This document shows positions 1-64,000 of a stretch of DNA of 64,000 nt, piece after piece. The DNA comes from Myxococcota bacterium. Lineage in GTDB: Bacteria > Myxococcota_A > Bradymonadia > UBA7976 > UBA1532. Every line of letters begins with the position of its first letter. Position 1 is the stretch's first letter. The stretch covers positions 32,001-96,000 of the forward strand of contig JAYZEG010000010.1 of NCBI GenBank assembly GCA_036337435.1, given 5' to 3'. Both the position numbers and the translations under genes were made by a program. The notes below the pieces were generated by a model. It searched no databases. It worked only from the letters and a program-made list of their open reading frames with translations, and was not told the origin of the DNA.

Positions 1-317
1 CAATTGTCGCAGCCGTCTCCAATGCCGTCACCGTCGCGGTCAAACTGCTCCGGATTCCGAACACGTGGACAGTTGTCGGAGTTATCCTCAATGCCGTCGT
101 CATCGAAGTCATCGGCGCGCTGGTACGTGTCGCCAAGGTCGGTGTTATTAATGAGGACGGCACCGCCCCCGCCACCGCCGCCGCCGCCGCTCATATTCGG
201 CGTTCCGCAGTCGCCGAAGTTGTTATCGCACTCAAATGGTGCGTCCTGCGCTGATACGACGAGCGGGAACATGGCCGCTGCCGTAAGCGTAACGAGTAAA
301 CGAATCGATGCCGCCAT
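1..317 (-). CDS. Secreted thrombospondin type-3 repeat protein, 5' part only (runs off the window)
   Basis: Not in the ORF track; translated by hand from ATG 317 with GAGGAG upstream: [104 protein letters not shown]. Signal peptide plus DxDxDG..DNCP repeats. Confidence 0.85.
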
Positions 318-534
318 AATGTGTCTCCTCATTTATCGGCTGTCTAGAGAGTAGCAAAAGTGCCAACTGTACTCATTAAAGCACACGTCCGCGACGGCTT
401 TGCCTATCCCTGTCTCATTAACTACGTTTGTAAGGACAGCGTTCGCGTCCAAATCTAACCCCACGCTATAAAGAATGACGATCAAAACCGGTTTTTTCAA
501 GATATTTCAGTGTCGGGATCGCGAAATTATCGGG

Positions 535-1461
535 TCAATCGTCGGATTGAAACTCGGGGTCGAGAAAAATAATCTGATCGGCACGCGTCGAAAGTCGTAA
601 CATCGTGCGATATCCGGATGTTTTTCTTTCGAACAAATCTTTCACATCGAGCACACCGGCCTTCCTCAATTGGCTGCGCAGTTTGCCCCGCTCAAAACCA
701 AGCCGTTCGATCCCCGAATTGGGATTACCGCCGAGTTTGAGCCACTGTTGATGACTCTCCGGTGCTGTGAGCCAGCCGCCCTCCGTGTAACTCTCATCTC
801 TGCGGACCAATGCATAGGCAGCCAGTACGCGGACGCACTCCCCTGTGACTCTGACAGAGCTTTCGTCGCTTTCGAAACAGGCCCAAAGCTCCGAAACTGA
901 AATTCGCAGGCTGCATTCATCGATGATCAAATGAAGTTGAGCCACCAACGTCGGTGCACCGAGAACCGGAAAGAAGAGACGATATAGCGAGGTCCCCGAA
1001 CTGACAAGATCACCATCTTTCAACTCGTAGGATGCGTCAGCTCCATGTTCCCATCCAAACCGATAAAAGCGGTCATCGACACACTCGTAGAGGTCATCTA
1101 ACGCATCTCCGCTGACGAACTCATTGTTTTCGACATTCATCGCGAATGCTTGTGGCGGAGTTGTATCGGTTAATTCAGCAACGATGCCGTCATCGATGGT
1201 AATGCGGGCGACACGGCGACTTAGGCTATTGATGATACGCCAGCCGTTTTGATCAACCGAACCGGACCCTCTCGTTTCATCGACACGATTGAGCGGTCGC
1301 CAACCCCAATTTTGACCTAACCAACGAATCTCAAACCAGAACTGAGGCACACTGGATGAAAAAAACCGGGCATGACAGCTCCAATGCCGCCCAACAAGAC
1401 AAACCTCTGATATGGGAATGATTCGCGTAGTAGAACCATCTGTTAATTTCAACGCCCCCAT
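535..1461 (-). CDS. FHA-like domain protein with probable C-terminal DNA-binding region
   Basis: N-terminal LVGR..C motif resembles FHA; basic C-terminal helix (RGKLRSQLRKAGV). Confidence 0.6.
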   Translation of the reverse strand: MGALKLTDGSTTRIIPISEVCLVGRHWSCHARFFSSSVPQFWFEIRWLGQNWGWRPLNRVDETRGSGSVDQNGWRIINSLSRRVARITIDDGIVAELTDTTPPQAFAMNVENNEFVSGDALDDLYECVDDRFYRFGWEHGADASYELKDGDLVSSGTSLYRLFFPVLGAPTLVAQLHLIIDECSLRISVSELWACFESDESSVRVTGECVRVLAAYALVRRDESYTEGGWLTAPESHQQWLKLGGNPNSGIERLGFERGKLRSQLRKAGVLDVKDLFERKTSGYRTMLRLSTRADQIIFLDPEFQSDD

Positions 1462-1657
1462 TTAACGCCCCACACAGTCCACACGTCTCCACTAATCAAA
1501 CCACGCCCACCGAAAGCACGTGGTGCGCAAATATGACTGGGATGCAGTTATGATATGAATTGAGCTGCTGATTTTGCAAGAGGCGTTAGACAAAAACCCC
1601 CTCTACACAACCAGCAGACCAATGGGTTTAGAGCCCTTCGAAAGACTCCAGAGCCCC

Positions 1658-1999
1658 CTAGAAGGCGGTCCAAAGAAATCGTTTAAAATCAACGAGGCCT
1701 CGGTCTGAGAAAACAATACCCTCCACTTCGAGGAGATTTTTCTGCAATTGAGCGCGTACAGATTGACCCCGACCACTGATGTAACCACGACTGTTTATAA
1801 TTCGATGCCACGGGACGTCGGCGTCTTTGTCCGTAATCGACGCAAGAGCCCAGCCAACATGTCTCGCCACTCTCGGACTTCCAAGTTGTGTTGCGATTTG
1901 GCCGTAGGTAGACACCCGACCAGCGGGGACACGACGCACCAAATCATAGACACGTTGGTGGAAGCCGGGTCCGACAATCTTAGGTTCTAGTTGCGTCAC
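1658..1999 (-). CDS. Alkyltransferase-like (ATL/YbaZ, MGMT family) protein
   Basis: VPAGRVSTYGQIA, ARHVGWAL and PWHRI (Trp in place of the catalytic Cys of PCHR). Confidence 0.9.
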   Translation of the reverse strand: MTQLEPKIVGPGFHQRVYDLVRRVPAGRVSTYGQIATQLGSPRVARHVGWALASITDKDADVPWHRIINSRGYISGRGQSVRAQLQKNLLEVEGIVFSDRGLVDFKRFLWTAF

Positions 2000-2047
2000 A
2001 GATACTCCAAGTAAAGATGTCCAAGGCAGCCGGGCGACCCAGGGGGG

Positions 2048-3505
2048 TCAATCGATTGTGCAAAAGGCTGGAAAACTGACGTTTAATCCAGTCTGGAACG
2101 GACTCGGCGAATTCAGCCTGTGGGCAAATAAAAATTCGAGAAACCAAGGGGTGAACAGCGGCTTCCACTCATGCCCTGTATCGTGATTACACGTCGCAAC
2201 AAGGTGGCCATTGGATTTAAGCTTAGGAATGGCATCACTGGCGAAGGTAGAAAAGTTTTGACCTGCCGACTCATCGCAATCACCACCCCAACCGTAAATG
2301 ATCGGCATGGTGTTGGCGTTTGAATTAGGCATATCAAAAATAATTCCGCCCGAGTTGATTGCAGCTGCAGCAACAGTCTCTGCAAATTGACTCACAAGAA
2401 ACGTTGTGAACATGCCTCCGCCGCTGTCTCCCGCAAGATACAGTCGTTCAGGATCAGCGCCGAGTGTTTGTTGAGCACATGTCAGTAAGTCATCCACCAA
2501 AGCGACGTCTGGATTATCGCCAGGCCGCCCTTGATCCCATTCGATTGCCAAACGCCGGGAGTAGGGTGAGATCAAGATAAAATCAAAGGGGTCTACCAAT
2601 CGATTCATGGCCGTGTCTTCTTCAATATCATCGACTTGATCCGCATTGATTCCATGAAACAGCAAGACTGTTTTGTACCGACCTTGCTGCGAGTGAGACT
2701 GCGGAAGTCGAATTCTCACCGTCCGTTCAATGCCGCAACTCGTAATGATGTTTTCCCCACTCACGAGGTTTGGACAGGCGTTCGGTTCGATCCGTTCACA
2801 TGTTGTTTCCGCACCAGAGGAGCTGCAGCCATATGGTGAATCGGGCCTACGTTCAGACCACGGAACACCTCCAAAAGTGCTCTGCTGGAGCGCTAAGTCT
2901 AGAGTTTCAACCTCCCCTTGAACAAAGCCACAGATCGAGGCATTGCCCGTTACAACACCAATGAATTCTAGATCGAAGACCACATCGCTGCCCGTAGGGC
3001 TAAAATCACCGGGCATGACCGCATTTTCAAATGCCGCGACAAACTGCCCATTTTCATCCACATTCACATCACTGGCGACAGCGAACGGCTCGCTGACTTG
3101 ATCGTCCTTGTAGGCTCTCAGCCGAAGCTCGCTGAATCGCAAGCCTTGGTCATCAGCAAACACATCAATTTCGAGCTGGGTGTCGAGGAAAAAGTCGATT
3201 TCGGCCAGATAAATTCGCAGAAAATAAGCATCTGACTGCAAGGGGTCTTCACTGCCTTCAGGAAGCAAACTGCGGACATCGACATCGGGCATGTCTTCAT
3301 TGGTTTCAGCGGGCATTGACATGGATACAGACGTCGGTTCCATCACCGGATTTCCGTCTTGTTCTTCACAGCTTCGATAATCGTGATAGGTGCCACCGAG
3401 TTGGTATGGATCTGTCGTCGATTTATGGGAATCACCACTGCAGCCAAATACAAGCACGACAAGGCTGGTGAGCCCAACTCTAAACCCAACAATTTGATTT
3501 TTCAT
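2048..3505 (-). CDS. Lipoprotein with C-terminal alpha/beta-hydrolase (PHB-depolymerase-like esterase)
   Basis: Start 3505 with GAGGAG; lipobox VFGC; LLFHG oxyanion motif, GDSGG nucleophile, GHEW. Confidence 0.75.
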   Translation of the reverse strand: MKNQIVGFRVGLTSLVVLVFGCSGDSHKSTTDPYQLGGTYHDYRSCEEQDGNPVMEPTSVSMSMPAETNEDMPDVDVRSLLPEGSEDPLQSDAYFLRIYLAEIDFFLDTQLEIDVFADDQGLRFSELRLRAYKDDQVSEPFAVASDVNVDENGQFVAAFENAVMPGDFSPTGSDVVFDLEFIGVVTGNASICGFVQGEVETLDLALQQSTFGGVPWSERRPDSPYGCSSSGAETTCERIEPNACPNLVSGENIITSCGIERTVRIRLPQSHSQQGRYKTVLLFHGINADQVDDIEEDTAMNRLVDPFDFILISPYSRRLAIEWDQGRPGDNPDVALVDDLLTCAQQTLGADPERLYLAGDSGGGMFTTFLVSQFAETVAAAAINSGGIIFDMPNSNANTMPIIYGWGGDCDESAGQNFSTFASDAIPKLKSNGHLVATCNHDTGHEWKPLFTPWFLEFLFAHRLNSPSPFQTGLNVSFPAFCTID

Positions 3506-3664
3506 CTCGCTCCTCAACTGAGATTTGGTGGCGCAATTCATTGGGTCAATGCCCATGACGAACGCCTGAGGTTGTCTGCAACTCAGCTTAGTCAAGTGAA
3601 TTGCTGCTCTTCAAGCCCATCCCAAAGGTGACCGATACAGATGAGTGATGAGTAACCCGTGACG

Positions 3665-4453
3665 TCAGGACCGAAACGCCTTCTTCTTCCGCGCCATCAC
3701 TTGTTCAAGCTTGGCCCAGTTCTCTTTCACATCCGGTTCTGTCTGTACCACGACCGCATCCGATGACGAGTCAAAAAGTGGCTCTCGTTTGGCGTGTAAT
3801 AGATCCGATTCCGTCATCAGTGCGCCCTCAAAATTCACGTCTCTGAGGTCTGCACCCTTAAAATTAGCCCCCCTCAAATCGGCCGCTTCAAAACACGCCA
3901 TCCGGAGAGAGCTGCCTCGCATATCCAGGTGCTCGAGATCCATGTTACGAAGACCGGTATCTTTCAGAACTGACGACAATTCATCGGGTCCGTCAGGCCA
4001 TGGTGAAATCGAATCAACCAGAATGTTGGACGCCCGGAGTCGCTGCGCCATGATGCGGGACAGGTTGCGATAAATTTTGAGAGACAAACTGTGGGGCGCG
4101 TTTTCAAGAAGCGTTTCAGAAAACGCAAATAAGTTGACCTCAGTGGCTGCCACGACACTGGCTGAGCGAGGCGCATTATCGATCAATGACATCTCGCCAA
4201 CAGTCGCACCTGGTTCGAGTCGAGCAAGCTCGTCTCCACGGCCATTACTGTCGGATGTGACAACGAGTTGGCCGGCCATCAAAACAAACAGAGATTGAGC
4301 CGGTGTCCCTGCTGAAATCAAAACACTGCCGGCCTCCAAACGACGCGGCTTTGCTTGCTTCAGAAGGTATGAAATCTCGGAGGGGCTCAGGTCGCTAAAA
4401 AGCCTGACTTTTTCAATGAGCCTGCTCAACTTGTCCTTGATCGCCAAGGCCAT
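3665..4453 (-). CDS. Cyclic-nucleotide-binding domain plus pentapeptide-repeat protein
   Basis: GEMSLIDNAPRSASVVA cNMP cassette; ADLRG/ANFKG/ADLRD repeats; likely start at 4453. Confidence 0.85.
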   Translation of the reverse strand: MALAIKDKLSRLIEKVRLFSDLSPSEISYLLKQAKPRRLEAGSVLISAGTPAQSLFVLMAGQLVVTSDSNGRGDELARLEPGATVGEMSLIDNAPRSASVVAATEVNLFAFSETLLENAPHSLSLKIYRNLSRIMAQRLRASNILVDSISPWPDGPDELSSVLKDTGLRNMDLEHLDMRGSSLRMACFEAADLRGANFKGADLRDVNFEGALMTESDLLHAKREPLFDSSSDAVVVQTEPDVKENWAKLEQVMARKKKAFRS

Positions 4454-4951
4454 CCCCCAATCCAGAGTCAACACGTCGCAATGCACAGGCGTCTTACTTA
4501 AGCGATCTAAGCACTTAAGACAAATCAAAACAAACCCACAGCAAAACCGCGAATCATGTTTGCCTGATACAGCCTGTAGTGGCCTATATGGCCGACAAAG
4601 AAGGACCTTGGTTCGGTGAGAACGAATCCACACCGAGTTGGATGACCAAGTGGACGTCTGATATACGGCATTCGAACAGCAAGTGACCGGCTTACAGTAT
4701 GCCTGAGTGATTGGGATAAAAACGGAGAGCGATGCAACCCAAAGTCTGCTGGTGACCTCTTTAAGCGTGTACTCACAGGGCGAGGCTGACTGCTTTCAAA
4801 CAGCACCGGCCGCGCGGGTCACGCAAGACTTCGGGCCAGAATCGAACGGGTTAAAGTGGACCGAATGCAGCCAGGCGCTAGCTGTGTGGGCGAGGACAGT
4901 GTATTTGAACAGAGTGGCGCTGAATGCATCAGCAGGGGGTTTAAATCAACG

Positions 4952-5983
4952 ATGAAAAAACGAACCGGGATTCTTCTCACCCAACTCGGCACGCCGAAAG
5001 CGGCGACGGTGGGTGCTGTACGTCCTTACCTTCGGCAATTCTTAAACGACCCCCGAGTGATCGACATTCCAGCGTTGGTCCGACTGGTTTTAGTGAATCT
5101 CGTCATCGTCCCATTTCGCGCGCCGAAATCGACCAAGATTTACAAGGAACTCTGGGAGTATGGTAACGGGCGATCCCCCTTGTTGACCATCACCAAAGCA
5201 CTCACCGAAGAATTAAATTCACGGCTCAACGACGATGATATTTTTGTCCATATGGCAATGCGGTATCAGGAGCCGTCCATGGACTCAGTCCTCGAGTCGA
5301 TGCAACGCGAAAACTATGACAAGATCGTCATCCTGCCCATGTTTCCCCATTATGCATCGTCTAGTTCTGGTTCAGCCATTCAAAGGGCGATGGACATCAT
5401 CGCGAAGTGGTGGGTCATTCCGGAACTCGAAGTTGTCAGCCAATTTTACGATGCCGAGTTCTACATCGATACACTCGTCGAGCAAGCGCAGAAGCATGAT
5501 CTAGACTCCTATGACCACATTATCATGAGCTACCACGGGCTTCCCGACCGCCACGTGGACAAAGTGTATTTGGACAAAGCAGACCTATGCGCACAACATA
5601 ATTGCGAAACGGTGCTCGATGATACAAACAAGTTTTGTTACAAAGCCACCGCCTTTGAGACGTCGCGTCTGATCGCTGAAAAGATGGGACTTGATGACGA
5701 TGATTATACGGTGGCTTTCCAATCGAGATTGGATAAGAAGTGGTTGACACCCTTCAGTGATGAGGTGGTCGAAGAGTTGGCCAAAGCGGGTAAAAAGCGG
5801 CTGCTGGTTTTCTCGCCTGCTTTTGTGGCTGACTGCCTCGAAACAATCATCGAAATCGGGTCGGAGTATCAGGAAATCTTCGAAGAGCACGGCGGTGAGA
5901 AAGTTCAGCTTGTCGCCAGTTGCAACACGGAAGAAACGTGGGTCAGCGGTCTCAGCGAGTTCATTCGCGAACGACGCGCATAG
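4952..5983 (+). CDS. hemH: Ferrochelatase
   Basis: LGTP, AMRYQEP, PMFPHY, SYHGLP, FQSRL, WLTP, FVADCLETI.EI motifs. Confidence 0.95.
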   Translation: MKKRTGILLTQLGTPKAATVGAVRPYLRQFLNDPRVIDIPALVRLVLVNLVIVPFRAPKSTKIYKELWEYGNGRSPLLTITKALTEELNSRLNDDDIFVHMAMRYQEPSMDSVLESMQRENYDKIVILPMFPHYASSSSGSAIQRAMDIIAKWWVIPELEVVSQFYDAEFYIDTLVEQAQKHDLDSYDHIIMSYHGLPDRHVDKVYLDKADLCAQHNCETVLDDTNKFCYKATAFETSRLIAEKMGLDDDDYTVAFQSRLDKKWLTPFSDEVVEELAKAGKKRLLVFSPAFVADCLETIIEIGSEYQEIFEEHGGEKVQLVASCNTEETWVSGLSEFIRERRA

Positions 5984-6070
5984 GTCGACATCGTTGAGGG
6001 AACTCGGACAGACTGACTCGACGGGTCGGCGGTCTTCTTGGGTCGATACCGTCGTTCGGTTACACAGCCA

Positions 6071-6943
6071 TCAGCGACTCAGCTGGTAGACATAGTTGGT
6101 GTCATACGTCCGTACGAACAGGCGGCCCAACTGATTTAAGTAAAAATCATCCGGCCCGGAACGCACTTTATGGCGTTTCAGCACGACGCCTGAGCGCGCG
6201 GAGACCTGGTAGATATAATCAGGCTCTGAGGAAAACCCGTATCCGCTGACGATCACATCGCCAATCAGTAAAAAGCGCTTCGCATTAGACACCAGGGGCG
6301 GTGACTGCCAAATGACTTTGCCCGTGGCTGGCTTGACAGCCACCAAGGTCGCATTCCAACCATAAGTGCTCGCGGCGTATGTGTTGTGACCAACGGAGGC
6401 ATACATGATTCCGTTCTGCATGATCACATGGCCGAGATTGGCTCCCACGAATTCTTCGTCACCGCTGCGTACTCTGCGGGGTGCCAGAAGGGCTTCGAAA
6501 TCCAGTGCATGAATGCGTTGACCCGCTGCACCAAAAGCGACGGCCCAGCGGCCTGGTGTCCATCGATATCCGGTTGGTCGTATGCCATAGACGCCGACGA
6601 CGGGTTGCCCGACGCCTGTGGCCGTTGAATAACTGAGCTGCTGCAACCCGTAGCTCGTTGGAACACTCGGAAAGACTGTCCGGGTTTGGTCGACGGTGAA
6701 CATACTGGCTTGGTACCCGACGCTCGCCCTCCACTCATCGTCATCGGTTATCTGATTGCGACGTTCAGAAAGCTTTCTCAACTTAAGCGGCTTCACTTTC
6801 ACTTTACATGTCGCGCCATGGCAAATGGCCTTCGACGGAGTCAATTCAACCTTTTTTGATTGTTTGGCGAGAATTTGCCCAAACGACAATAAAGGGAGCG
6901 CAAGCGTTGAACCAAGCACCATCCAGGCGAATGCACGGATCAT
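6071..6943 (-). CDS. Secreted hypothetical protein, possible PQQ-like beta-propeller
   Basis: AAGGAG before ATG 6943; signal peptide; LVAVKPATGKVIW repeat-like segment. Confidence 0.6.
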   Translation of the reverse strand: MIRAFAWMVLGSTLALPLLSFGQILAKQSKKVELTPSKAICHGATCKVKVKPLKLRKLSERRNQITDDDEWRASVGYQASMFTVDQTRTVFPSVPTSYGLQQLSYSTATGVGQPVVGVYGIRPTGYRWTPGRWAVAFGAAGQRIHALDFEALLAPRRVRSGDEEFVGANLGHVIMQNGIMYASVGHNTYAASTYGWNATLVAVKPATGKVIWQSPPLVSNAKRFLLIGDVIVSGYGFSSEPDYIYQVSARSGVVLKRHKVRSGPDDFYLNQLGRLFVRTYDTNYVYQLSR

Positions 6944-7192
6944 AATTAACTCCTTTGTCTCATCACAGAGTGGCTCGATGGCGTTGAACACCGGCGGGAC
7001 TGGATGTGTTCCCACAATCGGCTTGTTGCCGGAGAAATATCAACGCTGAATTAAACCAGAGTCAACATCTAAACGGCCTCGCTGACCGATTCAGTTCGAC
7101 CTCAACTGACCCAAGTTCGGATCCCTATTGAGCGAAGGCCCATCCGCTGTTAGGCTGCGCCGGTTCCAGACTAAAGAACTTCAGGGGGGATT

Positions 7193-8710
7193 ATGGACCA
7201 GTTCATGAGTTTTGTTGGTATTCTGACTTTGCTCGGTATCGCCTGGCTAATGTCCAACAATCGACGGTTAATGAATTGGCAGACCATCGGCGTAGGCATC
7301 CTGCTACAGGTTATCCTTGGTGCGATTCTGCTCAAGTGGCAACCCGGAATCGACGGGATTTCGTCATTCAGCGACGGGGTGAAAGATTTTCTTAAATTGT
7401 CCGAGCAAGGGTCGGGCATGGTCTTCCAAGACCTAGGTGTGTCAGCAAAATCCGGCTTTCAATTTGCCTTTCAAATCTTACCAACGATCATTTTCTTCTC
7501 CGCCGTTATGGCTGTTTTATACTATCTCGGTTTGATGCAAATCATCATCTCGTTTATGGCTAAATTCGTAAAGAAAGCCATGGGCACGAGCGGGTCAGAA
7601 ACTCTGTCCGTTTCAGCAAACATTTTCGTCGGTCAGACGGAAGCTCCGCTGATGATTCGACCTTTCTTGCCTAAAATGACGAAGTCCGAGTTGTTCACCG
7701 TGATGGTCGGTGGGTTCGCAACCGTGGCTGGTGGTGTACTGGCAGCCTACATCGGCATGGGTGTCGATGCAGGCCACCTGGTCGTTGCATCAGTGATGTC
7801 AGCGCCCGCTGCCTTGGTGATTGGAAAAATCATGTACCCGGAAACCGAGGTATCGCAAACGGCTGGGGACGTCGCCTTGCCAGATATTGATTCCGGCGAC
7901 AATGTAATCGATGCAGCCGCTCGGGGTGCCACCGATGGCCTAAAGCTCGCGCTCAACGTCGCGGCTATGCTGATCGCATTCTTAGGCTTGGTCGCGGTTG
8001 CCGATTGGTTATTAGGAGGCCTCGATTCTTTGATCGATGGCTCGATGCTCGGTGGCGAGCAAATGGCGAACAAAGAGTATTCCGGTTTTTTTCCTGGAAG
8101 CCTGACAACGATTTTTGGAACCCTACTGGCTCCCATCGCCTTCGTCATGGGTGTGCCCTGGGCCGATGCTGCTGCCGTCGGGAACCTGCTGGGTCAAAAG
8201 CTCGCGGTGAACGAATTCGTCGGTTATCAAACCCTGAGCGACTTGATTAAATCAGGCACGATCACCGAGCGGTCCGCCATTATTTCAACCTACGCATTGT
8301 GTGGCTTTGCCAATTTTGGCTCCATCGGGATTCAAATCGGTGGAATCGCTGCTCTTGCACCTGAACGCCGGAAAGACCTCGCTTCGATGGGTTTTAAGGC
8401 CATGCTAGGTGGTGCATTCGCGACCTGGCTGACCGCATGTGTTGCCGGACTGATGATCGGTGCACCAACCACCGCAGAAACAGGCAAAGCGGTGAAGACT
8501 CAACCAGCCGTTCACTCAGTCGTGACCAGTTCCCGCTCCGTTGTTGCACCGACCATTGAGGAGACTGCAAAAACGATCATCAGAACGTCCGAGGCTCAAT
8601 TGGCTCGAGCCACCGTTGGTGCCGTTGACAAGCAGCCCAATACGAAGGCCAATCGCCCTTTGCCGCTTACCCACGGGAAAGAGGCACGAGACGATCGCAC
8701 GGACCCGTGA
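7193..8710 (+). CDS. nupC: NupC/CNT family nucleoside transporter
   Basis: FAFQILPTIIFFS, NIFVGQTEAP, KLAVNEFVGY, YALCGFANFGSIGIQIGG. Confidence 0.9.
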   Translation: MDQFMSFVGILTLLGIAWLMSNNRRLMNWQTIGVGILLQVILGAILLKWQPGIDGISSFSDGVKDFLKLSEQGSGMVFQDLGVSAKSGFQFAFQILPTIIFFSAVMAVLYYLGLMQIIISFMAKFVKKAMGTSGSETLSVSANIFVGQTEAPLMIRPFLPKMTKSELFTVMVGGFATVAGGVLAAYIGMGVDAGHLVVASVMSAPAALVIGKIMYPETEVSQTAGDVALPDIDSGDNVIDAAARGATDGLKLALNVAAMLIAFLGLVAVADWLLGGLDSLIDGSMLGGEQMANKEYSGFFPGSLTTIFGTLLAPIAFVMGVPWADAAAVGNLLGQKLAVNEFVGYQTLSDLIKSGTITERSAIISTYALCGFANFGSIGIQIGGIAALAPERRKDLASMGFKAMLGGAFATWLTACVAGLMIGAPTTAETGKAVKTQPAVHSVVTSSRSVVAPTIEETAKTIIRTSEAQLARATVGAVDKQPNTKANRPLPLTHGKEARDDRTDP

Positions 8711-8904
8711 CAACGTAGACTGTTCATCTCTGTGACCGCTTACTCCAACTGGCGGGTCGGTTCGTGAATGAGACGATAGTGTGACGATCATGAAAAATTC
8801 ACAAAGAATAATGATCTCATCTTGAATTGTCTGGCATACTCGAGATGTTGACTGGGCATTCGTCGCATTTGTGCACGAGCAATGAACACCAGTCTAAACC
8901 GCAC

Positions 8905-8940
8905 ATTCACCCGAAGACCAGTGTGGTTTTCGAGGTGAAT
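8905..8940. terminator. Hairpin between convergent nupC and phoD, possible terminator
   Basis: ATTCACC-CGAAGACCA-gtg-TGGTTTTCG-a-GGTGAAT inverted repeat. Confidence 0.45.
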
Positions 8941-8979
8941 GATGCTTATACCTCCCGAAAAAAAGAGCCTTAGCGACGT

Positions 8980-10356
8980 TTACTCCGACGAGTTTGGCTG
9001 CTTCAAAACGCCTCGATATGTGATTTCACCGGTATTCGAATCAATGAATGTCACGGTGACCGAGTCTGTAATCGGGTCAAAATTAAGGGTCGTGGCTGCC
9101 CAATCGCCCGATGAATATTCGACTTGTTCTGCCTCAAAAAACCTTTCAAATAAAGCCGGGTCAGATGAGGCCAATTCATATCGAGCACTTTTTTTACTGC
9201 CACCCGGGCCGCACAAGATTTCCCAAATGTTTCGCCTTAAACCGGTTTTTTCGACACGCCAAACAGCCCCCATGTGAAAATCACCAGATAGAAACCACAC
9301 ATTACGGATAGGGGAATCCGTAATAAAATTGAGTAGTTCATCACGTTGATCGGGAAACCCTTGCCAACGTTCATTCTCCGCAAACCAGACTGATGGTAGC
9401 TCGGCTATCGGCACAGAGTTTAGGATTACTTTGAAATGACAGTCGCTTTCTGCGAGTGCTGATTTGAGCCAGTTCATTTGCGCAACCGACATATATCGGT
9501 CCTCGGCCGGTGTGCGCTCATGTCGACAATCCAATACGAAAAACTCCGCGGTCTTACCCCATGTGTAGCTTGTCCACAACGAGCCGTTGGATCCACGCTG
9601 AGTCGGTGTTGATTCGAAGAAGGCATCAATCCCGATCTGGCGAATCACCGGATCAATATCCAGAAGTTCGTCATTATTAGCGACCTCATGGTCATCCCAA
9701 GTCTGATAGCTCCCAACCGAGCTCAGCAATTGACGATACTGTTCATTCTTCAATGTCAGGCCCCAAGCGGTCCTGAACTCGTCTCGGGTGGATGCACCAT
9801 CGTTGTAACTCATGTCACCGAGATGGCAGAACAGGTCAAGCGGCAAAGTTGCCAGCGTGAGCAACGATGGAAAAGGCGCCCGTCCAGCAGATGTACATGC
9901 GGTCGCACCGATGAGCAAAGGTCGCAGGGTTTCAGCCCGATCGACGGTTCTAAAGCGACCGATATCGGACCAAGTCTGGGTCTCCGATAGCCAGCCAAAT
10001 CGATAAACTTGTTCTAAAGCCAAATCCGTCACGCGAACTTTGAGATAACCTGACTCGGATTCAACCCATTGATCCAAGACAGCATATTCCGGCCGGTCTT
10101 CCTCTCGCCACACCAACAATCGAGCCGCATCGGAGTCAGCGCAATATCCCCATAAAATCACGCTCGTTCCCGCCATTGAACCCGCTTGGACACCATAGGG
10201 AAATGTCAGTGACCGGCGATCTGGATCATCTGTAAAAGCCGGTAAATCGACGACTGTAGCCGGCCTTTCAGCGTCACACCCGGACGCCGTGGCAACGCTT
10301 GCGACAGCGAGGGTCTTGATAAACCGTCTGCGGTTTAAAACGGATGAGTGTGGCAT
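8980..10356 (-). CDS. phoD: Alkaline phosphatase D family protein, Tat-exported
   Basis: NRRRFIK Tat motif; FPYGVQAG, HLGDMSY, WDDHEV, LDCR, LSGDFH. Confidence 0.9.
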   Translation of the reverse strand: MPHSSVLNRRRFIKTLAVASVATASGCDAERPATVVDLPAFTDDPDRRSLTFPYGVQAGSMAGTSVILWGYCADSDAARLLVWREEDRPEYAVLDQWVESESGYLKVRVTDLALEQVYRFGWLSETQTWSDIGRFRTVDRAETLRPLLIGATACTSAGRAPFPSLLTLATLPLDLFCHLGDMSYNDGASTRDEFRTAWGLTLKNEQYRQLLSSVGSYQTWDDHEVANNDELLDIDPVIRQIGIDAFFESTPTQRGSNGSLWTSYTWGKTAEFFVLDCRHERTPAEDRYMSVAQMNWLKSALAESDCHFKVILNSVPIAELPSVWFAENERWQGFPDQRDELLNFITDSPIRNVWFLSGDFHMGAVWRVEKTGLRRNIWEILCGPGGSKKSARYELASSDPALFERFFEAEQVEYSSGDWAATTLNFDPITDSVTVTFIDSNTGEITYRGVLKQPNSSE

Positions 10357-10607
10357 CTGCCTACCTTAAGGACGTGTGAAACCGAACTGCGAGGAACCAA
10401 ATAATGCATAACCATACGATACAGATTTCCATCGTAAAAGATCCACCGCGAAGGCAAAGCAGTGGACCTTTACAAAATAAACATCCCAGTGCCCTGGGTG
10501 TTGATATCGAACGGGCTACGCAAACGACGTTTCAATGACAGATCACGGACATCGCAAACGCGAGTTTTCCTTGTCGCAGTGAATTGGATGTGACAGACCA
10601 ATAGTCG

Positions 10608-12599
10608 ATGTTTAAACGTTTTATCAGCTTCGGCATTCTGATCTTGGGTGGGTGTAGCCAAACCCCTCAAATTCATGTCCAAGGCGTACCAGACACGACG
10701 GCAAAGCAGACAGCCACTGGTAACAAAGGGACCAGAGATAGTGCCGTCGACTCAATGCTGCCCCAGGATCCAAAGCCTGAGCCTGCGCCAGAGAAGTGCG
10801 AGAAAATACTGGGACATTGGACTAAATGCTACGAGGGGGGCTGGCTATCCAACACGAAGGTTACGTCAATGACGCAACTGTGCTTCGCGAGCAAGACACG
10901 TGAACCAGCAATTGAGGCGGAGGGTCGACGTTGGCAAGAGACGATTTACAGCGATATTGATGCCGTCAGTGAATGGGACTATGAACGGTGTCAAGTCGCT
11001 GGGCAGTGTCCCAAAAAGCTAGACCAATCTAGGCCGCCTGACATGGTGCCGAATGAGCCTGTTTTAGGCGTTACACAAGCGGGTGCAAATGCCTACTGCA
11101 GTGGACTGGGAAAGCGCCTGCCTACGCCCTCAGAATGGGCTCATCTGGGCGGATGTGGTGATAATGAGTCAACGAGGATCCTTCGGTGCGTCGATGCGGT
11201 TAAACCGGGGAAACTGAAAGCTGATTCACAGAAAAAAACGTATGCACGTCCCTATGCCAAAGCCGTTCGGAATGCTTACCTCTCTCGATTGAAGAAGGCC
11301 GGTACAAAGCAAAAAGGCGATCTGTGTAAACGCGCCTGTCGGAGAGGCGTGCCCTGGTTAGCGTGTGACCCCCATTTCGCAGACCACTACGGCCATCCAC
11401 CTGAGAAAATGGCGACCGGATTTAAAATTGAAGACACCTACAAAGGAAGCGAACGCGTCGAAGCCCTGTTGCGGGGCTATGCCAATGAATTCCCACAGGT
11501 CACCCAACTGAAAACCATCGGCTACTCCAATCAGGGTCGAAGGATTTGGGCACTCCGAATTTTTCGACAGGCTGAAAAGGAAACTGGAAAGCCAGCTGTG
11601 CTCTTAAATGGCGCTCATCATGGAGATGAGCTCTTGGCTGTGGAATATGCAATTGATGCTGCACATTATCTCTTGAGTAATCAGGACAAGCCCCGTGTAC
11701 AGAGGTGGTTGGATAGACTCGACATCTGGATTATTCCGCTGGTTAATCCAGACGGCAATCATCACACCTTATTTCGCTCATGTAAAAATAACATTGGACG
11801 TAAAAACGGTAGAGACATTAATGGAGACGGCCGCTTTACGAGCGGTGAGGGCGTAGATCTAAATCGCAATTATCCCTTTAAGTGGGGCTTTCTAGGCGAA
11901 GTGGGCAGTAAATCAGATTTTCGGCATCACCACTACCGCGGGCAAAACCCGGGGTCGGAGCCAGAGACAAAGGCTCTTATTGAACTGGCGAAGACCCATC
12001 GGTTCGTTACGGCTTTTTCATGGCACACCAACGGTAAACTGATCTTGTCGCCGTACACCATTCGCAAAGTAAAGAACATCGCACCTGATTTAGCATGGAC
12101 GGCAGCTGAAAAACTCCAGTCAGCCATGACACAGAAAAAGTCACTGCGGTTTCGCGTACAGAAAGACATGTATCCGGTCGATGGGGTCGACCAAGATTGG
12201 CATTTCAATGCCAACGGGACGCTCGCCTATATCATTGAGGGTACACATCACAACCCGCAACGAATGCGGACACGTAGGCTGTCTATCGAAACGTCCCGGC
12301 CCCTCTTTTCGGCACTGCTCGACTATACGCTCGATGCGCCTCGTGTCAGTGGCCGTATCGTCGACGGGCAAAAGCGACCACTTGATGCTGTGGTGATGGT
12401 AGACAAAGTTCGTTTCTACGAAGGGGAAACGTGGCGAACCCGAGCGCGCGACGGCCGCTTCGACCGCTTCGTGCCAGCTGCAGGCGTGTTTCGGGTGACG
12501 GTGTCAAAGCCGGGCTATACGACGCGATCCGTCGCCATAACAACAGGCCTGAAGGCAGAAGACACTGTCATCCAATTAGACCGCACGCCGGACCCCTAA
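10608..12599 (+). CDS. Lipoprotein: FGE-sulfatase-like segment, M14 zinc carboxypeptidase, carboxypeptidase regulatory-like domain
   Basis: Lipobox LGGC; AYCSGLGKRLPTPSEW; HHGDE, NPDG, RKN, GVDLNRNY, SEPET, SWH. Confidence 0.85.
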   Translation: MFKRFISFGILILGGCSQTPQIHVQGVPDTTAKQTATGNKGTRDSAVDSMLPQDPKPEPAPEKCEKILGHWTKCYEGGWLSNTKVTSMTQLCFASKTREPAIEAEGRRWQETIYSDIDAVSEWDYERCQVAGQCPKKLDQSRPPDMVPNEPVLGVTQAGANAYCSGLGKRLPTPSEWAHLGGCGDNESTRILRCVDAVKPGKLKADSQKKTYARPYAKAVRNAYLSRLKKAGTKQKGDLCKRACRRGVPWLACDPHFADHYGHPPEKMATGFKIEDTYKGSERVEALLRGYANEFPQVTQLKTIGYSNQGRRIWALRIFRQAEKETGKPAVLLNGAHHGDELLAVEYAIDAAHYLLSNQDKPRVQRWLDRLDIWIIPLVNPDGNHHTLFRSCKNNIGRKNGRDINGDGRFTSGEGVDLNRNYPFKWGFLGEVGSKSDFRHHHYRGQNPGSEPETKALIELAKTHRFVTAFSWHTNGKLILSPYTIRKVKNIAPDLAWTAAEKLQSAMTQKKSLRFRVQKDMYPVDGVDQDWHFNANGTLAYIIEGTHHNPQRMRTRRLSIETSRPLFSALLDYTLDAPRVSGRIVDGQKRPLDAVVMVDKVRFYEGETWRTRARDGRFDRFVPAAGVFRVTVSKPGYTTRSVAITTGLKAEDTVIQLDRTPDP

Positions 12600-13049
12600 T
12601 CATGCTCCGTCAGCGCCCACTTCCATGGGCGCAATTCGACACTGCCCATCGGGTTCACAAACCCCGCCCCGCGACTTAAAACGCCATCTTGCAAACAGGA
12701 CGTATCCCCAATCGAGAATCCGCCTCAGACCAGGGACCCGCGAGAGCGGAACGAGGGGTCTAAAGAGCGTTCGTGCATACAACTGCCGAAAGACCTCAAC
12801 GCCCTCAACCAACTCTCCGTTGGACAACCGGCCGTGGATGCGCAGCATAATCTCTGCGTACGTCAAACCGGTTTCTTTCTCCGAGTCGAAGTCACGTGTA
12901 GAAATGTCTGTGAAAATCAGTCGCGATTGGCGGTCGAGCCGCCGCAAAAGATTGATTTCGGCGGTACAAAGACGGCATCCGCCGTCGTAGTAGACCTCAA
13001 AGGGGGTGCTGTAGTCGGGCCGCTGGACCGGAACCGTATTCTGAGTCAT
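12600..13049 (-). CDS. DCC1-like/DUF393 thiol-disulfide oxidoreductase family protein
   Basis: YYDGGCRLC (DxxCxLC) motif. Confidence 0.85.
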   Translation of the reverse strand: MTQNTVPVQRPDYSTPFEVYYDGGCRLCTAEINLLRRLDRQSRLIFTDISTRDFDSEKETGLTYAEIMLRIHGRLSNGELVEGVEVFRQLYARTLFRPLVPLSRVPGLRRILDWGYVLFARWRFKSRGGVCEPDGQCRIAPMEVGADGA

Positions 13050-13491
13050 ATGCTAAAGCTCCTTCGTTGTAATGACGACAGAGCTCGGTGGGAGGTTACG
13101 GACAACCCGGGTGGACCAATGGGAGTTTTGTTCAGATACGGAAGCATTGAAATCGATGGTCTCGGCTGATGGGGGAACATGAGAAGAAACGGATTCTTAC
13201 AGATGCCGCTTTCAATCAACTCTTCAATAAATGCATCAAGCAATGTTTTCTCCGAAGGTTATCACCAAATCATTGAGGTGGCCCGATCGCCCAGCCCCTC
13301 GGTAATTTCGTCCCGACAAAACAGCAGTTTTACAAATGGTTGACGTCGCTTCGAGCAGGCTGGCGGTCGCGATGAGTGTCCCCAAATTGAACAAACCTAT
13401 GGAACATACCCATTTAAAAGTAATTAATTACAGCTATTTAAAACTTTTCTGAGAAAAAACTACCGTTCGTATGGTTTTTCACAATCTGAAG

Positions 13492-13500
13492 TGATAGTAT
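13492..13500 (+). promoter_or_regulatory. Possible extended -10 promoter for the putative sRNA
   Basis: TGaTAGTAT downstream of an AT-rich tract and just upstream of the first stem-loop. Confidence 0.35.
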
Positions 13501-13506
13501 GCCGCC

Positions 13507-13617
13507 ACATAACGACTCGGACATCTGTTTCGGTTCGTCGCTGCTTTCTCGTACCCCCCCATTCCCCTACACGAGAGAGCGGTTGACCGCTCCCTGCCCC
13601 GGGAGCGGTTTTTTTTT
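13507..13617 (+). ncRNA. Putative ~110-nt sRNA with three stem-loops and C-rich loops
   Basis: SL2 GCTGCTTTCTCGT/ACGAGAGAGCGGT (three G.U pairs, plus strand only) with loop ACCCCCCCATTCCCCTAC; ends in a strong terminator with no credible plus-strand CDS upstream; 5' end inferred. Confidence 0.65.
13586..13617 (+). terminator. Intrinsic terminator
   Basis: ACCGCTCCC-tgcccc-GGGAGCGGT followed by a T run. Confidence 0.85.
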
Positions 13618-13705
13618 CTCAAAACTGCCTTTGGTAGCCATATAGGATGGATAGGCAGGTCGCCCTGAACCGATAACAACTCAGACATCGAGGTGGATAA
13701 AGACG

Positions 13706-14249
13706 GTGACCCAAGTCGGAGTATTCATGCCGAAGGGTGTTTACAACACAATGTGGAATGAATCGATCACACGCATCGATGCCCAAGGCGTATTCAATCA
13801 TCAAAGGGTGCTGCGATTCACCGTTCCAGGCGCATTTGCGCCTGGCTGCACGCAAGAACATCGACCCGATCATGTGCGAACAGCAAATGAGATTTACAAA
13901 AACGAGTTTGGCATCATCGCATCATTGACTGTCGATGATGCCTGGACCATAAATTCTTGGGTACAGCTTACCAATGCAAAGGGTCCAATACGAACGCGTT
14001 CCAATGGCAGTCACGACGATGAAAGTAAAAGAGACATGTAAACTTGGCTTGGAATCTGTTCTCACACGGATAAATATGAGTGTCCGATGCAGGCGGTACT
14101 CAGTGGTCACCAAAGAAGGTGTTGCCAAACGCATCTACGAGGACAAGCGAATGAGTGAATTCATTGGGGCTCGTAACACGTTAGCCTTTCCATCGGGCAA
14201 TAGACCTGACACTCCATCGCAGGGTCAAACAACGATTACAGCCAACTGA
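13706..14249 (+). pseudogene. Frameshifted peroxiredoxin (Prx5-like) remnant
   Basis: First frame VPGAFAPGCTQEH; second frame KLGL...MSVRCRRYSVVTKEGV matches the Prx5 C-terminus; frame change near 14020-14040. Confidence 0.7.
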
Positions 14250-14278
14250 CTGACTTAATTAGATAGGGAGATGAGGTC

Positions 14279-14920
14279 ATGAATCCGATGGCATACCTGA
14301 TTACAGGACTTCTCTTTGGCTGTGGGGCCAGTGTCTCTAAGTCGACAAAATCATCCAATAAATCGCCAAATATCCAAGAGAGCACGCGGCTACTTTCCCA
14401 TGCAGATATGGACGATGAGGAGGCGATGCTCGATGAAGGCGACAGCGACCATTTGTTCATTCCCGATCCAATTCGGGCAGACCGTAGCAAAATAAGGTGT
14501 ACTAAAAGCTCCAAATCAGACTTAGAGACCGTCCAATGGGGCCACTTATTGGCCTTCGACACCAGTGGCTGCGCTGTCGTTGATGTTGGGTTGGACGCCA
14601 AGGGGATCCCCGTCCTGGTTAAAAATAAGCGAGACCTTTTGAGACTGACAAACTGTGAGCAAGTCAGACCCCAACCAGAGATCCTGGTTGACTTCAAAAC
14701 GCAGCAAGTGCTCGTGATTGAGGGACTGCATAGCAAGATGGCCTCGGAGCCTCTCGATGCCTGGTTAATGTACACGCAGAAAACCCTTCGAATCGGTTTG
14801 GTCTTCGACTGGCAATCAAGCGAAGAAACTCGACTGTATCGTGCGATTGTCATTGCACCACGTCGCACGACTCGCATCGAAACAGACCTCTGCTACGCCC
14901 CGACAATAGAGTCTAATTAA
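14279..14920 (+). CDS. Hypothetical lipoprotein
   Basis: GAGG before ATG; lipobox LLFGC. Confidence 0.65.
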   Translation: MNPMAYLITGLLFGCGASVSKSTKSSNKSPNIQESTRLLSHADMDDEEAMLDEGDSDHLFIPDPIRADRSKIRCTKSSKSDLETVQWGHLLAFDTSGCAVVDVGLDAKGIPVLVKNKRDLLRLTNCEQVRPQPEILVDFKTQQVLVIEGLHSKMASEPLDAWLMYTQKTLRIGLVFDWQSSEETRLYRAIVIAPRRTTRIETDLCYAPTIESN

Positions 14921-15152
14921 CGCCTGTCATTTTAAATTTCGAGCAGCCCGTCTCGCCCACGATAAAAGTCAGCATGGACCGTGTTAGCCGAGAAAACACG
15001 ATGTGCCATCGCGTCAACCGGAGAGAGAGCAGCCAGTCGTCAGTCTGGCAAAAAATTGGTCACAAACTCCGTTTTAATCACTCGAATCTTTCGGGGGAAA
15101 CAGACTCCAAAAAGCTGCGAGTCAAAACATGGCTAAGTCGGTAATTTGGGCA

Positions 15153-16046
15153 TCACTTGAGCTCGAAGAGCAAGAAGTTCCCTTCGCCCGCATCCTGAGC
15201 CATTATTGTATGTTCATAACGAGTACTGGATAAGAAAGACATAGATGTCACAAGGCCACGCCAAAATGGGTTTCGCATCGTGCCATCGCCCCTGAATGCA
15301 ATGGCTGCAACGCTGAGATGACGACCCGATACGTCGATCAAAGCTCCCCTAAACACATTGCCTATTTCTCGTAAGGTATTCTGTTCGTCGGGATTAAATC
15401 GTCGATTCGTTTGAACCTGATTGACCGATGCGCCAGGCCGTAAGCAGCGGATGAGCATGTGTGCCAAATTAAAGTCGAGTCCAATGACGAAGTTGATCTC
15501 CTCGTCTGCATCGGCATAGGCAATGGCAGCACCGACAGACCCGTCAAATCTAAATCCGTCACTCTCAATGAGTGACAGACGCCGGTCCACCATGGCACCA
15601 AAAGCCTTTATACAGTGACCGGCTAGTGAGAATTGCGACCCGTCTGACGAGTTCGTTTCCGCAGGGGGACGAGGTAGATCCAAGGCAATGTGAATTGCCT
15701 TTTTGATTTCCGCTGGCGAAAATGGCTTGGTAACGACGAACGCTGCCCCAGCCCGAAGTGCCTCCATACGTTGGTCATCACTGGCATTTCCCGTAACCAT
15801 GCCAACGGGTACTTGGGCTCCGTTTCGAACGAAGGCGCGTAAGAGCTCGAGTCCCGATATGCCAGGCATGGCCCAATCAGTAATGACAAGATGTGGTCGA
15901 ACCTGGCGAAAGATCGGCACCGCTTGTCGAGCATCCCTCGCCTCATAGAACGTTGTCCGCCAGCCAAAAGAACGGATGGTTCTGACCAAAACCGCACGCA
16001 TTGCCGCGCTGTCATCAACAACCAGAATTCGGAGTGTATCAATCAA
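15153..16046 (-). CDS. Response regulator: CheY-like receiver plus CheC/CheX-like domain
   Basis: ILVVDDS, TDWAMPG, VTKPF; C-terminal LREIGN (ExxN). Confidence 0.8.
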   Translation of the reverse strand: MIDTLRILVVDDSAAMRAVLVRTIRSFGWRTTFYEARDARQAVPIFRQVRPHLVITDWAMPGISGLELLRAFVRNGAQVPVGMVTGNASDDQRMEALRAGAAFVVTKPFSPAEIKKAIHIALDLPRPPAETNSSDGSQFSLAGHCIKAFGAMVDRRLSLIESDGFRFDGSVGAAIAYADADEEINFVIGLDFNLAHMLIRCLRPGASVNQVQTNRRFNPDEQNTLREIGNVFRGALIDVSGRHLSVAAIAFRGDGTMRNPFWRGLVTSMSFLSSTRYEHTIMAQDAGEGNFLLFELK

Positions 16047-16375
16047 GCAATCGGACTTTCTTTTGAAATGAACAATTCATGCTCTCGTCAGTTTAAATCG
16101 GCTGTATTTCATGTCGACCCTCACCGAAAAAGATGGATCACGTAAGAGGCGACGGTCTTCGATCATATCACAAACGTCAAAACAATCGCTGCTCCGGTTG
16201 AGTCGTTTAGCACAGGTAAAGCGAACACGGCCAAGTCTAACCCTTAATCAGTCAGCGAGGGGAACAAAATTGACGTAGGGCCGTTGTTAAACCTACTCTG
16301 GCCGAGAGGGTCATCGCCAAAGCTGCATGAGTGCAAACCAAACGTAGCCGATTGGCCCGTACCTAAGGACCGATT

Positions 16376-18322
16376 ATGACGGCGATTGAAATCCTGGCCT
16401 CTCGAAAGCTACTGGACGAACTCGAACCATTTCATTTGATTTGGTGCAAATCAGGGCCACTCGAACACATCTCTGAAAAGGCCCGGGCGTATTTTGAATG
16501 CGCTTCAACCAGCAATGAATCCACCGGCACAATCGTTTATCTGCTCCATCCATTCCACGCAGTGATGACACTAGAGATCATGAAAGGCCTAGGCCAATCG
16601 ACCATCAAGATTAGCCATCAGCCCAAAGGATCACGGGTTCTTTCGGGTCGACTTCTAGACAGTGAAGGTGTGGGAGGCTGGCTCTTTGTCGGCACACCCG
16701 AGAACGTGGATGACCAAATGGACAGCACGCAGACGGACAAAGCTGTGCGCCCGGATGGCGTACAAAACAGCTCGAAACAAGTCCGATGGAGCCACAGCGA
16801 GAGTGACTTTGATGTGGTGTCAGACTTGAGTCCACACAGTGAACGTCAAGGCCGGGACGATAAGCGACCCGTATACAATGCACCCCTGAGCCAACTCGAA
16901 CTCGAGAGTACACTGGGTGAACTGAAGCGAACGCAGGCCACGCTGGTACAGCAGGAGCGATTGAAGGCGGTCGGCGAGATGGTTCGAGGGATTGCCCACG
17001 ACTTCAGCAATATACTGACTCCGATTTCTGCGTATTCATGGTTGCTCAAATCTCACCCAGAGGTATCCCCTGCTGAACGGGACGAATATGTTGACTTGAT
17101 CATGACAGCCACCAAGGATGCCCATGCTTTGATCGAACGACTTCGGCGCCTCTATAATCCAGCCAGTTCGTCTGCCACATACTCGTCTTTCGATATCAAC
17201 GGTCTCATCAAAGAAACGCTGCGTTTAGCTGAACCAAGATGGGCTGACCAATTGGGAGCAGAATCACAGTCGGTTGAGATTGTTGAGTCTCTACAGTCCG
17301 TGGGATTGATGACGGCGGTCGAAAGTGACATTCGTCAAGCCCTACTCAATCTTCTGTACAATGCGGCAGATGCCATCAAGAAAAACGGTGTGATTGCGGT
17401 GGAAAGTATCTCGGATGAGCAACGGATATGGATCTCAATCTGTGACGATGGGTCCGGAATGAATCCTGAGGTTCTTGAAACATGTGCGACCCCGTTTTTC
17501 ACGACCAAGGGTGACGCCGGAACCGGCTTAGGTCTGCCGATGGTCTTCGAGACGGCAGTGCGGCACGGCGGGGACGTACGGATTGAGTCAGAGCTGGGTC
17601 ATGGCACACGCGTCACACTCTGTTTACCCAGGCAACCGCTAGAAAATGGAGCGAGTGAAATCCATGCGACATCGACAGCCATCGCTGCGAGGCTTGTGAC
17701 CCGGGTTGGACTCGACGCCGGTGCGCTAGCCACACCCATTGGCCAAGGCGATGGTGAACATCATATGAGTGACAGTGACGTACTTGACGCCCTTTTCGAG
17801 GCTGCACTCGATCCGAATATGGTGACTCAAGAGGTCATGTATCCACCAGGCGCGTTCGCTTTGGAACAAACCGCCTCCATGGACGTTCAGAGCAGCACAA
17901 AGCCAAAAACTTCAGACCCATCAGAGCAACAGGCACTCAAGTCGGATGATACGCTCCACATTCTCGTCGTCGATGATGATGAGGCCATCCTCAACGTCCT
18001 CAGTCGAATCATCGATACCCATGGCCATACGAGTTACACAGCTGAAAATGGCTCGCAGGCTCTCGTACTCGCTGACCGCTTGGATTTTGACCTGGTGATT
18101 TGTGACTTGGACATGCCTGGCATGAAGGGAGACCAGCTTTGCCTGTCTTTAAAGCAACTATCTCCCAGGGCCAAGCTCATCATGTTTACTGGAAATCCCG
18201 ACGGCATAGTCCCAGATGCTCGACATATCTTGGACGCGATAGTGACCAAACCAAACTCTCCCGTCGATGTACTTATGGCCGGCATTGACTTGGTATACTC
18301 CGGACGTAACACGTCGAATTAA
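16376..18322 (+). CDS. Hybrid histidine kinase with N-terminal HNOBA/PAS-like domain
   Basis: AHDFSN H-box, NAADA, DDGSGM, PFFTTK, GTGLGL; C-terminal receiver LVVDDD..DLDMPG. Confidence 0.9.
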   Translation: MTAIEILASRKLLDELEPFHLIWCKSGPLEHISEKARAYFECASTSNESTGTIVYLLHPFHAVMTLEIMKGLGQSTIKISHQPKGSRVLSGRLLDSEGVGGWLFVGTPENVDDQMDSTQTDKAVRPDGVQNSSKQVRWSHSESDFDVVSDLSPHSERQGRDDKRPVYNAPLSQLELESTLGELKRTQATLVQQERLKAVGEMVRGIAHDFSNILTPISAYSWLLKSHPEVSPAERDEYVDLIMTATKDAHALIERLRRLYNPASSSATYSSFDINGLIKETLRLAEPRWADQLGAESQSVEIVESLQSVGLMTAVESDIRQALLNLLYNAADAIKKNGVIAVESISDEQRIWISICDDGSGMNPEVLETCATPFFTTKGDAGTGLGLPMVFETAVRHGGDVRIESELGHGTRVTLCLPRQPLENGASEIHATSTAIAARLVTRVGLDAGALATPIGQGDGEHHMSDSDVLDALFEAALDPNMVTQEVMYPPGAFALEQTASMDVQSSTKPKTSDPSEQQALKSDDTLHILVVDDDEAILNVLSRIIDTHGHTSYTAENGSQALVLADRLDFDLVICDLDMPGMKGDQLCLSLKQLSPRAKLIMFTGNPDGIVPDARHILDAIVTKPNSPVDVLMAGIDLVYSGRNTSN

Positions 18323-18327
18323 AGCCT

Positions 18328-19158
18328 TCACACGTCCTTAAACCACGGACTGGTCGAACCATAAACAGCCTGCTCTACAGACTGGTATATGTCCGGATTC
18401 AGGGCCGCAAATTGCTGTATGACCGTTTTGATGTCACGCCGTTTTGCTCGGGGAAAAGTATCACATACGGGACATGCAACAGCACCAATGCCCGACGTCG
18501 AAAGCCAGCTTCGAATCTTACGTTCATCGACGAAAAGCAGTGGGCGAATGGTCAACGTTGGAGACGCTGAGGCCGGTGTCATAGCCTTCAAAGGATCTAA
18601 TCGTCGTCCAAATAATAAGTTGAGAAAAAATGTCTCCAGGGCGTCATCCAGGTGGTGCCCGAGCGCGAGCTTGTTATAGCCGTTTTCAGCACACCAATCG
18701 TTCAATATGCCGCGTCGCATGCGACTACAGATCGAACAGGGAATCTGGCCCGGCTTTAGCTTCTGTTCAACCACCGACCAAGTGTCTCGATCGATGATTT
18801 CACACTCGACATCAAGTCGTTTCAGGCTGCGTTCAAAAGTGACATGATCGAACCCGGGTTGACCCTGGTCGAGATGGATGACCTGAAAATCGAAGCTCAA
18901 ATCATGTCGCAGCATCAACTGCTTGAAGACACTGATGAGCAACAATGAGTCTTTACCACCAGAACAGCCAACCGCAACGCGGTCACCATTTTTGATTAAG
19001 TCAAACTTGTGAATGGCATGTTCGACAGAGCGCATAATTGCTTTGGACGGGGTATCCGACGACGCAATGGACGGTTGAGGATCAGCCGCGTCTCTCAACT
19101 GGACTAATTCCGGTTCGGATACCGAGGTTAATGGTCCTAAATCTGACATCGTATACAC
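18328..19158 (-). CDS. ttcA: tRNA 2-thiocytidine biosynthesis protein TtcA
   Basis: SGGKDS PP-loop, HLDQGQPGF, CSICSRMRRG, ALGHHLDD, IRPL, CPVC. Confidence 0.85.
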   Translation of the reverse strand: MYTMSDLGPLTSVSEPELVQLRDAADPQPSIASSDTPSKAIMRSVEHAIHKFDLIKNGDRVAVGCSGGKDSLLLISVFKQLMLRHDLSFDFQVIHLDQGQPGFDHVTFERSLKRLDVECEIIDRDTWSVVEQKLKPGQIPCSICSRMRRGILNDWCAENGYNKLALGHHLDDALETFFLNLLFGRRLDPLKAMTPASASPTLTIRPLLFVDERKIRSWLSTSGIGAVACPVCDTFPRAKRRDIKTVIQQFAALNPDIYQSVEQAVYGSTSPWFKDV

Positions 19159-19235
19159 CCAGAAAAATCACATCTCGTGTGATCTACTAGCAAAAACTGA
19201 GAACGCTTTCCACGGGTCGGTGCCAGAGTTGCTGC

Positions 19236-20324
19236 CTAGTCATCAGCAACAAATCCAGGCCAGCGAGTAAGATAATCGGCAAAGACGGAACTCACACCCT
19301 CGTGGGCCAACACCTGTCGAGTGACAGGCAATGGTCGCGGATGAAAATTGCGATCAGCCATCACCAAAGCTGGGAAATCGTGATGAAGAATACCGGCACG
19401 ACCGATACCAACGAAGTCGACTCCCCGAGAAAGGACGGTTTCTACATCTGGCGCGGTTTTAATTTTTCCTGCGACCGTCAGTTTTGTCTGTCCACGTTCT
19501 AGGGAAGAAAAGACCTCCAACAAACCATGCTCATCATCTGGATTATGGTCACTTTTCTTCTTGTAATCCCACAAGGAGACATCCAAAAAATCCACGTTTT
19601 TTTTTCCGACCAAGAGTCTGAAAACGTCAATGGCCTCAGGCAATTCGATGCCGTACTTTTCCGGCGAGAGCCTTAATCCCAATAAAAATTGTGAACCACA
19701 AACCTGACGTATGCCGTCGATAATGTCCGAGATCAGTCGCATGCGGTTCAAAACTGAACCGCCGAACTGGTCGGTTCTGCGGTTGTACTTGGCACTTAAG
19801 AATTGGCAGAGCAGATAGTCGTGAGCCCCGTGAATCTCGACCCCATCATAGCCTGCTGATTGCGCTCTGAAAGCCGCTTCGACAAAATCGCCGCAGAGGG
19901 CCTCTATCTCATTGAGTGTTAATGCACGGGCGCCGGTGGACGCGTCAGGGGACGGACAGACCGGTGGCCCATCGATGACATCAAGGAGGGCTCGCCTACC
20001 TGCATGATGAAGCTGAATAACAGCCACGGCTCCATGTTCTCTGATCCCGCCTGCGAGTCGTCGATGCCCATCGAGAAGCGAATCGGCGTAAATGCCTAAC
20101 TGGCCGGGAAATCCCTGGCCGATTGTTTGAACATGAGCAGCACAAGTCATCACCATGCCAAATTGGCCGACGGCTCGTTTAACAAGCCAATCATATTCTT
20201 CGTCACTGAGAGTGCCGTCCTTAAAGCTCTGACAGTTGGTCATCGGGGCCAACATAAAACGGTTTGGCATAGTCACACCGCAGCGAAAGGACAAGGGCGT
20301 GCCTTGGTCAATGCTTTGATTCAA
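19236..20324 (-). CDS. NADH:flavin oxidoreductase (Old Yellow Enzyme family)
   Basis: NRFMLAPMT, QLHHAG, DGVEIHGAHDYL, NRRTDQFGGS. Confidence 0.9.
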   Translation of the reverse strand: MNQSIDQGTPLSFRCGVTMPNRFMLAPMTNCQSFKDGTLSDEEYDWLVKRAVGQFGMVMTCAAHVQTIGQGFPGQLGIYADSLLDGHRRLAGGIREHGAVAVIQLHHAGRRALLDVIDGPPVCPSPDASTGARALTLNEIEALCGDFVEAAFRAQSAGYDGVEIHGAHDYLLCQFLSAKYNRRTDQFGGSVLNRMRLISDIIDGIRQVCGSQFLLGLRLSPEKYGIELPEAIDVFRLLVGKKNVDFLDVSLWDYKKKSDHNPDDEHGLLEVFSSLERGQTKLTVAGKIKTAPDVETVLSRGVDFVGIGRAGILHHDFPALVMADRNFHPRPLPVTRQVLAHEGVSSVFADYLTRWPGFVADD

Positions 20325-20493
20325 TGGCGAACCTCCTTTTTCAAAGTGAGTCGGAGCCCAATCAAATATCAGTGAGCTAAAGACCTATGCAAAATTGGCT
20401 TACAAGAGAAATTCGGGTTCATCATACGAAATTCAGTTTCTGCCGATGAGCAATCTCAGCTCTCATGGAGGCCCAGACAATACGGGGCCATCA

Positions 20494-22236
20494 TCAATTA
20501 TCAGCCCATTCAATACGGCGGGCGGCTGATACAATATCTGAAGGCAAAGCCGACCGATAGGCCTGGTCGAAGGCATCGGCCAATTGACCGGCAGTCGAAA
20601 ACCGGTCTACGGGATCGGGTGCCATGGCGATGCTCAGAAAATCGCTGATCTGCCCATCTAAATCCGGGGCTACGACCTGAGGGCGAGTTGGCCTTTGATA
20701 CGCTGCTGCCGCAACGGCATTAAAGCCAGACCCCTGGAAGGGCGGTGCGCCAGTCAAGCAGCGGTAGAGAACCGCACCCAGTGCATACAAATCTGTACGG
20801 TGATCTAGCTCGTGTCCTCGAGCCTGCTCAGGTGCCATATATCGGGGCGTTCCAACCACACAGCCGGCATGTGTCAATGTCTCGGCACCGGTCGTCCACT
20901 TTGAAACACCAAAATCGAGTACCTTCCAAACATTTCGAGTACTGCTTTCTCGGTGCGCGAAAAGATTATGGGGTTTAATGTCCCGGTGGATAACGCCTTG
21001 TTCGTGTGCGGCCGTGAGCCCGCGGCAGATGTGATGTACGAGACGGTGACATGCCCGAACGGATAAGCGTCCGCGGCGCCTCAGAATCGCGGCCAAGTCA
21101 TGTCCGTCGAGACGCTCCATTGCGATATATAACGTTCCATCAGTGTCTTGACCAAATTCATACACTTGCGTCACATGTGGCGACCGGATCTGGCGGGCAA
21201 TTTGTGCCTCGCGCTTGAATCGAGACACGATGGCTTCATTCTGAGTGTCTGACGTGTTCAGAATTTTAAGTGCTGACCGTTTTCCGCTCTTTTGCTCAAC
21301 CGCGTCGTACACTTCACCAGATGCACCCCGCCCGAGTAAGGGACCTAGGCGGTAATCTGAAATTGACTGGCCTGTCAGGCGACCAGACAAGCCCTCATCC
21401 CCGAAAATTCTTTCCAACTCAGCTTGGGCTTCTTCGAGCTGAACTTTTTTTAAATTGATGTCCATAACGGCACTTGCAACCGAGCCCATAGCATTTTCAA
21501 CCGCGTCCCGTGACCAAGTGGCCTGGGCAAAAGTGACGAGCAGAACCATGGGAACCATCAGGGTCATAAAGAGCATAGCCGATGCCCCCGCGTTGTTCCC
21601 GGTGAAAACGCCGATATCCTGGATTCGCCCTGTCAAGACACCAAGGAACAAAGCGAGGGTTAAAATAATGGCTGCAGAGCAAATGAGTACGGCGCCTCTT
21701 CGGTCAGCACCTTGCCCAAAAAAGCTGATACCGAGAGTGATGGCGAGCGCAGTTGGCGAATATGGCCCCAAATAAATAAGCGCGTTTACACAAGCAACGA
21801 CACCCACGATTCCGAAAATCCGAAACACGTTGCGATCGTATTTTTTGGGATTCTTGGCAACCCTCCAAACACCCAGACCTGTCAGTGCGAAAACGAAGAG
21901 GGTCGACGCAAAAATCAAGCTGTGTCCGCTGTGACCGGAATCTAAAAACGGCAGCCAAGCGAGTGTAACCAGACAAATCACACTGAATATGAGTCCGATA
22001 TTGCTTGCACGGATCGCTTCAGCTTCATGCAAACTGAGCTGTATATGTGAAACGGTCACCGCTGATTCAGGGCGTCGATCAAGATTTGAATGATCAACAG
22101 AAATTGGATTGGAGGGTGCGCGCTGGCCTGTTTGTATGGTGACGTCTTGTTCAATATGCCGAACCGCCCGGTCGGTCAGATTCTGAATTGACTCGATTGG
22201 AAAACGAGCGTCGGGTTTTCTGGGCTCAGACATCAA
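20494..22236 (-). CDS. Ser/Thr protein kinase with N-terminal multi-pass membrane domain
   Basis: LGRGASGEVY, ALK, HRDIKPHN, DFG, GTPRYMAPE; about six hydrophobic segments upstream. Confidence 0.92.
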   Translation of the reverse strand: MMSEPRKPDARFPIESIQNLTDRAVRHIEQDVTIQTGQRAPSNPISVDHSNLDRRPESAVTVSHIQLSLHEAEAIRASNIGLIFSVICLVTLAWLPFLDSGHSGHSLIFASTLFVFALTGLGVWRVAKNPKKYDRNVFRIFGIVGVVACVNALIYLGPYSPTALAITLGISFFGQGADRRGAVLICSAAIILTLALFLGVLTGRIQDIGVFTGNNAGASAMLFMTLMVPMVLLVTFAQATWSRDAVENAMGSVASAVMDINLKKVQLEEAQAELERIFGDEGLSGRLTGQSISDYRLGPLLGRGASGEVYDAVEQKSGKRSALKILNTSDTQNEAIVSRFKREAQIARQIRSPHVTQVYEFGQDTDGTLYIAMERLDGHDLAAILRRRGRLSVRACHRLVHHICRGLTAAHEQGVIHRDIKPHNLFAHRESSTRNVWKVLDFGVSKWTTGAETLTHAGCVVGTPRYMAPEQARGHELDHRTDLYALGAVLYRCLTGAPPFQGSGFNAVAAAAYQRPTRPQVVAPDLDGQISDFLSIAMAPDPVDRFSTAGQLADAFDQAYRSALPSDIVSAARRIEWADN

Positions 22237-22510
22237 CTGCGTCCAACATGGCTAGGTCTCGATTAGTCTAGCATGATCTTATCGTCTGCACCCATGTTCA
22301 TTGGACATCCGACTCTATTCTAAACGGATAGCATCATCGGAATGTCACAGGTCAAACGTAGATGACTGACCGACGGGCTGACGCCTCAATTATAACGCCC
22401 GATGAGGGCAATTAATGACTCGGTCTTTTGACCCCACTTGTGTGACCTACTGTCCACATTTATCGGTTCATGACGGCAAGGTTCACCTGAGCTTGGCCTC
22501 CCCGTAAACT

Positions 22511-22526
22511 TGGCATGCGGCTTGCT
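22511..22526 (+). promoter_or_regulatory. Sigma54 -24/-12 promoter
   Basis: TGGCATG-CGGC-TTGCT versus consensus TGGCACG-N4-TTGCW; exact GG-N10-GC spacing. Confidence 0.75.
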
Positions 22527-22536
22527 ATCTCATGGA

Positions 22537-22945
22537 CGCAGGAAAGCAACTTGGGTCCAGAAGGAGGACCACCACGAGGGTCGATGCCGTGACACGTACG
22601 TCAACGCATCGGACAAGAAATTCAGTCTCGGCCTACAAGCTATAGAGGTAGCGGGCATCACGTCCCCCATCCCCCCCAGTGGATGCTCGCTACCCTCATT
22701 TTTACCAGGGTGCGTGACAGTCTGGTTGCTAAATGAGGGTGCTCAATAAGCGAGTCAGACAGGCTAAAGGTAGCGGGCATCACGCCCCCGTCCCCCCAAC
22801 AGGATGCTCGCTACCTCTCATTTTTTTCGGTAGGCAAGCCGTAAACCCATACGCGTTGCGGTTCTTGACATGACCTAAACTCTAGGCAGCGGGTATCCGT
22901 CTCCCCTCCGTCCCCCAAACAGGATACTCGCTGCCTCGCCTCACT
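22537..22945 (+). ncRNA. Putative sigma54-driven structured RNA or tandem sRNA precursor
   Basis: No credible CDS between the promoter and the convergent antiporter gene; 5' hairpins plus three conserved C-loop hairpins; ends inferred. Confidence 0.65.
22647..22936 (+). repeat. Three dispersed copies of a ~50-nt C-rich-loop hairpin (22647-22694, 22768-22816, 22884-22936)
   Basis: GGYAGCGGGYATC-[C-rich loop]-GATRCTCGCTRCC; periods of 122 and 116 bp; unrelated intervening sequence. Confidence 0.95.
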
Positions 22946-22996
22946 TAAAACAAAGCAGCTACCAGGGACCAGACGGGTTGGTCAATACCCCCGAAA

Positions 22997-24178
22997 TTAA
23001 GAGAATAGCGACGACGAAAATGGGGGGATCAGCTTCATGGCAGTTGCCACAATGTACGCAGTCCAGAAAATGTACAAACTGCCGAGGAACCAGCCTCTTC
23101 CCTTACCAACGCTGACAGTTCGAGTCCCATCATCGGCGGTGCCTCGAGGCCCAGTCAGAAAGGTCAACAAGATAATGACGGTTGCGCCAACCAAGATAAT
23201 TCGAAGGTCTTGAACTGCCGCCCCGCTTCCAGCTGTACCGCCCGTCAATGCGATCTCACTGCCGTTGTAGAGGCAGTAGGCCAGCAGGGGTAATCCCAAG
23301 GCAACACAGATGTCGAAAATATTACTCCCAACAGCATTAGACACCGCATCGTCGTAATCTCCCTTCATCGCGTCTTTGTAGGAGATGACGGTATCTGGAA
23401 CGCTGGTTGCCGCAGCCCCCAGGATGACAGCAGTGAAGTATGCTGGTACACCGAGTGCGTCAGCGGAATGGATTACGGCCTCGGCTAAGAAATAGCATGC
23501 ACCGCCGATGGTTGCCGTGGCGCAAATCAGAACGACCCATGCGGAGCCTTTGGTAAACTCGTTGCCGCCATAAATCAGATTATTGTAATCGAAGGTAAGC
23601 AGATTGGCGACAAAGCCCTTATGCTCGTCCTCCTCATCATCATCATCATCGTCGTCGTCATCATCTCCCCCGCCCATGCCACGAAGGAGAACGCCAAAGT
23701 AGACGACATAAATACCGATCAAAGCTGCACCCATCCACCAAGCCAATGCGGTGTTGCCGAGAAATACGATGAGTGCGACCTCAGCTAGGATGAAGAAGAA
23801 TCCGTCTCGCAGAAGCGTACTCTGCCCCAAACTAACGCTGTTAATTACCTCGCCATTTACGCCTTTCGTGGTCACGGCAATAATGCAGACGGCTGGTATG
23901 ACAGCTGCATTGAACACGGCACTGCCCGCGCATGTTGCGATACCAGCGGAGAAGCCATCGGTGTCGTGATAGAGAAAGAGCAGAAATAAGGTGGTGAACA
24001 ATTCCGGTAGAGAACTTGCGATCGCTTCGATGGTCGCGCCTCGAATACCGGGCTTCATCTTATAGACTTTCTTCCCCAAATGGTCTGAAGCCCCCTCAAA
24101 CGAATCGCAGGCGAACTTAATGACATACATCGCGGCACAAACCAGCCCTAAAGACTGCATGAGTTTCGTTACGTCCAA
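22997..24178 (-). CDS. Ca2+/cation antiporter (CaCA, YrbG-like)
   Basis: Alpha repeats ASSLPEL..GSAVFN and ATSVPD..VGSNIFD; poly-Asp central loop. Confidence 0.9.
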   Translation of the reverse strand: MDVTKLMQSLGLVCAAMYVIKFACDSFEGASDHLGKKVYKMKPGIRGATIEAIASSLPELFTTLFLLFLYHDTDGFSAGIATCAGSAVFNAAVIPAVCIIAVTTKGVNGEVINSVSLGQSTLLRDGFFFILAEVALIVFLGNTALAWWMGAALIGIYVVYFGVLLRGMGGGDDDDDDDDDDEEDEHKGFVANLLTFDYNNLIYGGNEFTKGSAWVVLICATATIGGACYFLAEAVIHSADALGVPAYFTAVILGAAATSVPDTVISYKDAMKGDYDDAVSNAVGSNIFDICVALGLPLLAYCLYNGSEIALTGGTAGSGAAVQDLRIILVGATVIILLTFLTGPRGTADDGTRTVSVGKGRGWFLGSLYIFWTAYIVATAMKLIPPFSSSLFS

Positions 24179-24345
24179 TTTATGCTTCTCCTTGAAATGA
24201 ACGGAGGTATAGGCGAATCAAAAGTCATCTAGCCGGTCAACGCAATCTGAGTCGACCGGCTAAATCATGGCCCGTTAAATACCCGTCTGACAACCCGATG
24301 CCGTATCGTGTTTGACGGCACGGCACCGGAGTCGTTTCCTCGGAC

Positions 24346-26124
24346 CTAATCGTCCAAGTTGTATTGGAAGAAATTATCCCATTTCTCGTCCATGGCGCGA
24401 AGTGCTTCGTCCATTGGAACCGCCCAATATTGACCATTTTTGTGGGCCACGATGGGGAGAAACTTCCTCATACTATCCTGTTCTTCAGACGGCTTCGGTA
24501 GATTGTCCGCACCAGCATCGGCCGCGACGAGTTCCAAAGCACCGTCGACATCAAAATCGACCTCGAGGTCGTTGAAATTATCTTTGAGGAAAACTTCGAC
24601 AGCTTCGTCTAGATCTTCCGATGACATGGTTTTAGTCGGTTGCCCATTGGCACCGATAACAGCTTGGTTTTTGACAAGTAACAGATATGAGAGGAACGCT
24701 TCTTTAAATTCTTGTTCTTCAACCGAGTCGACCAAGAACTGCATCACGCCCATGTTACTGTCGAGATTTCGCTCGTAGAGGTCTTGCGCAATCTTAGCGA
24801 TGTATTTGACCCGTGTGCGTAAGAATCCAGTTACAGTCTTCAATAAGACCGCGACCATGATACCAATAAATGCGAGAAAACCACCGCCGCTGCCATCGTC
24901 TGAGCCGCCGGTTGCTTTGACAATACCTGTGATTAACGTCGCCAGAACAACGAGGCTTAACACCGTTTTGTCGAAAGGCCGCATCTTGAGTTTCTTCTCT
25001 GGGAAGACGACCTCAAGGTCAGCCATTGGAATGTTCTTGAAAATCTTGATGGAAATGGGCTTGACCGCCGGTTCCTCAGGCTTCTTGAACATCTTATTGA
25101 CCATGCCGCCCAAGAGCGGATTGGTTCGAAGTGCCCTAAATGGGTCTTTTGCCTTCAAGCGAAACAAACAAATGACACGCTCGAAAGCTGGTTCCTGCAG
25201 CGTTGTTTTGCCAACAAATGAACCCCAGTTGGTCAGCTGGTTCTCTAGATTCATTCGCCGCAACCAGCGGGGTAGAAATGCGACATCAATGTCTTTTCGT
25301 TCAGGTGCTTTATACTCTTCTTCAACAGCACCCAATTGCTCCTGCAGTTTCTTCGAGAAAGAGGCCACCAATCGAATCGCTAACTTGACGACCCGCTCGA
25401 CCAAGAGGTTCACCTTGCTTAAAAGAAAAGCACCCTCTACGCGTTCAGGTGTCTTACCCCGTGTAAAGATGAGCATTTGGTCTTTGGTATCTTCAGGCTG
25501 GTCGATCCACTCATTGAATGAACCTGCATCCGATGGAATACAGTCGGCCAACTGGGCTTTACCTTCAGCTGTTTCGGACCACGCCGAAAAATCTCTAATG
25601 AGCTCGGGATCATGGCCTGTCCAGTTTGCATCAACCGGCATATCGAATACGAAGGTCGACGCATCGGCTAAGTCGTATTCTGGCTGGGTCAATGGATTGA
25701 AGTTGCCGCGTTCCATCAACTTCATGAAATTGGACAGAAAACGGCGTTCCCGGTGCTGGATTTCTTCTTCGGACAGGGCAACGGCGACCGTCTCATCATC
25801 ATCGTCGTCATCGTCTTCCACGACATCAGGAGAGAAAAATTCGTAATCTTCTTTGAGCTGGTTAAGCGTTTCGTGGAAATGAAAATGATAAATCCCATCG
25901 AGCAATTCGACAAAGTGCTTAAATTTCTCGACCTCGTCCTCCGAGCGCGCGTAGTCGCCCTTAAAAGCGGCTACAACCTTGGCTTTGCTAATCGGGATAT
26001 ACATTTCATGAGGGATCTCGACCCACTCACGATCTTCGCCAACCCCGCTGGGCGGCTCCTCTCCGCGCCAATAGGTCTCTCCCCATTTCTCCGGCTTAAT
26101 CCAGACGTTTGCTTCATCACTCAC
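24346..26124 (-). CDS. TMEM143/DUF3754 family protein
   Basis: LKEDYEFFSP, KIFKNIPMADLEVVFPEKK, EEQEFKEAFLSY, VDFDVDGAL; GTG start at 26124 after GGAGGAG. Confidence 0.8.
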   Translation of the reverse strand: MSDEANVWIKPEKWGETYWRGEEPPSGVGEDREWVEIPHEMYIPISKAKVVAAFKGDYARSEDEVEKFKHFVELLDGIYHFHFHETLNQLKEDYEFFSPDVVEDDDDDDDETVAVALSEEEIQHRERRFLSNFMKLMERGNFNPLTQPEYDLADASTFVFDMPVDANWTGHDPELIRDFSAWSETAEGKAQLADCIPSDAGSFNEWIDQPEDTKDQMLIFTRGKTPERVEGAFLLSKVNLLVERVVKLAIRLVASFSKKLQEQLGAVEEEYKAPERKDIDVAFLPRWLRRMNLENQLTNWGSFVGKTTLQEPAFERVICLFRLKAKDPFRALRTNPLLGGMVNKMFKKPEEPAVKPISIKIFKNIPMADLEVVFPEKKLKMRPFDKTVLSLVVLATLITGIVKATGGSDDGSGGGFLAFIGIMVAVLLKTVTGFLRTRVKYIAKIAQDLYERNLDSNMGVMQFLVDSVEEQEFKEAFLSYLLLVKNQAVIGANGQPTKTMSSEDLDEAVEVFLKDNFNDLEVDFDVDGALELVAADAGADNLPKPSEEQDSMRKFLPIVAHKNGQYWAVPMDEALRAMDEKWDNFFQYNLDD

Positions 26125-26530
26125 GTCAAAAAACTCCTCCCAACACATCAGCCTTTGCCGACGGTCGATCCAATGGTTTTGTTGTCATCATGAAAGGCGG
26201 GCCACAGTGAATTATATATCAAAAACAATCTAGGCTGGGACCCATTCCCCATCCGTTACTGGGCGCAGTCTAAGTCGTTCCATGCCCATTTGCCAAGTAA
26301 ATAGAAATAACAGAATCTGGCCCGTTGAAAGATCCGTAAAAAGACAAATGTTGTTCCGTATGCAGCGGCATCAATGTGCCGATTTTATGGGCTTTTAGAG
26401 AGATTAAGACGGAAAATCCTAATGCAAATCTCGGCAATGCGTTCGAAAAACCCGGTTTATTATACCCATTAAAGACTCTTGAATAGCCCATTGTTCACCT
26501 GTACTGTCCAGATACTTTGGAGGAAATATT

Positions 26531-26956
26531 ATGGTATCTAGAAAGCTTAAATTTACAGCACAACAAGTGGCGTGGCGGGCTGCATTTGCCCTGATTATCA
26601 CGCTGATCACGTTCAACCCGATCAAGTCATTCTTTGGTTCATTGGCCGATACGGTTTGGAGCCCAATGCCCTGGGGAACGATTCTATTCGCGCTCATTTT
26701 GGTCGCAGGGTGGGCATTCATACTGATAAATGCAAAACAACTCCTCGGCAAATGGGGCTTTATTGCAATTTTGGTCATTTTTGGAACTTTCGTCGCGATG
26801 CTGGTTTCGAAGGGGATGGTCTCAAGTGGCAAGGGGGCTGCCTGGATCGGGACTTTGGGCCTGTGGTTGCTGGCAACGATATCACTGACAGGCGGATATA
26901 TTTTCCGCTATTTGACCGGGCGCCTTCATGTCGAAGATGGAGATATGGACGCTTAG
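26531..26956 (+). CDS. Small membrane protein, DUF6524-like
   Basis: GGAGG RBS; four TM segments; TFNP and C-terminal RYLTGRLHVED pattern. Confidence 0.7.
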   Translation: MVSRKLKFTAQQVAWRAAFALIITLITFNPIKSFFGSLADTVWSPMPWGTILFALILVAGWAFILINAKQLLGKWGFIAILVIFGTFVAMLVSKGMVSSGKGAAWIGTLGLWLLATISLTGGYIFRYLTGRLHVEDGDMDA

Positions 26957-26977
26957 GCTCAGAAAATTATTTTGAGA

Positions 26978-27007
26978 AAGCCGGGCGTTGTGACGTCCGG
27001 CTTTTTT
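26978..27007 (+). terminator. Intrinsic terminator
   Basis: AAGCCGGGCGT-tgtg-ACGTCCGGCTT followed by a T run. Confidence 0.8.
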
Positions 27008-27320
27008 ATTGACCCAAAACCGGCAACAGAACTTTGCTCAGGGTGATAGACCCCAACGGAGCCAAACTCAACGACTCGCACTCAGGGCGGCTTTGAACCA
27101 CATAGACAAACGAGAGGTGGTCTAAAGTCAATCTCCACTGCCTGAGGTCTGAATCGTTTGTTGACCGGCTTACCGAGCCAGGTCAGGCTAAAAATGCGAT
27201 GACGTCTAACAAGATATTTGATTCTCACGCCGCCTCATGTCGTACTTCGGTTTGTCTAGACTTGATTAATCAAAGACATACTTAATTTAAAATCGACCGG
27301 TCCCCGGTTGGAGCAGACGA

Positions 27321-29768
27321 ATGAAACGATACGTACTCTTCCTTTTGACAACCGCCCTCATCACCGGGTGCATCGAATCACGGACATCCTCGGTCGACCC
27401 TGGAGAGAGTGCCGACTCGGCGACAACGGATACAGGTGGAGACGGTCAAGACGGCGCATCCAATATGCCCGTTGATGCGAGTGTGGACGCCGTGCCAACA
27501 AATGGCTGCGAGATAGAGGCCGATTGCCCTGCCGGGTCTGATTGCGTAGACGGACAGTGTACGGACCCTGAATGTCTAGATGACGACCAATGCACAGCCT
27601 TCGTTCAGGGCTGTGTCGAAGGCGCTTGTCGGGACAGATGCGTTGGACCCGGCACGTGTTTTAGGGGGGGACAATGTCAAGATGGCTTCTGCCTTCCGCC
27701 TGAATGCGAGTCGGACGCCGCATGTGATGAGAACCGATTTTGCCGCGATGGACGTTGCGTCGATATCGCCAGCTGTGAGGCCGATTCGGAATGTGGTCCC
27801 GATGAGCGTTGCGTCGAGAATTTATGTGAGGCTCTTCCTGACTGTGTTGGCGACAGAGAATGTGCCGAGAATGCCATTTGTGAAAGCGGTCGTTGTCGCC
27901 CTCAGAGCGCATGTTCGTCAGACAATGACTGTGAGGGGGACGAGGATTGCGTAGGCGGCCGTTGCGTTCCGACGGTCTGCCGGGGCGCCAGCGATTGCGC
28001 CCCGGACCAAGCGTGCTGGGACGGCCGTTGCGTGGACAACACGATCCTCGAAATTGAAACCATTGCGATTACCAACTACCCGCGTGTCATCAGGGTTAAT
28101 GCAGCTCCCTCGGCCTTGAATGCCGTCGCGCTCGACATACGCGGCGATGTGGTTCCAATCGCAGCAGAACGATTTTCATGGCGCTCGAACGATGAGGCCG
28201 TGCTTTCGTTCAATGACCGGGGTCTGCTCCGTCCAGTCCAAGTTGGCACAGCTGAGGTGGTCGCCTCGTTCACTCTTAACTCTGGTGATGTCGTCGACAG
28301 TCCGCCTGTATCTATTCGAGTGATTCCGAGCCGAATGGACGAAGTCCAACCGGATCAGATGACCCTCCGCATTGTGGATGCCGACGACGGGCGCTCGGTA
28401 GGTGGGTCCGTGATTGTCTACGGTGATCAAGAGGTGACGGTGGATGAGACGGGTGTCGCAATACTTGACGTCATCGAAGACGTCATCCCGATGCACGTGT
28501 TCTCTAACGATCATGATTATTTCACCGTGGTCGCGACACTTGAGAGTGATTCGTACGTGATTCCTTTACGCCGTCGAAGCTCTAATTCACGCATCGCCGG
28601 TATGTCCGGAGCTGTAGACTTCAGCGATATTCAAACCGAGGGAGGCGTCGATATCAGTCTTTCGGGGCCTTCCGTAGGTCAGCGGATGTCTGACCTGTCG
28701 TTCAATAGCTTGCTCGGCCCCACTTTCAATGTCGCCATCAATGCGGGACCCGCCAGTTTCGACATCCCAATCCCAAGTGGTGTGACGTTAGCCGCCGATG
28801 TACCGATCATCGGTCGAATCGAAGCCAAAAGTGATTTCTACGGAACGACAGAGCCAGGCATCCGACTGGCCTGGTCACTGGCTGGTCGAATAGATATTGG
28901 CCGACTCACTCAACTGGCACAAGGAGGTGACGGAGGTGCTGTGGGACAAGTCCTCGCGGCGATTCTTCCGTATTTTGAGACGTTTCAGCATGGACTGAGG
29001 GTCGGAGAGCGATTGGTCGCACTCCCCCAAGTCCCCGACGAAAATGATCTCGATGGTGATGGTGACGTCAATGAACTTAGACCGGATTATGACCGATTCC
29101 CCGTGCTCAATATCCGGCCAAACCAGGCTCAAGACCTGCGGTTGACCATCGATGTCAGTAACATATTTGTCCCTGAAGACCTATTGATCGTCTTTTCTGG
29201 TGTCACACTGCCAGGCATTGGTTTTGTGCCGTTGGGTGTGACGGCGGCGGACGAACCGGGGGAATACCCGGCCCGGATGGCCGCACCGTATGGTGGTCTG
29301 GAAGTGGGTATCCCGACATTTGTTGGCTTGTCTGCTCGTTTCGGCGATGGCCAGACCTTACCTGAGTCTCTGACAATTCATGTCCAGCGCAGTGACGATT
29401 TGAGGATTCCCAATCAGGTGGCCTTTGCGGCAGCACCCGTAACACGCCCTGAGATTGCAGAATGGAACAGCGTCATGCGCTCATTCGACGGTGCAGGTTC
29501 AGACGCATCGGATGCACACCGACTCGTACTCTTCGGTCCGGACGGTCGATGGGATGTTTACTTTGGTCCAAACGCCGATACTCAAATTAACCTGCCCTTT
29601 CCACCCGACGGGTACGATGACCTCGCCGCTGGCCCGGAACGACGCTTCGAGGCTCTCCAGTTCTCTGAAGACGTCCAACAAACGCTCAGTGAACTGTTCC
29701 GATTCGAAGGCAGAGGCATCAGTCAACTCGACGATCTACTGAGAACGATTGGCAAGCGGACACTCTAA
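27321..29768 (+). CDS. Large lipoprotein with tandem Cys-rich repeats and an Ig-like domain
   Basis: Lipobox ITGC; repeated CxxDxxC...CxxGxC; WRSNDEAVLSF Big_2-like segment. Confidence 0.8.
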   Translation: MKRYVLFLLTTALITGCIESRTSSVDPGESADSATTDTGGDGQDGASNMPVDASVDAVPTNGCEIEADCPAGSDCVDGQCTDPECLDDDQCTAFVQGCVEGACRDRCVGPGTCFRGGQCQDGFCLPPECESDAACDENRFCRDGRCVDIASCEADSECGPDERCVENLCEALPDCVGDRECAENAICESGRCRPQSACSSDNDCEGDEDCVGGRCVPTVCRGASDCAPDQACWDGRCVDNTILEIETIAITNYPRVIRVNAAPSALNAVALDIRGDVVPIAAERFSWRSNDEAVLSFNDRGLLRPVQVGTAEVVASFTLNSGDVVDSPPVSIRVIPSRMDEVQPDQMTLRIVDADDGRSVGGSVIVYGDQEVTVDETGVAILDVIEDVIPMHVFSNDHDYFTVVATLESDSYVIPLRRRSSNSRIAGMSGAVDFSDIQTEGGVDISLSGPSVGQRMSDLSFNSLLGPTFNVAINAGPASFDIPIPSGVTLAADVPIIGRIEAKSDFYGTTEPGIRLAWSLAGRIDIGRLTQLAQGGDGGAVGQVLAAILPYFETFQHGLRVGERLVALPQVPDENDLDGDGDVNELRPDYDRFPVLNIRPNQAQDLRLTIDVSNIFVPEDLLIVFSGVTLPGIGFVPLGVTAADEPGEYPARMAAPYGGLEVGIPTFVGLSARFGDGQTLPESLTIHVQRSDDLRIPNQVAFAAAPVTRPEIAEWNSVMRSFDGAGSDASDAHRLVLFGPDGRWDVYFGPNADTQINLPFPPDGYDDLAAGPERRFEALQFSEDVQQTLSELFRFEGRGISQLDDLLRTIGKRTL

Positions 29769-29838
29769 CGCAGCTGCGCAGTCCCGTGCGTCATCAAACC
29801 GCAAATCGGCGTTCTTCTGCTCGGGTTCTTGATTTAAG

Positions 29839-30738
29839 TCAACTCAGTTTCTGGTCGGCCATCCGCAATGCTGTTGCAGCATTCGCCAGGGAGGCTACGG
29901 CCTCTGGCCAATGTTCGTCGACAAGGGCAGACCATGCACGACTTACGTTTCTTTCACCCGCTGAGAACGGACCGAAAGCCTCGGCAAAAGCGGCTAAACC
30001 GATTTCAGCTTGCAGTCTGTATCTTGCGTCCACGATGGGCTGAAAATGAGAGAGCGCAAGACGCTCAATCTCTTGCCTGATCTCGTCAGCACAGGCGATT
30101 GTTGGCGATTGATTCTCCTTGACCCGCTCGGCTAAGCCGCCGACTTGTTCGGCTACCTCGGTTACCATTACGCGGACATTGACTGCGCTGATCGAACCCG
30201 AACCGGACTCGGTGCCCGATCCAGTTAATTCTGCTTTTTTAACACGTCGGGCGATCAGCGCGCCGATTACGATGAAAAATAATCCAGCACCGAAGCCCGC
30301 ACCACTGTCTGTGACCCAAGAGGCCAATCTAAGGTTCGGTCCTGGTTTTTCTAGAAAAGCGATTTTAGTTTTCTGTGCTAAGGCCGACCGCCTTGCATCT
30401 AGCCAACTGCGGCGGAGGGCATCTAATTTGGCATCACTGTGTCGCTTGAGAGATGCGACGTATTCGTCATGCTGAGCGATCAATGCAGTTAAATAAGCGG
30501 ATTGGGACGTGTAGTCCTTGGTGAGTGGGTCGGCAGGTATTTTATGGCTGGACGCATCTTTTCCCTCTGCGTTTTTAAGTGCCACCTCATATTTTGATTT
30601 GAGCGTGGACAACTCGTAACTCAGAAGTTGACCCTGTTCTTTTTTCATCTCATACATCGGCTGACTCAATTGAGCCCCGAATGCGGCACATAAACCAACG
30701 CCGATAGCGAAAAGACCTGTCCCTAAATGCTTCATCAA
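29839..30738 (-). CDS. Hypothetical membrane protein downstream of the OPT transporter
   Basis: 299-aa ORF with two TM segments, 6 bp after the OPT stop codon. Confidence 0.7.
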   Translation of the reverse strand: MMKHLGTGLFAIGVGLCAAFGAQLSQPMYEMKKEQGQLLSYELSTLKSKYEVALKNAEGKDASSHKIPADPLTKDYTSQSAYLTALIAQHDEYVASLKRHSDAKLDALRRSWLDARRSALAQKTKIAFLEKPGPNLRLASWVTDSGAGFGAGLFFIVIGALIARRVKKAELTGSGTESGSGSISAVNVRVMVTEVAEQVGGLAERVKENQSPTIACADEIRQEIERLALSHFQPIVDARYRLQAEIGLAAFAEAFGPFSAGERNVSRAWSALVDEHWPEAVASLANAATALRMADQKLS

Positions 30739-30744
30739 GAACTC

Positions 30745-32505
30745 CTAAGCAGCCGTGAGGCCCATGATCATGGCGGCAACGAGATTGGTCACGGCCTCTC
30801 CGATAATAAATCCAGCAGCGATGGGGACGAGCGTAGAGCCAATCCATTCTTGGCCTTTTGTCCGGGTGAGGTAAATGGAGCCCAAGCAGCCGATGCCGTA
30901 GGTAAGCGTAATTGAAAACGGCAGATACATCGCAAGTCCGATCAAAACCCCCAGACCGGGTACAGGGAAAAGGCCGAGGCCTAAACCGATGGCAGCACCA
31001 CCCAAATATTTATCCAAGGGAGCAGCGCCTTCACCAAGACTCTTGATCACCTGCGCAAGTGCGTCCCCTTGAGGTGCACTGAGCTCCGGATTGATGTCGG
31101 AACCGAAGCCGACACTGTTCCAGAGAAAAAATAACACGCCGACGGCCACCGGAACACCAAGCCAACCTACCGCAAATTGAGCCAGCTGCTGTTTTCGAGG
31201 TTGGGCCCCGACCAAATGTCCGGCTTTCAAATCGCCCATCATGTCGGCACATTGCCCAATACCGACACAAACCGCGACACCGAGAATAATGGCCGAGACG
31301 GCATTGCCTCCGGACATAAAGAACATCAAGGTGACACCGATGAGTGACATGCCCGAGAGAGGGGATATATCGGTCATGCCCGTGGCCTGAGCAACGATTA
31401 AACCCGCGAGGGCGAGCCAAATTGTCCCGACAACGGCAATACCGATTCCCTGACCGACAGTGATATCGGGACTCGATGTCATCGCGGCAAAATAGAGGAT
31501 AACAACCGACCCAATCATGCCCGCATAAAGAACACGACTGCTGAGTTCTTCACTTCCCCCCTGACCCCCTGCTTTTGCGGCCTGTGACAAACTCTTGATG
31601 GCACTCTTCAATGCAGGAAAACTGGCCACCACACCTGCAAATGCACCGCCAATGAGCACGCCGATGCCCAGTGGTCGAAGCATCTCACCGTATAAAACTT
31701 GATTGCTCCACGCCTCATGCCCAGCCCAATCTGGGGCGGTGAGGGCGGCTTGACTTGGAACCCAGCCGAGTCCGATGGCAATGGGACTGATAAGCCACCA
31801 CGCGAGAACGCCACCGAAGACAAAAGGCAGGCCACCAGAACCAGATAGAAGGCCAGCTCCGAGGCTTGCAAAACTCACATACACGACCAACGGGATTGAC
31901 ATAGGAAGCCCAAGTGGCCCCCCGATATCGATTTCATCAGGTAGCATTTTCACGTTGCATAGAATATGAATCGTGGTCGCCAGAACAACGCCAATGGCCA
32001 GCATTTTTGCTTGGTGAATGCCCGCACCAGGCGACTTCAGTAACGTACCTACAGCAACGCCACTTGGAAATTTGAGACGCTCGAATTCAATCATTTGTTT
32101 CCGCAGCGGAATAATCACCGCCACACCCAGAAAGGAACCGCCTATCGCTGCAAGAATGGCGGGCAGAGCCTCGACGGAAATACGTGTATCGGTCGCACTG
32201 AGTAAGAACAAAGCTGGCAGAGTGAACACGATGCCCGCAGACGCAGTATTAACCCCAGATGCGACGGTCTGATTGATGTTGTTCTCAATAATGGTCCCTT
32301 TTTTTAGGACACCGCGAAGTAACCCAAACCCGAGAATCGCCGCAACCGTCGAGCCCCCCATCGTAAACCCGAGTTTGAGACCGATATAGACGAATGCACA
32401 GGTCATCACAACGCCGATCAAAGCACCAACCAGTAGAGCCTCGATGGTAAACTCGCGATAGGGCTCTCGGTCGAGAGATAGTTTACGGCTTGTAGAATCT
32501 GACAT
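30745..32505 (-). CDS. OPT/YSL family oligopeptide or metal-chelate transporter
   Basis: YIGLKLG, ENNINQTVASG, IPLRKQMI, LKFPSG, DMMGDLKAG, APQG. Confidence 0.9.
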   Translation of the reverse strand: MSDSTSRKLSLDREPYREFTIEALLVGALIGVVMTCAFVYIGLKLGFTMGGSTVAAILGFGLLRGVLKKGTIIENNINQTVASGVNTASAGIVFTLPALFLLSATDTRISVEALPAILAAIGGSFLGVAVIIPLRKQMIEFERLKFPSGVAVGTLLKSPGAGIHQAKMLAIGVVLATTIHILCNVKMLPDEIDIGGPLGLPMSIPLVVYVSFASLGAGLLSGSGGLPFVFGGVLAWWLISPIAIGLGWVPSQAALTAPDWAGHEAWSNQVLYGEMLRPLGIGVLIGGAFAGVVASFPALKSAIKSLSQAAKAGGQGGSEELSSRVLYAGMIGSVVILYFAAMTSSPDITVGQGIGIAVVGTIWLALAGLIVAQATGMTDISPLSGMSLIGVTLMFFMSGGNAVSAIILGVAVCVGIGQCADMMGDLKAGHLVGAQPRKQQLAQFAVGWLGVPVAVGVLFFLWNSVGFGSDINPELSAPQGDALAQVIKSLGEGAAPLDKYLGGAAIGLGLGLFPVPGLGVLIGLAMYLPFSITLTYGIGCLGSIYLTRTKGQEWIGSTLVPIAAGFIIGEAVTNLVAAMIMGLTAA

Positions 32506-32998
32506 GCGTAAAGTGTCCTTTGGAACTGGCAAAATGGATTGATTGGGCTTAGCCGATAGAGAATTGAAACGCAATGACCGACTCCACCAAAACGTGCCAA
32601 CATGAATGGATTGAGTGTTCAAGAGCCGAGACCCAATCTGACTGGCGGATACAGGTCGGCGAGCATGATGATAAACCAGCCCGTCCATCAACCCTCGGGT
32701 TCATCTAGTGGCCTCTTGCACAGAAATCTACAACTCCGTAACGTGTAGCCTAGACGAGAATGTTCGGCCGGTAAGGTGCATCCTTGGTGAATCGGCTGGA
32801 CGGACCAAATCACGAGATGGGCGAACGCTCTGCAGATGACATTTGTAGACGAAAAACTCGATAGCTGAGTCGAGAAAGTAAGGATTGAGTGAGGGTGGCA
32901 AACTGCTCGTTCGACCCGACTTGGCACATCTCTGTCAATGACATCAGGGAGTATTCGATGGCGTTGAATCAGCGTAGACAGCGGCTTGGGATAGATGC

Positions 32999-33400
32999 AT
33001 GGTTACACCACACGACATAAACGAAATGCTGAAAGAGATTTGGCCAGATACACCTGTTTTATGCGAAGAGGTCGAGGCGACTCAGGCACTGGCAGTTTGG
33101 CCTGTTTCCAAAGCCGAATTGCGCCCAGGCGGCACCATTTCAGGCCCGACCATTTTCGGGTGTGCCGATTCTGCATTTTGGTTTCTCATTAATGGGGTCC
33201 TGGGTCACATTGACCCGACCGCGGTGACTCAAGAACTGTCCATTCGCTTCCTACGCCCTGCCCGCGGGCCTCGACTCTATGGACGGGCTAAACTTGAACG
33301 GCGCGGCCGAACTTCGGTCGTAGCAACCGTCTATGTCTGGGTCGATGATGAATCAAAGCCGTGCGCAATTGCTCAGGGCACCTATCAGCTCCGCTCTTGA
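32999..33400 (+). CDS. PaaI-family hotdog thioesterase
   Basis: LRPGGTISGP..AD, AVTQELSIRFLRP. Confidence 0.85.
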   Translation: MVTPHDINEMLKEIWPDTPVLCEEVEATQALAVWPVSKAELRPGGTISGPTIFGCADSAFWFLINGVLGHIDPTAVTQELSIRFLRPARGPRLYGRAKLERRGRTSVVATVYVWVDDESKPCAIAQGTYQLRS

Positions 33401-33542
33401 ATAATCGAACTTGAGACGCTACATGGTGCTCGAAAGAACCAGCGCACGTCTGATGTTCTCCTCGGCGGCACAGAAGACTGTTTCGCTGCGCATAACGGTC
33501 AGCGTGAGACAGCTTGAGACCATGTTCGATGATGGGTAAACC

Positions 33543-34160
33543 ATGAAACAAAAGCATTTTATCGACAGTCATAAAGGCGCGACGCCCATCGCCATCTTGG
33601 TTTTGATGTCCATCTATGACAATTGGCAGAACACAACAGCTTGGGTCTATTTCGCAACCCACGGTACCTACGGAATCCTGTGGGTTCTTAAAAGCAAGAC
33701 TTTTGGCGATCGACAATGGGAAAGTCCATGTGGCCTTCCATACGGACTGTTTATTTGGGCGGGCCTGACATTGTACTGGATCGCGCCTTGGTTGATCATC
33801 GCGGGCAATATTGAAGCACCGGCCTGGTGGCTTGGCAGTGCCACCATGATTTATGTAATCGGTGTGTTTTATCACTTCGTGTCAGACATGCAAAAACACG
33901 TGACCCTGTCCCTTAAAAAAGGGCTTATCACAGACGGGCTCTGGTCTCGCAGTCGAAACCCGAACTACTTCGGTGAGCTTCTCATCTATGCGGGCTTTAG
34001 CAGTCTGGCCATGCATTGGATTCCCATGGCCGTCCTGTGCTTATTCGTCGGCGTAATTTGGATTCCCAACATGATCAAAAAAGACCGCTCACTGTCCCGA
34101 TATCCTGATTTTGAATCCTACAAAAAACGCTCGGGCTGGATGTTTCCTAAATTTTTCTGA
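33543..34160 (+). CDS. DUF1295/steroid 5-alpha-reductase-like membrane protein
   Basis: SDMQK, LITDGLWSRSRNPNYFGE. Confidence 0.85.
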   Translation: MKQKHFIDSHKGATPIAILVLMSIYDNWQNTTAWVYFATHGTYGILWVLKSKTFGDRQWESPCGLPYGLFIWAGLTLYWIAPWLIIAGNIEAPAWWLGSATMIYVIGVFYHFVSDMQKHVTLSLKKGLITDGLWSRSRNPNYFGELLIYAGFSSLAMHWIPMAVLCLFVGVIWIPNMIKKDRSLSRYPDFESYKKRSGWMFPKFF

Positions 34161-34168
34161 GACCGGTC

Positions 34169-34798
34169 TCAGAAAGGCCGCTGCCAAAGACTGGCCAGCC
34201 AAGGTTGCTGCTCGACGGGCAGGCCAGCCGGCCTGAGATAATGACTAAGATACATGAACCCGACAGATTCTAGGCTCGCTCTCCAATGGTCCAAATCGTA
34301 GTAAGCACCGTATCTATCTCCGTTCCAACCCTCGACATTTTGTCCACGCGGATTCGAACTGAAAAGCACACCTCCAGGCTTTAAAGCAGCCAACAATTCA
34401 CCCATGACCCTGCCTAATTCCTGGCTCGGAATGTGGAACAAGCTTGCGTTTGCAAAAATCCCATCAAAGGACGCAGGGGGTAGATCCAGTGCCACGAAAT
34501 CTTGGTGCAGTACCGAACAGCCGCTGAGGCTCCGCGCCATGTCACAGAAGCGGACTGCCCCATCTAACCCAACAGCCTCGTGACCCAGCGCAGAGAAGGT
34601 CAAAAGATCTCGACCCGGCCCGCATCCAAAGTCCAGTATTCGGAGGGGGCTGACATCGCCGAGACGACTCAGCAATGCGTTTATGTTTTGTGAAACGTCG
34701 TGATCTTTTGTTCCAATCCAAAAGTCTTCGGCGTTCGAATTGTAGTGGCCACACGTTGACTGAGTGATGTCAAGTAATGCCTGTTCGTCAAGAGTCAT
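34169..34798 (-). CDS. Class I SAM-dependent methyltransferase
   Basis: ILDFGCGPGRD, FDGIFANASLFH, LKPGG. Confidence 0.9.
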   Translation of the reverse strand: MTLDEQALLDITQSTCGHYNSNAEDFWIGTKDHDVSQNINALLSRLGDVSPLRILDFGCGPGRDLLTFSALGHEAVGLDGAVRFCDMARSLSGCSVLHQDFVALDLPPASFDGIFANASLFHIPSQELGRVMGELLAALKPGGVLFSSNPRGQNVEGWNGDRYGAYYDLDHWRASLESVGFMYLSHYLRPAGLPVEQQPWLASLWQRPF

Positions 34799-34819
34799 GG
34801 CAAAACATTAAGCCATCCT

Positions 34820-36286
34820 TTAGTTGGAATCATCTACAGATAAAGGCCCCAAATAGTCACCCTGTGCATCATACAAGAAAATCGGGAGCCCAAAGGTTTT
34901 CAACCCATCCAATATTTTCGCCTTGTCACCGGCAACAATGATTTGAAACTGCTCGGCAACTGCGTGTTTCTGAGCAGCGTCGCGCGCCATACTCAGGGAG
35001 ACTTGAGCCACCTTCTTCATGCGACTATGATACCAGTCGAGTCCTCGTTTCTTAGCGACCAGACCACCTAATTCGCCAGCCACATTTCCCATCCGTTCGA
35101 ACCGTCCGGGAATCCCCTTGATCATACTGCTCTTCGCGCTCTCGACTTCATCCGCGGTGATTGGCTTATCGCCAGAAACCAGTCTGATTTCTTTGAGAAT
35201 TTCATCAATGCTTGCTTTCGTTGTCTCACCTTTCACCTTGGCATAGATCAAATAGGCACCATCATCCAAAAGCCTCATGAACGCCCCTCGAGCACCGTAG
35301 GTATAGCCTTTGTCTTCTCTCAGGTTCATGTTGACCCGCGCCGTGAATGCACCGGCAAAAGCTTTGTTGAAGACCTCGCTCTGAAAATAGTCGGGTGCTT
35401 TGGCACCCTCTGCCTGTCTAATGGCGATGACCATAGACTGCGATGAGCCAGGAAAATCGACGAGCCGAATCCCCACATTTGAAGGCTTCGTGGATGGCTC
35501 AATGGGACTCTCAACTTGGCGACCGGTCCATTGTCCGAGATTGTTCTCTAAGGCGGCTTCCAGTGCTGTCCTCTCGCAATCACCGACGACCACTACGGTT
35601 GCACCGTTGGGTTTAATGAGTTTTTCATATTGGAGTTGGACGTCCTTCCGAGTGACCTGTGCAAGTGTTTTGCGGACGCCATTGGGTGAATAGGCACCGT
35701 AGCCTGACCCGTTCATCACCCGCCTCGCAACAACGAAGGCAACCGATGATGGATTAGATTCACTCGTCAGGGCCCGAGCATCTCGTTGCGCCTTGACACG
35801 ATTGAAGTCGGTCTCAGCGAACCCAGGCTTGGTTAAAATCTTAGCCAAGAGCGATAAAGACGCGTCAAGTTTATCGGCCAGCAAAGACATCGAAAGGGTT
35901 GCCGAGTCGATATCCACCCTGACACTGTAGTCTGTGGCGAGTTGAGAAAATGCGTCTGATAACTCGAGAGCACTCAGGCCATCCGCGCCCTCATCCAGCA
36001 GGTCGACCATTAAGGCCGTTGTGCCAGCGCGGCCACCAGGGTCTGTCGCCGATCCCTTCGGAAAAACCAACTGTATTGCGAGGAGCGGTGCTTGGGTTTG
36101 CCTGACGAACCAAACATTGAGTCCATTGCTGAGAGTCCATGTCTCGATCTCGGGCTGACTCCAAGGTGAGGCTGCCGCCGGCCCGGGCAGTTTAGAGCGG
36201 TCAGGCCCGCCTTGTTTTTGGACCTGACCACCGCCACAGCCTATGGCGAACATGAGGACCGTAAAAAAAGATATCGCCCACTTCAT
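34820..36286 (-). CDS. M16 peptidase non-catalytic subunit, lipoprotein
   Basis: No HxxEH; RVNMNLREDKGYTYG; start overlaps the upstream stop (ATGA); lipobox AIGC. Confidence 0.85.
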   Translation of the reverse strand: MKWAISFFTVLMFAIGCGGGQVQKQGGPDRSKLPGPAAASPWSQPEIETWTLSNGLNVWFVRQTQAPLLAIQLVFPKGSATDPGGRAGTTALMVDLLDEGADGLSALELSDAFSQLATDYSVRVDIDSATLSMSLLADKLDASLSLLAKILTKPGFAETDFNRVKAQRDARALTSESNPSSVAFVVARRVMNGSGYGAYSPNGVRKTLAQVTRKDVQLQYEKLIKPNGATVVVVGDCERTALEAALENNLGQWTGRQVESPIEPSTKPSNVGIRLVDFPGSSQSMVIAIRQAEGAKAPDYFQSEVFNKAFAGAFTARVNMNLREDKGYTYGARGAFMRLLDDGAYLIYAKVKGETTKASIDEILKEIRLVSGDKPITADEVESAKSSMIKGIPGRFERMGNVAGELGGLVAKKRGLDWYHSRMKKVAQVSLSMARDAAQKHAVAEQFQIIVAGDKAKILDGLKTFGLPIFLYDAQGDYLGPLSVDDSN

Positions 36287-37692
36287 TTGGCCCCTCCTGT
36301 TGGCGCAGTCTTGGCTGGTTCCTCGACGGGCAACACATCGATTCGTAAATGCGGCTTTTGCAACCACAGGTTGGCCGCCTCAAATACCGTATCTGCGGTG
36401 AGTTCAGTGTACCGAGCCAAATCGGTTCCAAGATAATCGGCCCGCCCCTTGATATGGTGGTATGTACTTAAAAGCTGGGCTCGTGACAGCACGCTCTCGA
36501 CCCGTCCGTAAAAGGACTTCTTGTACGCATTGATGGCCTTAGCCATTTCCTCAACGCTCGGTTTGGTTGCGAGGGCGTCACCAAGTGCTTTTTTTAATGC
36601 CCCTTTGAGATCCTCAATTGACGTCCCAGGCGCAGCGACTGCCTGCACGACAAAGAAACTGCCCAAGGCCATGGAGACCTGATACGCATTCACTCGCGTC
36701 GCGATCTTTTGGTCAAAAACCAGTGGCTTGTACAAGCGGCTTGTCTTGCCAGCACTCAAAACCGAGGCCAAAATATCCATCTCTGAATCGCCCTTTGCGT
36801 ACAAAGCCGGCGTATGCCAAGCCATGACGATCATGGGCAGTTTGACTTCATCCCTGTCTACGATGTGTTTGTTGGTCGCCAATGATGCGGGAGAATGTTT
36901 TGGCCACGGTGTACGCTTGCCCCTCGGCAAGTGACCGAAATATCGGCGAACCAAGGCTTTGGCCTGCTCCATTTCGAAATCACCCGCGATGGTCACGATG
37001 GCGTTGGTTGCTGAATAATGCTGCTTGAAAAACGATTTTACGTCGTCCAAGCTCGCTGCCGTCAGGTCCGCATGAGAGCCAATGGTCGGATGCCCATAGG
37101 GGTGTTTTTTTGGGTACAGCTGCTCATAGAGGTGTAACCAGACTCGGCCGTAGGGACGGTCTTCATAGGATTGTCGACGCTCATTTTTGACGACATCTCT
37201 CTGGTTATCCAATTTCTTCATAGTCAACGCAGGCAGCAAATTTTCCATCCGATCGGATTCTAACCAGAGGGCGAGTTCCAGATACTCTTTCGGGACTCTT
37301 TCATAGTAATTGGTTCGGTCTACACTGGTCGTTCCATTAATGGCTGCGCCGATGGGTTGTAAGGGCTTGAAGTATTCATCGTTGTAATTCTGAGAACCCT
37401 GGAACATCAGATGTTCAAATAAATGCGCAAACCCACTTCGGCCGACTTTCTCATGAGCAGACCCCACCATGTACCGCACCTCAACAGCGACGACAGGAAG
37501 CCGAGTATCTCGGCTGAGAAGTACGGTCAAACCATTATCTAGAACCCATGTTTCAACGTCCACCGTGGGTGGATTGGCCGTCTTGGATTGGGTGTTTGAA
37601 GGCACCTGCTCTGCCGTAGGTGTCCCGACATCGGCCTGACTTTGGAATGGCACAACGAAAGCAAGAGCGATAAAAACATGCAGCCGACTCAA
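36283..37692 (-). CDS. M16 zinc peptidase catalytic subunit
   Basis: GFAHLFEHLMFQGS, NGTT..DRTNY, VVKNERR. Confidence 0.92.
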   Translation of the reverse strand: MSRLHVFIALAFVVPFQSQADVGTPTAEQVPSNTQSKTANPPTVDVETWVLDNGLTVLLSRDTRLPVVAVEVRYMVGSAHEKVGRSGFAHLFEHLMFQGSQNYNDEYFKPLQPIGAAINGTTSVDRTNYYERVPKEYLELALWLESDRMENLLPALTMKKLDNQRDVVKNERRQSYEDRPYGRVWLHLYEQLYPKKHPYGHPTIGSHADLTAASLDDVKSFFKQHYSATNAIVTIAGDFEMEQAKALVRRYFGHLPRGKRTPWPKHSPASLATNKHIVDRDEVKLPMIVMAWHTPALYAKGDSEMDILASVLSAGKTSRLYKPLVFDQKIATRVNAYQVSMALGSFFVVQAVAAPGTSIEDLKGALKKALGDALATKPSVEEMAKAINAYKKSFYGRVESVLSRAQLLSTYHHIKGRADYLGTDLARYTELTADTVFEAANLWLQKPHLRIDVLPVEEPAKTAPTGGAK

Positions 37693-37918
37693 AGCGTCTC
37701 CTTTGTATGAATTGGGTAAATGGCTGTTAGCCTAGTCCGCCAAAATCGTCAATCGATGTCAACATCAGCAGTTGTGGCTACAGAGCCGCCAGCGGGTTGA
37801 TGATGTAGCCCGCCGAAAAGATGCAAGCGATGACCAACTGGATGTCTTTCTTTTGTTTTAAAAGCGCCGTTTCGCGCACGCGATGTCCACCATCTTGTCA
37901 ACCGGGCAAATAATGCCA

Positions 37919-38992
37919 TCAGTCACCACGAATCCAAGGATCGCTCCAATCCATTCGGTCAACGATGCTGATGTCACTCAGTGCGAGAAGAAAAGCCTCG
38001 AGATCATCCAGTTCGGAGTCGGTCAAATGAAGCGGGCGTATGCGGGGATCTTTATACGGGTTCGTCCGGCCGTCTCCCACGAAGGGTCCGGACGTAATCA
38101 GTCGACCCCCCGCATTGTAATGCTCGAGAACGTCTCGCAGGGTGGCACCGGTTCCGTCGTGATAGTAGGGCTTTGTGAGCGCAAGATGCCGAAGTGTCGG
38201 TACCCGAAAGCGGCCGATATCTGAAGGCTGCCCCGTCAGCTCATAAAGTCCTTGTCGAGAGCTCGGGTAAGTCCCGGTCTCCAGAGAATATAGACCGGTA
38301 TTGAACCAGCCATGCCGACCATCCATGGGCTGGTCAAAATCGGCACCACCGTGGCAGCTGGAACAAAGGGTCCGACGTGAATAAAAGAGTGCCTCTCCAC
38401 GCTTTACGACCTCATCGATGGCTGTTTCATCGCCGGCTAGAAAACGATCGTAGGGGGCATCGTAAGTCGTGAGAGACGAGACAAACGCCGCGATTGATAG
38501 GGCCAACAAGTCGAGGTCCAAGGCTGTGGCACCAGCGGCCACCAGTAACTGTTGGTATCGATGATCACCATTGAGCTCATCGAGCATGTCGTCGATTGAT
38601 TCGGCGGCCCCCATTTCGATGGGCTCGGTCCCCAACAAGGGCACCAAAAGTTGCTGAGCCAGCGAAACAGGACTTGGGTCGACCCAACTGAGCGTTCTAC
38701 GTTCGCTCACGTTGAGTAAGGTCAATGTGTTTCGCGGGTGTATGGCACCCGTTGTCCCGACAGCACGAACAAAACCATCCGTGAATCCTTTGGCCTGTTC
38801 GTGACAGATGCCGCAAGAGCGGTCATTGTTGAAGGACAAGCGACGCTCGTAGAACAGATGGCGTCCGAGCTCCACGAGGGGCGAAGATGTCTGGTCTCTG
38901 GCCTGTTCAGCTTGGGTGTGACATCCGGAGGACAATGAATAGAGCAGCAGAGCGCCCAAGCCAATTGCTGAGTTTATCTTCAGCATGGTCAT
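37919..38992 (-). CDS. MbnH-like di-heme cytochrome c peroxidase/MauG family protein (second copy)
   Basis: CGICH and CSSCH; LGRHLFY, PIEMG, FRVPTLR, PYYHDG. Confidence 0.85.
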   Translation of the reverse strand: MTMLKINSAIGLGALLLYSLSSGCHTQAEQARDQTSSPLVELGRHLFYERRLSFNNDRSCGICHEQAKGFTDGFVRAVGTTGAIHPRNTLTLLNVSERRTLSWVDPSPVSLAQQLLVPLLGTEPIEMGAAESIDDMLDELNGDHRYQQLLVAAGATALDLDLLALSIAAFVSSLTTYDAPYDRFLAGDETAIDEVVKRGEALFYSRRTLCSSCHGGADFDQPMDGRHGWFNTGLYSLETGTYPSSRQGLYELTGQPSDIGRFRVPTLRHLALTKPYYHDGTGATLRDVLEHYNAGGRLITSGPFVGDGRTNPYKDPRIRPLHLTDSELDDLEAFLLALSDISIVDRMDWSDPWIRGD

Positions 38993-39011
38993 CTGCGAGA
39001 CACCGACAAGG

Positions 39012-39611
39012 TTAGTCTAATTTCATAAATGAGAGGTGTACGGGCTCATTGGCGTCGCCGGTAATTCGGACAGTGAATGAACCCCAGGCATGATAGAGAT
39101 GGCGGTGGTCTATGAGCCCTGAGTCGTCGCAAGCACCATTCCAACTCACGCTTTGAACCGGCTCGATATCGCAATTTTCATCCAGAATCACGAGCGACTC
39201 TTGATACCTCAACGAAGTGGCGATCGTGATGGACCACTCGGGAATCTCTAGGGTGAAATAGCCAACGCCAGCGTCGGGCAAACGGACAGATAACGCTGTA
39301 TCCTGGCGTGGAGTAACCACGACTTGGCCCGCAGAATTCGCATCTGCGACGGCGATAATCTCCGTCGGAACAGTGCCTAAAAGAGAGCAGGCAGCCTGGG
39401 CCAGCGCATCGTCGGGGCCAACTGGCAGTTGAGGTCGTCCCAGAGGCTGCCCCTCCTCCACTGGCTCGGACACACCAACCTCTGTTGCAGACCCACCAGA
39501 GATACAATCATCTCGCTGCCCCCCCGTATTTCGAGAGGACGAGTCGTGGCCGCATGCAATCAGACTGGTGCAGAGAATCGGCAGAGCAAAAAACGTACGC
39601 AGTGTTGTCAT
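39012..39611 (-). CDS. Hypothetical lipoprotein with His-rich C-terminal motif
   Basis: Lipobox LIAC; DHRHLYHAWG; 19 bp upstream of the MbnH-like gene. Confidence 0.7.
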   Translation of the reverse strand: MTTLRTFFALPILCTSLIACGHDSSSRNTGGQRDDCISGGSATEVGVSEPVEEGQPLGRPQLPVGPDDALAQAACSLLGTVPTEIIAVADANSAGQVVVTPRQDTALSVRLPDAGVGYFTLEIPEWSITIATSLRYQESLVILDENCDIEPVQSVSWNGACDDSGLIDHRHLYHAWGSFTVRITGDANEPVHLSFMKLD

Positions 39612-39853
39612 GCGGGGACCACTTTCAATTGAATTGACTTATTTCGGAGCGAAGGGGGTCTTTGGATACCTTGCACACGTTTGTCCCCGTCAGTTACACT
39701 TAACATAGATGCATGTCGCTCTGACAAGGTTGAAAGCAACTTTATCAGGCTAGACATTATCTTCTTGTAGCCGAGATCAGTTGGCGAGGGTGTTTGAGGT
39801 GCCGTAATTTGGCTCACCGGGACAGAAGCTGCGACCGAAGCGTGAGGAAAAAA

Positions 39854-40708
39854 ATGACCGTGCAACATTCAGGTCGACGTCGTCATCCGGGCTCTTTTCT
39901 GAACCGAGTCATTGGGTGTGTGGCTGTGATTGCGTCCTGCTTCGTATTCGGCTGTGGCTCGCCAGATGCCAGTACAGAAGAACGCGTAGCAGTCGAAATC
40001 GCATTCTCTGTGAACGCGGGCGGTGCACCATTTCAATGCGGTCAAGCCGTAGCTGACCTGGGCACGGAACGGACAACAGTCGCGATGACAGACATGCGTT
40101 TCTATGTCCATGACATCGCTTTCATTGACGAAGATGGTCGCGCCCAACCAATCAGACTGAACGACGACGGCATTTGGCAGAAAGACGGCGTTGCACTACT
40201 CGACTTCGAAGATGGGTGTGCGAACGGAACAACGCAAATGAATAGCCGAATCAGGGGCACGACCACAGACGGCCCGTATACCGGCCTACGCTTTCGTATC
40301 GGTATCCCAAACCAGCTCAACTCACCACAAACGGTTCTGGAGAACCGGGGCAGTCCACTCAATCAGGCGTCTTTATTCTGGTCGTGGCGTTCCGGCTACA
40401 AGTTCATGCGAATCGATGCAGACAGCAATGCATTTCGGTTTCACCTCGGGTCTGTTGGATGTGATGACGACTTCAATTGCCAATTTGAGAATATTCCAAC
40501 GATCTTGCTCAGTGACTTTACTTGGCAAACTCAAACCGTGACCTTGGATCTCGACGACCTACTCGAGGGAACAAACCTGAGTGAAAACACGACGGGTACG
40601 GCGCCGGGCTGCATGGGCGACCCAGACGATCCAGAATGCAGCTCGATTTTCGCACGTCTGGGACTCAGCTCAACCGAGGCTACGGCCTTTTCTGTACGGG
40701 ATAATTAG
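39854..40708 (+). CDS. mbnP: MbnP family copper-binding protein
   Basis: DMRFYVH, WQ..GVALLDFEDG, LFWSWRSGYKF (WxW), FHLGSVGC, PGCM. Confidence 0.88.
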   Translation: MTVQHSGRRRHPGSFLNRVIGCVAVIASCFVFGCGSPDASTEERVAVEIAFSVNAGGAPFQCGQAVADLGTERTTVAMTDMRFYVHDIAFIDEDGRAQPIRLNDDGIWQKDGVALLDFEDGCANGTTQMNSRIRGTTTDGPYTGLRFRIGIPNQLNSPQTVLENRGSPLNQASLFWSWRSGYKFMRIDADSNAFRFHLGSVGCDDDFNCQFENIPTILLSDFTWQTQTVTLDLDDLLEGTNLSENTTGTAPGCMGDPDDPECSSIFARLGLSSTEATAFSVRDN

Positions 40709-40719
40709 GTCATTTAAGA

Positions 40720-41910
40720 ATGGGAAATCAGACCGAACGGAACACAAATGCGACAAGCGGGTTTATCCTGCGCTGGTTGCTCATGGTCTGCTCATTTCCA
40801 GCTATGGTGAGTTGTGGCGATAGTGGTATCGATGCGTCCGAGACCCCGTTTACGCTTCAAATCCCGGAGCATTTCCCAACCGCTCCAGTCCCTGAAGACA
40901 ACCTGCCCACTGCAGCGAAATTAGAGCTGGGACGCTTCCTTTTCTACGATCCCCTTCTCTCGTTTAACGAGTCGTATTCATGCGCGACATGCCATCAGCA
41001 AGCACTTGCCTTTACAGACGGCCGACCGGTTGCAGTGGGCGCATCGGACCAAAGCCACAGTGTCGGATCGATGTCGCTGGCCAATGTCGGCTATGCTGCG
41101 ACCCTTGGATGGGGCAATCCAACTTTGACATCCTTAGAGGCTCAAGCTCTGGTCCCCATGTTTAACGAAGACCCCGTCGAATTGGGACTCAGCGCACTCA
41201 CCGAGCAAGACCTCTTGGATAGACTACAGGCTGAAGACCGCTATCAACGGTTATTTCCGGCTGCTTTTCCGGCAGATGACGAACCGTTTACGGTGGGCAA
41301 TATCGCCAAGGCCATCGCCACCTTCGAGCGCACTATAATCAGTGCCAATTCCCCCTACGACCGCTACATGAAAGGGGATCGAAGTGCCCTGGATGCGTCA
41401 GCGATTCGAGGCATGAACCTCTTTTTTTCAGAACGCTTGGAATGCTTTCATTGTCACGGAGGCTTTGCAATGAGTGATTCCGTGAAAAGCCCCGACTTCC
41501 CGTTTACCGAACGGCCGTTTCACAATAATGGCATGTACAATCTCGGCGGGTCTGGCCAATACCCCAGCAATCAGGGTGTCTATGAGCTCACTCGTGAACG
41601 GCAAGACTTAGGCCGATTCAAAGCACCAACGTTACGTAATATCGCTGTGACAGCCCCTTACTTACACGATGGTTCAATCTCGACTCTCGACGAATTGATT
41701 GATTTGTATGCCGCCGGGGGCCGCCAAATCAGCGATGGACCCCATGCCGGAGACGGAACAGCGCATCCAAATAAGAGTGTTTTTATCGTCGGCTTTATTC
41801 TCAATGATAACGAGAAGCAGGACTTGATGGCGTTCTTGAATTCGCTGACGGATGAGGAATTCCTGAAAAACCCTGAGTTGAGCGACCCATACAAGGACAC
41901 GACAGATTGA
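40720..41910 (+). CDS. mbnH: MbnH family di-heme enzyme
   Basis: CATCH and CFHCH; PVELG, FKAPTLRNIAVTAPYLHDGS; directly after mbnP. Confidence 0.88.
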   Translation: MGNQTERNTNATSGFILRWLLMVCSFPAMVSCGDSGIDASETPFTLQIPEHFPTAPVPEDNLPTAAKLELGRFLFYDPLLSFNESYSCATCHQQALAFTDGRPVAVGASDQSHSVGSMSLANVGYAATLGWGNPTLTSLEAQALVPMFNEDPVELGLSALTEQDLLDRLQAEDRYQRLFPAAFPADDEPFTVGNIAKAIATFERTIISANSPYDRYMKGDRSALDASAIRGMNLFFSERLECFHCHGGFAMSDSVKSPDFPFTERPFHNNGMYNLGGSGQYPSNQGVYELTRERQDLGRFKAPTLRNIAVTAPYLHDGSISTLDELIDLYAAGGRQISDGPHAGDGTAHPNKSVFIVGFILNDNEKQDLMAFLNSLTDEEFLKNPELSDPYKDTTD

Positions 41911-42149
41911 AATATCCCGTCCTTCTGGTCGTGCTTGTCGTCAGCACACTGTCCTGTCGAAATCAAATCGGTCACCCATGCAAAGAAAAAGGCGACTGTG
42001 CACTGGGGCTTTATTGCGACCTGGAACGGGAAATCTGCGATGATCGAGGCAAACTGCTCAAAAAAAAGGCCGAGAAAATCTACGTGTACCCAATTCCTCC
42101 AAAAACGGCCCCCGCACACCCCAAGGGGATGCCGATTCAGGTGCGATAA
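41907..42149 (+). CDS. Small Cys-rich lipoprotein
   Basis: TTG start overlapping the mbnH stop; TLSC lipobox; CKEKGDCALGLYC...C. Confidence 0.6.
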   Translation: MKYPVLLVVLVVSTLSCRNQIGHPCKEKGDCALGLYCDLEREICDDRGKLLKKKAEKIYVYPIPPKTAPAHPKGMPIQVR

Positions 42150-42238
42150 ATGAGTACCAATTTGGCTGAATGGAGAGTCCTCGCGTAACTAAGTGCAGAT
42201 GCTCAAACTCTCTCTAACGGAGAAAAGGGAGGGTATGT

Positions 42239-43024
42239 ATGTCAAAATTATTGCTGATGGTCTTTGTCTTTACGGCGGTTGGAGCGCAGGCCCATAAACC
42301 GAGCTTCTCGAACGGTGAATTTAAATCCTTTGACACCGCGTGGCCTATCCAGAACATGGCGACCTCAATCGTTCTCTACCACGACGTGACCTGTGAATCA
42401 GACCAACTTTGGCTCGAATTCAGCTCCGTTGGTGAAGAGGAACTATTCGTTCAGTTAGGTGTTCCCGTGATAGAGCGGCTGACGGACTATCGCCCGTCTA
42501 TCGCCATCCTTGCCGCCGGTCTCCCCCCCATAAACGATACCGTCCCTTTTGAAATCCCCGATGGACTCGGTGGCATCGTCTACCATTCGAGCCAAATCGA
42601 AGCACCGACTGACTTCTACGAGCCGTTTTCACAAACTGAATCGTGGATTCTCTTGGAGACGACAAAAATCATAGAGCAAGCCGGAACGGGTTATGTTGTC
42701 GCCTGGGTTCCAGAAAACACCACGGGAAAACTCTGGGTCGCCATCGGAACGGTTGAAGATTTCAGTGACGTTGAGCCGACCGACTTTTCATCTTGGCTCG
42801 AGCAAACCCAAGAATACCATGAGACGGGGCCCTACTCCGATACGCAGCAGTCAGAAGTGTCCTGCCAGCCTGTGGATGAGATGAACCCTGTATCGGCCGC
42901 GTCAGCGGGCTGCGCGACAGCGCACGGCCACCCGCAGCAAAGTTCATTCGTCATGTTGGCCGTGCTTGGACTGATCATGCTCCGCGGTCGACAAAAGCAC
43001 CTTCATCGTCGGCAGCGAATTTGA
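42239..43024 (+). CDS. Secreted surface protein with MYXO-CTERM-like tail
   Basis: Signal peptide AQA|HKP; C-terminal AGCAT, hydrophobic helix and Arg-rich end. Confidence 0.75.
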   Translation: MSKLLLMVFVFTAVGAQAHKPSFSNGEFKSFDTAWPIQNMATSIVLYHDVTCESDQLWLEFSSVGEEELFVQLGVPVIERLTDYRPSIAILAAGLPPINDTVPFEIPDGLGGIVYHSSQIEAPTDFYEPFSQTESWILLETTKIIEQAGTGYVVAWVPENTTGKLWVAIGTVEDFSDVEPTDFSSWLEQTQEYHETGPYSDTQQSEVSCQPVDEMNPVSAASAGCATAHGHPQQSSFVMLAVLGLIMLRGRQKHLHRRQRI

Positions 43025-43057
43025 GTCGTCAGGCTAGACTGAACGCTGGCGATATAC

Positions 43058-44653
43058 CTACCCAAGCACGCTGAAGTCGGCGAAGAGCGCGTAGATCGCT
43101 AAGACACAAACAATGAGGATCGTGCCCACCTTGGACGCATGCGGCCAAGGCGTAATGTCAACGTCACCGCTGTGCACATGCACCCACGACTCAGCGCGCG
43201 GTCGAATGGATGTGATCGCCATCATGAGCACAATTAAGAGCCCAAACACAGCACCGAGAAAGTGAAACTCATGCATACTTGCCACAAGACCAGAGAAAGC
43301 CGGGACAAAGTACCCGAGGGCGATCAAGATAAAGCCCAAGACGAGAGCGACTTTAGCAGCGATAGCTGGGACACGTCGATTCAAAATCCCCAAAAGGACG
43401 ACTGAGAAAATGGGGATGAAGTACATGCCATTCATTTTCTGGAGGTAACCAAAAATACTATCCTGGCCGGCGAGTAGCGGTGCCACGCTCATTGCGATCA
43501 AAGCAACGACCCAGCCAAAGCGTTTGCTCACAACAACAACTCGGTCATCGCTTGCATCTCGATTAATCAATTTCTTGTAGATGCCTAAGCTGAACAAGGT
43601 GGAGACACTGTTGAGAGCCGAGTTGAAGGAACTCAAGATGGCGCCCACCATGACGGCAGCAAAAAAACCAACGAGGGGTTTTGGCAGTGCATTGCGGACC
43701 AAATGGCCGTATGCATCATCGGCTTTTATAGAGTCGCCATAAAGGTGGAATGCGATCAGACCAGGCAGAACAAGAATCAATGGACCCAGTAGTTTCAGCC
43801 CACCCGCCATCAAAACACCTTTTTGGCCTTCGGCCAGATTGCTCGCACCGAATGTTCGTTGAATGATTTGCTGGTTTGTACACCAATAGAAGAGATTCAA
43901 TAGCAATACGCCGGTAAACAAAGTGGAGAATGGCACCGATTGAGATGGCCCACCGATGGAGTTCATTTTCTCCGGGTTGGCCTCCTGCATCAGAGCCAGT
44001 GCTTTGAAAACACCCTCATCACTGATGAGATTTAGTCCGAAGATCGTGATCATGATGCCACCGACCAACAAGCCAAACCCATTTATGGTGTCAGACACAG
44101 CGACTGTTCTCAGACCACCGTATATGGCATACACAGAGCCGATTAAGCCGACCAGCCAAACAGTAAACCAAAGCTGTCCAGAATCGGTCCCAATCCCCGT
44201 CAACGACTGTAATTCGAGCATGCCATTCAGGCCTTTAGCACCCGTGTATAAGATGATGGGCAAAAGCAGACCGGCATAGGCGATCACGAAGATGAAAGTG
44301 GTAATGATTCGAGTTTGCTCATCAAATCGAACTTCGAGGAACTGAGGAACCGTCGTAATCCCACTCTTCAAAAAACGCGGCAGGAAGAAGAGAGCCATCA
44401 AAACCAAAGCCACGACAGCGACGACTTCCCACGCCATGACGGAAAAGCCATCCCTAAAAGCGGCTCCATTCAGACCAACCAATTGCTCAGTAGATAGGTT
44501 GGTGAGCATTAACGAGCCAGCAATAAATCCGGCTGTGAGCGTTCGACCACCTAGAAAATAACCAGTAGAGCTACCGTGGTCATCATTTTTTGTCATGACA
44601 AATGTAATGACTGCCACGAGACCTGTGAAAAAGATAAAGGTACCTAGAACCAT
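43058..44653 (-). CDS. Solute:sodium symporter (SSS, YidK-like)
   Basis: [40 protein letters not shown]. Confidence 0.92.
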
Positions 44654-44906
44654 GTTCCTAATCCTTGGATATGCTCGATTTTTGCGACACCCGCAACGCG
44701 AATTGTGGTGATTTTGAGCGGCACCATACCACCAGAAAATCGCTCGTCAACGCCTTTACTGAAATCCACAACGCTGCCGACGGGCAATGGAGGAATCTGG
44801 GCCAAAAAAATAAGCTTCAAGGCTTCTTAGCTTGACCTAGGGACCCAAGCTGTAAACAGTGTGATCCATCACATATTTGACCGACACTTCTCCCGGGAGA
44901 CTCTGA

Positions 44907-47075
44907 ATGAAAATCTGGATCGTAACCTGCTTGACTGGACTCATCTACATGGGCTGCGGCCAGGGTGCATCTAGCACCAACCAAGATAACGCAGATGAAA
45001 AAAAGGCCAATCTACCGAGCCGTGTTCAAATTGAACGAACGCTATCAGATAATGGCACTATCGGCCTGGCGGGCTTCGACTCACCTCATCTCATTCTCCA
45101 AAACCTGATAAGCATTGTGGGTGAGATCAAAGCAAAGGCTGAAAAGACGTCCCCGAACGATGTGCTCGATGCCATAACAAAGATCTCGAGTGCGGAAGAA
45201 CGGACCAAGTTCATCGGCTTTGACCCGGCGACGGAAGCCGGTTGGAAATCCATCGGGATTGATCCTGGGCTGGGCCTGTATGTTGTCGGTGAGAAGACCC
45301 TTTTTCAACCGAGAAACCCGTTCATGTTTGGATTCGGATTAGAAAGCCGTGAAAAGTTCCTTAAATTCCTTCATTCGAAAGGGAAACAGACCCAATTCGT
45401 TAAGGGAGAGAACGGTGTTGATACAGTCGTAGCAAACCAAAGGGTCATGGGGCTGCTCGGTCAGCGAGGTGCCTACACCTACTTGCTGCCGCTCTCGAAA
45501 AACACCAAGAATTTGGAGCAGCTCAAAGTTTCATTCAGCAACTTCGTAAAGTCTCCGTCTAAGGATTCAGCTGGCTCGAAAATCCCAGGTCAAAGCGGGG
45601 CAGCGCAGTTCATCGGACTGATAAATTTCGACCCTCTTTTTGACATCATTAAAGAGACCGGACAAGGGCCACAAGCCGACATTGAATTTTACAAACAGAC
45701 GCTCAAGACCTTTGGCATCCGAAACGGCTCCGGGGTGATGGCGGCCCACCTCAAGGTCAAAAAAACAGGCCTAGAGGCCTTACAAAAAGTATTCGGGTCA
45801 TCGACAAAAATGACCGCTGCAAAATTCTACGGAACGAGCGACTGGGCGTTAGTGCGGCTGTCTGTAAACTGGTCGGAATTCTTTCAAGGCGTATCCGAAC
45901 TAATGCCCCCGTCCATGGCCCAACAGCGCATGGTAGTCACCATGGCGCAGACGGCCATCGCAACAAGCATGGGGTTTAGCCAAGAGACGTTCAGAGAGGC
46001 TTTATCTGGGCATATCATGTTCGGTGTGGATCTCGCATCTGTCAAGAGCGACCAGCCTGAGGTTTTATTTTCTGAGACGCGGGCGGTCATCGCTTTGGAG
46101 ACCAAAAACGCCAAGGCAGCGAAAGTGTTCACCGATACGGTGATGGCAAAACTGGCGACCCATCCAGACCCCCGATTGATACCCAAAGCCCAGAGCTTCG
46201 GGGACTATGATGGCTACCATTGGCCAGCTGCTCCAGGACGTCCGGCGTTGGCACTTGCCGAGGGTGCCATTCTCATCGGTCCAAATGCGGACAGCGTCAA
46301 GCAAGCACTTGAGCGGTCCAAAAAAAACAACTTTGCAAGTACCCAATCCGGAGTCTCAATTCAGGCTGATGGCATCATTTTCGGATACCACGTGTCCTAT
46401 CATGATGTTCTGAAGATGATTGTTAGAGTCGCGCGCTCGTCAAAAAACCAAAATCAAACCGACCGAGAGGGTATCGCGGCGTTAGCGAAGATGGTGAATC
46501 AATCAAAAACGTCGGAACCAATCGAGATGTCTTTGAAACTCGACGATGGAATCAAATTTGAGCACGAAGGGGAATTGATCGGGATGAAGTTCATATCGGG
46601 CATCATTTCAGCCATTGCCATCCCTGCTTTCACAGAACTCCAAAAGAAATCGAAGAGCACCGAAGCAAAGGTGAACCTCCAGCGCTTATCTATGGCGCAA
46701 CGTACGTACTACGAGGCCGACATCGCTGATGCCAGCGGTAAGTTACTGCCACAACAATTTGCAGGCCCATCCAAACTGGTGCCCGGTAACCCGACCAAGT
46801 TCATGTGTAAAGACGGGAAGCCCATCCAGTTCAAGCCGACTCCGGAAACATTTGCGGCTCCTGTTTGGCAGGCGTTGAACTTCGCGATAGAAGACCCGTT
46901 TCGATATGCGTATCAGGTCGAGGTTGACGGAACGGGCACACTGTCCAGATTCACGGTGCGCGCCGTGGGCGATCTCGACTGTGATGGACAATTGTCTACC
47001 TTTGAACGGTTTGGCAGTATCCAAAAAGGGGGTGCTGTTTCTGTTGGGCGGTCCTCGAAAAATGAGCTCGAATAG
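44907..47075 (+). CDS. Lipoprotein with C-terminal type IV pilin-like domain
   Basis: Lipobox YMGC; GIISAIAIPAF...KSKSTEAKVNL; AVGDLDCDG. Confidence 0.75.
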   Translation: MKIWIVTCLTGLIYMGCGQGASSTNQDNADEKKANLPSRVQIERTLSDNGTIGLAGFDSPHLILQNLISIVGEIKAKAEKTSPNDVLDAITKISSAEERTKFIGFDPATEAGWKSIGIDPGLGLYVVGEKTLFQPRNPFMFGFGLESREKFLKFLHSKGKQTQFVKGENGVDTVVANQRVMGLLGQRGAYTYLLPLSKNTKNLEQLKVSFSNFVKSPSKDSAGSKIPGQSGAAQFIGLINFDPLFDIIKETGQGPQADIEFYKQTLKTFGIRNGSGVMAAHLKVKKTGLEALQKVFGSSTKMTAAKFYGTSDWALVRLSVNWSEFFQGVSELMPPSMAQQRMVVTMAQTAIATSMGFSQETFREALSGHIMFGVDLASVKSDQPEVLFSETRAVIALETKNAKAAKVFTDTVMAKLATHPDPRLIPKAQSFGDYDGYHWPAAPGRPALALAEGAILIGPNADSVKQALERSKKNNFASTQSGVSIQADGIIFGYHVSYHDVLKMIVRVARSSKNQNQTDREGIAALAKMVNQSKTSEPIEMSLKLDDGIKFEHEGELIGMKFISGIISAIAIPAFTELQKKSKSTEAKVNLQRLSMAQRTYYEADIADASGKLLPQQFAGPSKLVPGNPTKFMCKDGKPIQFKPTPETFAAPVWQALNFAIEDPFRYAYQVEVDGTGTLSRFTVRAVGDLDCDGQLSTFERFGSIQKGGAVSVGRSSKNELE

Positions 47076-47226
47076 GGGTTGACCACCCACGTTTTCTCAC
47101 TGCCGGTGAGTGCTGTTCCCTAAGCCAGTAAGGCTCATAATTCTTGCGATTCTCTTGCGCTCTGGTGCGTTCTCATCCAAGCTCAACCAAATAAATCGCT
47201 CAAATCCTTAAAACCTGGGGGGGATC

Positions 47227-47925
47227 ATGCCACTTTCTAAGAAGCTTGCCGCGGAATTTTTTGGCACATTTTGGCTCGTGTTTGGCGGGTGCGGAAGTGC
47301 AGTACTCGCAGCCGGATATCCAACTCTCGGAATCGGGTTTGTTGGTGTGTCATTGGCATTCGGCCTGACGGTATTGACCATGGCCTATGCCGTCGGTCAC
47401 ATTTCAGGCGGGCATTTTAATCCTGCGGTGACCGTCGGTTTATGGGCTGGGGGCCGCCATCCGGCAAAGGAGATTATCCCCTATTGGATCTCACAGGTCG
47501 TTGGTGCCGTTGCAGCCGCAGCCGTCCTATATGTGATCGCAAGTGGCAAAGCGGGCTTCGATCTCGCAGGTGGTTTTGCATCAAATGGATACGGCGAACA
47601 TTCACCCGACAAATATTCGATGACCGCTGCGCTCATCGCAGAAATTGTTCTCACGATGTTTTTCGTCTTGATCATCTTAGGGTCGACAGACAGTCGGGCA
47701 CCTGCGGGCTTCGCACCTATCGCCATTGGTCTCGGTCTGACATTAATCCATCTCATCAGCATTCCTGTCACCAACACATCAGTCAATCCGGCGCGAAGTA
47801 CGGGTCCTGCTCTCTTCGTTGGTGATTGGGCCACGTCCCAACTCTGGCTTTTCTGGGTCGCCCCCTTGGTTGGCGCCGCCATTGGTGGGATTCTCTACAA
47901 AGGCTTGTTCGATAAGGCTGAATGA
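47227..47925 (+). CDS. aqpZ: Aquaporin Z
   Basis: [26 protein letters not shown] and [10 protein letters not shown]. Confidence 0.97.
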
Positions 47926-47955
47926 GCCACTAAAGCGTTGTAGCTCATCACTGAT

Positions 47956-48261
47956 TCACTCGACTCGATCGACAACGATACCCCGGTCTTCGAGGAACCG
48001 TTTTGCTTTCGAACACAGCGGCGCATCTGCGATAAGCAAATGACCTTGGAGCGTTCGCCCTACATGAGACGATGCAACGCTAAGGACTTCAACAAATGCC
48101 TCTGCATCCTTTCTGAGAACCCGAGACTTTCTCTTGATTAAGCGGACACAATTGTCGCCGTATACGTACAGCCCACCTCGACCCTTCAAGCCAATGTCTT
48201 TGAGTTCTAAGTTTGGGTGCTCACCATCGAGGATTATCTGACGTTGTTCTGTTGTAATCAT
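47956..48261 (-). CDS. Hypothetical protein
   Basis: 101-aa ORF with AGGGT upstream; fills the gap between genes. Confidence 0.55.
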   Translation of the reverse strand: MITTEQRQIILDGEHPNLELKDIGLKGRGGLYVYGDNCVRLIKRKSRVLRKDAEAFVEVLSVASSHVGRTLQGHLLIADAPLCSKAKRFLEDRGIVVDRVE

Positions 48262-48476
48262 GGTCTACCCTATTTTGAACATCGGAGATGGTTTTTCACC
48301 AACCATACGGCAAGTTATGATGCATCCCAAGCAACATTGGCACCACATCAATGGTTGGCTGTCTTCAAAACCTGATGGGCACAATTGGGCTCAGCGTGGA
48401 AGAAATAAATAAAAGTTTAGACCGATTCTAACCGTCAGACGTTTATCTGACCGACGCCACAAGCTGGGGGGACCTT

Positions 48477-49241
48477 ATGAATCAAGCGCGGGCTAGAATT
48501 ACATTAATTTCACTTTTTTTCGGAGCATGGTTTGGCGGATGCCAAATGCCAAATGCCTCGGACCGACTCAGCTGGGACAGAATCCATAGTGATATCAACC
48601 AAGACCCTATCCTTACTCATGATGGGATCGATGATGTTCTGAGCAAACTCGACACAAGAAGACTGAGTGAACTTCCCGATGAATATCGACGGACTGCCAA
48701 ATTAGACCAAATAGCTCGGTCCCATTATCGCCATCGCACGTTCTATGTTGTTCGACCGAGCGATCGGCAAAAGTTCGTCGTCGGCCATTTTCGGATCAGA
48801 GATTTTCTGCCTGAAACCAGTGCCGCTGATGCCCATGGTGATGAACAAAGCCCCCATTTTGACTGGCCCGTAGATGCTGAAGAGACCTACCTTCTCATCG
48901 ATTCCAATTTGCTTCATCGGCTCTTAGATCTGATCCTAGAACTCAAGAAGCAAGGACACGACCATGAGGCGATGACCATCTACTACGGCTATAGGCCACC
49001 TGCTCATAACCACAGCATTAATGGAGCAAAGAAAAGCCAGCATTTATTCGGAAAAGCAGTGGATATGTGGGCTGGCGACATCAACCGTGATGGAGAAACA
49101 GACATGGACGACAAAATGATCATCCTCAATATTCTCGAAAGAAAAATTTTCCGTGGGACGGGTGGTGTCGGACGTTATTTGGACGACCCGAGAGCCATTC
49201 ATTTCGACACCCGACGGAAAAAAGGGCGATGGGACAAGTAA
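48477..49241 (+). CDS. Peptidase M15A-like (D-Ala-D-Ala carboxypeptidase family) lipoprotein
   Basis: GYRPPAHN, SQHLFGKAVD, IHFDTR; lipobox FGGC. Confidence 0.85.
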   Translation: MNQARARITLISLFFGAWFGGCQMPNASDRLSWDRIHSDINQDPILTHDGIDDVLSKLDTRRLSELPDEYRRTAKLDQIARSHYRHRTFYVVRPSDRQKFVVGHFRIRDFLPETSAADAHGDEQSPHFDWPVDAEETYLLIDSNLLHRLLDLILELKKQGHDHEAMTIYYGYRPPAHNHSINGAKKSQHLFGKAVDMWAGDINRDGETDMDDKMIILNILERKIFRGTGGVGRYLDDPRAIHFDTRRKKGRWDK

Positions 49242-49415
49242 ATCTCTACACGCTGTCCCGACCCATTAATTGACCATCCGAGGTGTTCTGAGAACATCTC
49301 ATTGAAATCACCAACAGGGGGCACGTAAATCATTGTACTCAAGGCACGATTGCCTCAACGAGTAAAATTCCATCAAGCTTTTCTTTGGCTCGTGTACCAT
49401 GGACCAGGGGGGTAC

Positions 49416-49761
49416 ATGGGGGGTCAACTGGCCGGTCGGGTCAACACAATTTGCCTACACATCATTGGATGGCTGCTGCTCGTTTCCGGGTGCGGGGACA
49501 TCAAAGACCAGCCACGGGCCCCGTCCAGCGACGCAGGAACTCTTGATTACAGTATGGCTGACACATCGCTTGATGTCTCATATACCCCCAATTGATTCGA
49601 CCATTGACCTGACCGGCCTCGATGCCGTGACGGCCGAGGACATGACCGCACTCATTGATGGACCCATTTGAGACAGTATCGAAATCAACTTGGATTCAAC
49701 GGCCCCTGACGATGCAAGACGGCCCCCCGATGCGCTCGATTCAGCGACACTTGGGACCTAG
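49416..49761 (+). pseudogene. Probable decayed lipoprotein gene
   Basis: G-tract RBS then MGGQ...LLLVSGC lipobox; stop at 49595; an Asp-rich linker-like sequence continues in another frame with further stops. Confidence 0.4.
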
Positions 49762-50163
49762 GTGTCGTACTGACACCCGGAATCATCCACAATGAGCTGC
49801 GCCGGGTCGCTGGCATAAGCGGGACTGCTCTCGATACTCAATTCGCCATCTCAGCAGACCATCAAGCACTTCTCTTACGCGCGTGAGTTAACTCAATGCC
49901 TCGGTCTCATCGATTTAACCAAGCAAATCCAAACGTTCAGATTGTGATGCAATTAAACCGAGAGCAATCGGCACGAGGAACAGACCGCAACGACACGCCG
50001 GTCGTGACTGCGCAGCTGTCTAGACGAGCAACAACAGACTGTTTCTCGAGCTGACACGTTGGCGAAATTAAGTCCCTGCACAACAATCAACTCAATTTCG
50101 CCCACCCAAGGGGAACCCACAAGATATGAACGCTCTGCGAAAACTCCAGCGAGACGGCTCGGC

Positions 50164-50724
50164 CTACTGACTTGCGTAACACGTTGGAGAAATTGCCTTG
50201 CAGGACTCAAATTCGACCCGGTCTTCAGATGTGCAAATCGCTTGCGCATCGGCGGTAATGACCAGTTTAAACAGGTCGTCCTGACATCTGATAATCTCTG
50301 CGGTGGTCGCCGTACATCCACGGTCTCTCAAAATCTTGAAGTTGTGAATACACCCAGCAAACTGACATGCTGGAGAGGCGTCGTGGTGGTCTAAATCACA
50401 CGCTTCCCCTGTATCCATATTCGTCGAATCGACAACGAGGTCTGCCTTATCCAAGCACTCTTCAACGGACGCTAAGCAGTCGTCCATGACAGGGGCAGAG
50501 TCGGCTGCCGCGTAGCAGTTACTGCGCATGCTGAAGATATACTGTGGCAATACGCGGGTCTCACAAATGGCATTGATTTCGCCATCGGTCAGTGATTGAA
50601 CAACCACCTCTTTATCATATCGTTCGTACTCATCATCGACGGTATCAATATCCCGTTCATCGCCACATGCAACGAGGGTGATTGTGATTACGAGTAGTGT
50701 AATTAGTTTCGTAAATGAGCTCAT
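50164..50724 (-). CDS. Cys-rich hypothetical lipoprotein
   Basis: AGGA RBS; lipobox LVAC; multiple Cys. Confidence 0.7.
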   Translation of the reverse strand: MSSFTKLITLLVITITLVACGDERDIDTVDDEYERYDKEVVVQSLTDGEINAICETRVLPQYIFSMRSNCYAAADSAPVMDDCLASVEECLDKADLVVDSTNMDTGEACDLDHHDASPACQFAGCIHNFKILRDRGCTATTAEIIRCQDDLFKLVITADAQAICTSEDRVEFESCKAISPTCYASQ

Positions 50725-50763
50725 GTGACATCATCCTGTGTTTTTAGATTCGGTTGGGTACAG

Positions 50764-50779
50764 AGCACGGGCCATGCCA
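50764..50779 (-). promoter_or_regulatory. Probable sigma54 promoter of the lipoprotein gene
   Basis: Minus strand TGGCATG-GCCC-GTGCT with GG-N10-GC spacing, about 40 bp upstream of the ATG. Confidence 0.55.
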
Positions 50780-51570
50780 AAATTCGGAAAATTATGGCTG
50801 TCGCCTCAACCTGGGCTTTGACTAAGGTCTTATGGCGGCTGTCTTGTTGACCGAATGTGAATCTCAGTTCACAAGCGGTGCGCGGAAACTGTAAACGGAT
50901 CTTAACAATGCGCTCGCCAAGTGGAGCACAACCTCACGAATGGGTCAGAGACGAGACCGGATTGACCACCGTCTGCGCGTCTAAGAAATCGTCCCTTTTG
51001 TGCTGACACTCGGCATCATCTAAAACCAGCTCTGCAAAATAGATTGCGCCAATTGGACCGCTCTTGATTCTCGATTCACCATCTCAACAGACGTTCGAGC
51101 ACCTGAGCATTGAGCCCAAGGTTCCCTCGGTTTAAAACCGCGGCTGAGTTCGCCCATTGAAAAATCAGAACACGATCGACGTAAACGATATTTGGATAAC
51201 GATGATGAAATTCAAAAAGGTCTGTCAGCGTGAGTGTGTACAAACCGGGCTAGCCACTAAAGACAGGGTCACCCTAAAAAGATGCATTGGTTCCACAGCT
51301 GAATCAGATGAGGCGTTTCTAAGATGAACCCTTGGTCAATCCAGGGTCCAAGACTGAGAATATATCCACAAGCGACATTCATATTCGACTCCCTCGCTTA
51401 CACGCTGACTCAGTAAAAATCAGTACCGAGCTATTGTTTGGGTGCGATGGAGCGATTTTGTTCCAGCCCATAGCGAAATTAGTGATCTCATGAGCTTTTC
51501 CATCCAGATTTGCCATTGTATGCGGCGACAAACTACGGTGAGCAAGCCATAAGCCAGACCATGACGGACC

Positions 51571-52401
51571 TCATTCCTCAAGTCGCGCTCGAACATACTC
51601 GCGAGTTGGGTCATGACCGGTGTCGACCTCGAGAACGGCGATATTTAATGAATTCAATGTCTCCAGATGAGACGGTGATAGCTGCTCGCCGAGCTCTGCC
51701 TTCACTTTGTCGGAAAGAGTGCCGAATGCGGCCATATAAGTCGTGTCTTCGCCGGGTACTTTTTCAGTGAAGATGCGCTTAAACAGCTTTTTAGCGGGTT
51801 GTTTTTCACCCGCGCGAATGTCGTCTACCAAATCATCAATCAGGCTTCCTCCATCGGAGCGCTGTCTTTTGAGGAGAGCAAGTGCCTCTTCTTTACCCGC
51901 ATTGAAAACGTCATTGGCTGCATTAGCCTCCGCGTCGGTCAGGGCTAACTTTTCAATTAACTTGTCCATGGGTGCTTTCCATTGGCCGGCCCAATTTAGT
52001 TCAGATTTCTTCCGCTTTAATTGCTTTATCTTCTCTTCGACAGTCTGCTCAACACGCTTGACCAACTCATCGGAAAGTGCGGCGGACCGCCCGTCAGCGG
52101 ATGGCAGCAGGTCTCTTCTATCCGATGGGTTATCCAACGGACGACCACCTTCATTTTTAAGTAATTTAATCCGTCGTTCGAGTCCGTTTAAGCGGCGATC
52201 AATTTGCCCATTCATTTGGTCGAGCTGTCGATTAAGCAGTCGAACTTCGGCTTCTAAATCGGCCAGACGTTGTGGGTCTATTTCTGCTGATGGTTGAGTT
52301 GGCTGTTGTTTTTCTGTCCTTGGTTTCTCACGGACCATCCAATAGACGAGCCCACCGGAAATCAAGGCGACTAAAGCCAGCTTGCTAAAATGAATCCACA
52401 C
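51571..52401 (-). CDS. Membrane-anchored coiled-coil hypothetical protein
   Basis: AGGAG RBS with GTG start; N-terminal TM segment; heptad pattern LADLEAEVRLLNRQLDQM. Confidence 0.7.
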   Translation of the reverse strand: MWIHFSKLALVALISGGLVYWMVREKPRTEKQQPTQPSAEIDPQRLADLEAEVRLLNRQLDQMNGQIDRRLNGLERRIKLLKNEGGRPLDNPSDRRDLLPSADGRSAALSDELVKRVEQTVEEKIKQLKRKKSELNWAGQWKAPMDKLIEKLALTDAEANAANDVFNAGKEEALALLKRQRSDGGSLIDDLVDDIRAGEKQPAKKLFKRIFTEKVPGEDTTYMAAFGTLSDKVKAELGEQLSPSHLETLNSLNIAVLEVDTGHDPTREYVRARLEE

Positions 52402-52566
52402 GATGGGGCTCTCCTGAGTGTTCGTAGACTGGTTAAAAAACGGTTCAGTGTTCGGATTGACTCACGCGATCAAAACTTAAGACCCATCGGTGTAACAGCA
52501 GCATGCCATCCCCCAATTTCCCTCGATTTCGCAGTCGTTCAACTCGAGGTTGGGCTTTTTGTTACC

Positions 52567-54291
52567 CTAAGGCTGAATGCGCTCAATCAAGGGTTGTTCC
52601 ACAGTCAGGAGCATATCATTGGTTGGCGCACAACCCGCCGCACATCCTTGGATTTGCGCTCTGCACTCATTGTATCGGTCCAATAACTGCTCGAGGTTTT
52701 GCCCAGGACCACCACCATTGCCCCCGCCACAGTCTTCCGGACAGGAACTGCGATGCCGCTCGAGGGCATCGCACAGACCATCTCCACACCAATCAAATCC
52801 ATCCGGGCGATTTACACAATCTCTGGGGCAGAGCCTCGGATTATTTTGTTCCACGGGGTCGCAGACGCCATCGCCACATGGATGTGGTCCTGGGTCCCGA
52901 CCCCCGCCGGCATCTCCGTTCTCGTCTACGCCCGCCGCCATACAGGCAACCAGGTTCTGTTCGCACCGAACACTGCATTGGTCCACGATTCCGAGACAAC
53001 TGACCGTCCAGTCCATGTCCTGTAAAGCTTCGGAATGCCCCCGACCTACATCAGGAAAACTGAGCAGAGTTGCATGGTGTCCCTCACGGACCAGGCGCGT
53101 GTACATGGGTCGAGCCGTTGGGAAAAGAGAGTCGTCTTCATAAGCCATGACACAAACTCGACGCGCCGGGTCCGTCGAGACCGGATAAGCCGGGAAGTAC
53201 TGACACTCATCACATGGTGCGACCCGTCTGCAATCTTGACCGTGTTCCAGAAAAGCAGACCGACGACAAGCACCCTCCATCTGTGGGAGTGGGTCGGTCT
53301 CCCCAGCTACAAAAAGACCTGACCCACCTTGCCATACGCCGGCAATTTCATCGGAAAAACAGATCCCAGCGTAGGCTGCAAACATAGAGTTCTGGCTAAA
53401 TCCACCGGTGAACACCCGTGTCCTATCAACAATGCCCTGGTCTGCTAGGCGACCGATTGTGTCGAGAATGCCTCGCAGATACGGGATGTCTTTTGAGTCT
53501 TCATCAGCGCATGGTGTCGGATTTTGGTCGTTGCTGACACCGTCATTTCCAAAGGTCCAGTTGCCATCTGTCGACGACGCACACACAGCGACGAATCCAT
53601 ACCGATTGGCCGCGTCAATGAGTCCGCTTCGAGATGTGCACCCACCTTGAGCCAGTTGATTTCTGGCATAGCAATTCATCTTAATGTAGACCGGCATCGG
53701 CTCATTGCGATCTGGGGTATAAATCGTAAAGCAGCGCGACTGGCCGTCGACGGTCCATTGATAAGTTGTAAAACCAGCCTCGTTGCTGCAGGGGCATGCA
53801 CCCATTTGTCCGCCCACACAGGCTTGCGGCCCATCGGGATCGGGTTGTTCAACAGGGCCACCGGCACCACCAACGCCACCTGCACCACCGCCACCTGCGC
53901 CCCCTGCGCCACCAACGCCACCAACGCCACCGGCACCACCTGCGCCACCTGCACCACCAACGCCACCTGCGCCCCCTTCGGCTCCGGCACCACCTGCACC
54001 ACCAACGCCACCTACGCCCCCGGCCGCTCCGGCACCACCAACGCCACCTGCGCCACCTCCGGCTCCGGCACCACCAACACCACCCGCGCCTCCGGCACCG
54101 CCTTCAGCACCGGCACCACCAACGCCACCTTCGACTCCGGCCCCCCCGACACCACCGGCGCCAGAGGTCGAGTCGGCTTCCGTGCTTGCGTCTGCCTCAC
54201 TATTGTTCCCACCTGAATCCGATTCAGAGCACGCAAAGAGAACGATGAGGACAAAACAACCAAGTAGTTGGTGAATCGAACGGTATGTCAT
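52567..54291 (-). CDS. Lipoprotein: Gly-rich linker, esterase-like domain, CGDGxC repeats
   Basis: Lipobox LFAC; GGAG repeats; RVFTGGFSQNS; two CGDG(V/L)CD...CPxDC repeats. Confidence 0.8.
   Translation of the reverse strand: MTYRSIHQLLGCFVLIVLFACSESDSGGNNSEADASTEADSTSGAGGVGGAGVEGGVGGAGAEGGAGGAGGVGGAGAGGGAGGVGGAGAAGGVGGVGGAGGAGAEGGAGGVGGAGGAGGAGGVGGVGGAGGAGGGGAGGVGGAGGPVEQPDPDGPQACVGGQMGACPCSNEAGFTTYQWTVDGQSRCFTIYTPDRNEPMPVYIKMNCYARNQLAQGGCTSRSGLIDAANRYGFVAVCASSTDGNWTFGNDGVSNDQNPTPCADEDSKDIPYLRGILDTIGRLADQGIVDRTRVFTGGFSQNSMFAAYAGICFSDEIAGVWQGGSGLFVAGETDPLPQMEGACRRSAFLEHGQDCRRVAPCDECQYFPAYPVSTDPARRVCVMAYEDDSLFPTARPMYTRLVREGHHATLLSFPDVGRGHSEALQDMDWTVSCLGIVDQCSVRCEQNLVACMAAGVDENGDAGGGRDPGPHPCGDGVCDPVEQNNPRLCPRDCVNRPDGFDWCGDGLCDALERHRSSCPEDCGGGNGGGPGQNLEQLLDRYNECRAQIQGCAAGCAPTNDMLLTVEQPLIERIQP
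53860..54160 (-). repeat. Imperfect 9-bp-based tandem repeats encoding GG(A/V)
   Basis: Plus strand runs of gcaccacca/acgccacct/gcgccacct. Confidence 0.85.
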
Positions 54292-54475
54292 GTGAACGCT
54301 CCTGCTGATTTATAGAATGAAGGCCCTGAAGAGACCGGAACGCAGGGGGTGAGTACCCAGGACGCACTCTGCAAAAAGCCGTGTATTGAAAGTGACGCGC
54401 TCTCACTCAGCACGCCAAATTGGATGGCGGGACCGACTTAGTCCCATCCATCGAATACAAAGGCACTCTCTTTAG

Positions 54476-57142
54476 TTAGTCATCGTCTTGACACAGTTGA
54501 TTTAAACCGCTGTTTGGCGGAATACAAACAGACTCGACGCGGCCATCGGAGATATTACAGCAGATAAAGCCGTCCGGACAAGACAGGTCTCGGCAGGGCA
54601 TTAAACAAATGTCACCAACAACACGGGCCAGGTTCGCGCAGGATTCACCGTTTTCGCCTTGAGCACAGTCATCATTATCGTTGCAAAATGGAGCATTTCG
54701 CCGATTGCTAGGCCACGCACTGATCTCCCGTTCTGACCCAGCGAGAACTTCGATGCATTCGCCACGACTGCAGCGGAAGCCTTCATCACAATTGATTGCC
54801 TCACACAACCCTTCGTCCCGAGTGCGATCAATTTCTTCACAGACATCGATTGCATTTTCGTTTGGAATACAGGCATCAATCGTTTGTCCGTCACGCTCAA
54901 AACCCTCGCGACAAAAGTACCCTGCCGGACACGCCCCTGCATCACAGTTGGGCGCGCAAAATCGACTCCCAAAGTTGTCGTTGTAGCGAACGCAAACATC
55001 ACCCTCACTGCAATCGGACTCATCGTCGCACGCCCGACAATTGCCTTCGCTGCATTGACCTGTATCCGGCATACAGAGTTCGCCAAAGTCGCAGTCTATA
55101 TCAGCACAGAGGTCAACGCATTGGTTGTCACGACAAACCTCGGTTTCAGCGCAATCAGCACATGGTGCCGACACGCACCCGTCACATTCACAGATGAGCT
55201 GACGGTTCTGAAAACCACATCGCGTGTCGTTGACTCGGTCGATGCGCTGGACGGAACAATCTTCCGGATTAAACTGAAAAACATCCCAAATGGGTCTGTT
55301 GACGATACCGCGGCCAAGTGCGTCCTCTGGCCCCATAGGCTTCGGTCCGAACAGCACGGGGTCATTGTCACCACAAACAAATGAAACCGTGGCCGTTGCC
55401 TCACCTGAGAAAAGGAGAACACCCACTGTGTACAAACCAGCGTCTGGAGACGCCATGCGAAGGATTTCCTCTGATGCACCGGGCCCACCCCGCGCATCAC
55501 GGTTGAGCCCAGGCGTGCACCAATCAGGTGATAGATTGCCCGGTGCGCAGTCCCATTGGGGGTCCGTATAGCCACTGGCCCGTGGATGCAATAGATGCAG
55601 ATCCAAATCAATCTGCTCATCGGACCGCCATTGCAATGTAATGCGGACTCTGTCGGCCACCTCATCACAGGCATCGCCGACGCCGTCTTGGTCCGCATCC
55701 AGCTGATTTGCGTTAGCGATGTCTAAGCAATTGTCACAGACATCACCGACGCCGTCCTCGTCAACGTCATCATCTTGGTTATTCTCGACGAAGGGGCAGT
55801 TGTCTTCATCGTTTGCAACGCCGTCACCATCAAAATCATCTGCCTCGCAGGCATCACCGATGCCATCTCCGTCGTCATCCGCTTGATTGAAATTAGCCTC
55901 AGCGGGGCAATTGTCGCACGCATCGCCACGGCCATCATCGTCGGTGTCGGTCTGCACTAAATTAAACCGGTCTGGACAATTATCATCGGCATCGGCAATG
56001 GTATCGCCGTCTCGATCAGCGATCTCACAAGCATCCCCCTGACCATCATTATCGGCATCGGCTTGATTGCCATTGGCTACCTCGGGACAATTGTCGCACC
56101 GATCACCAACGCCATCATCATCGGTGTCCTCTTGTCCTGGGTTTGCTCGATCAGGACAGTTGTCTATGCTGTCGAAAACGTCATCGTCGTCACTGTCTAC
56201 ACATGCATCACCGCGACCATCGCCATCAGCATCGGCCTGACCTGGGTTTTCGAGTCCAGGGCAATTATCGCATCGGTCACCGACTCCATCGCCGTCTTCA
56301 TCACGCTGACTGTTATTGGCGACGAACGGACAGTTGTCTTCGGCATTGACAATGCCATCCATGTCCTCGTCTCCATCAGCATCAAGGTCACATGCATCTC
56401 CAGCACCATCGCCATCACTGTCCTCTTGGTCGGGATTGGCAACATCGGGACAATTATCGTCATCGTCTGCAATGCCGTCATCATCGCCATCGGTGATCAT
56501 AGCTCCACCAACACCGCCTGCACCGCCTGCACCGCCTGCACCACCTCCAGCACCTGCACCGCCTGCACCGCCTTCAGCACCTGCGCCGCCTGCACCGCCT
56601 TCAGCACCTGCGCCGCCTGCACCGCCTTCAGCCCCTGCGCCGCCTGCGCCGCCTTCGGCACCTGCGCCGCCTCCACCACCTGCACCACCTGCACCACCTG
56701 CACCGCCTGTGCCGCCTGTGCCGATCTCTGAACACTCGGCGTTCCACCGACACGCGCCAGTCGAATCTTCGACGCACTCAACGGATGGCCCAGAGCCGTC
56801 TGGACAGCTCGCAAAGTCAGGCATTTCGCCACAGTCCTCGGGCTGGCAAGTAGACGCGGCACCATCCTGATCGCCGCCCGAACCGGCTGCGCCGTCGATT
56901 TCAGAACCGATGGGGCCTCCATCGCCGGAGTCGCTGTCCGCACTATTGTCTTCGATGCACCCCACCATGGCCACGCTTAAAATGATTGTGAAAGCCAATG
57001 GTCCAAATCTTAAATACTTCACTGGTCTAAGCCTCCTGAGCGCTGGTATTGCTGTCTTCACGGCCACTTCGTATCCGTCCAAGCTATCCACCGCCAAATC
57101 TGAATGACTCGCAGAGCGACGCACCCGTGTCCCTCCATACAC
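54476..57142 (-). CDS. Thrombospondin type-3 repeat lipoprotein with DLDLH domain and Cys-rich C-terminus (start uncertain)
   Basis: Lipobox MVGC; many DxDxDGxGDxCDNCP repeats; LQW...DLDLHL. Confidence 0.85.
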   Translation of the reverse strand: MYGGTRVRRSASHSDLAVDSLDGYEVAVKTAIPALRRLRPVKYLRFGPLAFTIILSVAMVGCIEDNSADSDSGDGGPIGSEIDGAAGSGGDQDGAASTCQPEDCGEMPDFASCPDGSGPSVECVEDSTGACRWNAECSEIGTGGTGGAGGAGGAGGGGGAGAEGGAGGAGAEGGAGGAGAEGGAGGAGAEGGAGGAGAGGGAGGAGGAGGVGGAMITDGDDDGIADDDDNCPDVANPDQEDSDGDGAGDACDLDADGDEDMDGIVNAEDNCPFVANNSQRDEDGDGVGDRCDNCPGLENPGQADADGDGRGDACVDSDDDDVFDSIDNCPDRANPGQEDTDDDGVGDRCDNCPEVANGNQADADNDGQGDACEIADRDGDTIADADDNCPDRFNLVQTDTDDDGRGDACDNCPAEANFNQADDDGDGIGDACEADDFDGDGVANDEDNCPFVENNQDDDVDEDGVGDVCDNCLDIANANQLDADQDGVGDACDEVADRVRITLQWRSDEQIDLDLHLLHPRASGYTDPQWDCAPGNLSPDWCTPGLNRDARGGPGASEEILRMASPDAGLYTVGVLLFSGEATATVSFVCGDNDPVLFGPKPMGPEDALGRGIVNRPIWDVFQFNPEDCSVQRIDRVNDTRCGFQNRQLICECDGCVSAPCADCAETEVCRDNQCVDLCADIDCDFGELCMPDTGQCSEGNCRACDDESDCSEGDVCVRYNDNFGSRFCAPNCDAGACPAGYFCREGFERDGQTIDACIPNENAIDVCEEIDRTRDEGLCEAINCDEGFRCSRGECIEVLAGSEREISAWPSNRRNAPFCNDNDDCAQGENGESCANLARVVGDICLMPCRDLSCPDGFICCNISDGRVESVCIPPNSGLNQLCQDDD
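56505..56720 (-). repeat. 27-bp tandem repeat encoding GAEGGAGGA
   Basis: About four near-identical units such as cacctgcgccgcctgcaccgccttcag, plus 9-bp subrepeats. Confidence 0.85.
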
Positions 57143-57445
57143 CGTGAGTCTACAGGATGAGTGCGGACCGTCGCTAATTAAATCATCATATTGAATCGAC
57201 TTGACGAAGAATCATGGGCCGACGAATCAACGCCTCGATAAAGTTTGCTCGGCTCGAAGCCGAGGTGCCGTCTGGTCGCGCACATCAAAAGCCACACAAA
57301 ACCTGCCAAACGGTGATGACTTCTGAGGTTTACCTTTTGGAGTCTGTTGGGCAGTAGACGTCGAGAAGAGCGGAAACAAAGGCATAAAAACGATCTTCCC
57401 AGAGCCAGCATTCGATTGCATCGAAAATGGAGATAAACACAAATC

Positions 57446-59254
57446 CTAATCGATGAACTCAAAAGTCGGAATAACAATGCCTGTGGTGATCTGATTGAAG
57501 GGTAGATAAAAGGTGAGCTGCCCATCTGCGTATGTGTAGTTAAAGTTGACCTGACCAGAGTCTGGGCAATCGACAACGATAGGCATAGAGACTGTGTCAG
57601 CTGCGAGTTCTCCGAGTTCGCCTGCGAGGCTAAACCCGACCGCCTGAGTGGCACCACCACCACCCTCGAAGACGGCATTAATGGTGCCGGAGACGTCGAC
57701 AGCGAATCGTCCCGAATCGGTAATCTCCATAACGCCATAGGCGGTCAACTGGGTTTGCTCAAGGTCTAGAATGGCAAGACCGATATCGGCTGAATCGAAG
57801 GCCAATATATAATCAACCAGGCGCCAGCGTCCGGTCGGAAACTCGCCCCCCTGTGCCTCTGGTGGGCTTCTATCCGTCGGTGTACCAATGACTTCGATGG
57901 CCGCGTCGACGACATCGGTCGGTGCACATTGGCCAACGTCGTAGCCTGTCAAAGGCTCACTTTGATTGCATCGCCGCTCGGCCGGTGGTGGTGTGACAAA
58001 CAGAAAATTGTAACACATTTCATCTTGCGTGTAGGGTCCAAACTTGCGGCTTTCAGCAAAGGTATTTTCGAATACGCATTCAGTAACGACTTTGTCTCCA
58101 GGCTCAAGTTGTAGCCCTTGTCCGTCGTAGAAAAGCTGGCTATCAAAGTCCCAGCCCGTAAGAGTAATGAGGTCTTCCTCGGTGCCATCAGCTCGTTGAA
58201 TTGTCGACTTAAGACTGATCCCCAACTCGTGCATATGGGGTAAGGTTGCAATGATAGTCATAGGCTCAGTGACATGACACTGTCCCCCTACAGCCGTCCT
58301 GGTCAGTGGCGGTAGACTAAATCCCTCGGGTCCAATGGTCAGCATATCGATGGTTGGCCCGTCGGGGGGTGAATGAAAGATTCTCACACCGCTCTGATCG
58401 GCCACATCATCATAGCCGGCGGTATTGTTGTAATGAATTTCCAGGAGGTACCGCCGACTAGAGTCCGTCACCAAGCCGCCATCGACAAATTGAACAGGTT
58501 GTTGGCCCGGTGCCCAAGCGTAGATCGCAGCACTGAGATTGGTGCCGCAGTCTGTCTCCAGGCCATCACCGGGGCCCTCGGGCACCTCGTATAAAACGAT
58601 ATGGTGAATGACGCGAGTATCATCAATCACTGGTTCAATCCGGCGAATGTAGCGTTCTCCGCCGGCCGGACCACTGAAAGAAAAGCATGTGTATTGATCG
58701 CGGACGGCTGCTGGGATGTGTCCGTTATCTGCGCGAAATTCCATCAAGGCAGCCTCATCGAGAGGGTCGTCTGCCGGCTCGAAGATGGGTCGAGAAACAT
58801 CGAATCCACCCGGATTCGGACCGGGCATTGGTCTCCCCGTATTATCACCACATGTCGCCCAGTCTAAGACGGCCAATGCCTCATCGGATGGCACGTTTGG
58901 TTGGCCAGCGGGCGGCATGTCGCCGGCCCTCATGCGTTCGACCAATTTGTCGATGGGACGAGACCCGATATCTCCGTCCATCAAGCTGTCATAGTCGAAC
59001 AAACTGTATGGAGCACCGAAAGCAGGTGTATTGCCGTGACAGAGGCCACAGTACGTCTCGATGGTAGGCTTCACAGCCGTCCACTCCGACACGTCGGGCA
59101 CACAGGTCGGCGCGACCATCGCGGAATCCATTGGCTCTCCAATGGAACCGTCAGTGGTGGCCGCCATAGATGAGACATGCGGCGTACTCTGGCAACCGGC
59201 AAAGACGGACATGACGAGAGCTAGCAAGGTCAATAACAACGCGCAATGTTTCAC
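57446..59254 (-). CDS. Cytochrome c domain fused to copper type II ascorbate-dependent monooxygenase-like (PHM/DBH) domain, lipoprotein
   Basis: GTG start at 59254 after AAGGGAG; CGLCH...MPP; IHHIVLY, EIHY, PHMH, DEMC. Confidence 0.85.
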   Translation of the reverse strand: MKHCALLLTLLALVMSVFAGCQSTPHVSSMAATTDGSIGEPMDSAMVAPTCVPDVSEWTAVKPTIETYCGLCHGNTPAFGAPYSLFDYDSLMDGDIGSRPIDKLVERMRAGDMPPAGQPNVPSDEALAVLDWATCGDNTGRPMPGPNPGGFDVSRPIFEPADDPLDEAALMEFRADNGHIPAAVRDQYTCFSFSGPAGGERYIRRIEPVIDDTRVIHHIVLYEVPEGPGDGLETDCGTNLSAAIYAWAPGQQPVQFVDGGLVTDSSRRYLLEIHYNNTAGYDDVADQSGVRIFHSPPDGPTIDMLTIGPEGFSLPPLTRTAVGGQCHVTEPMTIIATLPHMHELGISLKSTIQRADGTEEDLITLTGWDFDSQLFYDGQGLQLEPGDKVVTECVFENTFAESRKFGPYTQDEMCYNFLFVTPPPAERRCNQSEPLTGYDVGQCAPTDVVDAAIEVIGTPTDRSPPEAQGGEFPTGRWRLVDYILAFDSADIGLAILDLEQTQLTAYGVMEITDSGRFAVDVSGTINAVFEGGGGATQAVGFSLAGELGELAADTVSMPIVVDCPDSGQVNFNYTYADGQLTFYLPFNQITTGIVIPTFEFID

Positions 59255-59512
59255 GAAATACTCCCTTTCGATTTCGGACCAGCGTCGCACGGCGGTGCCG
59301 TAAAAATCGCACATAATTCCATTAGCCATTTGAGAGCCCCAGTTCACAGGCTAGTGAATGGTATCGATGATGTAAAAATTGAATCGGCGTTTCGCAGACC
59401 AAGAGACTCGTCGGAGGCTACCAAGAACCATGCTCATGCCATCGAGGGATCGAGTCAAAACTCACAAGGAAAGACAGACAAAAGCCGTGCATCCCTGGAA
59501 TTTCGACGGTGT

Positions 59513-60565
59513 CTACTTGCTTTTGGGTAGACGCGCCTGATGATAGGCTCGGTGTTTCACACGCGTATCTCGCTTCGAGACCATTTGCCATAAGCTCGTG
59601 GTATTAGAGTCTGTCAACCAGGTCCGCAAGTTTTTGAAATCCTGGTACATGTAAGCATAATGTAATGTGCCCCGAGTCTTACAATTTGCACAGGTTTTTG
59701 GCTTTGATTCCGAGCCTTCCCTGTCGATGCTCTCCAGCCACGGTCTGGTTCTCAACACGAGCGAACGCTCGCTGACTGGGAAGCGCAACATGTTATCCCG
59801 ATAGGCCTGCGGAAGACGATGAAAGTATTGCTCACAATTAGAGACGTAAATGACACCCAAATACCGATTAAAGCGTTTGAGTGCATCACCGATTTGGCGC
59901 ATGGTTTTTTGAGCAGTTAAATCACCTCTTACCCTGAACACTCGCCCGGTCCTAAAGAGTTTCACGATATATTGATACTGGTCGATAGAGGTCAAATAGC
60001 TCGCCACTCGCTTCGTCTTGTGAAGGCGAACGAGGCGCTTGAGTTTACCAAGAGTTGCAACTCTTGCCATTCTGTATGCAGCCAATGCCGCTTGCTGTTT
60101 TTGCGTCGTCGAAATGTGTTGCTTGATCAGCGCTTCAACGGTCTTCACATTGCTGCGAGACCAAAATTTGACGAAAGCTGCAGGGTCAGCAGAGTGTTCG
60201 AATGCCAAACGATATACGGCATGTAAATCCACGATGACTTGGTCGAAATCGAGAAGAAAGACCACGTCGGATTGAGCCCAAGGAATAAACTCATAATTTT
60301 GGTTGGTGCCGACTCCAATATAAGCGCCACCAATCCCATTGATGGGCTCCCTCAATAGATGGTGATCTTTCTCATCGCTCACCACATAATGAGAGTTTCT
60401 CGTTAAGGATTTCGGACGTGGATCATGCTCGACCGCTTGATAAGCCGCTCGCTCATCGTCACCCAGCGCAGCCAACTCAACGGGCCCCTTTACCTGGGCA
60501 AAACAGGGACTGAGAAACCCAAAGATGAGCCATAGGGCGCACATATTTACTTCGTTCCTGAACAT
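59513..60565 (-). CDS. Secreted hypothetical protein
   Basis: Signal-like N-terminus; GGAYIGVGTNQNY..LLDFD segment reminiscent of a Rossmann/SAM-binding-like start. Confidence 0.65.
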   Translation of the reverse strand: MFRNEVNMCALWLIFGFLSPCFAQVKGPVELAALGDDERAAYQAVEHDPRPKSLTRNSHYVVSDEKDHHLLREPINGIGGAYIGVGTNQNYEFIPWAQSDVVFLLDFDQVIVDLHAVYRLAFEHSADPAAFVKFWSRSNVKTVEALIKQHISTTQKQQAALAAYRMARVATLGKLKRLVRLHKTKRVASYLTSIDQYQYIVKLFRTGRVFRVRGDLTAQKTMRQIGDALKRFNRYLGVIYVSNCEQYFHRLPQAYRDNMLRFPVSERSLVLRTRPWLESIDREGSESKPKTCANCKTRGTLHYAYMYQDFKNLRTWLTDSNTTSLWQMVSKRDTRVKHRAYHQARLPKSK

Positions 60566-60889
60566 GGAGAATAGATTCCTTAAATTGACTGGGCTAAACA
60601 GTACGCGTCTGACGGGACTTTCATCAAGATTTTTAGCTGTCGTAGATCCCTATCCACCCCGGTTAAGGCGGCACATATATCTGAATCAACGATGCTCATC
60701 ATGACTTGAGTAAACCGGGTTAGGAGGCTGTTGTTGATCAGTTGAATAGAATGTAAAAACAGACCCACCATGTCCTGAGATGAGGGGATATGACAATAGT
60801 AAATGAGTCAAAAACCGCTATGGATCCCCTTGAGATCCACACCCAAATGGGGCATACAGATCGGCAGATAACTAACTTTCGGTAGATTT

Positions 60890-61738
60890 ATGAAAACCAT
60901 CAAGAACCTACTCAAGCTCTGCTTGGTATTCGGTGTCCTTGCACTGACTTACGGCTGCGAAGACGACTCGTCTTCGAGCCCATCCAATGAACAGAATAAC
61001 GACATGGGGCCTACGATAGATGTGGGCGTCGATCCTGATGCGACGCCTGAGGGGGATGCGCAAGCCGCAGATGCTGACTCGGGAGTCACGGTTGACAGCA
61101 TGGCAAGTCACACGGATGCCAGCCAAGTGAACACCGATATGGCCATGGCTGATGCTGAGACAGCTGGACCCATTGGCTCGCAAATCACTGTTCGTAATAC
61201 ACCCGAGATGTGCGAACGTGTTGCGCTGCTCGCACCCAGTCTACCCGCCGAATCAGGTCATTATGTCGCCAGCGTATTTACTCCGCCCGTCTACCCATTT
61301 GCTATTGAAGCCATCGAATATTCCTTGGTCACAAACGATGATGTGGCTACATGCGATGGTTCATTGGCTCATCAAGTATTGCTTTTCGCTCTCGACGCCG
61401 ACTCACCTATGCCAGCCACACCGTCTGCAACAGGTCTGGGGTACCGACCGTATAACGTTCCGGATGCACCGAATTCACAAGCTGGCCGCCGAGTCTCAAT
61501 CACCGTACCGATTCCACTGATTTTGACCGAAGGTCAACGCGCGGCCGTGGCGATTCAGTTCGCCACGCAAGACGATCAGCACATCTGTGTTGCGACCTGT
61601 GAGGTCGACGATGCAGCACGTGGAATCGACTGGTGGTCCAATGCTGAGTCCTCGCCGTTTCGTTGGCAGGACCTGGTCGCCGATTTCGGTCTCACCGGGC
61701 AGGTCATGACTCAAATCATCGGAACAGAAGTTCAATGA
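60890..61738 (+). CDS. Hypothetical lipoprotein
   Basis: Lipobox TYGC; Asp-rich linker; beta-rich C-terminal domain. Confidence 0.75.
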   Translation: MKTIKNLLKLCLVFGVLALTYGCEDDSSSSPSNEQNNDMGPTIDVGVDPDATPEGDAQAADADSGVTVDSMASHTDASQVNTDMAMADAETAGPIGSQITVRNTPEMCERVALLAPSLPAESGHYVASVFTPPVYPFAIEAIEYSLVTNDDVATCDGSLAHQVLLFALDADSPMPATPSATGLGYRPYNVPDAPNSQAGRRVSITVPIPLILTEGQRAAVAIQFATQDDQHICVATCEVDDAARGIDWWSNAESSPFRWQDLVADFGLTGQVMTQIIGTEVQ

Positions 61739-61791
61739 GCCGAGTGCTGAGCGCAGGTGCTGAGCGCAGTACTCAGTCCAGATTTCATCGG

Positions 61792-62532
61792 TCAGTCCGA
61801 CTCATTTGAATCGATTTTTCTGGCTGATTCGATTCGACCTGTCCATGGCACTGTGGTCTTTGACATCGTCTTGGATCGAAGCGCGGACTGGGTTGAGACA
61901 GCAAATTCGATACCCGCATCTTCTGCGATAAAGTTAAGACGTTTCATGCAGATTGTTCCGAGGACTCCTGCGATGAAACCAGCAAGATGAGCCATGTGGC
62001 TGACATGAGGCTGGAGCCCCGTAAAAATCGATAGGATATCGATCCCTAGGTACAGGGTCGCAACAATCCATGCATAAACCCGCACTGTGCCAGCTCGCAC
62101 ATAGGCAATCATGAAAATCATGTAGCCAAAGCGAAGCTTGCCCTTGGGGAATAAGACGAGATAGCCACCCATGAGCCCATAGACCATGCCTGAGGCACCG
62201 ACTTCAAATCCTTGTTTGATCAGCAATTGGCCCGCATAACTACCGACGACCCCACAGAACACCATAACAAAAAGATAAGCCCATCTTCGGTAGAAGCACT
62301 CAAGGGCACTGCCAAAGAGCAGAATTCCAATTAAATTACCAATGAGATGTTGGACATTGCCATGTGCAAAATTAGACGTGATGGCCTTGAGGAACGATGG
62401 GTCATGATATTTGAATCCGAGAGACGTCTGATCGATGGCTCCATAGATGATGATACAAGCCAAGGCGATAAACCACGTCAAATAGGGCCGTTCATAAAAT
62501 TCCTGGTCTTGACCCAGGGGTACAATATACAT
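61792..62532 (-). CDS. Rhomboid family intramembrane serine protease
   Basis: FAH...HLIGN, VGASG, AHLAG. Confidence 0.9.
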   Translation of the reverse strand: MYIVPLGQDQEFYERPYLTWFIALACIIIYGAIDQTSLGFKYHDPSFLKAITSNFAHGNVQHLIGNLIGILLFGSALECFYRRWAYLFVMVFCGVVGSYAGQLLIKQGFEVGASGMVYGLMGGYLVLFPKGKLRFGYMIFMIAYVRAGTVRVYAWIVATLYLGIDILSIFTGLQPHVSHMAHLAGFIAGVLGTICMKRLNFIAEDAGIEFAVSTQSALRSKTMSKTTVPWTGRIESARKIDSNESD

Positions 62533-62615
62533 GCCGTCGTCCTACAACCTAGATAACCCAAAAAGAAAGCACTCACAGACAAATCAATCTTTGACGCACC
62601 GAGTAAATCGCACCA

Positions 62616-63854
62616 TCAGCGCGTCATCGCACCGTAGACCATTTGAGGGAGCTCGAATCGAAATTTCGGCCCACCCCATGGAAACATCTGAGTCCAGCCT
62701 ATAAAAGCAGTGTTTGATGAACGGTCAATCCAAAAAAATGTGTTGGCAATCCCAGACCAACCCGCTTCCCCAACGGTGCCCAGCCGTCGATGTCCAGAAA
62801 TTTTCCTCAGAATCGCAAACCCGAATCCCATTCCGTATCCTGGCGAAACGCTTAATTTTGGAGATAAGTGGTCTGTGAACATGAAATCGACAGTTCGTGG
62901 CGAGAGCAGGCGAATCCCGTTTAATTGGCCCCCATTGAGCAGCATCTGCAAAAACTTGAGATAGTCATCTACGGTGGAGACCAAGCCCCCACCCCCCATC
63001 GCCATCTTTGGCCGAGCCAAAAACCCGTTCGTCAAGCCAGGTTCAGCCGGGGCCAGAGTGCCGTTTTTCTGCCGAACATAAAGCATCATCAATCGATCAT
63101 GATCCGCCTTTGGAACATAAAATCCTGTGTCGACCATCCCCAATGGCTTAAAGATGTGCTTGGTCATGTAGTCATCGAGCGAAAGCCCCGACACCAACTC
63201 GATTATTCGACCCAAAACATCTGTCGACACACCGTATGAGTATTGAGACCCAGGCTGACACTTAAGGGGAAGCTTGGCCACGGTGGACACAAATTGGGCA
63301 CTGTTTCGCTTGCCATCAAAGAGCGTTGCTTTGTTGTAGATTTGATCGACAGGGTGTTTGGTAAATGGGTATGTGAAACACGCTGTGTGCAGAAATAAGT
63401 CGCGGATTGTGATTGATTTTCGTGCGGCTGTAAATTGGGGATTTTCGGCTGTACCTCCAACAAAAACTTGAGTCTGCTTGAACTCGGGGATAAAGGTCTC
63501 AATGGGGTCGAATAGCTGAAAATGTCCCTGCTCGTAGAGCATCATTGCCGCCACGGCTGTCACCGCCTTTGTCATTGAATAAATGCGGAAAATTGCATTT
63601 CTGGACAGCGGTTTACTCGACTCGCGATCCTGATAACCATGGGTGGATAAATGAACGATCTGACCGTCTCGAATCACAGCCGTGCTGAGGCCATTGAGAC
63701 GCCCCGAATCAACATGCGCCTGCATGCGTGCTTTCAACTGTTGCAGCCGCTCATGAGAAAAGCCAAGCGATGCAGGATCACCGGTCTTTAATGGACCGGC
63801 CGAGGGCGAGCAGGGCGCAAGGAGAAAGACGGTAAAGGCCAGCCATGAGCGCAT
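62616..63854 (-). CDS. Serine hydrolase (beta-lactamase class C-like family)
   Basis: FRIYSMTK (SxxK), YSYG, GGGGLVST, GWSG; likely start MRSWL at 63854. Confidence 0.9.
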   Translation of the reverse strand: MRSWLAFTVFLLAPCSPSAGPLKTGDPASLGFSHERLQQLKARMQAHVDSGRLNGLSTAVIRDGQIVHLSTHGYQDRESSKPLSRNAIFRIYSMTKAVTAVAAMMLYEQGHFQLFDPIETFIPEFKQTQVFVGGTAENPQFTAARKSITIRDLFLHTACFTYPFTKHPVDQIYNKATLFDGKRNSAQFVSTVAKLPLKCQPGSQYSYGVSTDVLGRIIELVSGLSLDDYMTKHIFKPLGMVDTGFYVPKADHDRLMMLYVRQKNGTLAPAEPGLTNGFLARPKMAMGGGGLVSTVDDYLKFLQMLLNGGQLNGIRLLSPRTVDFMFTDHLSPKLSVSPGYGMGFGFAILRKISGHRRLGTVGEAGWSGIANTFFWIDRSSNTAFIGWTQMFPWGGPKFRFELPQMVYGAMTR

Positions 63855-64000
63855 CGTATTTATCTCCAGATCAACAGTGTCCAAGAACAGCGACCTTTAG
63901 TTTCAATGGGCGTGTACTGCTGTCCCACGCTTGAGTCTATCAAGACCTGGAACCGGAAACAGACAAATCGGTCAACAGTGACTTTGACTCTACGACAAAT

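Follow-up and report, generated by a model that had tools for sequence, protein, structure and literature searches.

A sigma-54-driven array of C-rich-loop hairpins forms a multi-unit non-coding RNA locus in a marine myxobacterium

The window analyzed here is a 64,000-nucleotide stretch from the genome of a marine myxobacterium (G000; 4.38 Mb, 87% complete). Within it, the gap between a divergent kinase gene and a convergent antiporter gene contains a conserved upstream element, a sigma-54 promoter, and three hairpins, h1 to h3, on the plus strand (Table 1). We compared the locus with G002 and G001, which represent two other species of the same genus (g1). Promoter, upstream element, and hairpins are kept in all three species, with hairpin copy numbers of 3 in G000 and of 2 and at least 4 in the two others. 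Orthologs of the antiporter gene adjoin the arrays of G002 (94% identity) and G001 (86% identity), and this gene is the conserved neighbor in 3/3 species, always in convergent orientation. The kinase gene also lies upstream of the array in G002; its place in G001 is taken by a gene for an enhancer-binding protein (EBP), which directly precedes the array on the same strand. The G001 assembly, in which ~340 nt lie between the last hairpin and the antiporter gene, breaks inside the array. The genus has a fourth genome, G003 (840 contigs, 89% complete), in which we found neither hairpins nor an antiporter match, and which is therefore uninformative on presence or absence of the array. The locus contains no conserved open reading frame; a 79-aa frame at 22510-22749 was rejected as coding because the G000/G002 alignment places 1-, 2-, and 3-nt indels inside it.

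Table 1. Features of the kinase-antiporter gap and its flanking genes, in window coordinates. A2, G000/G002 alignment; A3, three-species alignment; CM, covariance model; z, fold energy relative to shuffled sequences.
Feature	Position	Strand	Remarks
Ser/Thr protein kinase gene, divergent, upstream	20494..22236	-	580 aa; kinase domain residues 296-549; Pfam Pkinase E 6.9e-48
Conserved upstream element, candidate enhancer (UAS) for a sigma-54 activator	22418..22448	+	alignments A2, A3
Sigma-54 promoter TGGCAT-GCGGC-TTGCT	22511..22526	+	-24 GG 22512-13, -12 GC 22524-25; sequence read directly
Leader, predicted start to first hairpin, ~110 nt	22537..22646	+	poorly conserved in A2/A3; fold z -0.7, no better than shuffles
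Hairpin h1, 13-bp stem, loop ACGUCCCCCAUCCCCCCCAGUG	22647..22694	+	z -4.6; CM R1 75.5 bits
Spacer stem-loop between h1 and h2	22691..22741	+	-25.5 kcal/mol, z -4.7, 0/200 shuffles as good
Tract CUCAUUUUU after h1 (CTCATTTTT)	22695..22703	+	pairs with AAAUGAGGG in spacer hairpin
Hairpin h2, 13-bp stem, loop ACGCCCCCGUCCCCCCAACAG	22769..22815	+	z -4.0; CM R1 81 bits
Tract after h2 (TCTCATTTTTTT; UCUCAUUUUUUU)	22816..22827	+	sequence read directly
Hairpin h3, 14-bp stem, loop GUCUCCCCUCCGUCCCCCAAACA	22885..22935	+	z -6.0; CM R1 75.7 bits
Na_Ca_ex family cation antiporter gene, convergent, downstream	22997..24178	-	Pfam E 8.3e-30

The first-pass annotation, made from the letters of the window, had proposed a near-perfect sigma-54 promoter, and the sequence bears this out. 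The stretch TTGGCATgcggcTTGCT at 22510-22526 (TGGCAT-N5-TTGCT) contains the promoter TGGCATgcggcTTGCT, which has the -24 GG and -12 GC elements at the spacing of TGGCAC-N5-TTGCW and is kept as TGGCATacagcTTGCT in G002 and TGGCACagagaTTGCT in G001. Counting both strands, just 20 sites in the 4.38 Mb of G000 fit TGGCAYN5TTGCW, of which this is one. The genome encodes rpoN (on contig C62) and has 16 strong matches to EBP genes. By promoter geometry, transcription would start near 22537. The core of the upstream element, TGACCCCAC-TTG-TGTGAC at 22429-22446, lies ~65-80 nt 5' of the -24 element; the block around it is near-identical between G000 and G002, and TGACCCCAC and TGTGAC are invariant in the three-species alignment, in which the G001 flanks do not align. 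This element may be a protein-binding site. Further matches to the upstream motif in G000 (8-9) are at chance level, and the 8 inspected have no sigma-54 promoter within ~220 nt. A search of EBP orthologs across genomes identified no cognate activator for the array. The EBP encoded beside the G001 array was rejected in this role because its full-length ortholog was confined, among the genomes checked, to G027 (54% identity), with none in G000, G002, G003, G004, G016, G015, or G009.

The three hairpins, with the loops originally quoted, start 122 and 116 nt apart. Arms GGTAGCGGGCATC and GATGCTCGCTACC of h1 recur unchanged in h2, and the h3 arms, GGCAGCGGGTATCC and GGATACTCGCTGCC, differ from them by two compensatory pairs; these changes and the G.U pair common to all three copies, both noted in the first-pass annotation, were reproduced in our pair table. 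All three loops are C-rich and 20-23 nt long. The repetition exceeds chance: GGYAGCGGGYATC has 13 matches in the window at up to 2 mismatches, six of them the hairpin arms, compared to 3.98 on average in 100 shuffled versions, none of which had as many as 13.

Several results indicate that these hairpins are kept as RNA structures of the plus strand, as first proposed from the G.U pair. First, each plus-strand hairpin folded better than 200 shuffled sequences (Table 1), and the minus-strand folds were weaker (z -1.3, -3.3, and -2.8 for h1, h2, and h3). Second, R1, the covariance model for these hairpins, scored h1 at only 26.7 bits on the minus strand. Third, in an alignment of ten hairpins from G000, G002, and G001 (A4), 95% of 140 cells were paired and 5/14 pairs had changed on both sides; none of 500 shuffles equaled the alignment in covariation score or in paired fraction, and slid controls paired 33-62%. 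These counts overstate independence because much of the covariation lies between paralogous copies. Finally, 12 wobble cells shift between species, with a G.U pair at 16-56 in G000 and at 17-55 in G001, and U.G in G002. Read from the opposite strand, these cells would be A.C mismatches, and the wobble pairs are therefore valid on the plus strand only.

The hairpins occur in one place. G000 has its three copies at one locus and in one orientation in 4.38 Mb (reversed-pattern control, 0), and R1 found no further copy in G000, G002, or G001. A scattered REP/MITE-type element, which the first-pass annotation had named as a finding that would overturn its proposal, is therefore set aside. Among 113 genomes of the class, R1 gave strong matches only in three of the four genomes of the genus. 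An antiporter homolog in another Myxococcota metagenome-assembled genome (L030, 55% identity) had no accompanying hairpin when R1 was run with its filters off. Two other searches returned spurious candidates: a BLAST match in G016 (E 0.006, 61 genomes searched) was a GC-rich, 26-nt chance match without a hairpin, and 17 of the 18 loci from a metagenome pattern scan were likewise chance matches lacking a hairpin. The remaining locus, L052, is real and matches the G002 hairpins in both sequence and scores, so that the scan added no new members and the array carriers number three genomes.

The sequences between and after the hairpins qualify one part of the original proposal. T-run tails do follow copies 1 and 2 as described, and U tracts occur only after internal hairpins, 4-5 nt past the stem; h3 has none, nor does the last hairpin in any of the three species. 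The hairpins are indeed separated, but the intervening sequence is not simply unrelated, since the h1-h2 spacer is itself a stem-loop that incorporates the T run following h1. Its G002 counterpart folds comparably (-16.1 kcal/mol, z -2.9), with a C-G to U.G change, and GACAGTCTGGT and AAATGAGG of the spacer are conserved in alignment A2. A scan of 22200-23100 predicted no plus-strand terminator, although such a scan does not accommodate hairpin loops as long as the 20-23 nt seen here; the array does not have the short-loop GC stem and immediate U run of an intrinsic terminator. Thus, promoter, covariation, and single locus uphold the proposed multi-unit small RNA (sRNA) locus, but three terminators are doubtful because the h1 T run is sequestered in the spacer hairpin and the last hairpin has no T run in 3/3 species. 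The tract at 22695-22703 may serve as a processing site or else as the tail of a weak terminator.

Two metatranscriptome libraries yielded contigs that map to the array, one at 22635-22797 (run X9, depth 9), which bridges the U tract after h1, and one at 22840-23032 (run X20), which extends beyond the antiporter stop at 22997; such contigs give neither strand nor ends and may include DNA carry-over. Within 21800-23600, no RNA contig was found on the kinase or antiporter parts and none came from run X21, an absence that carries no weight.

A related unit is found elsewhere in the family. In 17 of 27 other family genomes, a single sigma-54 promoter is followed by a single hairpin with the loop CCCCUCCCUCC, located between pepP (aminopeptidase P) and mvd (mevalonate decarboxylase). 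The promoter is separated by ~12-14 nt from a 13-14-bp GC stem, the loop reads YCCCUCCCUCCU, and a C6-7 tail follows. CCUCC, which this loop contains, is the anti-Shine-Dalgarno core. A second covariance model, R2, detected the unit in 17/27 genomes and 10/16 genera of the family, and in 0/85 genomes elsewhere; 99.5% of its stem cells are paired and 4 pairs have changed on both sides. A simple pattern (sigma-54 promoter plus CCCYCCCYCC) gave 13 matches in 10 of the 27 genomes and none in the 85 genomes of other families, with one match in the reversed control. Genus g1 has no such unit between pepP and mvd, and this gap has closed to ~25 nt in G000. The two forms are mutually exclusive: R2 matched 0/4 genomes of g1, and R1 gave strong matches in no other genus. 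They share promoter type, hairpin size, and a C-rich loop and differ in location; GTCACACCCCACCCATTGTGG, upstream of the unit in G004, resembles the upstream motif of the window's genus. The array is probably a genus-specific, relocated, and multiplied form of the family's single-hairpin sRNA, although common descent stays conjectural because R2 does not recognize the genus hairpins, scoring them at just 14.1 bits (E 0.16). Two forms can now be distinguished, a gene with one hairpin, present in at least 11 genera, and an array of several modules, confined to one genus, and both models are usable for annotation.

These results uphold the core reading, in which the plus strand of the gap encodes a non-coding RNA of several units under a sigma-54 promoter, outside every described Rfam family. 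The regulatory RNA gene is real and previously undescribed, and it is of a known type of bacterial regulator; the locus opens no new mechanism. The fuller reading, in which the loops of this RNA also pair with ribosome-binding sites (RBS), we hold with moderate confidence. In the scheme that we infer for activator dependence, transcript ends, processing, and targets, an EBP would bind the upstream core, TGACCCCAC-N3-TGTGAC, and activate the -24/-12 promoter. A ~400-nt primary transcript would then begin near 22537 with its variable leader and continue through three hairpins of 13-14 bp, each exposing a 20-23-nt C-rich loop of consensus CCNCC-R-UCCCCC, with spacers between them, the first a stem-loop. 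Cutting or partial termination at the CAYUUUU tracts would probably release hairpin modules, by analogy with the Pseudomonas RNA NrsZ. Most likely, the C tracts would then pair with G-rich Shine-Dalgarno regions (GGAGG/GGGGG) and lower translation of the mRNAs. Because G000 (87% complete) had no match to Hfq, pairing is expected to occur through G-C-rich loop contacts without a chaperone.

Pairing with RBS is plausible in this genome. GGAG peaks at -12 to -10 before 2187 crude start codons (483 occurrences vs 68 in a control window), and GGGGG is enriched there as well (102 vs 19). Loop-RBS duplexes of -18 kcal/mol or better were predicted for 398 RBS windows and 214 control windows, of 3588, an enrichment of only ~1.6-1.9-fold that would be expected of any C-rich probe. 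A search for conserved targets found none. The best RBS-overlapping 9-mer match, in a FliI-like ATPase gene (on C24), is not retained in G001, and the best duplex match with a clean RBS, in an ExbD-like gene (on C84), has no ortholog match in G001 or G002; the top 20 duplex matches, judged from their translated sequences only, have no evident function in common. Elsewhere in the genome, no exact match to the 12-nt loop complement exists, and GGGGGAYGG occurs at 44 sites compared to an estimated ~67 for random sequence. Should G-rich RBS prove to be what the C-rich loops act on, the locus would open a way into the post-transcriptional regulation of uncultured marine Myxococcota and would permit testing whether module number tunes regulatory dose.

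In architecture, the closest known system is NrsZ, a nitrogen-regulated sRNA of Pseudomonas (Wenner et al., 2013; PMC4253122), a precedent that the first-pass annotation had not named. As described there, NrsZ has an RpoN promoter and repeated, highly conserved stem-loops that all display one loop motif, and the spacers between them fold into stem-loops as well; its primary transcript is processed into modules of ~40-60 nt, and it activates a target. The array likewise has an RpoN-type promoter, one predicted transcript of conserved stem-loops with a common loop motif, a spacer stem-loop, U tracts at module borders, and a variable copy number, which is 6, 3, 2, or 1 in the Pseudomonas species described and 3, 2, or at least 4 here. 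In Pseudomonas, the EBP gene ntrC immediately precedes the NrsZ gene, an arrangement that the array shares only in G001; the upstream gene in G000 and G002 encodes the Ser/Thr kinase. The two also differ in phylum, in loop motif (ACAGGCAG in NrsZ compared to CCNCC-R-UCCCCC), and in the 110-nt leader that precedes the first module of the array, and they have no sequence or covariance-model similarity by Rfam, provided that Rfam 15 includes NrsZ. The C-rich loop suggests repression at the RBS, unlike the target activation described for NrsZ. A modular, variable-copy architecture like that of NrsZ thus has a second natural occurrence, in which neither the lineage is related nor the seed the same.

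In loop chemistry, the closest systems are 6C, RsaE, and CcsR. RsaE/RNAIII of Staphylococcus and the CcsR1-4 or 'cuckoo' RNAs carry C-rich loops, and the CcsR RNAs are cotranscribed with a small ORF, whereas the array has no conserved one. The C-rich loops of the actinobacterial 6C RNA act as pairing seeds (PMC6486639). The array resembles these RNAs, as described, in that each RNA or locus exposes several hairpin loops rich in C, and in its expected G-C-rich pairing to G-rich or Shine-Dalgarno sites without Hfq, and the CCUCC in the loop of the single-hairpin unit is a further likeness. It differs in its sigma-54 promoter, in its longer loops dominated by C5-7 runs split by R-U, and in having no homology to them. 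The first-pass annotation had made novelty depend on Rfam, and in Rfam 15 the array had no plus-strand match at E up to 10 and the related loci no match at E up to 1. Rows for CcsR1, the XIST A repeat, and a trypanosome snoRNA fell far below gathering score and off the hairpins; the sole CcsR1 match (RF02791; CCUCCUCCC loops) scored 13.7 bits, where gathering requires 65.3, and lies at 23006-23090 of the minus strand.

The strongest alternative to base pairing is that the repeated C-rich loops titrate a protein with a preference for single-stranded, C-rich RNA (KH/S1-type or Rho), which we consider unlikely. CsrB and RsmZ titrate CsrA in this way, and CrcZ, which is sigma-54-dependent like the array, titrates Hfq/Crc. 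One transcript carrying from 2 to at least 4 copies of a loop motif, in numbers that vary by species, is typical of such sponge RNAs, and the lack both of an extended complementary site elsewhere in the genome and of a conserved mRNA target in our search also fits titration. However, we identified no candidate C-binding protein: Hfq was not found, and the CsrA that is encoded binds GGA motifs, which the array loops lack; the known sponges use GGA or CA-rich motifs that bind CsrA or Hfq. Moreover, the family-wide relative has one hairpin per gene, which suits pairing better than titration, and C-rich loops are documented pairing seeds in 6C RNA, as described (PMC6486639).

Less probable still is a cis-acting role, in which the promoter would drive transcription toward the 3' end of the antiporter gene and the hairpins would serve as stabilizers or leaky terminators that control how much antisense transcription reaches into that gene. 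The antiporter gene is the sole neighbor kept in all three species, always convergent, the last hairpin lacks a U tract in every species, and the X20 contig passes the antiporter stop. That contig comes without a strand and may represent the antiporter 3' UTR, however, and ~340 nt intervene between the last hairpin and the antiporter gene in G001. In other genera the single-hairpin unit faces a different gene, pepP, and a terminator or roadblock would not need strong conservation of loop sequence.

It is very unlikely that the array has diverged from within the Pxr family, the developmental sRNAs of myxobacteria. As described, Pxr is ~100 nt long, with three unlike stem-loops (SL1-SL3) and a separate promoter for each tandem paralog (PMC5568312), lies in fixed synteny between nla19, an EBP gene, and pxrA/NADH dehydrogenase genes, and comes from myxobacteria in which no Hfq is reported (PMC5568312; PMC5684412; PMC11928866). 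Phylum (Myxococcota), a sigma-54 promoter with an enhancer site, an Hfq-less host, and tandem multiplication in some lineages, as in Cystobacter, are common to both, and a C-to-A change inactivates the functional first loop of Pxr (PMC5568312; PMC5684412), an essential cytosine that recalls the C-rich loops here. The G001 array even follows a same-strand EBP gene, as pxr follows nla19, but its downstream neighbor is the antiporter gene, and in G000 and G002 the neighbors are kinase and antiporter. One promoter with a repeated single hairpin type also contrasts with the published Pxr layout, and Pxr is reported from Cystobacterineae only (PMC5568312). The array had no plus-strand Rfam match at E up to 10, a search that covers Pxr only if Rfam 15 includes it, and a pattern derived from a published primer detected no credible pxr locus in 401 genomes of a phylum sample or in 31 of another family. 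We treat the link to Pxr as an analogy only. Pxr was the only myxobacterial sRNA that our literature search found named; with the present locus, the phylum has two sRNA systems under sigma-54 control.

Least probable, and already strongly disfavored, is that these are DNA-level or incidental repeats without RNA function (REP-like palindromes, bidirectional terminators, or a decaying mobile element), to which their GC-rich, palindromic, intergenic character and the assembly break within the G001 array would be suited, but against which stand the single locus, the compensatory changes and one-strand wobble pairs, the conserved loop sequence, the conserved sigma-54 promoter and upstream element in front, and the terminator scan, with its limit on loop length.

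Returning to the reading of the array as an sRNA whose loops pair with RBS, a broader scenario can be offered tentatively, as one that is possible but doubtful. Throughout this family of marine and soil Myxococcota, one dedicated circuit of sigma-54 and activator might have the anti-Shine-Dalgarno sRNA with loop CCCCUCCCUCC as its main output, serving as a counterpart of Pxr outside Cystobacterineae that gates a starvation or developmental program at translation. The low-GC marine genus would then have left the pepP-mvd site and rebuilt the gene as an NrsZ-like array, its loops changing from CCUCC to C5-R-U-C5 and being retuned to ~100 genes with G5-type RBS, with dosage set by module number. 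In genus g8, the family-wide unit occurs as two genes with two promoters, a layout closer to that described for Pxr than the layout of the array is.

The array between the kinase and antiporter genes is a real, conserved and undescribed sigma-54-dependent sRNA locus, whose family is new but of a known kind; a larger relative, a single-hairpin form, is found across the bacterial family. Every statement of the first-pass annotation about its promoter, hairpin arms, loops, spacings and 3' tracts was borne out when positions 22200-23200 were read. The C-loop hairpins h1, h2 and h3 start 122 nt (h1 to h2) and 116 nt (h2 to h3) apart, with CTCATTTTT directly 3' of h1 and TCTCATTTTTTT directly 3' of h2. 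Both neighboring genes are on the minus strand, which makes the plus-strand array RNA divergent from the kinase gene and convergent with the antiporter gene. A 79-aa ORF overlapping the array was rejected as coding because its frame is not conserved.

Features of the array, its neighbors and its single-hairpin relative
Feature	Position	Strand	Remark
Sigma-54 promoter	22510-22526	+	TTGGCATgcggcTTGCT, read from sequence
Hairpin h1	22647-22694	+	arms and loop as first described
Hairpin h2	22769-22815	+	arms and loop as first described
Hairpin h3	22885-22935	+	arms and loop as first described
Ser/Thr kinase gene	20494-22236	-	upstream neighbor of array
Na_Ca_ex antiporter gene	22997-24178	-	downstream neighbor of array
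Single-hairpin unit loci	L064-L096, e.g. L069 1501-1600 and 1725-1824; L071; L073 1501-1625		other genera of the bacterial family

Shuffle controls for the arm motif and for the folds, together with the rarity of the consensus TGGCAYN5TTGCW, establishes that the hairpin pattern is beyond chance. First, the arm motif with two or fewer mismatches matched the window 13 times, six of these matches being the six hairpin arms, versus 3.98 on average across 100 shuffles, all of which stayed below 13. Second, the plus-strand folds of h1, h2 and h3 had z scores of -4.6, -4.0 and -6.0, each beating all 200 shuffles, and the minus-strand folds were weaker (-1.3, -3.3 and -2.8). Third, the 4.38-Mb genome has only 20 sites that fit the consensus, both strands counted. 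The annotated covariation also held in an alignment of 10 hairpins from this genome (G000) and two others of its genus (G002 and G001): standard pairs occupied 95% of 140 cells and 5 of 14 pairs were changed on both sides, counts that represent non-independent events, as the array occurs in these three genomes only and many copies are paralogous. The covariation score was reached by none of 500 shuffles, and slid controls were 33-62% paired. Wobble pairs shift position between species and are A.C mismatches on the minus strand; the functional strand is therefore plus. We regard it as very probable that the array is a sigma-54-driven, plus-strand structured RNA.

In the sister species G002, the kinase and antiporter neighbors are as in G000, and a near-identical upstream block and promoter TGGCATacagcTTGCT precede two hairpins 124 nt apart. 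The array of G001, a third species with a 100% complete assembly, has promoter TGGCACagagaTTGCT, upstream core GTGACCCCACCCCTGTGAC and four or more hairpins that recur every 105 nt, and the assembly breaks off within it; the antiporter again lies downstream, and a same-strand gene for an enhancer-binding protein (EBP, a sigma-54 activator) stands directly upstream in place of the kinase. Alignment of all three arrays showed an invariant core TGACCCCAC, TGTGAC and -24/-12 elements, and a leader that could hardly be aligned. What is conserved is a sigma-54 promoter with its upstream element and a structured plus-strand RNA with repeated C-rich loops; the number of modules varies. Neither hairpins nor antiporter were found in G003, the fragmented fourth genome of the genus, and the single real match in a metagenome scan was a repeat of the G002 array. 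Near-identical pieces of the window occur in marine metagenome run X1, and the antiporter's only relative in the named genome collection is from a 'Myxococcota bacterium'. The kinase, kept as a neighbor in G002 and not in G001, has a 295-residue N-terminal region without a Pfam match. In the G001 region upstream of the array (contig C110, locus L022, 688-5372), the activator has 434 residues, of which the N-terminal 140 form an unassigned domain, and the genes divergent from it encode a 206-aa protein that matched nothing in Pfam, along with two SPFH/Band 7 proteins.

The h1-h2 spacer folds into a stem-loop of its own (22691-22741, -25.5 kcal/mol, z -4.7) that takes in the CUCAUUUUU tract; its G002 counterpart folds comparably, with C-G replaced by U.G, and a small stem-loop is also present in the G001 spacers. 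CAYUUUU follows the internal hairpins and is absent 3' of the last hairpin in all three species, and a terminator scan found no plus-strand terminator at the array. For these reasons, the U tracts look more like module borders, either processing sites or leaky stops, than a terminator series. Contigs from two metatranscriptome libraries cover 22635-22797 (X9, depth 9, bridging the U tract after h1) and 22840-23032 (X20, depth 5.9), but give only a hint of transcription because they lack strand and ends and could reflect DNA carry-over.

The array is not a dispersed repeat, as all three genomic occurrences of its full hairpin pattern are at this locus. Its proposed novelty likewise stood, with no match to the whole window in Rfam 15 at gathering thresholds and, at E up to 10, two chance rows only, both on the other strand. 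The loop chemistry matches that of RsaE, RNAIII and CcsR. It also matches that of 6C RNA, which is reported to bind mRNAs through C-rich loops independently of chaperones (PMC6486639). In architecture, the array is closest to NrsZ, which is described as having an RpoN promoter, a site downstream of ntrC, three conserved stem-loops with stem-loop spacers between them, processing into modules, and 6, 3, 2 or 1 copies depending on the Pseudomonas species (PMC4253122). Searches of the literature on myxobacterial and sigma-54 sRNAs returned work on Pxr and unrelated sRNAs, and no paper describing the array RNA. Pxr shares phylum, sigma-54 promoter and tandem paralogs with the array, but is described as one unit of three stem-loops whose synteny is fixed in Cystobacterineae (PMC5568312, PMC5684412).

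A weak match of R1, the covariance model of the array hairpins, in the high-GC genome G027 of the same bacterial family proved to be two tandem genes. In each, a separate sigma-54 promoter is followed ~13 nt downstream by a GC-rich hairpin, whose loop is CCCCUCCCUCC, and then by a C7 tail. A pattern search with TGGCAYN5YTGCW, 15-45 nt, CCCYCCCYCC identified 13 units in 10 of 27 other family genomes and none in 85 genomes of the class's other families (reversed-pattern control, 1). R2, a covariance model of this single-hairpin unit, matched 17 of the 27 family genomes (10 of 16 genera) and again none of the 85 others, the extra matches having -24/-12-like elements at equal distance. The unit, which a search of Rfam showed to be absent there, starts ~13 nt after its promoter and has a 13-14-bp GC stem, loop YCCCUCCCUCCU and a C6-7 tail; 99.5% of stem cells are paired, and four pairs are changed on both sides. 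It always lies between genes for diphosphomevalonate decarboxylase (divergent) and aminopeptidase P (convergent), in one copy per genome or, in genus g8, two copies with separate promoters. These genes abut in G000 (~25 nt between) and likewise in genera g16, g3 and g11. No genome among those searched carries both array and unit. At the same site in G004 (genus g2, locus L098) is a diverged unit missed by R2, whose upstream motif GTCACACCCCACCCATTGTGG resembles the upstream core of the window's genus; ~0.006 such motifs would be expected in the upstream windows examined, as estimated from the frequency in G000. R2 gives the array hairpins only 14.1 bits (E 0.16), and common descent of array and unit is therefore no more than likely.

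A different tandem array with an ~84-nt repeat lies at L031 ~1380-1610 in G041, from another family of the class, where copies of palindrome GGCTCGCGAGCC flank CU-rich stretches (CTCCTCTCGCTCCTCCGATCCC) and hairpin loops contain CCUCC. No sigma-54 promoter was evident upstream; weaker matches occur in two genomes of the same genus, G034 and G047. By analogy, it may be an anti-Shine-Dalgarno RNA.

In the mechanism that we propose for the array, an EBP would activate transcription, the U tracts would be sites of cleavage or partial termination of the transcript, and the loops would pair with G-rich ribosome-binding sites; we hold this scheme as a whole, pairing included, to be moderately probable. 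The genome (87% complete, 95 contigs) encodes RpoN, CsrA and 16 strong sigma-54 activators, none of the latter on the window's contig; Hfq gave no match in this incomplete assembly. The EBP adjoining the G001 array is not supported as the activator, a full-length ortholog having been found only in G027. Pairing is plausible because G-rich motifs are enriched before 2187 crude start codons of G000: GGAG peaks at -12 to -10 (483 versus a control-window count of 68), and, besides GGAG/GGAGG, GGGGG shows ~5-fold enrichment at -18 to -6 (102 versus 19), which suggests a subclass of unusually G-rich sites in a genome of 52.6% G+C. Predicted loop duplexes of -18 kcal/mol or below numbered 398 at ribosome-binding sites versus 214 in control windows, of 3588, a 1.9-fold excess expected for any C-rich probe. 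Because target searches yielded no conserved mRNA target and the full 12-nt complement of the loop occurs nowhere else in the genome, a role of the RNA as a protein sponge stays a serious rival to pairing. Antisense interference with the convergent antiporter gene is a minor one.

Outside the window, contig C24 of G000 carries a flagellar or type III secretion-type cluster (~16600-29300). One of its genes encodes a 447-aa FliI-like ATPase (start C24:27922) and has a G-rich ribosome-binding site that overlaps the end of the gene before it. Also present are a short sigma-54 activator gene (339 aa, ~19.5-20.4 kb) and, on the minus strand at C24:16606, a consensus sigma-54 promoter.

Follow-up and report, generated by a model that had tools for sequence, protein, structure and literature searches.

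C-rich hairpin-loop RNAs and G-run ribosome-binding regions in a Myxococcota bacterium: loop-leader complementarity against a Shine-Dalgarno background

Introduction

Pairing of C-rich RNA loops with G-rich ribosome-binding sites (RBSs) is described as an established mode in excerpts of the four reports that serve as background here (PMC6158497, PMC9410917, PMC4615179, PMC8295292). The cuckoo family, including RSs0680/CcsR1-4 of Rhodobacter and SmelC397/alpha-r14 of Sinorhizobium, comprises RNAs with two to four neighboring hairpins whose loops all display one shared C-rich motif resembling the anti-Shine-Dalgarno (anti-SD) sequence. Their stems are highly variable with compensatory changes, sequence conservation is confined to the genus, and RBS occlusion has been proposed (excerpts of PMC4615179). 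In Firmicutes, RoxS/RsaE and IsrR present duplicated single-stranded C-rich motifs in hairpin loops, pair with G-rich Shine-Dalgarno (SD) regions and block initiation (excerpts of PMC6158497, PMC9410917). The C/U-rich loop of RepG from Helicobacter pylori binds a homopolymeric G-repeat in the tlpB 5' UTR, whose length varies among strains, with a length-dependent outcome (excerpts of PMC8295292).

The window analyzed here, a 64-kb stretch of a Myxococcota genome (G000), contains four putative small RNAs, all with double C-run loops: three hairpins in a tandem array and a second small RNA, the 13.5-kb RNA (Table 1). As in the cuckoo RNAs, two to four hairpins with the same motif lie next to each other (three copies in G000, two in G002 and five, as four plus one, in G001, by covariance model), the stems vary by compensatory change and the RNAs are genus-restricted. 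Duplicated C-rich loop motifs are shared with RoxS/RsaE and IsrR, and complementarity between a C-rich hairpin loop and a leader G tract is shared with RepG. A first-pass annotation had claimed that the G-tract leaders of the window mark a regulon addressed by these RNAs, with the bases flanking the C-runs giving each copy its own targets.

Table 1. Coordinates of the small RNAs, leaders and genes in the window.
Feature	Position	Strand	Description
nupC leader GGGGGGAUU	7184..7192	+	G6 followed by ATT, then ATG 7193
Second small RNA (13.5-kb RNA)	13540..13619	+	13-bp hairpin 13540-13583, loop ACCCCCCCAUUCCCCUAC
Hairpin RNA copy 1	22647..22694	+	13-bp stem, 22-nt loop ACGUCCCCCAUCCCCCCCAGUG, then CUCAUUUUU
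Hairpin RNA copy 2	22768..22816	+	14-bp stem, loop ACGCCCCCGUCCCCCCAACAG, then U7 tract
Hairpin RNA copy 3	22884..22936	+	15-bp stem, loop GUCUCCCCUCCGUCCCCCAAACA containing CCUCC
aqpZ leader CUGGGGGGGAUC	47215..47226	+	G7 run at Shine-Dalgarno position, ATG 47227
Aquaporin gene (MIP family)	47227..47925	+	Pfam
M15 peptidase leader UGGGGGGACCUU	48465..48476	+	G6 run, ATG 48477
Peptidase_M15-like gene	48477..49241	+	Pfam
GGGGGGUAC, then 59-codon ORF	49407..49595	+	Lipobox-like N-terminus; uncertain gene

Results and Discussion

The hairpin array and the second small RNA

Over the ten array copies of the three genomes, the stem was 96.2% paired, with compensatory changes in 4 of 13 pairs and a covariation score that none of 500 shuffles equalled. 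Within the window, the copy 3 stem differed from copies 1 and 2 by compensatory changes. The loops overall read C5-8 G/A U C5-7, with a core of C5-8 G U C5-6 conserved in the genus and variable flanks. In G001, the hairpin units were about 27 nt apart. The covariance model detected no array hairpins in 24 genomes from the other genera of the family. On the 3' side of its hairpin, the second small RNA carried an intrinsic terminator (13585-13610) followed by a T-run. It was 90% identical in G002; in G001 the stem was changed, the C-rich loop retained and the terminator invariant.

The array was located between two minus-strand genes, encoding a Ser/Thr kinase and a Na/Ca exchanger. A 58-codon ORF at 23037, with leader GGGGGGAT, was discarded as spurious, lying inside the minus-strand exchanger gene. 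Elsewhere, the host genome encodes Pfam PSD, PSCyt and DUF1552 domains, which would suggest a marine Planctomycetota-type MAG. Metatranscriptome contigs from two libraries of one study covered 22635-22797 (depth 9) and 22840-23032 of the array region; they carry neither strand nor ends, DNA carry-over may contribute, and contigs of the RNA libraries were missing over most of the 11.5 kb examined, gaps being uninformative. Promoter scans revealed no sigma-70-like promoter at either RNA locus. Rfam 15 yielded no family at gathering score in the whole window, nothing relevant at E<=10 at the two RNA loci and nothing on the plus strand of 22450-23000.

Pattern scans of genome contigs gave at least 120 matching stretches, and none of the 80 loci scored fitted hairpin model R1, these being chance matches in GC-rich genomes. 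Among metagenome contigs, one of 49 loci fitted hairpin model R2; since the scores of its two hairpins equal those of G002, it probably derives from the same organism and adds no new diversity. Among papers retrieved on Planctomycetes C-rich small RNAs, no title or abstract opening dealt with such riboregulators. The sequence comparisons support the view that the C-rich loops of the window belong to real, conserved, genus-specific small RNAs, giving two well-supported, unannotated families with anti-SD-like C-run loops.

Loop-leader complementarities in the window

The three exact complementarities reported earlier, of 11, 9 and 9 nt, were all present. The copy 1 loop segment ATCCCCCCCAG (22669-22679) has its exact reverse complement CTGGGGGGGAT at 47215-47225, one base before the aqpZ start codon. 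The copy 2 segment GTCCCCCCA (22790-22798) matches TGGGGGGAC (48465-48473), three bases before the start of the M15 peptidase gene, and GTACCCCCC in the loop of the 13.5-kb RNA (13551-13559) matches GGGGGGTAC (49407-49415), which abuts ATG 49416. The G-tract leaders described for nupC, the cNMP-binding gene and hemH were likewise found: besides the nupC run, GGGGG directly adjoins ATG 4453 of the cNMP-binding gene on the minus strand, and AGGGGGT at 4934-4940 precedes ATG 4953 of hemH by 12 nt. Three of the approximately 40 genomic G>=6 leaders fall inside the 64-kb window, together with both RNA loci (binomial P 0.022, calculated post hoc).

The third match concerns a doubtful gene. The ORF at 49416 lies inside about 800 nt that are missing from the syntenic G002 locus, and a homologue search returned only three records, near-identical or partial, with different reading frames among the near-identical ones. 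This third target lies within an insertion specific to the strain, its reading frame is unstable, and it may not be a genuine gene. A candidate minus-strand C-loop hairpin at 49400-49430 was rejected, as the hairpin scan found no stem.

G-runs as probable Shine-Dalgarno variants

A predicted start was found at most 20 nt downstream of 40 of the 876 G>=6 runs of the genome (52.6% GC), vs. 7 of 876 C>=6 runs, the other 836 G-runs lying away from leaders; all leader counts rest on a crude ORF-based gene caller, with some wrong starts (hemH included) and very short genes omitted. Raw counts of G6-N-ATG (152) and C6-N-ATG (143) were swamped by coding sequence, and a cross-genome comparison of these patterns was dropped. 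The share of runs at leaders rose with length, from 4.1% for G6 to 5.4% for G7 and 8.2% for G8. The spacer peak fell as the run lengthened (6-9 for G4, 4-6 for G5, 4 for G6 and 2-3 for G7), and the 5' edge of the run therefore stays near -10. The G-runs thus occupy the sense-strand position of an SD, about 4-12 nt before the start, and canonical SDs occur at the same place in orthologues.

Genome-wide, the top leader motifs were AGGAG and GGAGG. GGGGG (log2 enrichment 2.20, predicted dG -7.8) and GGGGGG (2.75, -8.9) were on or below the trend of enrichment against anti-SD energy. The anti-SD tail used, GGATCACCTCCTTTCT, is the 16S 3' end of a relative from the same family (G016) and may differ from that of this genome, a MAG with no 16S; a partial 16S was present in G002 (model positions 9-902) and none in G001, G003 or G004. 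The G-runs are complementary to the G016 tail, with pairing that requires G.U wobble. Predicted duplexes with this tail reached -15.3 kcal/mol for the aqpZ leader (rank 42 of 2929), -13.3 for nupC and -9.3 for the M15 peptidase. Inspection of the 16S 3' end, a check suggested with the earlier claim, accordingly showed a canonical tail in G016 and G-run usage that follows the anti-SD pairing trend.

Orthologous leaders and selection for targeting

The aqpZ leader carried G7 in G000, G6 in G002 and GGGAG in G001, and canonical cores (GGGAG, GGAGG or AGGAG) in nine further relatives with a match, G>=5 being present in none of the ten relatives other than G002. At the position of the M15 G6 run, G002 has GGGGAGG (GGGGAGGACCU). 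For ten chosen G>=6-led genes, the run was retained in five of eight assessable orthologues in G002 and one of seven in G001. The nupC G6 persisted in G000, G002 and G001, all RNA-bearing. In G003, which is 89% complete and where the RNA was not found, two of three assessable orthologues had G5/G6 leaders. On these alignments, G-runs interconvert with GGAG(G) among orthologues. The aqpZ leaders of G000 (G7-AU) and G002 (G6-AC) each match a loop encoded in the same genome (AUC7 and GUC6, respectively), a single case of co-variation that fits targeting.

These data bear on the possibility that G-run leaders are a selected class of targets of the C-loop RNAs, with no flank code and with run length tuning the outcome. 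C-runs pair best with G-runs, and the growing leader share from G6 to G8, the retention of nupC G6 in the three RNA-bearing genomes and of five of eight runs in G002, the strain-dependent aqpZ run (G7 vs. G6) and the RepG/tlpB precedent of a length-dependent outcome (excerpts of PMC8295292) are in line with such a class. However, anti-SD pairing alone accounts for the G-run enrichment, G001 keeps a G-run in one of seven orthologues despite its five RNA copies, and G003 has such leaders where the RNA was not found. No functional theme was apparent among the 40 genes led by G>=6, which include those for DnaK, PntB, BioB, CrcB, CorC, methylmalonyl-CoA mutase, a ParA-like protein and GH25. We therefore regard a selected class as unlikely. 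We similarly doubt that the array is a dedicated repressor of G-run-SD mRNAs (for example those of channels and transporters such as aqpZ, nupC, crcB and corC) in which drift of flanks and run length between strains retunes genes. If this were true, the G-run would be both ribosome site and small-RNA tag, in a genome-wide version of RepG/tlpB. The claim of a G-tract regulon was not supported, given the anti-SD trend, the GGAG(G) orthologues and the mixed gene functions.

Protein binding, sponges or structural repeats

The hairpins may instead bind or titrate a poly-C- or loop-binding protein, act as a sponge, or be structural or terminator-like repeats, with leader complementarity irrelevant. 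Near-identical tandem units with the short spacers of G001 are typical of multivalent decoy RNAs, U-tracts end copies 1 and 2, and no target was singled out. Yet conservation centers on the single-stranded C-run core, the classic seed of anti-SD-like small RNAs in the excerpts of PMC4615179 and PMC6158497. Ordinary intrinsic terminators do not have loops as large as the 21-23 nt seen here, the terminator scan called none of the array hairpins, and the array, between minus-strand genes, terminates no plus-strand gene. Such roles seem rather improbable.

Flank-inclusive matching

Matches of at least 9 nt to any loop complement occurred in 23 of 137 G>=5 leader runs vs. 482 of 3996 others (odds ratio 1.47, Fisher p 0.11), and matches of at least 11 nt in 2 of 137 vs. 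37 of 3996 (p 0.37). Among 3166 leaders, the real loops matched 38 over >=9 nt, 8 over >=10 nt and 2 over >=11 nt, and the corresponding values for decoy loops, with C-runs kept and flanks randomised, were 29.1+/-6.1, 7.5+/-2.8 and 1.7+/-1.2; 41, 229 and 263 of 500 decoys, respectively, equalled or beat the real loops. The flank tests lean slightly toward copy-specific matching, short of significance. Loop complements including the non-G flanks were thus not enriched at starts, the very outcome that the earlier claim had named as its refutation, and the caution that accompanied the original claim, that homopolymer matches arise by chance, was borne out, the 9-11-nt flank-inclusive matches being the number given by decoys.

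Predicted duplex energies over 2929 leaders gave a similar picture. Loop-leader and anti-SD energies were correlated (Spearman 0.55-0.65), duplexes of copy 1 at <=-18 kcal/mol were predicted for 138 of the 2929 leaders, compared with 67 of 2929 coding controls, strong predicted sites numbered in the hundreds, and no single target stood out, with aqpZ ranking 14 for copy 1. A copy-specific flank code, pairing copy 1 with aqpZ, copy 2 with the M15 peptidase and the 13.5-kb RNA with the 49416 ORF within a G-tract regulon, could draw on the three exact matches, this aqpZ rank and the aqpZ leaders varying in step with their own-genome loops, but is very improbable, as flank-inclusive matches are at chance level (37 non-leader G-runs match over at least 11 nt), loop flanks are unconserved in the genus, the G002 M15 leader reads GGGGAGG despite a GUCCCCCC loop, G002 keeps a GUACCCCCC loop without the 49416 region, and the frame of that ORF varies among near-identical records. 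As an addressing principle, a regulon code would have been both new and elegant, but the data lend it no support.

Proposed mechanism

We consider it probable that the G-runs are SD variants and that the RNAs act as regulators resembling the anti-SD, for which any G-rich ribosome site can be a pairing partner. The loop-leader matches are most likely the overlap of two independent, ordinary features, with no copy-specific addressing code. A GGAGG or GGGAG core would have turned into GGGGG(G), pairing with the CCUCC anti-SD being kept through G.U wobble, and GGGGGGGAUC would gain extra pairing with GAUC of the 16S tail. Large loops with two C-runs would provide an anti-SD-like seed complementary to any G-rich ribosome site, with the longest exact matches at G-runs; because any C-run loop complements any G-rich site, flank-inclusive matches of 9-11 nt arise at chance number. 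We infer that the RNAs most likely work by pairing with G-rich ribosome-binding regions so that initiation is blocked there, in the manner of RoxS/RsaE, IsrR and cuckoo/CcsR. For C-runs, a G-run would be a far better pairing partner than GGAGG, and G-run leaders could be a preferred class, thermodynamically favored yet with no dedicated flank-addressed regulon. Of the loop-leader idea, the conserved RNAs and the G-runs in ribosome-binding regions are supported; the regulon and the flank code are not. More generally, complementarity between C-rich loops and G-rich leaders needs to be set against its SD background before a regulon is proposed.

Comparison with known systems

Despite their likeness to the cuckoo RNAs, the array loops read differently from the cuckoo motif CCUCCUCCC, and CCUCC is present in copy 3 only. 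The array matches no Rfam model, its host is not alphaproteobacterial, and its flanks hold the kinase and Na/Ca exchanger genes and no DUF1127 gene. Similarly, no sequence or covariance-model similarity to RoxS/RsaE or IsrR was found (no Rfam match), and the hairpins of the window, unlike RoxS/RsaE, form a tandem array. The C-runs may also discriminate less among targets here than in AT-rich staphylococci, because G-rich stretches are common outside SDs at this GC content, as the 836 non-leader runs illustrate. The tlpB G-repeat bound by RepG counts 6-16 G and sits at one phase-variable locus, ahead of the RBS, whereas the G6-G8 runs here would be the SD itself in about 40 genes, and there is no homology. 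The RNA family of the window is new, and of a known kind, represented by cuckoo/CcsR, RoxS/RsaE and RepG.

Hairpin RNAs and Their Distribution

The window is C10:32001-96000 of the source genome (4.38 Mb in 95 contigs, 52.6% GC, 87% complete). This genome encodes the Pfam domains PSD2–5, PSCyt3 and DUF1552, a set suggestive of Planctomycetota, and the sequencing runs containing its hairpin RNA locus are labeled as marine or seawater metagenomes. The three tandem hairpins lie between two minus-strand genes, one for a Ser/Thr kinase, the other for a Na/Ca exchanger, and each has a stem of 13–15 bp and a loop of 21–23 nt with two C-runs. They were the only covariance model matches in this genome, and among 60 relatives matches occurred within the genus only, in G002 (two tandem copies) and G001 (four tandem copies and one more), with no convincing match in the congener G003 or in the 57 relatives belonging to other genera. 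When the 10 copies were used to build a second model, it found none in 24 genomes of the family's other genera among 150 candidates scored per genome, and no Rfam 15 family matched this locus or that of the 13.5-kb RNA. Across the 10 copies the stem was 96.2% paired, with both sides changed in 4 of 13 pairs; none of 500 shuffles reached the covariation score, and slid controls were only 34–62% paired. The hairpin RNAs are new and restricted to the genus, but of known type.

In G001 (C110:1-403, locus L006) four hairpin units recur with a period of ~105 nt and spacers of only about 27 nt, too short for separate promoters, so that the array is probably a single transcript. In a single study, two metatranscriptome libraries yielded contigs spanning 22635-22797 (depth 9) and 22840-23032, a weak hint of expression, as the contigs show neither strand nor ends and could derive from DNA; a library with contigs over the locus also covers two coding spots. 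Further intergenic hairpins with 9-bp stems and two-C-run loops (e.g., CCCCCACUCCCCC) occur outside the window in the source genome at C12:14533-14575, C45:3069-3112, C71:6175-6211 and C47:28718-28746, and are possible additional C-loop RNAs. One 17-base C run is also present, and at C58:310939-310985, likewise outside the window and close to a contig end, C-rich CCCCGTCCCCCC is followed by a homopolymer of at least 11 G, which may be an assembly-end artefact.

The RNA at 13.5 kb is a small RNA separate from the array. Its G002 counterpart is 90% identical; in G001 the stem differs, while the loop is still C-rich and the terminator invariant. Upstream, within 13380-13640, a block AAAAAACTACCG..CG..TGGTTTT (about 13455-13480) is kept in all three genomes and may be its promoter or operator.

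Small RNA features of the window
Feature	Coordinates	Strand	Structure
Hairpin RNA copy 1	22647-22694	+	
Hairpin RNA copy 2	22768-22816	+	
Hairpin RNA copy 3	22884-22936	+	
Second small RNA	13540-13619		13-bp hairpin, loop ACCCCCCCAUUCCCCUAC, then 10-bp terminator and T-run

G-Runs as Probable Shine-Dalgarno Variants

A crude ORF-based caller supplied 3182 genes, of which 88% start with ATG; some starts, such as that of hemH, are miscalled, so leader counts are approximate. In the hemH start region (4865-4955), Pfam similarity to ferrochelatase sets in only at residue 33 of the longest ORF, and AGGGGGT lies 12 nt before ATG 4953; translation probably starts at 4953 and not at 4865. Pfam supported the names of the aquaporin (MIP), Peptidase_M15, nucleoside transporter, cNMP-binding/pentapeptide protein and ferrochelatase genes.

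The commonest leader motifs were AGGAG (359 of 3169) and GGAGG (290), with GGGGG in 124 and GGGGGG in 39. A predicted start followed within 20 nt for 28/680 G6, 8/147 G7 and 4/49 longer G-runs, compared with 7/680, 0/147 and 0/49 for control C-runs of the same lengths. Longer G-runs had shorter spacers, which keeps the 5' edge near -10. In position and orientation, G-runs are Shine-Dalgarno-like.

No 16S rRNA was found in the source MAG; in the family relative G016 its 3' end is GGATCACCTCCTTTCT. Read by eye, 9 of 10 positions of the aqpZ leader GGGGGGGAUC can pair with this tail, one as a wobble, and the predicted duplex (-15.3 kcal/mol) ranked 42 of 2929. Leader enrichment was log2 2.20 for GGGGG, at a predicted anti-Shine-Dalgarno energy of -7.8 kcal/mol, and 2.75 for GGGGGG at -8.9, against a mean of 2.43 ± 1.06 for the eight hexamers with energies between -9 and -8. 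Since both motifs lie on or below the trend of k-mer enrichment against this energy, the ribosome alone suffices to explain G-run usage.

Orthologous leaders were compared for three window genes and seven further genes led by at least six G, the latter a non-random set picked by eye. The aqpZ leader has G7 in the source genome and G6 in G002 (proteins 96% identical); it is GGGAG in G001 and GGGAG, AGGAG, GGGAGG, AGGGAG or GGAGG in nine other matching relatives, none of these 10 having G5 or longer. The G002 M15 peptidase leader is GGGGAGG; the G001 search for this gene was limited to one locus. Runs of at least six G were kept in 5 of 8 assessable G002 orthologues (aqpZ, nupC, methylmalonyl-CoA mutase, CorC-like and C69) and in 1 of 7 in G001 (nupC), where the others read GGAG, GGGAGGAG, GGACGGAG, GAGG, GGGGA and GGGAG; in G003, the genus member with no convincing RNA match, G6 or G5 stood in 2 of 3 assessable orthologues. 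These counts leave out C70_9121 (unalignable start), C69 in G001 and G003 (37–40% identity), C95 in G003 (start beyond the contig) and C51 in G002 (paralogues only). G-runs and canonical cores thus swap at one position, irrespective of RNA presence.

Loop–Leader Complementarity

The exact matches reported by the first-pass annotation were confirmed. Read in reverse complement, the copy-1 loop sequence ATCCCCCCCAG (22669-22679) is identical to CTGGGGGGGAT (47215-47225), 1 base 5' of the aqpZ ATG (47227); GTCCCCCCA (22790-22798) is complementary to TGGGGGGAC (48465-48473), 3 bases 5' of the M15 peptidase ATG (48477); and GTACCCCCC of the 13.5-kb RNA (13551-13559) is complementary to GGGGGGTAC (49407-49415), abutting ATG 49416. 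This last ORF, of 59 codons, carries a lipobox-like stretch at its N-terminus and matched no Pfam family. About 800 nt around it (about 49232-50020) have no counterpart at the G002 locus, which is syntenic in other respects, yet G002 keeps the GUACCCCCC loop. Only three homologues, near-identical or partial records, were found among 5.8 billion proteins; their N- and C-terminal halves lie in different frames, and one 84-residue version begins at ATG 49416. The region is therefore indel-prone or decaying, its small ORFs falling in differing frames across these records.

From such matches it had been proposed that G-tract leaders mark a regulon, with loop flanks as copy-specific addresses. In its favor, 3 of about 40 leaders with at least six G fall in the window (P = 0.022, post hoc), nupC (G6-ATT before ATG 7193) retains its G6 in each of the three RNA-bearing genomes, in both the source genome and G002 the aqpZ leader matches a loop encoded by that same genome, and C-runs would thermodynamically favor G-runs over GGAGG. 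The copy-specific regulon was nevertheless not supported and failed the refutation test set for it, flank matches being about as frequent at leaders as elsewhere or with decoys. Scoring each run of at least five G by its longest exact match to any of four loop complements, matches of ≥9 nt occurred in 23/137 leader runs and 482/3996 others (odds ratio 1.47, p = 0.11), and of ≥11 nt in 2/137 and 37/3996 (p = 0.37). At ≥9, ≥10 and ≥11 nt the real loops matched 38, 8 and 2 of 3166 leaders; 500 decoy sets, with C-runs kept and remaining positions randomized, averaged 29.1, 7.5 and 1.7, and 41, 229 and 263 of them equaled or exceeded the real loops. The conserved loop core is C5–8GUC5–6, while the flanks used as addresses (the A before the copy-1 C7, the trailing AG, CA and others) vary between copies and genomes.

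Loop–leader and anti-Shine-Dalgarno duplex energies were correlated (rho 0.55–0.65). Copy 1 reached ≤-18 kcal/mol with 138 leaders and 67 coding controls, out of 2929 each, and no discrete set of targets was evident. G-run-led genes were heterogeneous, including DnaK, PntB, acyl-CoA ligase, GH25, BioB, CrcB, CorC, methylmalonyl-CoA mutase, ParA-like ATPase, T2SS-F, TrmB-like, VTC, an OMP and many without family. Several two-G-run leaders ranked above aqpZ. For those on C84 (start 23704, contig reverse-complemented), C30 (26905), C8 (37679) and C82 (7146), all outside the window, the predicted duplexes were the most stable of all, at -30 to -33 kcal/mol; their G-runs are spaced roughly as the two loop C-runs (e.g., GAUGGGGGAGGGGACGA before ATG), and one matches the 13.5-kb loop across 12 nt.

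Relation to Known Systems

The favored interpretation is that the G-runs, as variant Shine-Dalgarno sequences, would meet anti-Shine-Dalgarno-like C-loop small RNAs, which may repress G-rich ribosome sites. The nearest systems to the window RNAs are the cuckoo/CcsR RNAs in architecture (PMC4615179), RoxS/RsaE and IsrR in seed logic (PMC6158497, PMC9410917), and RepG for a loop facing a G-tract (PMC8295292).
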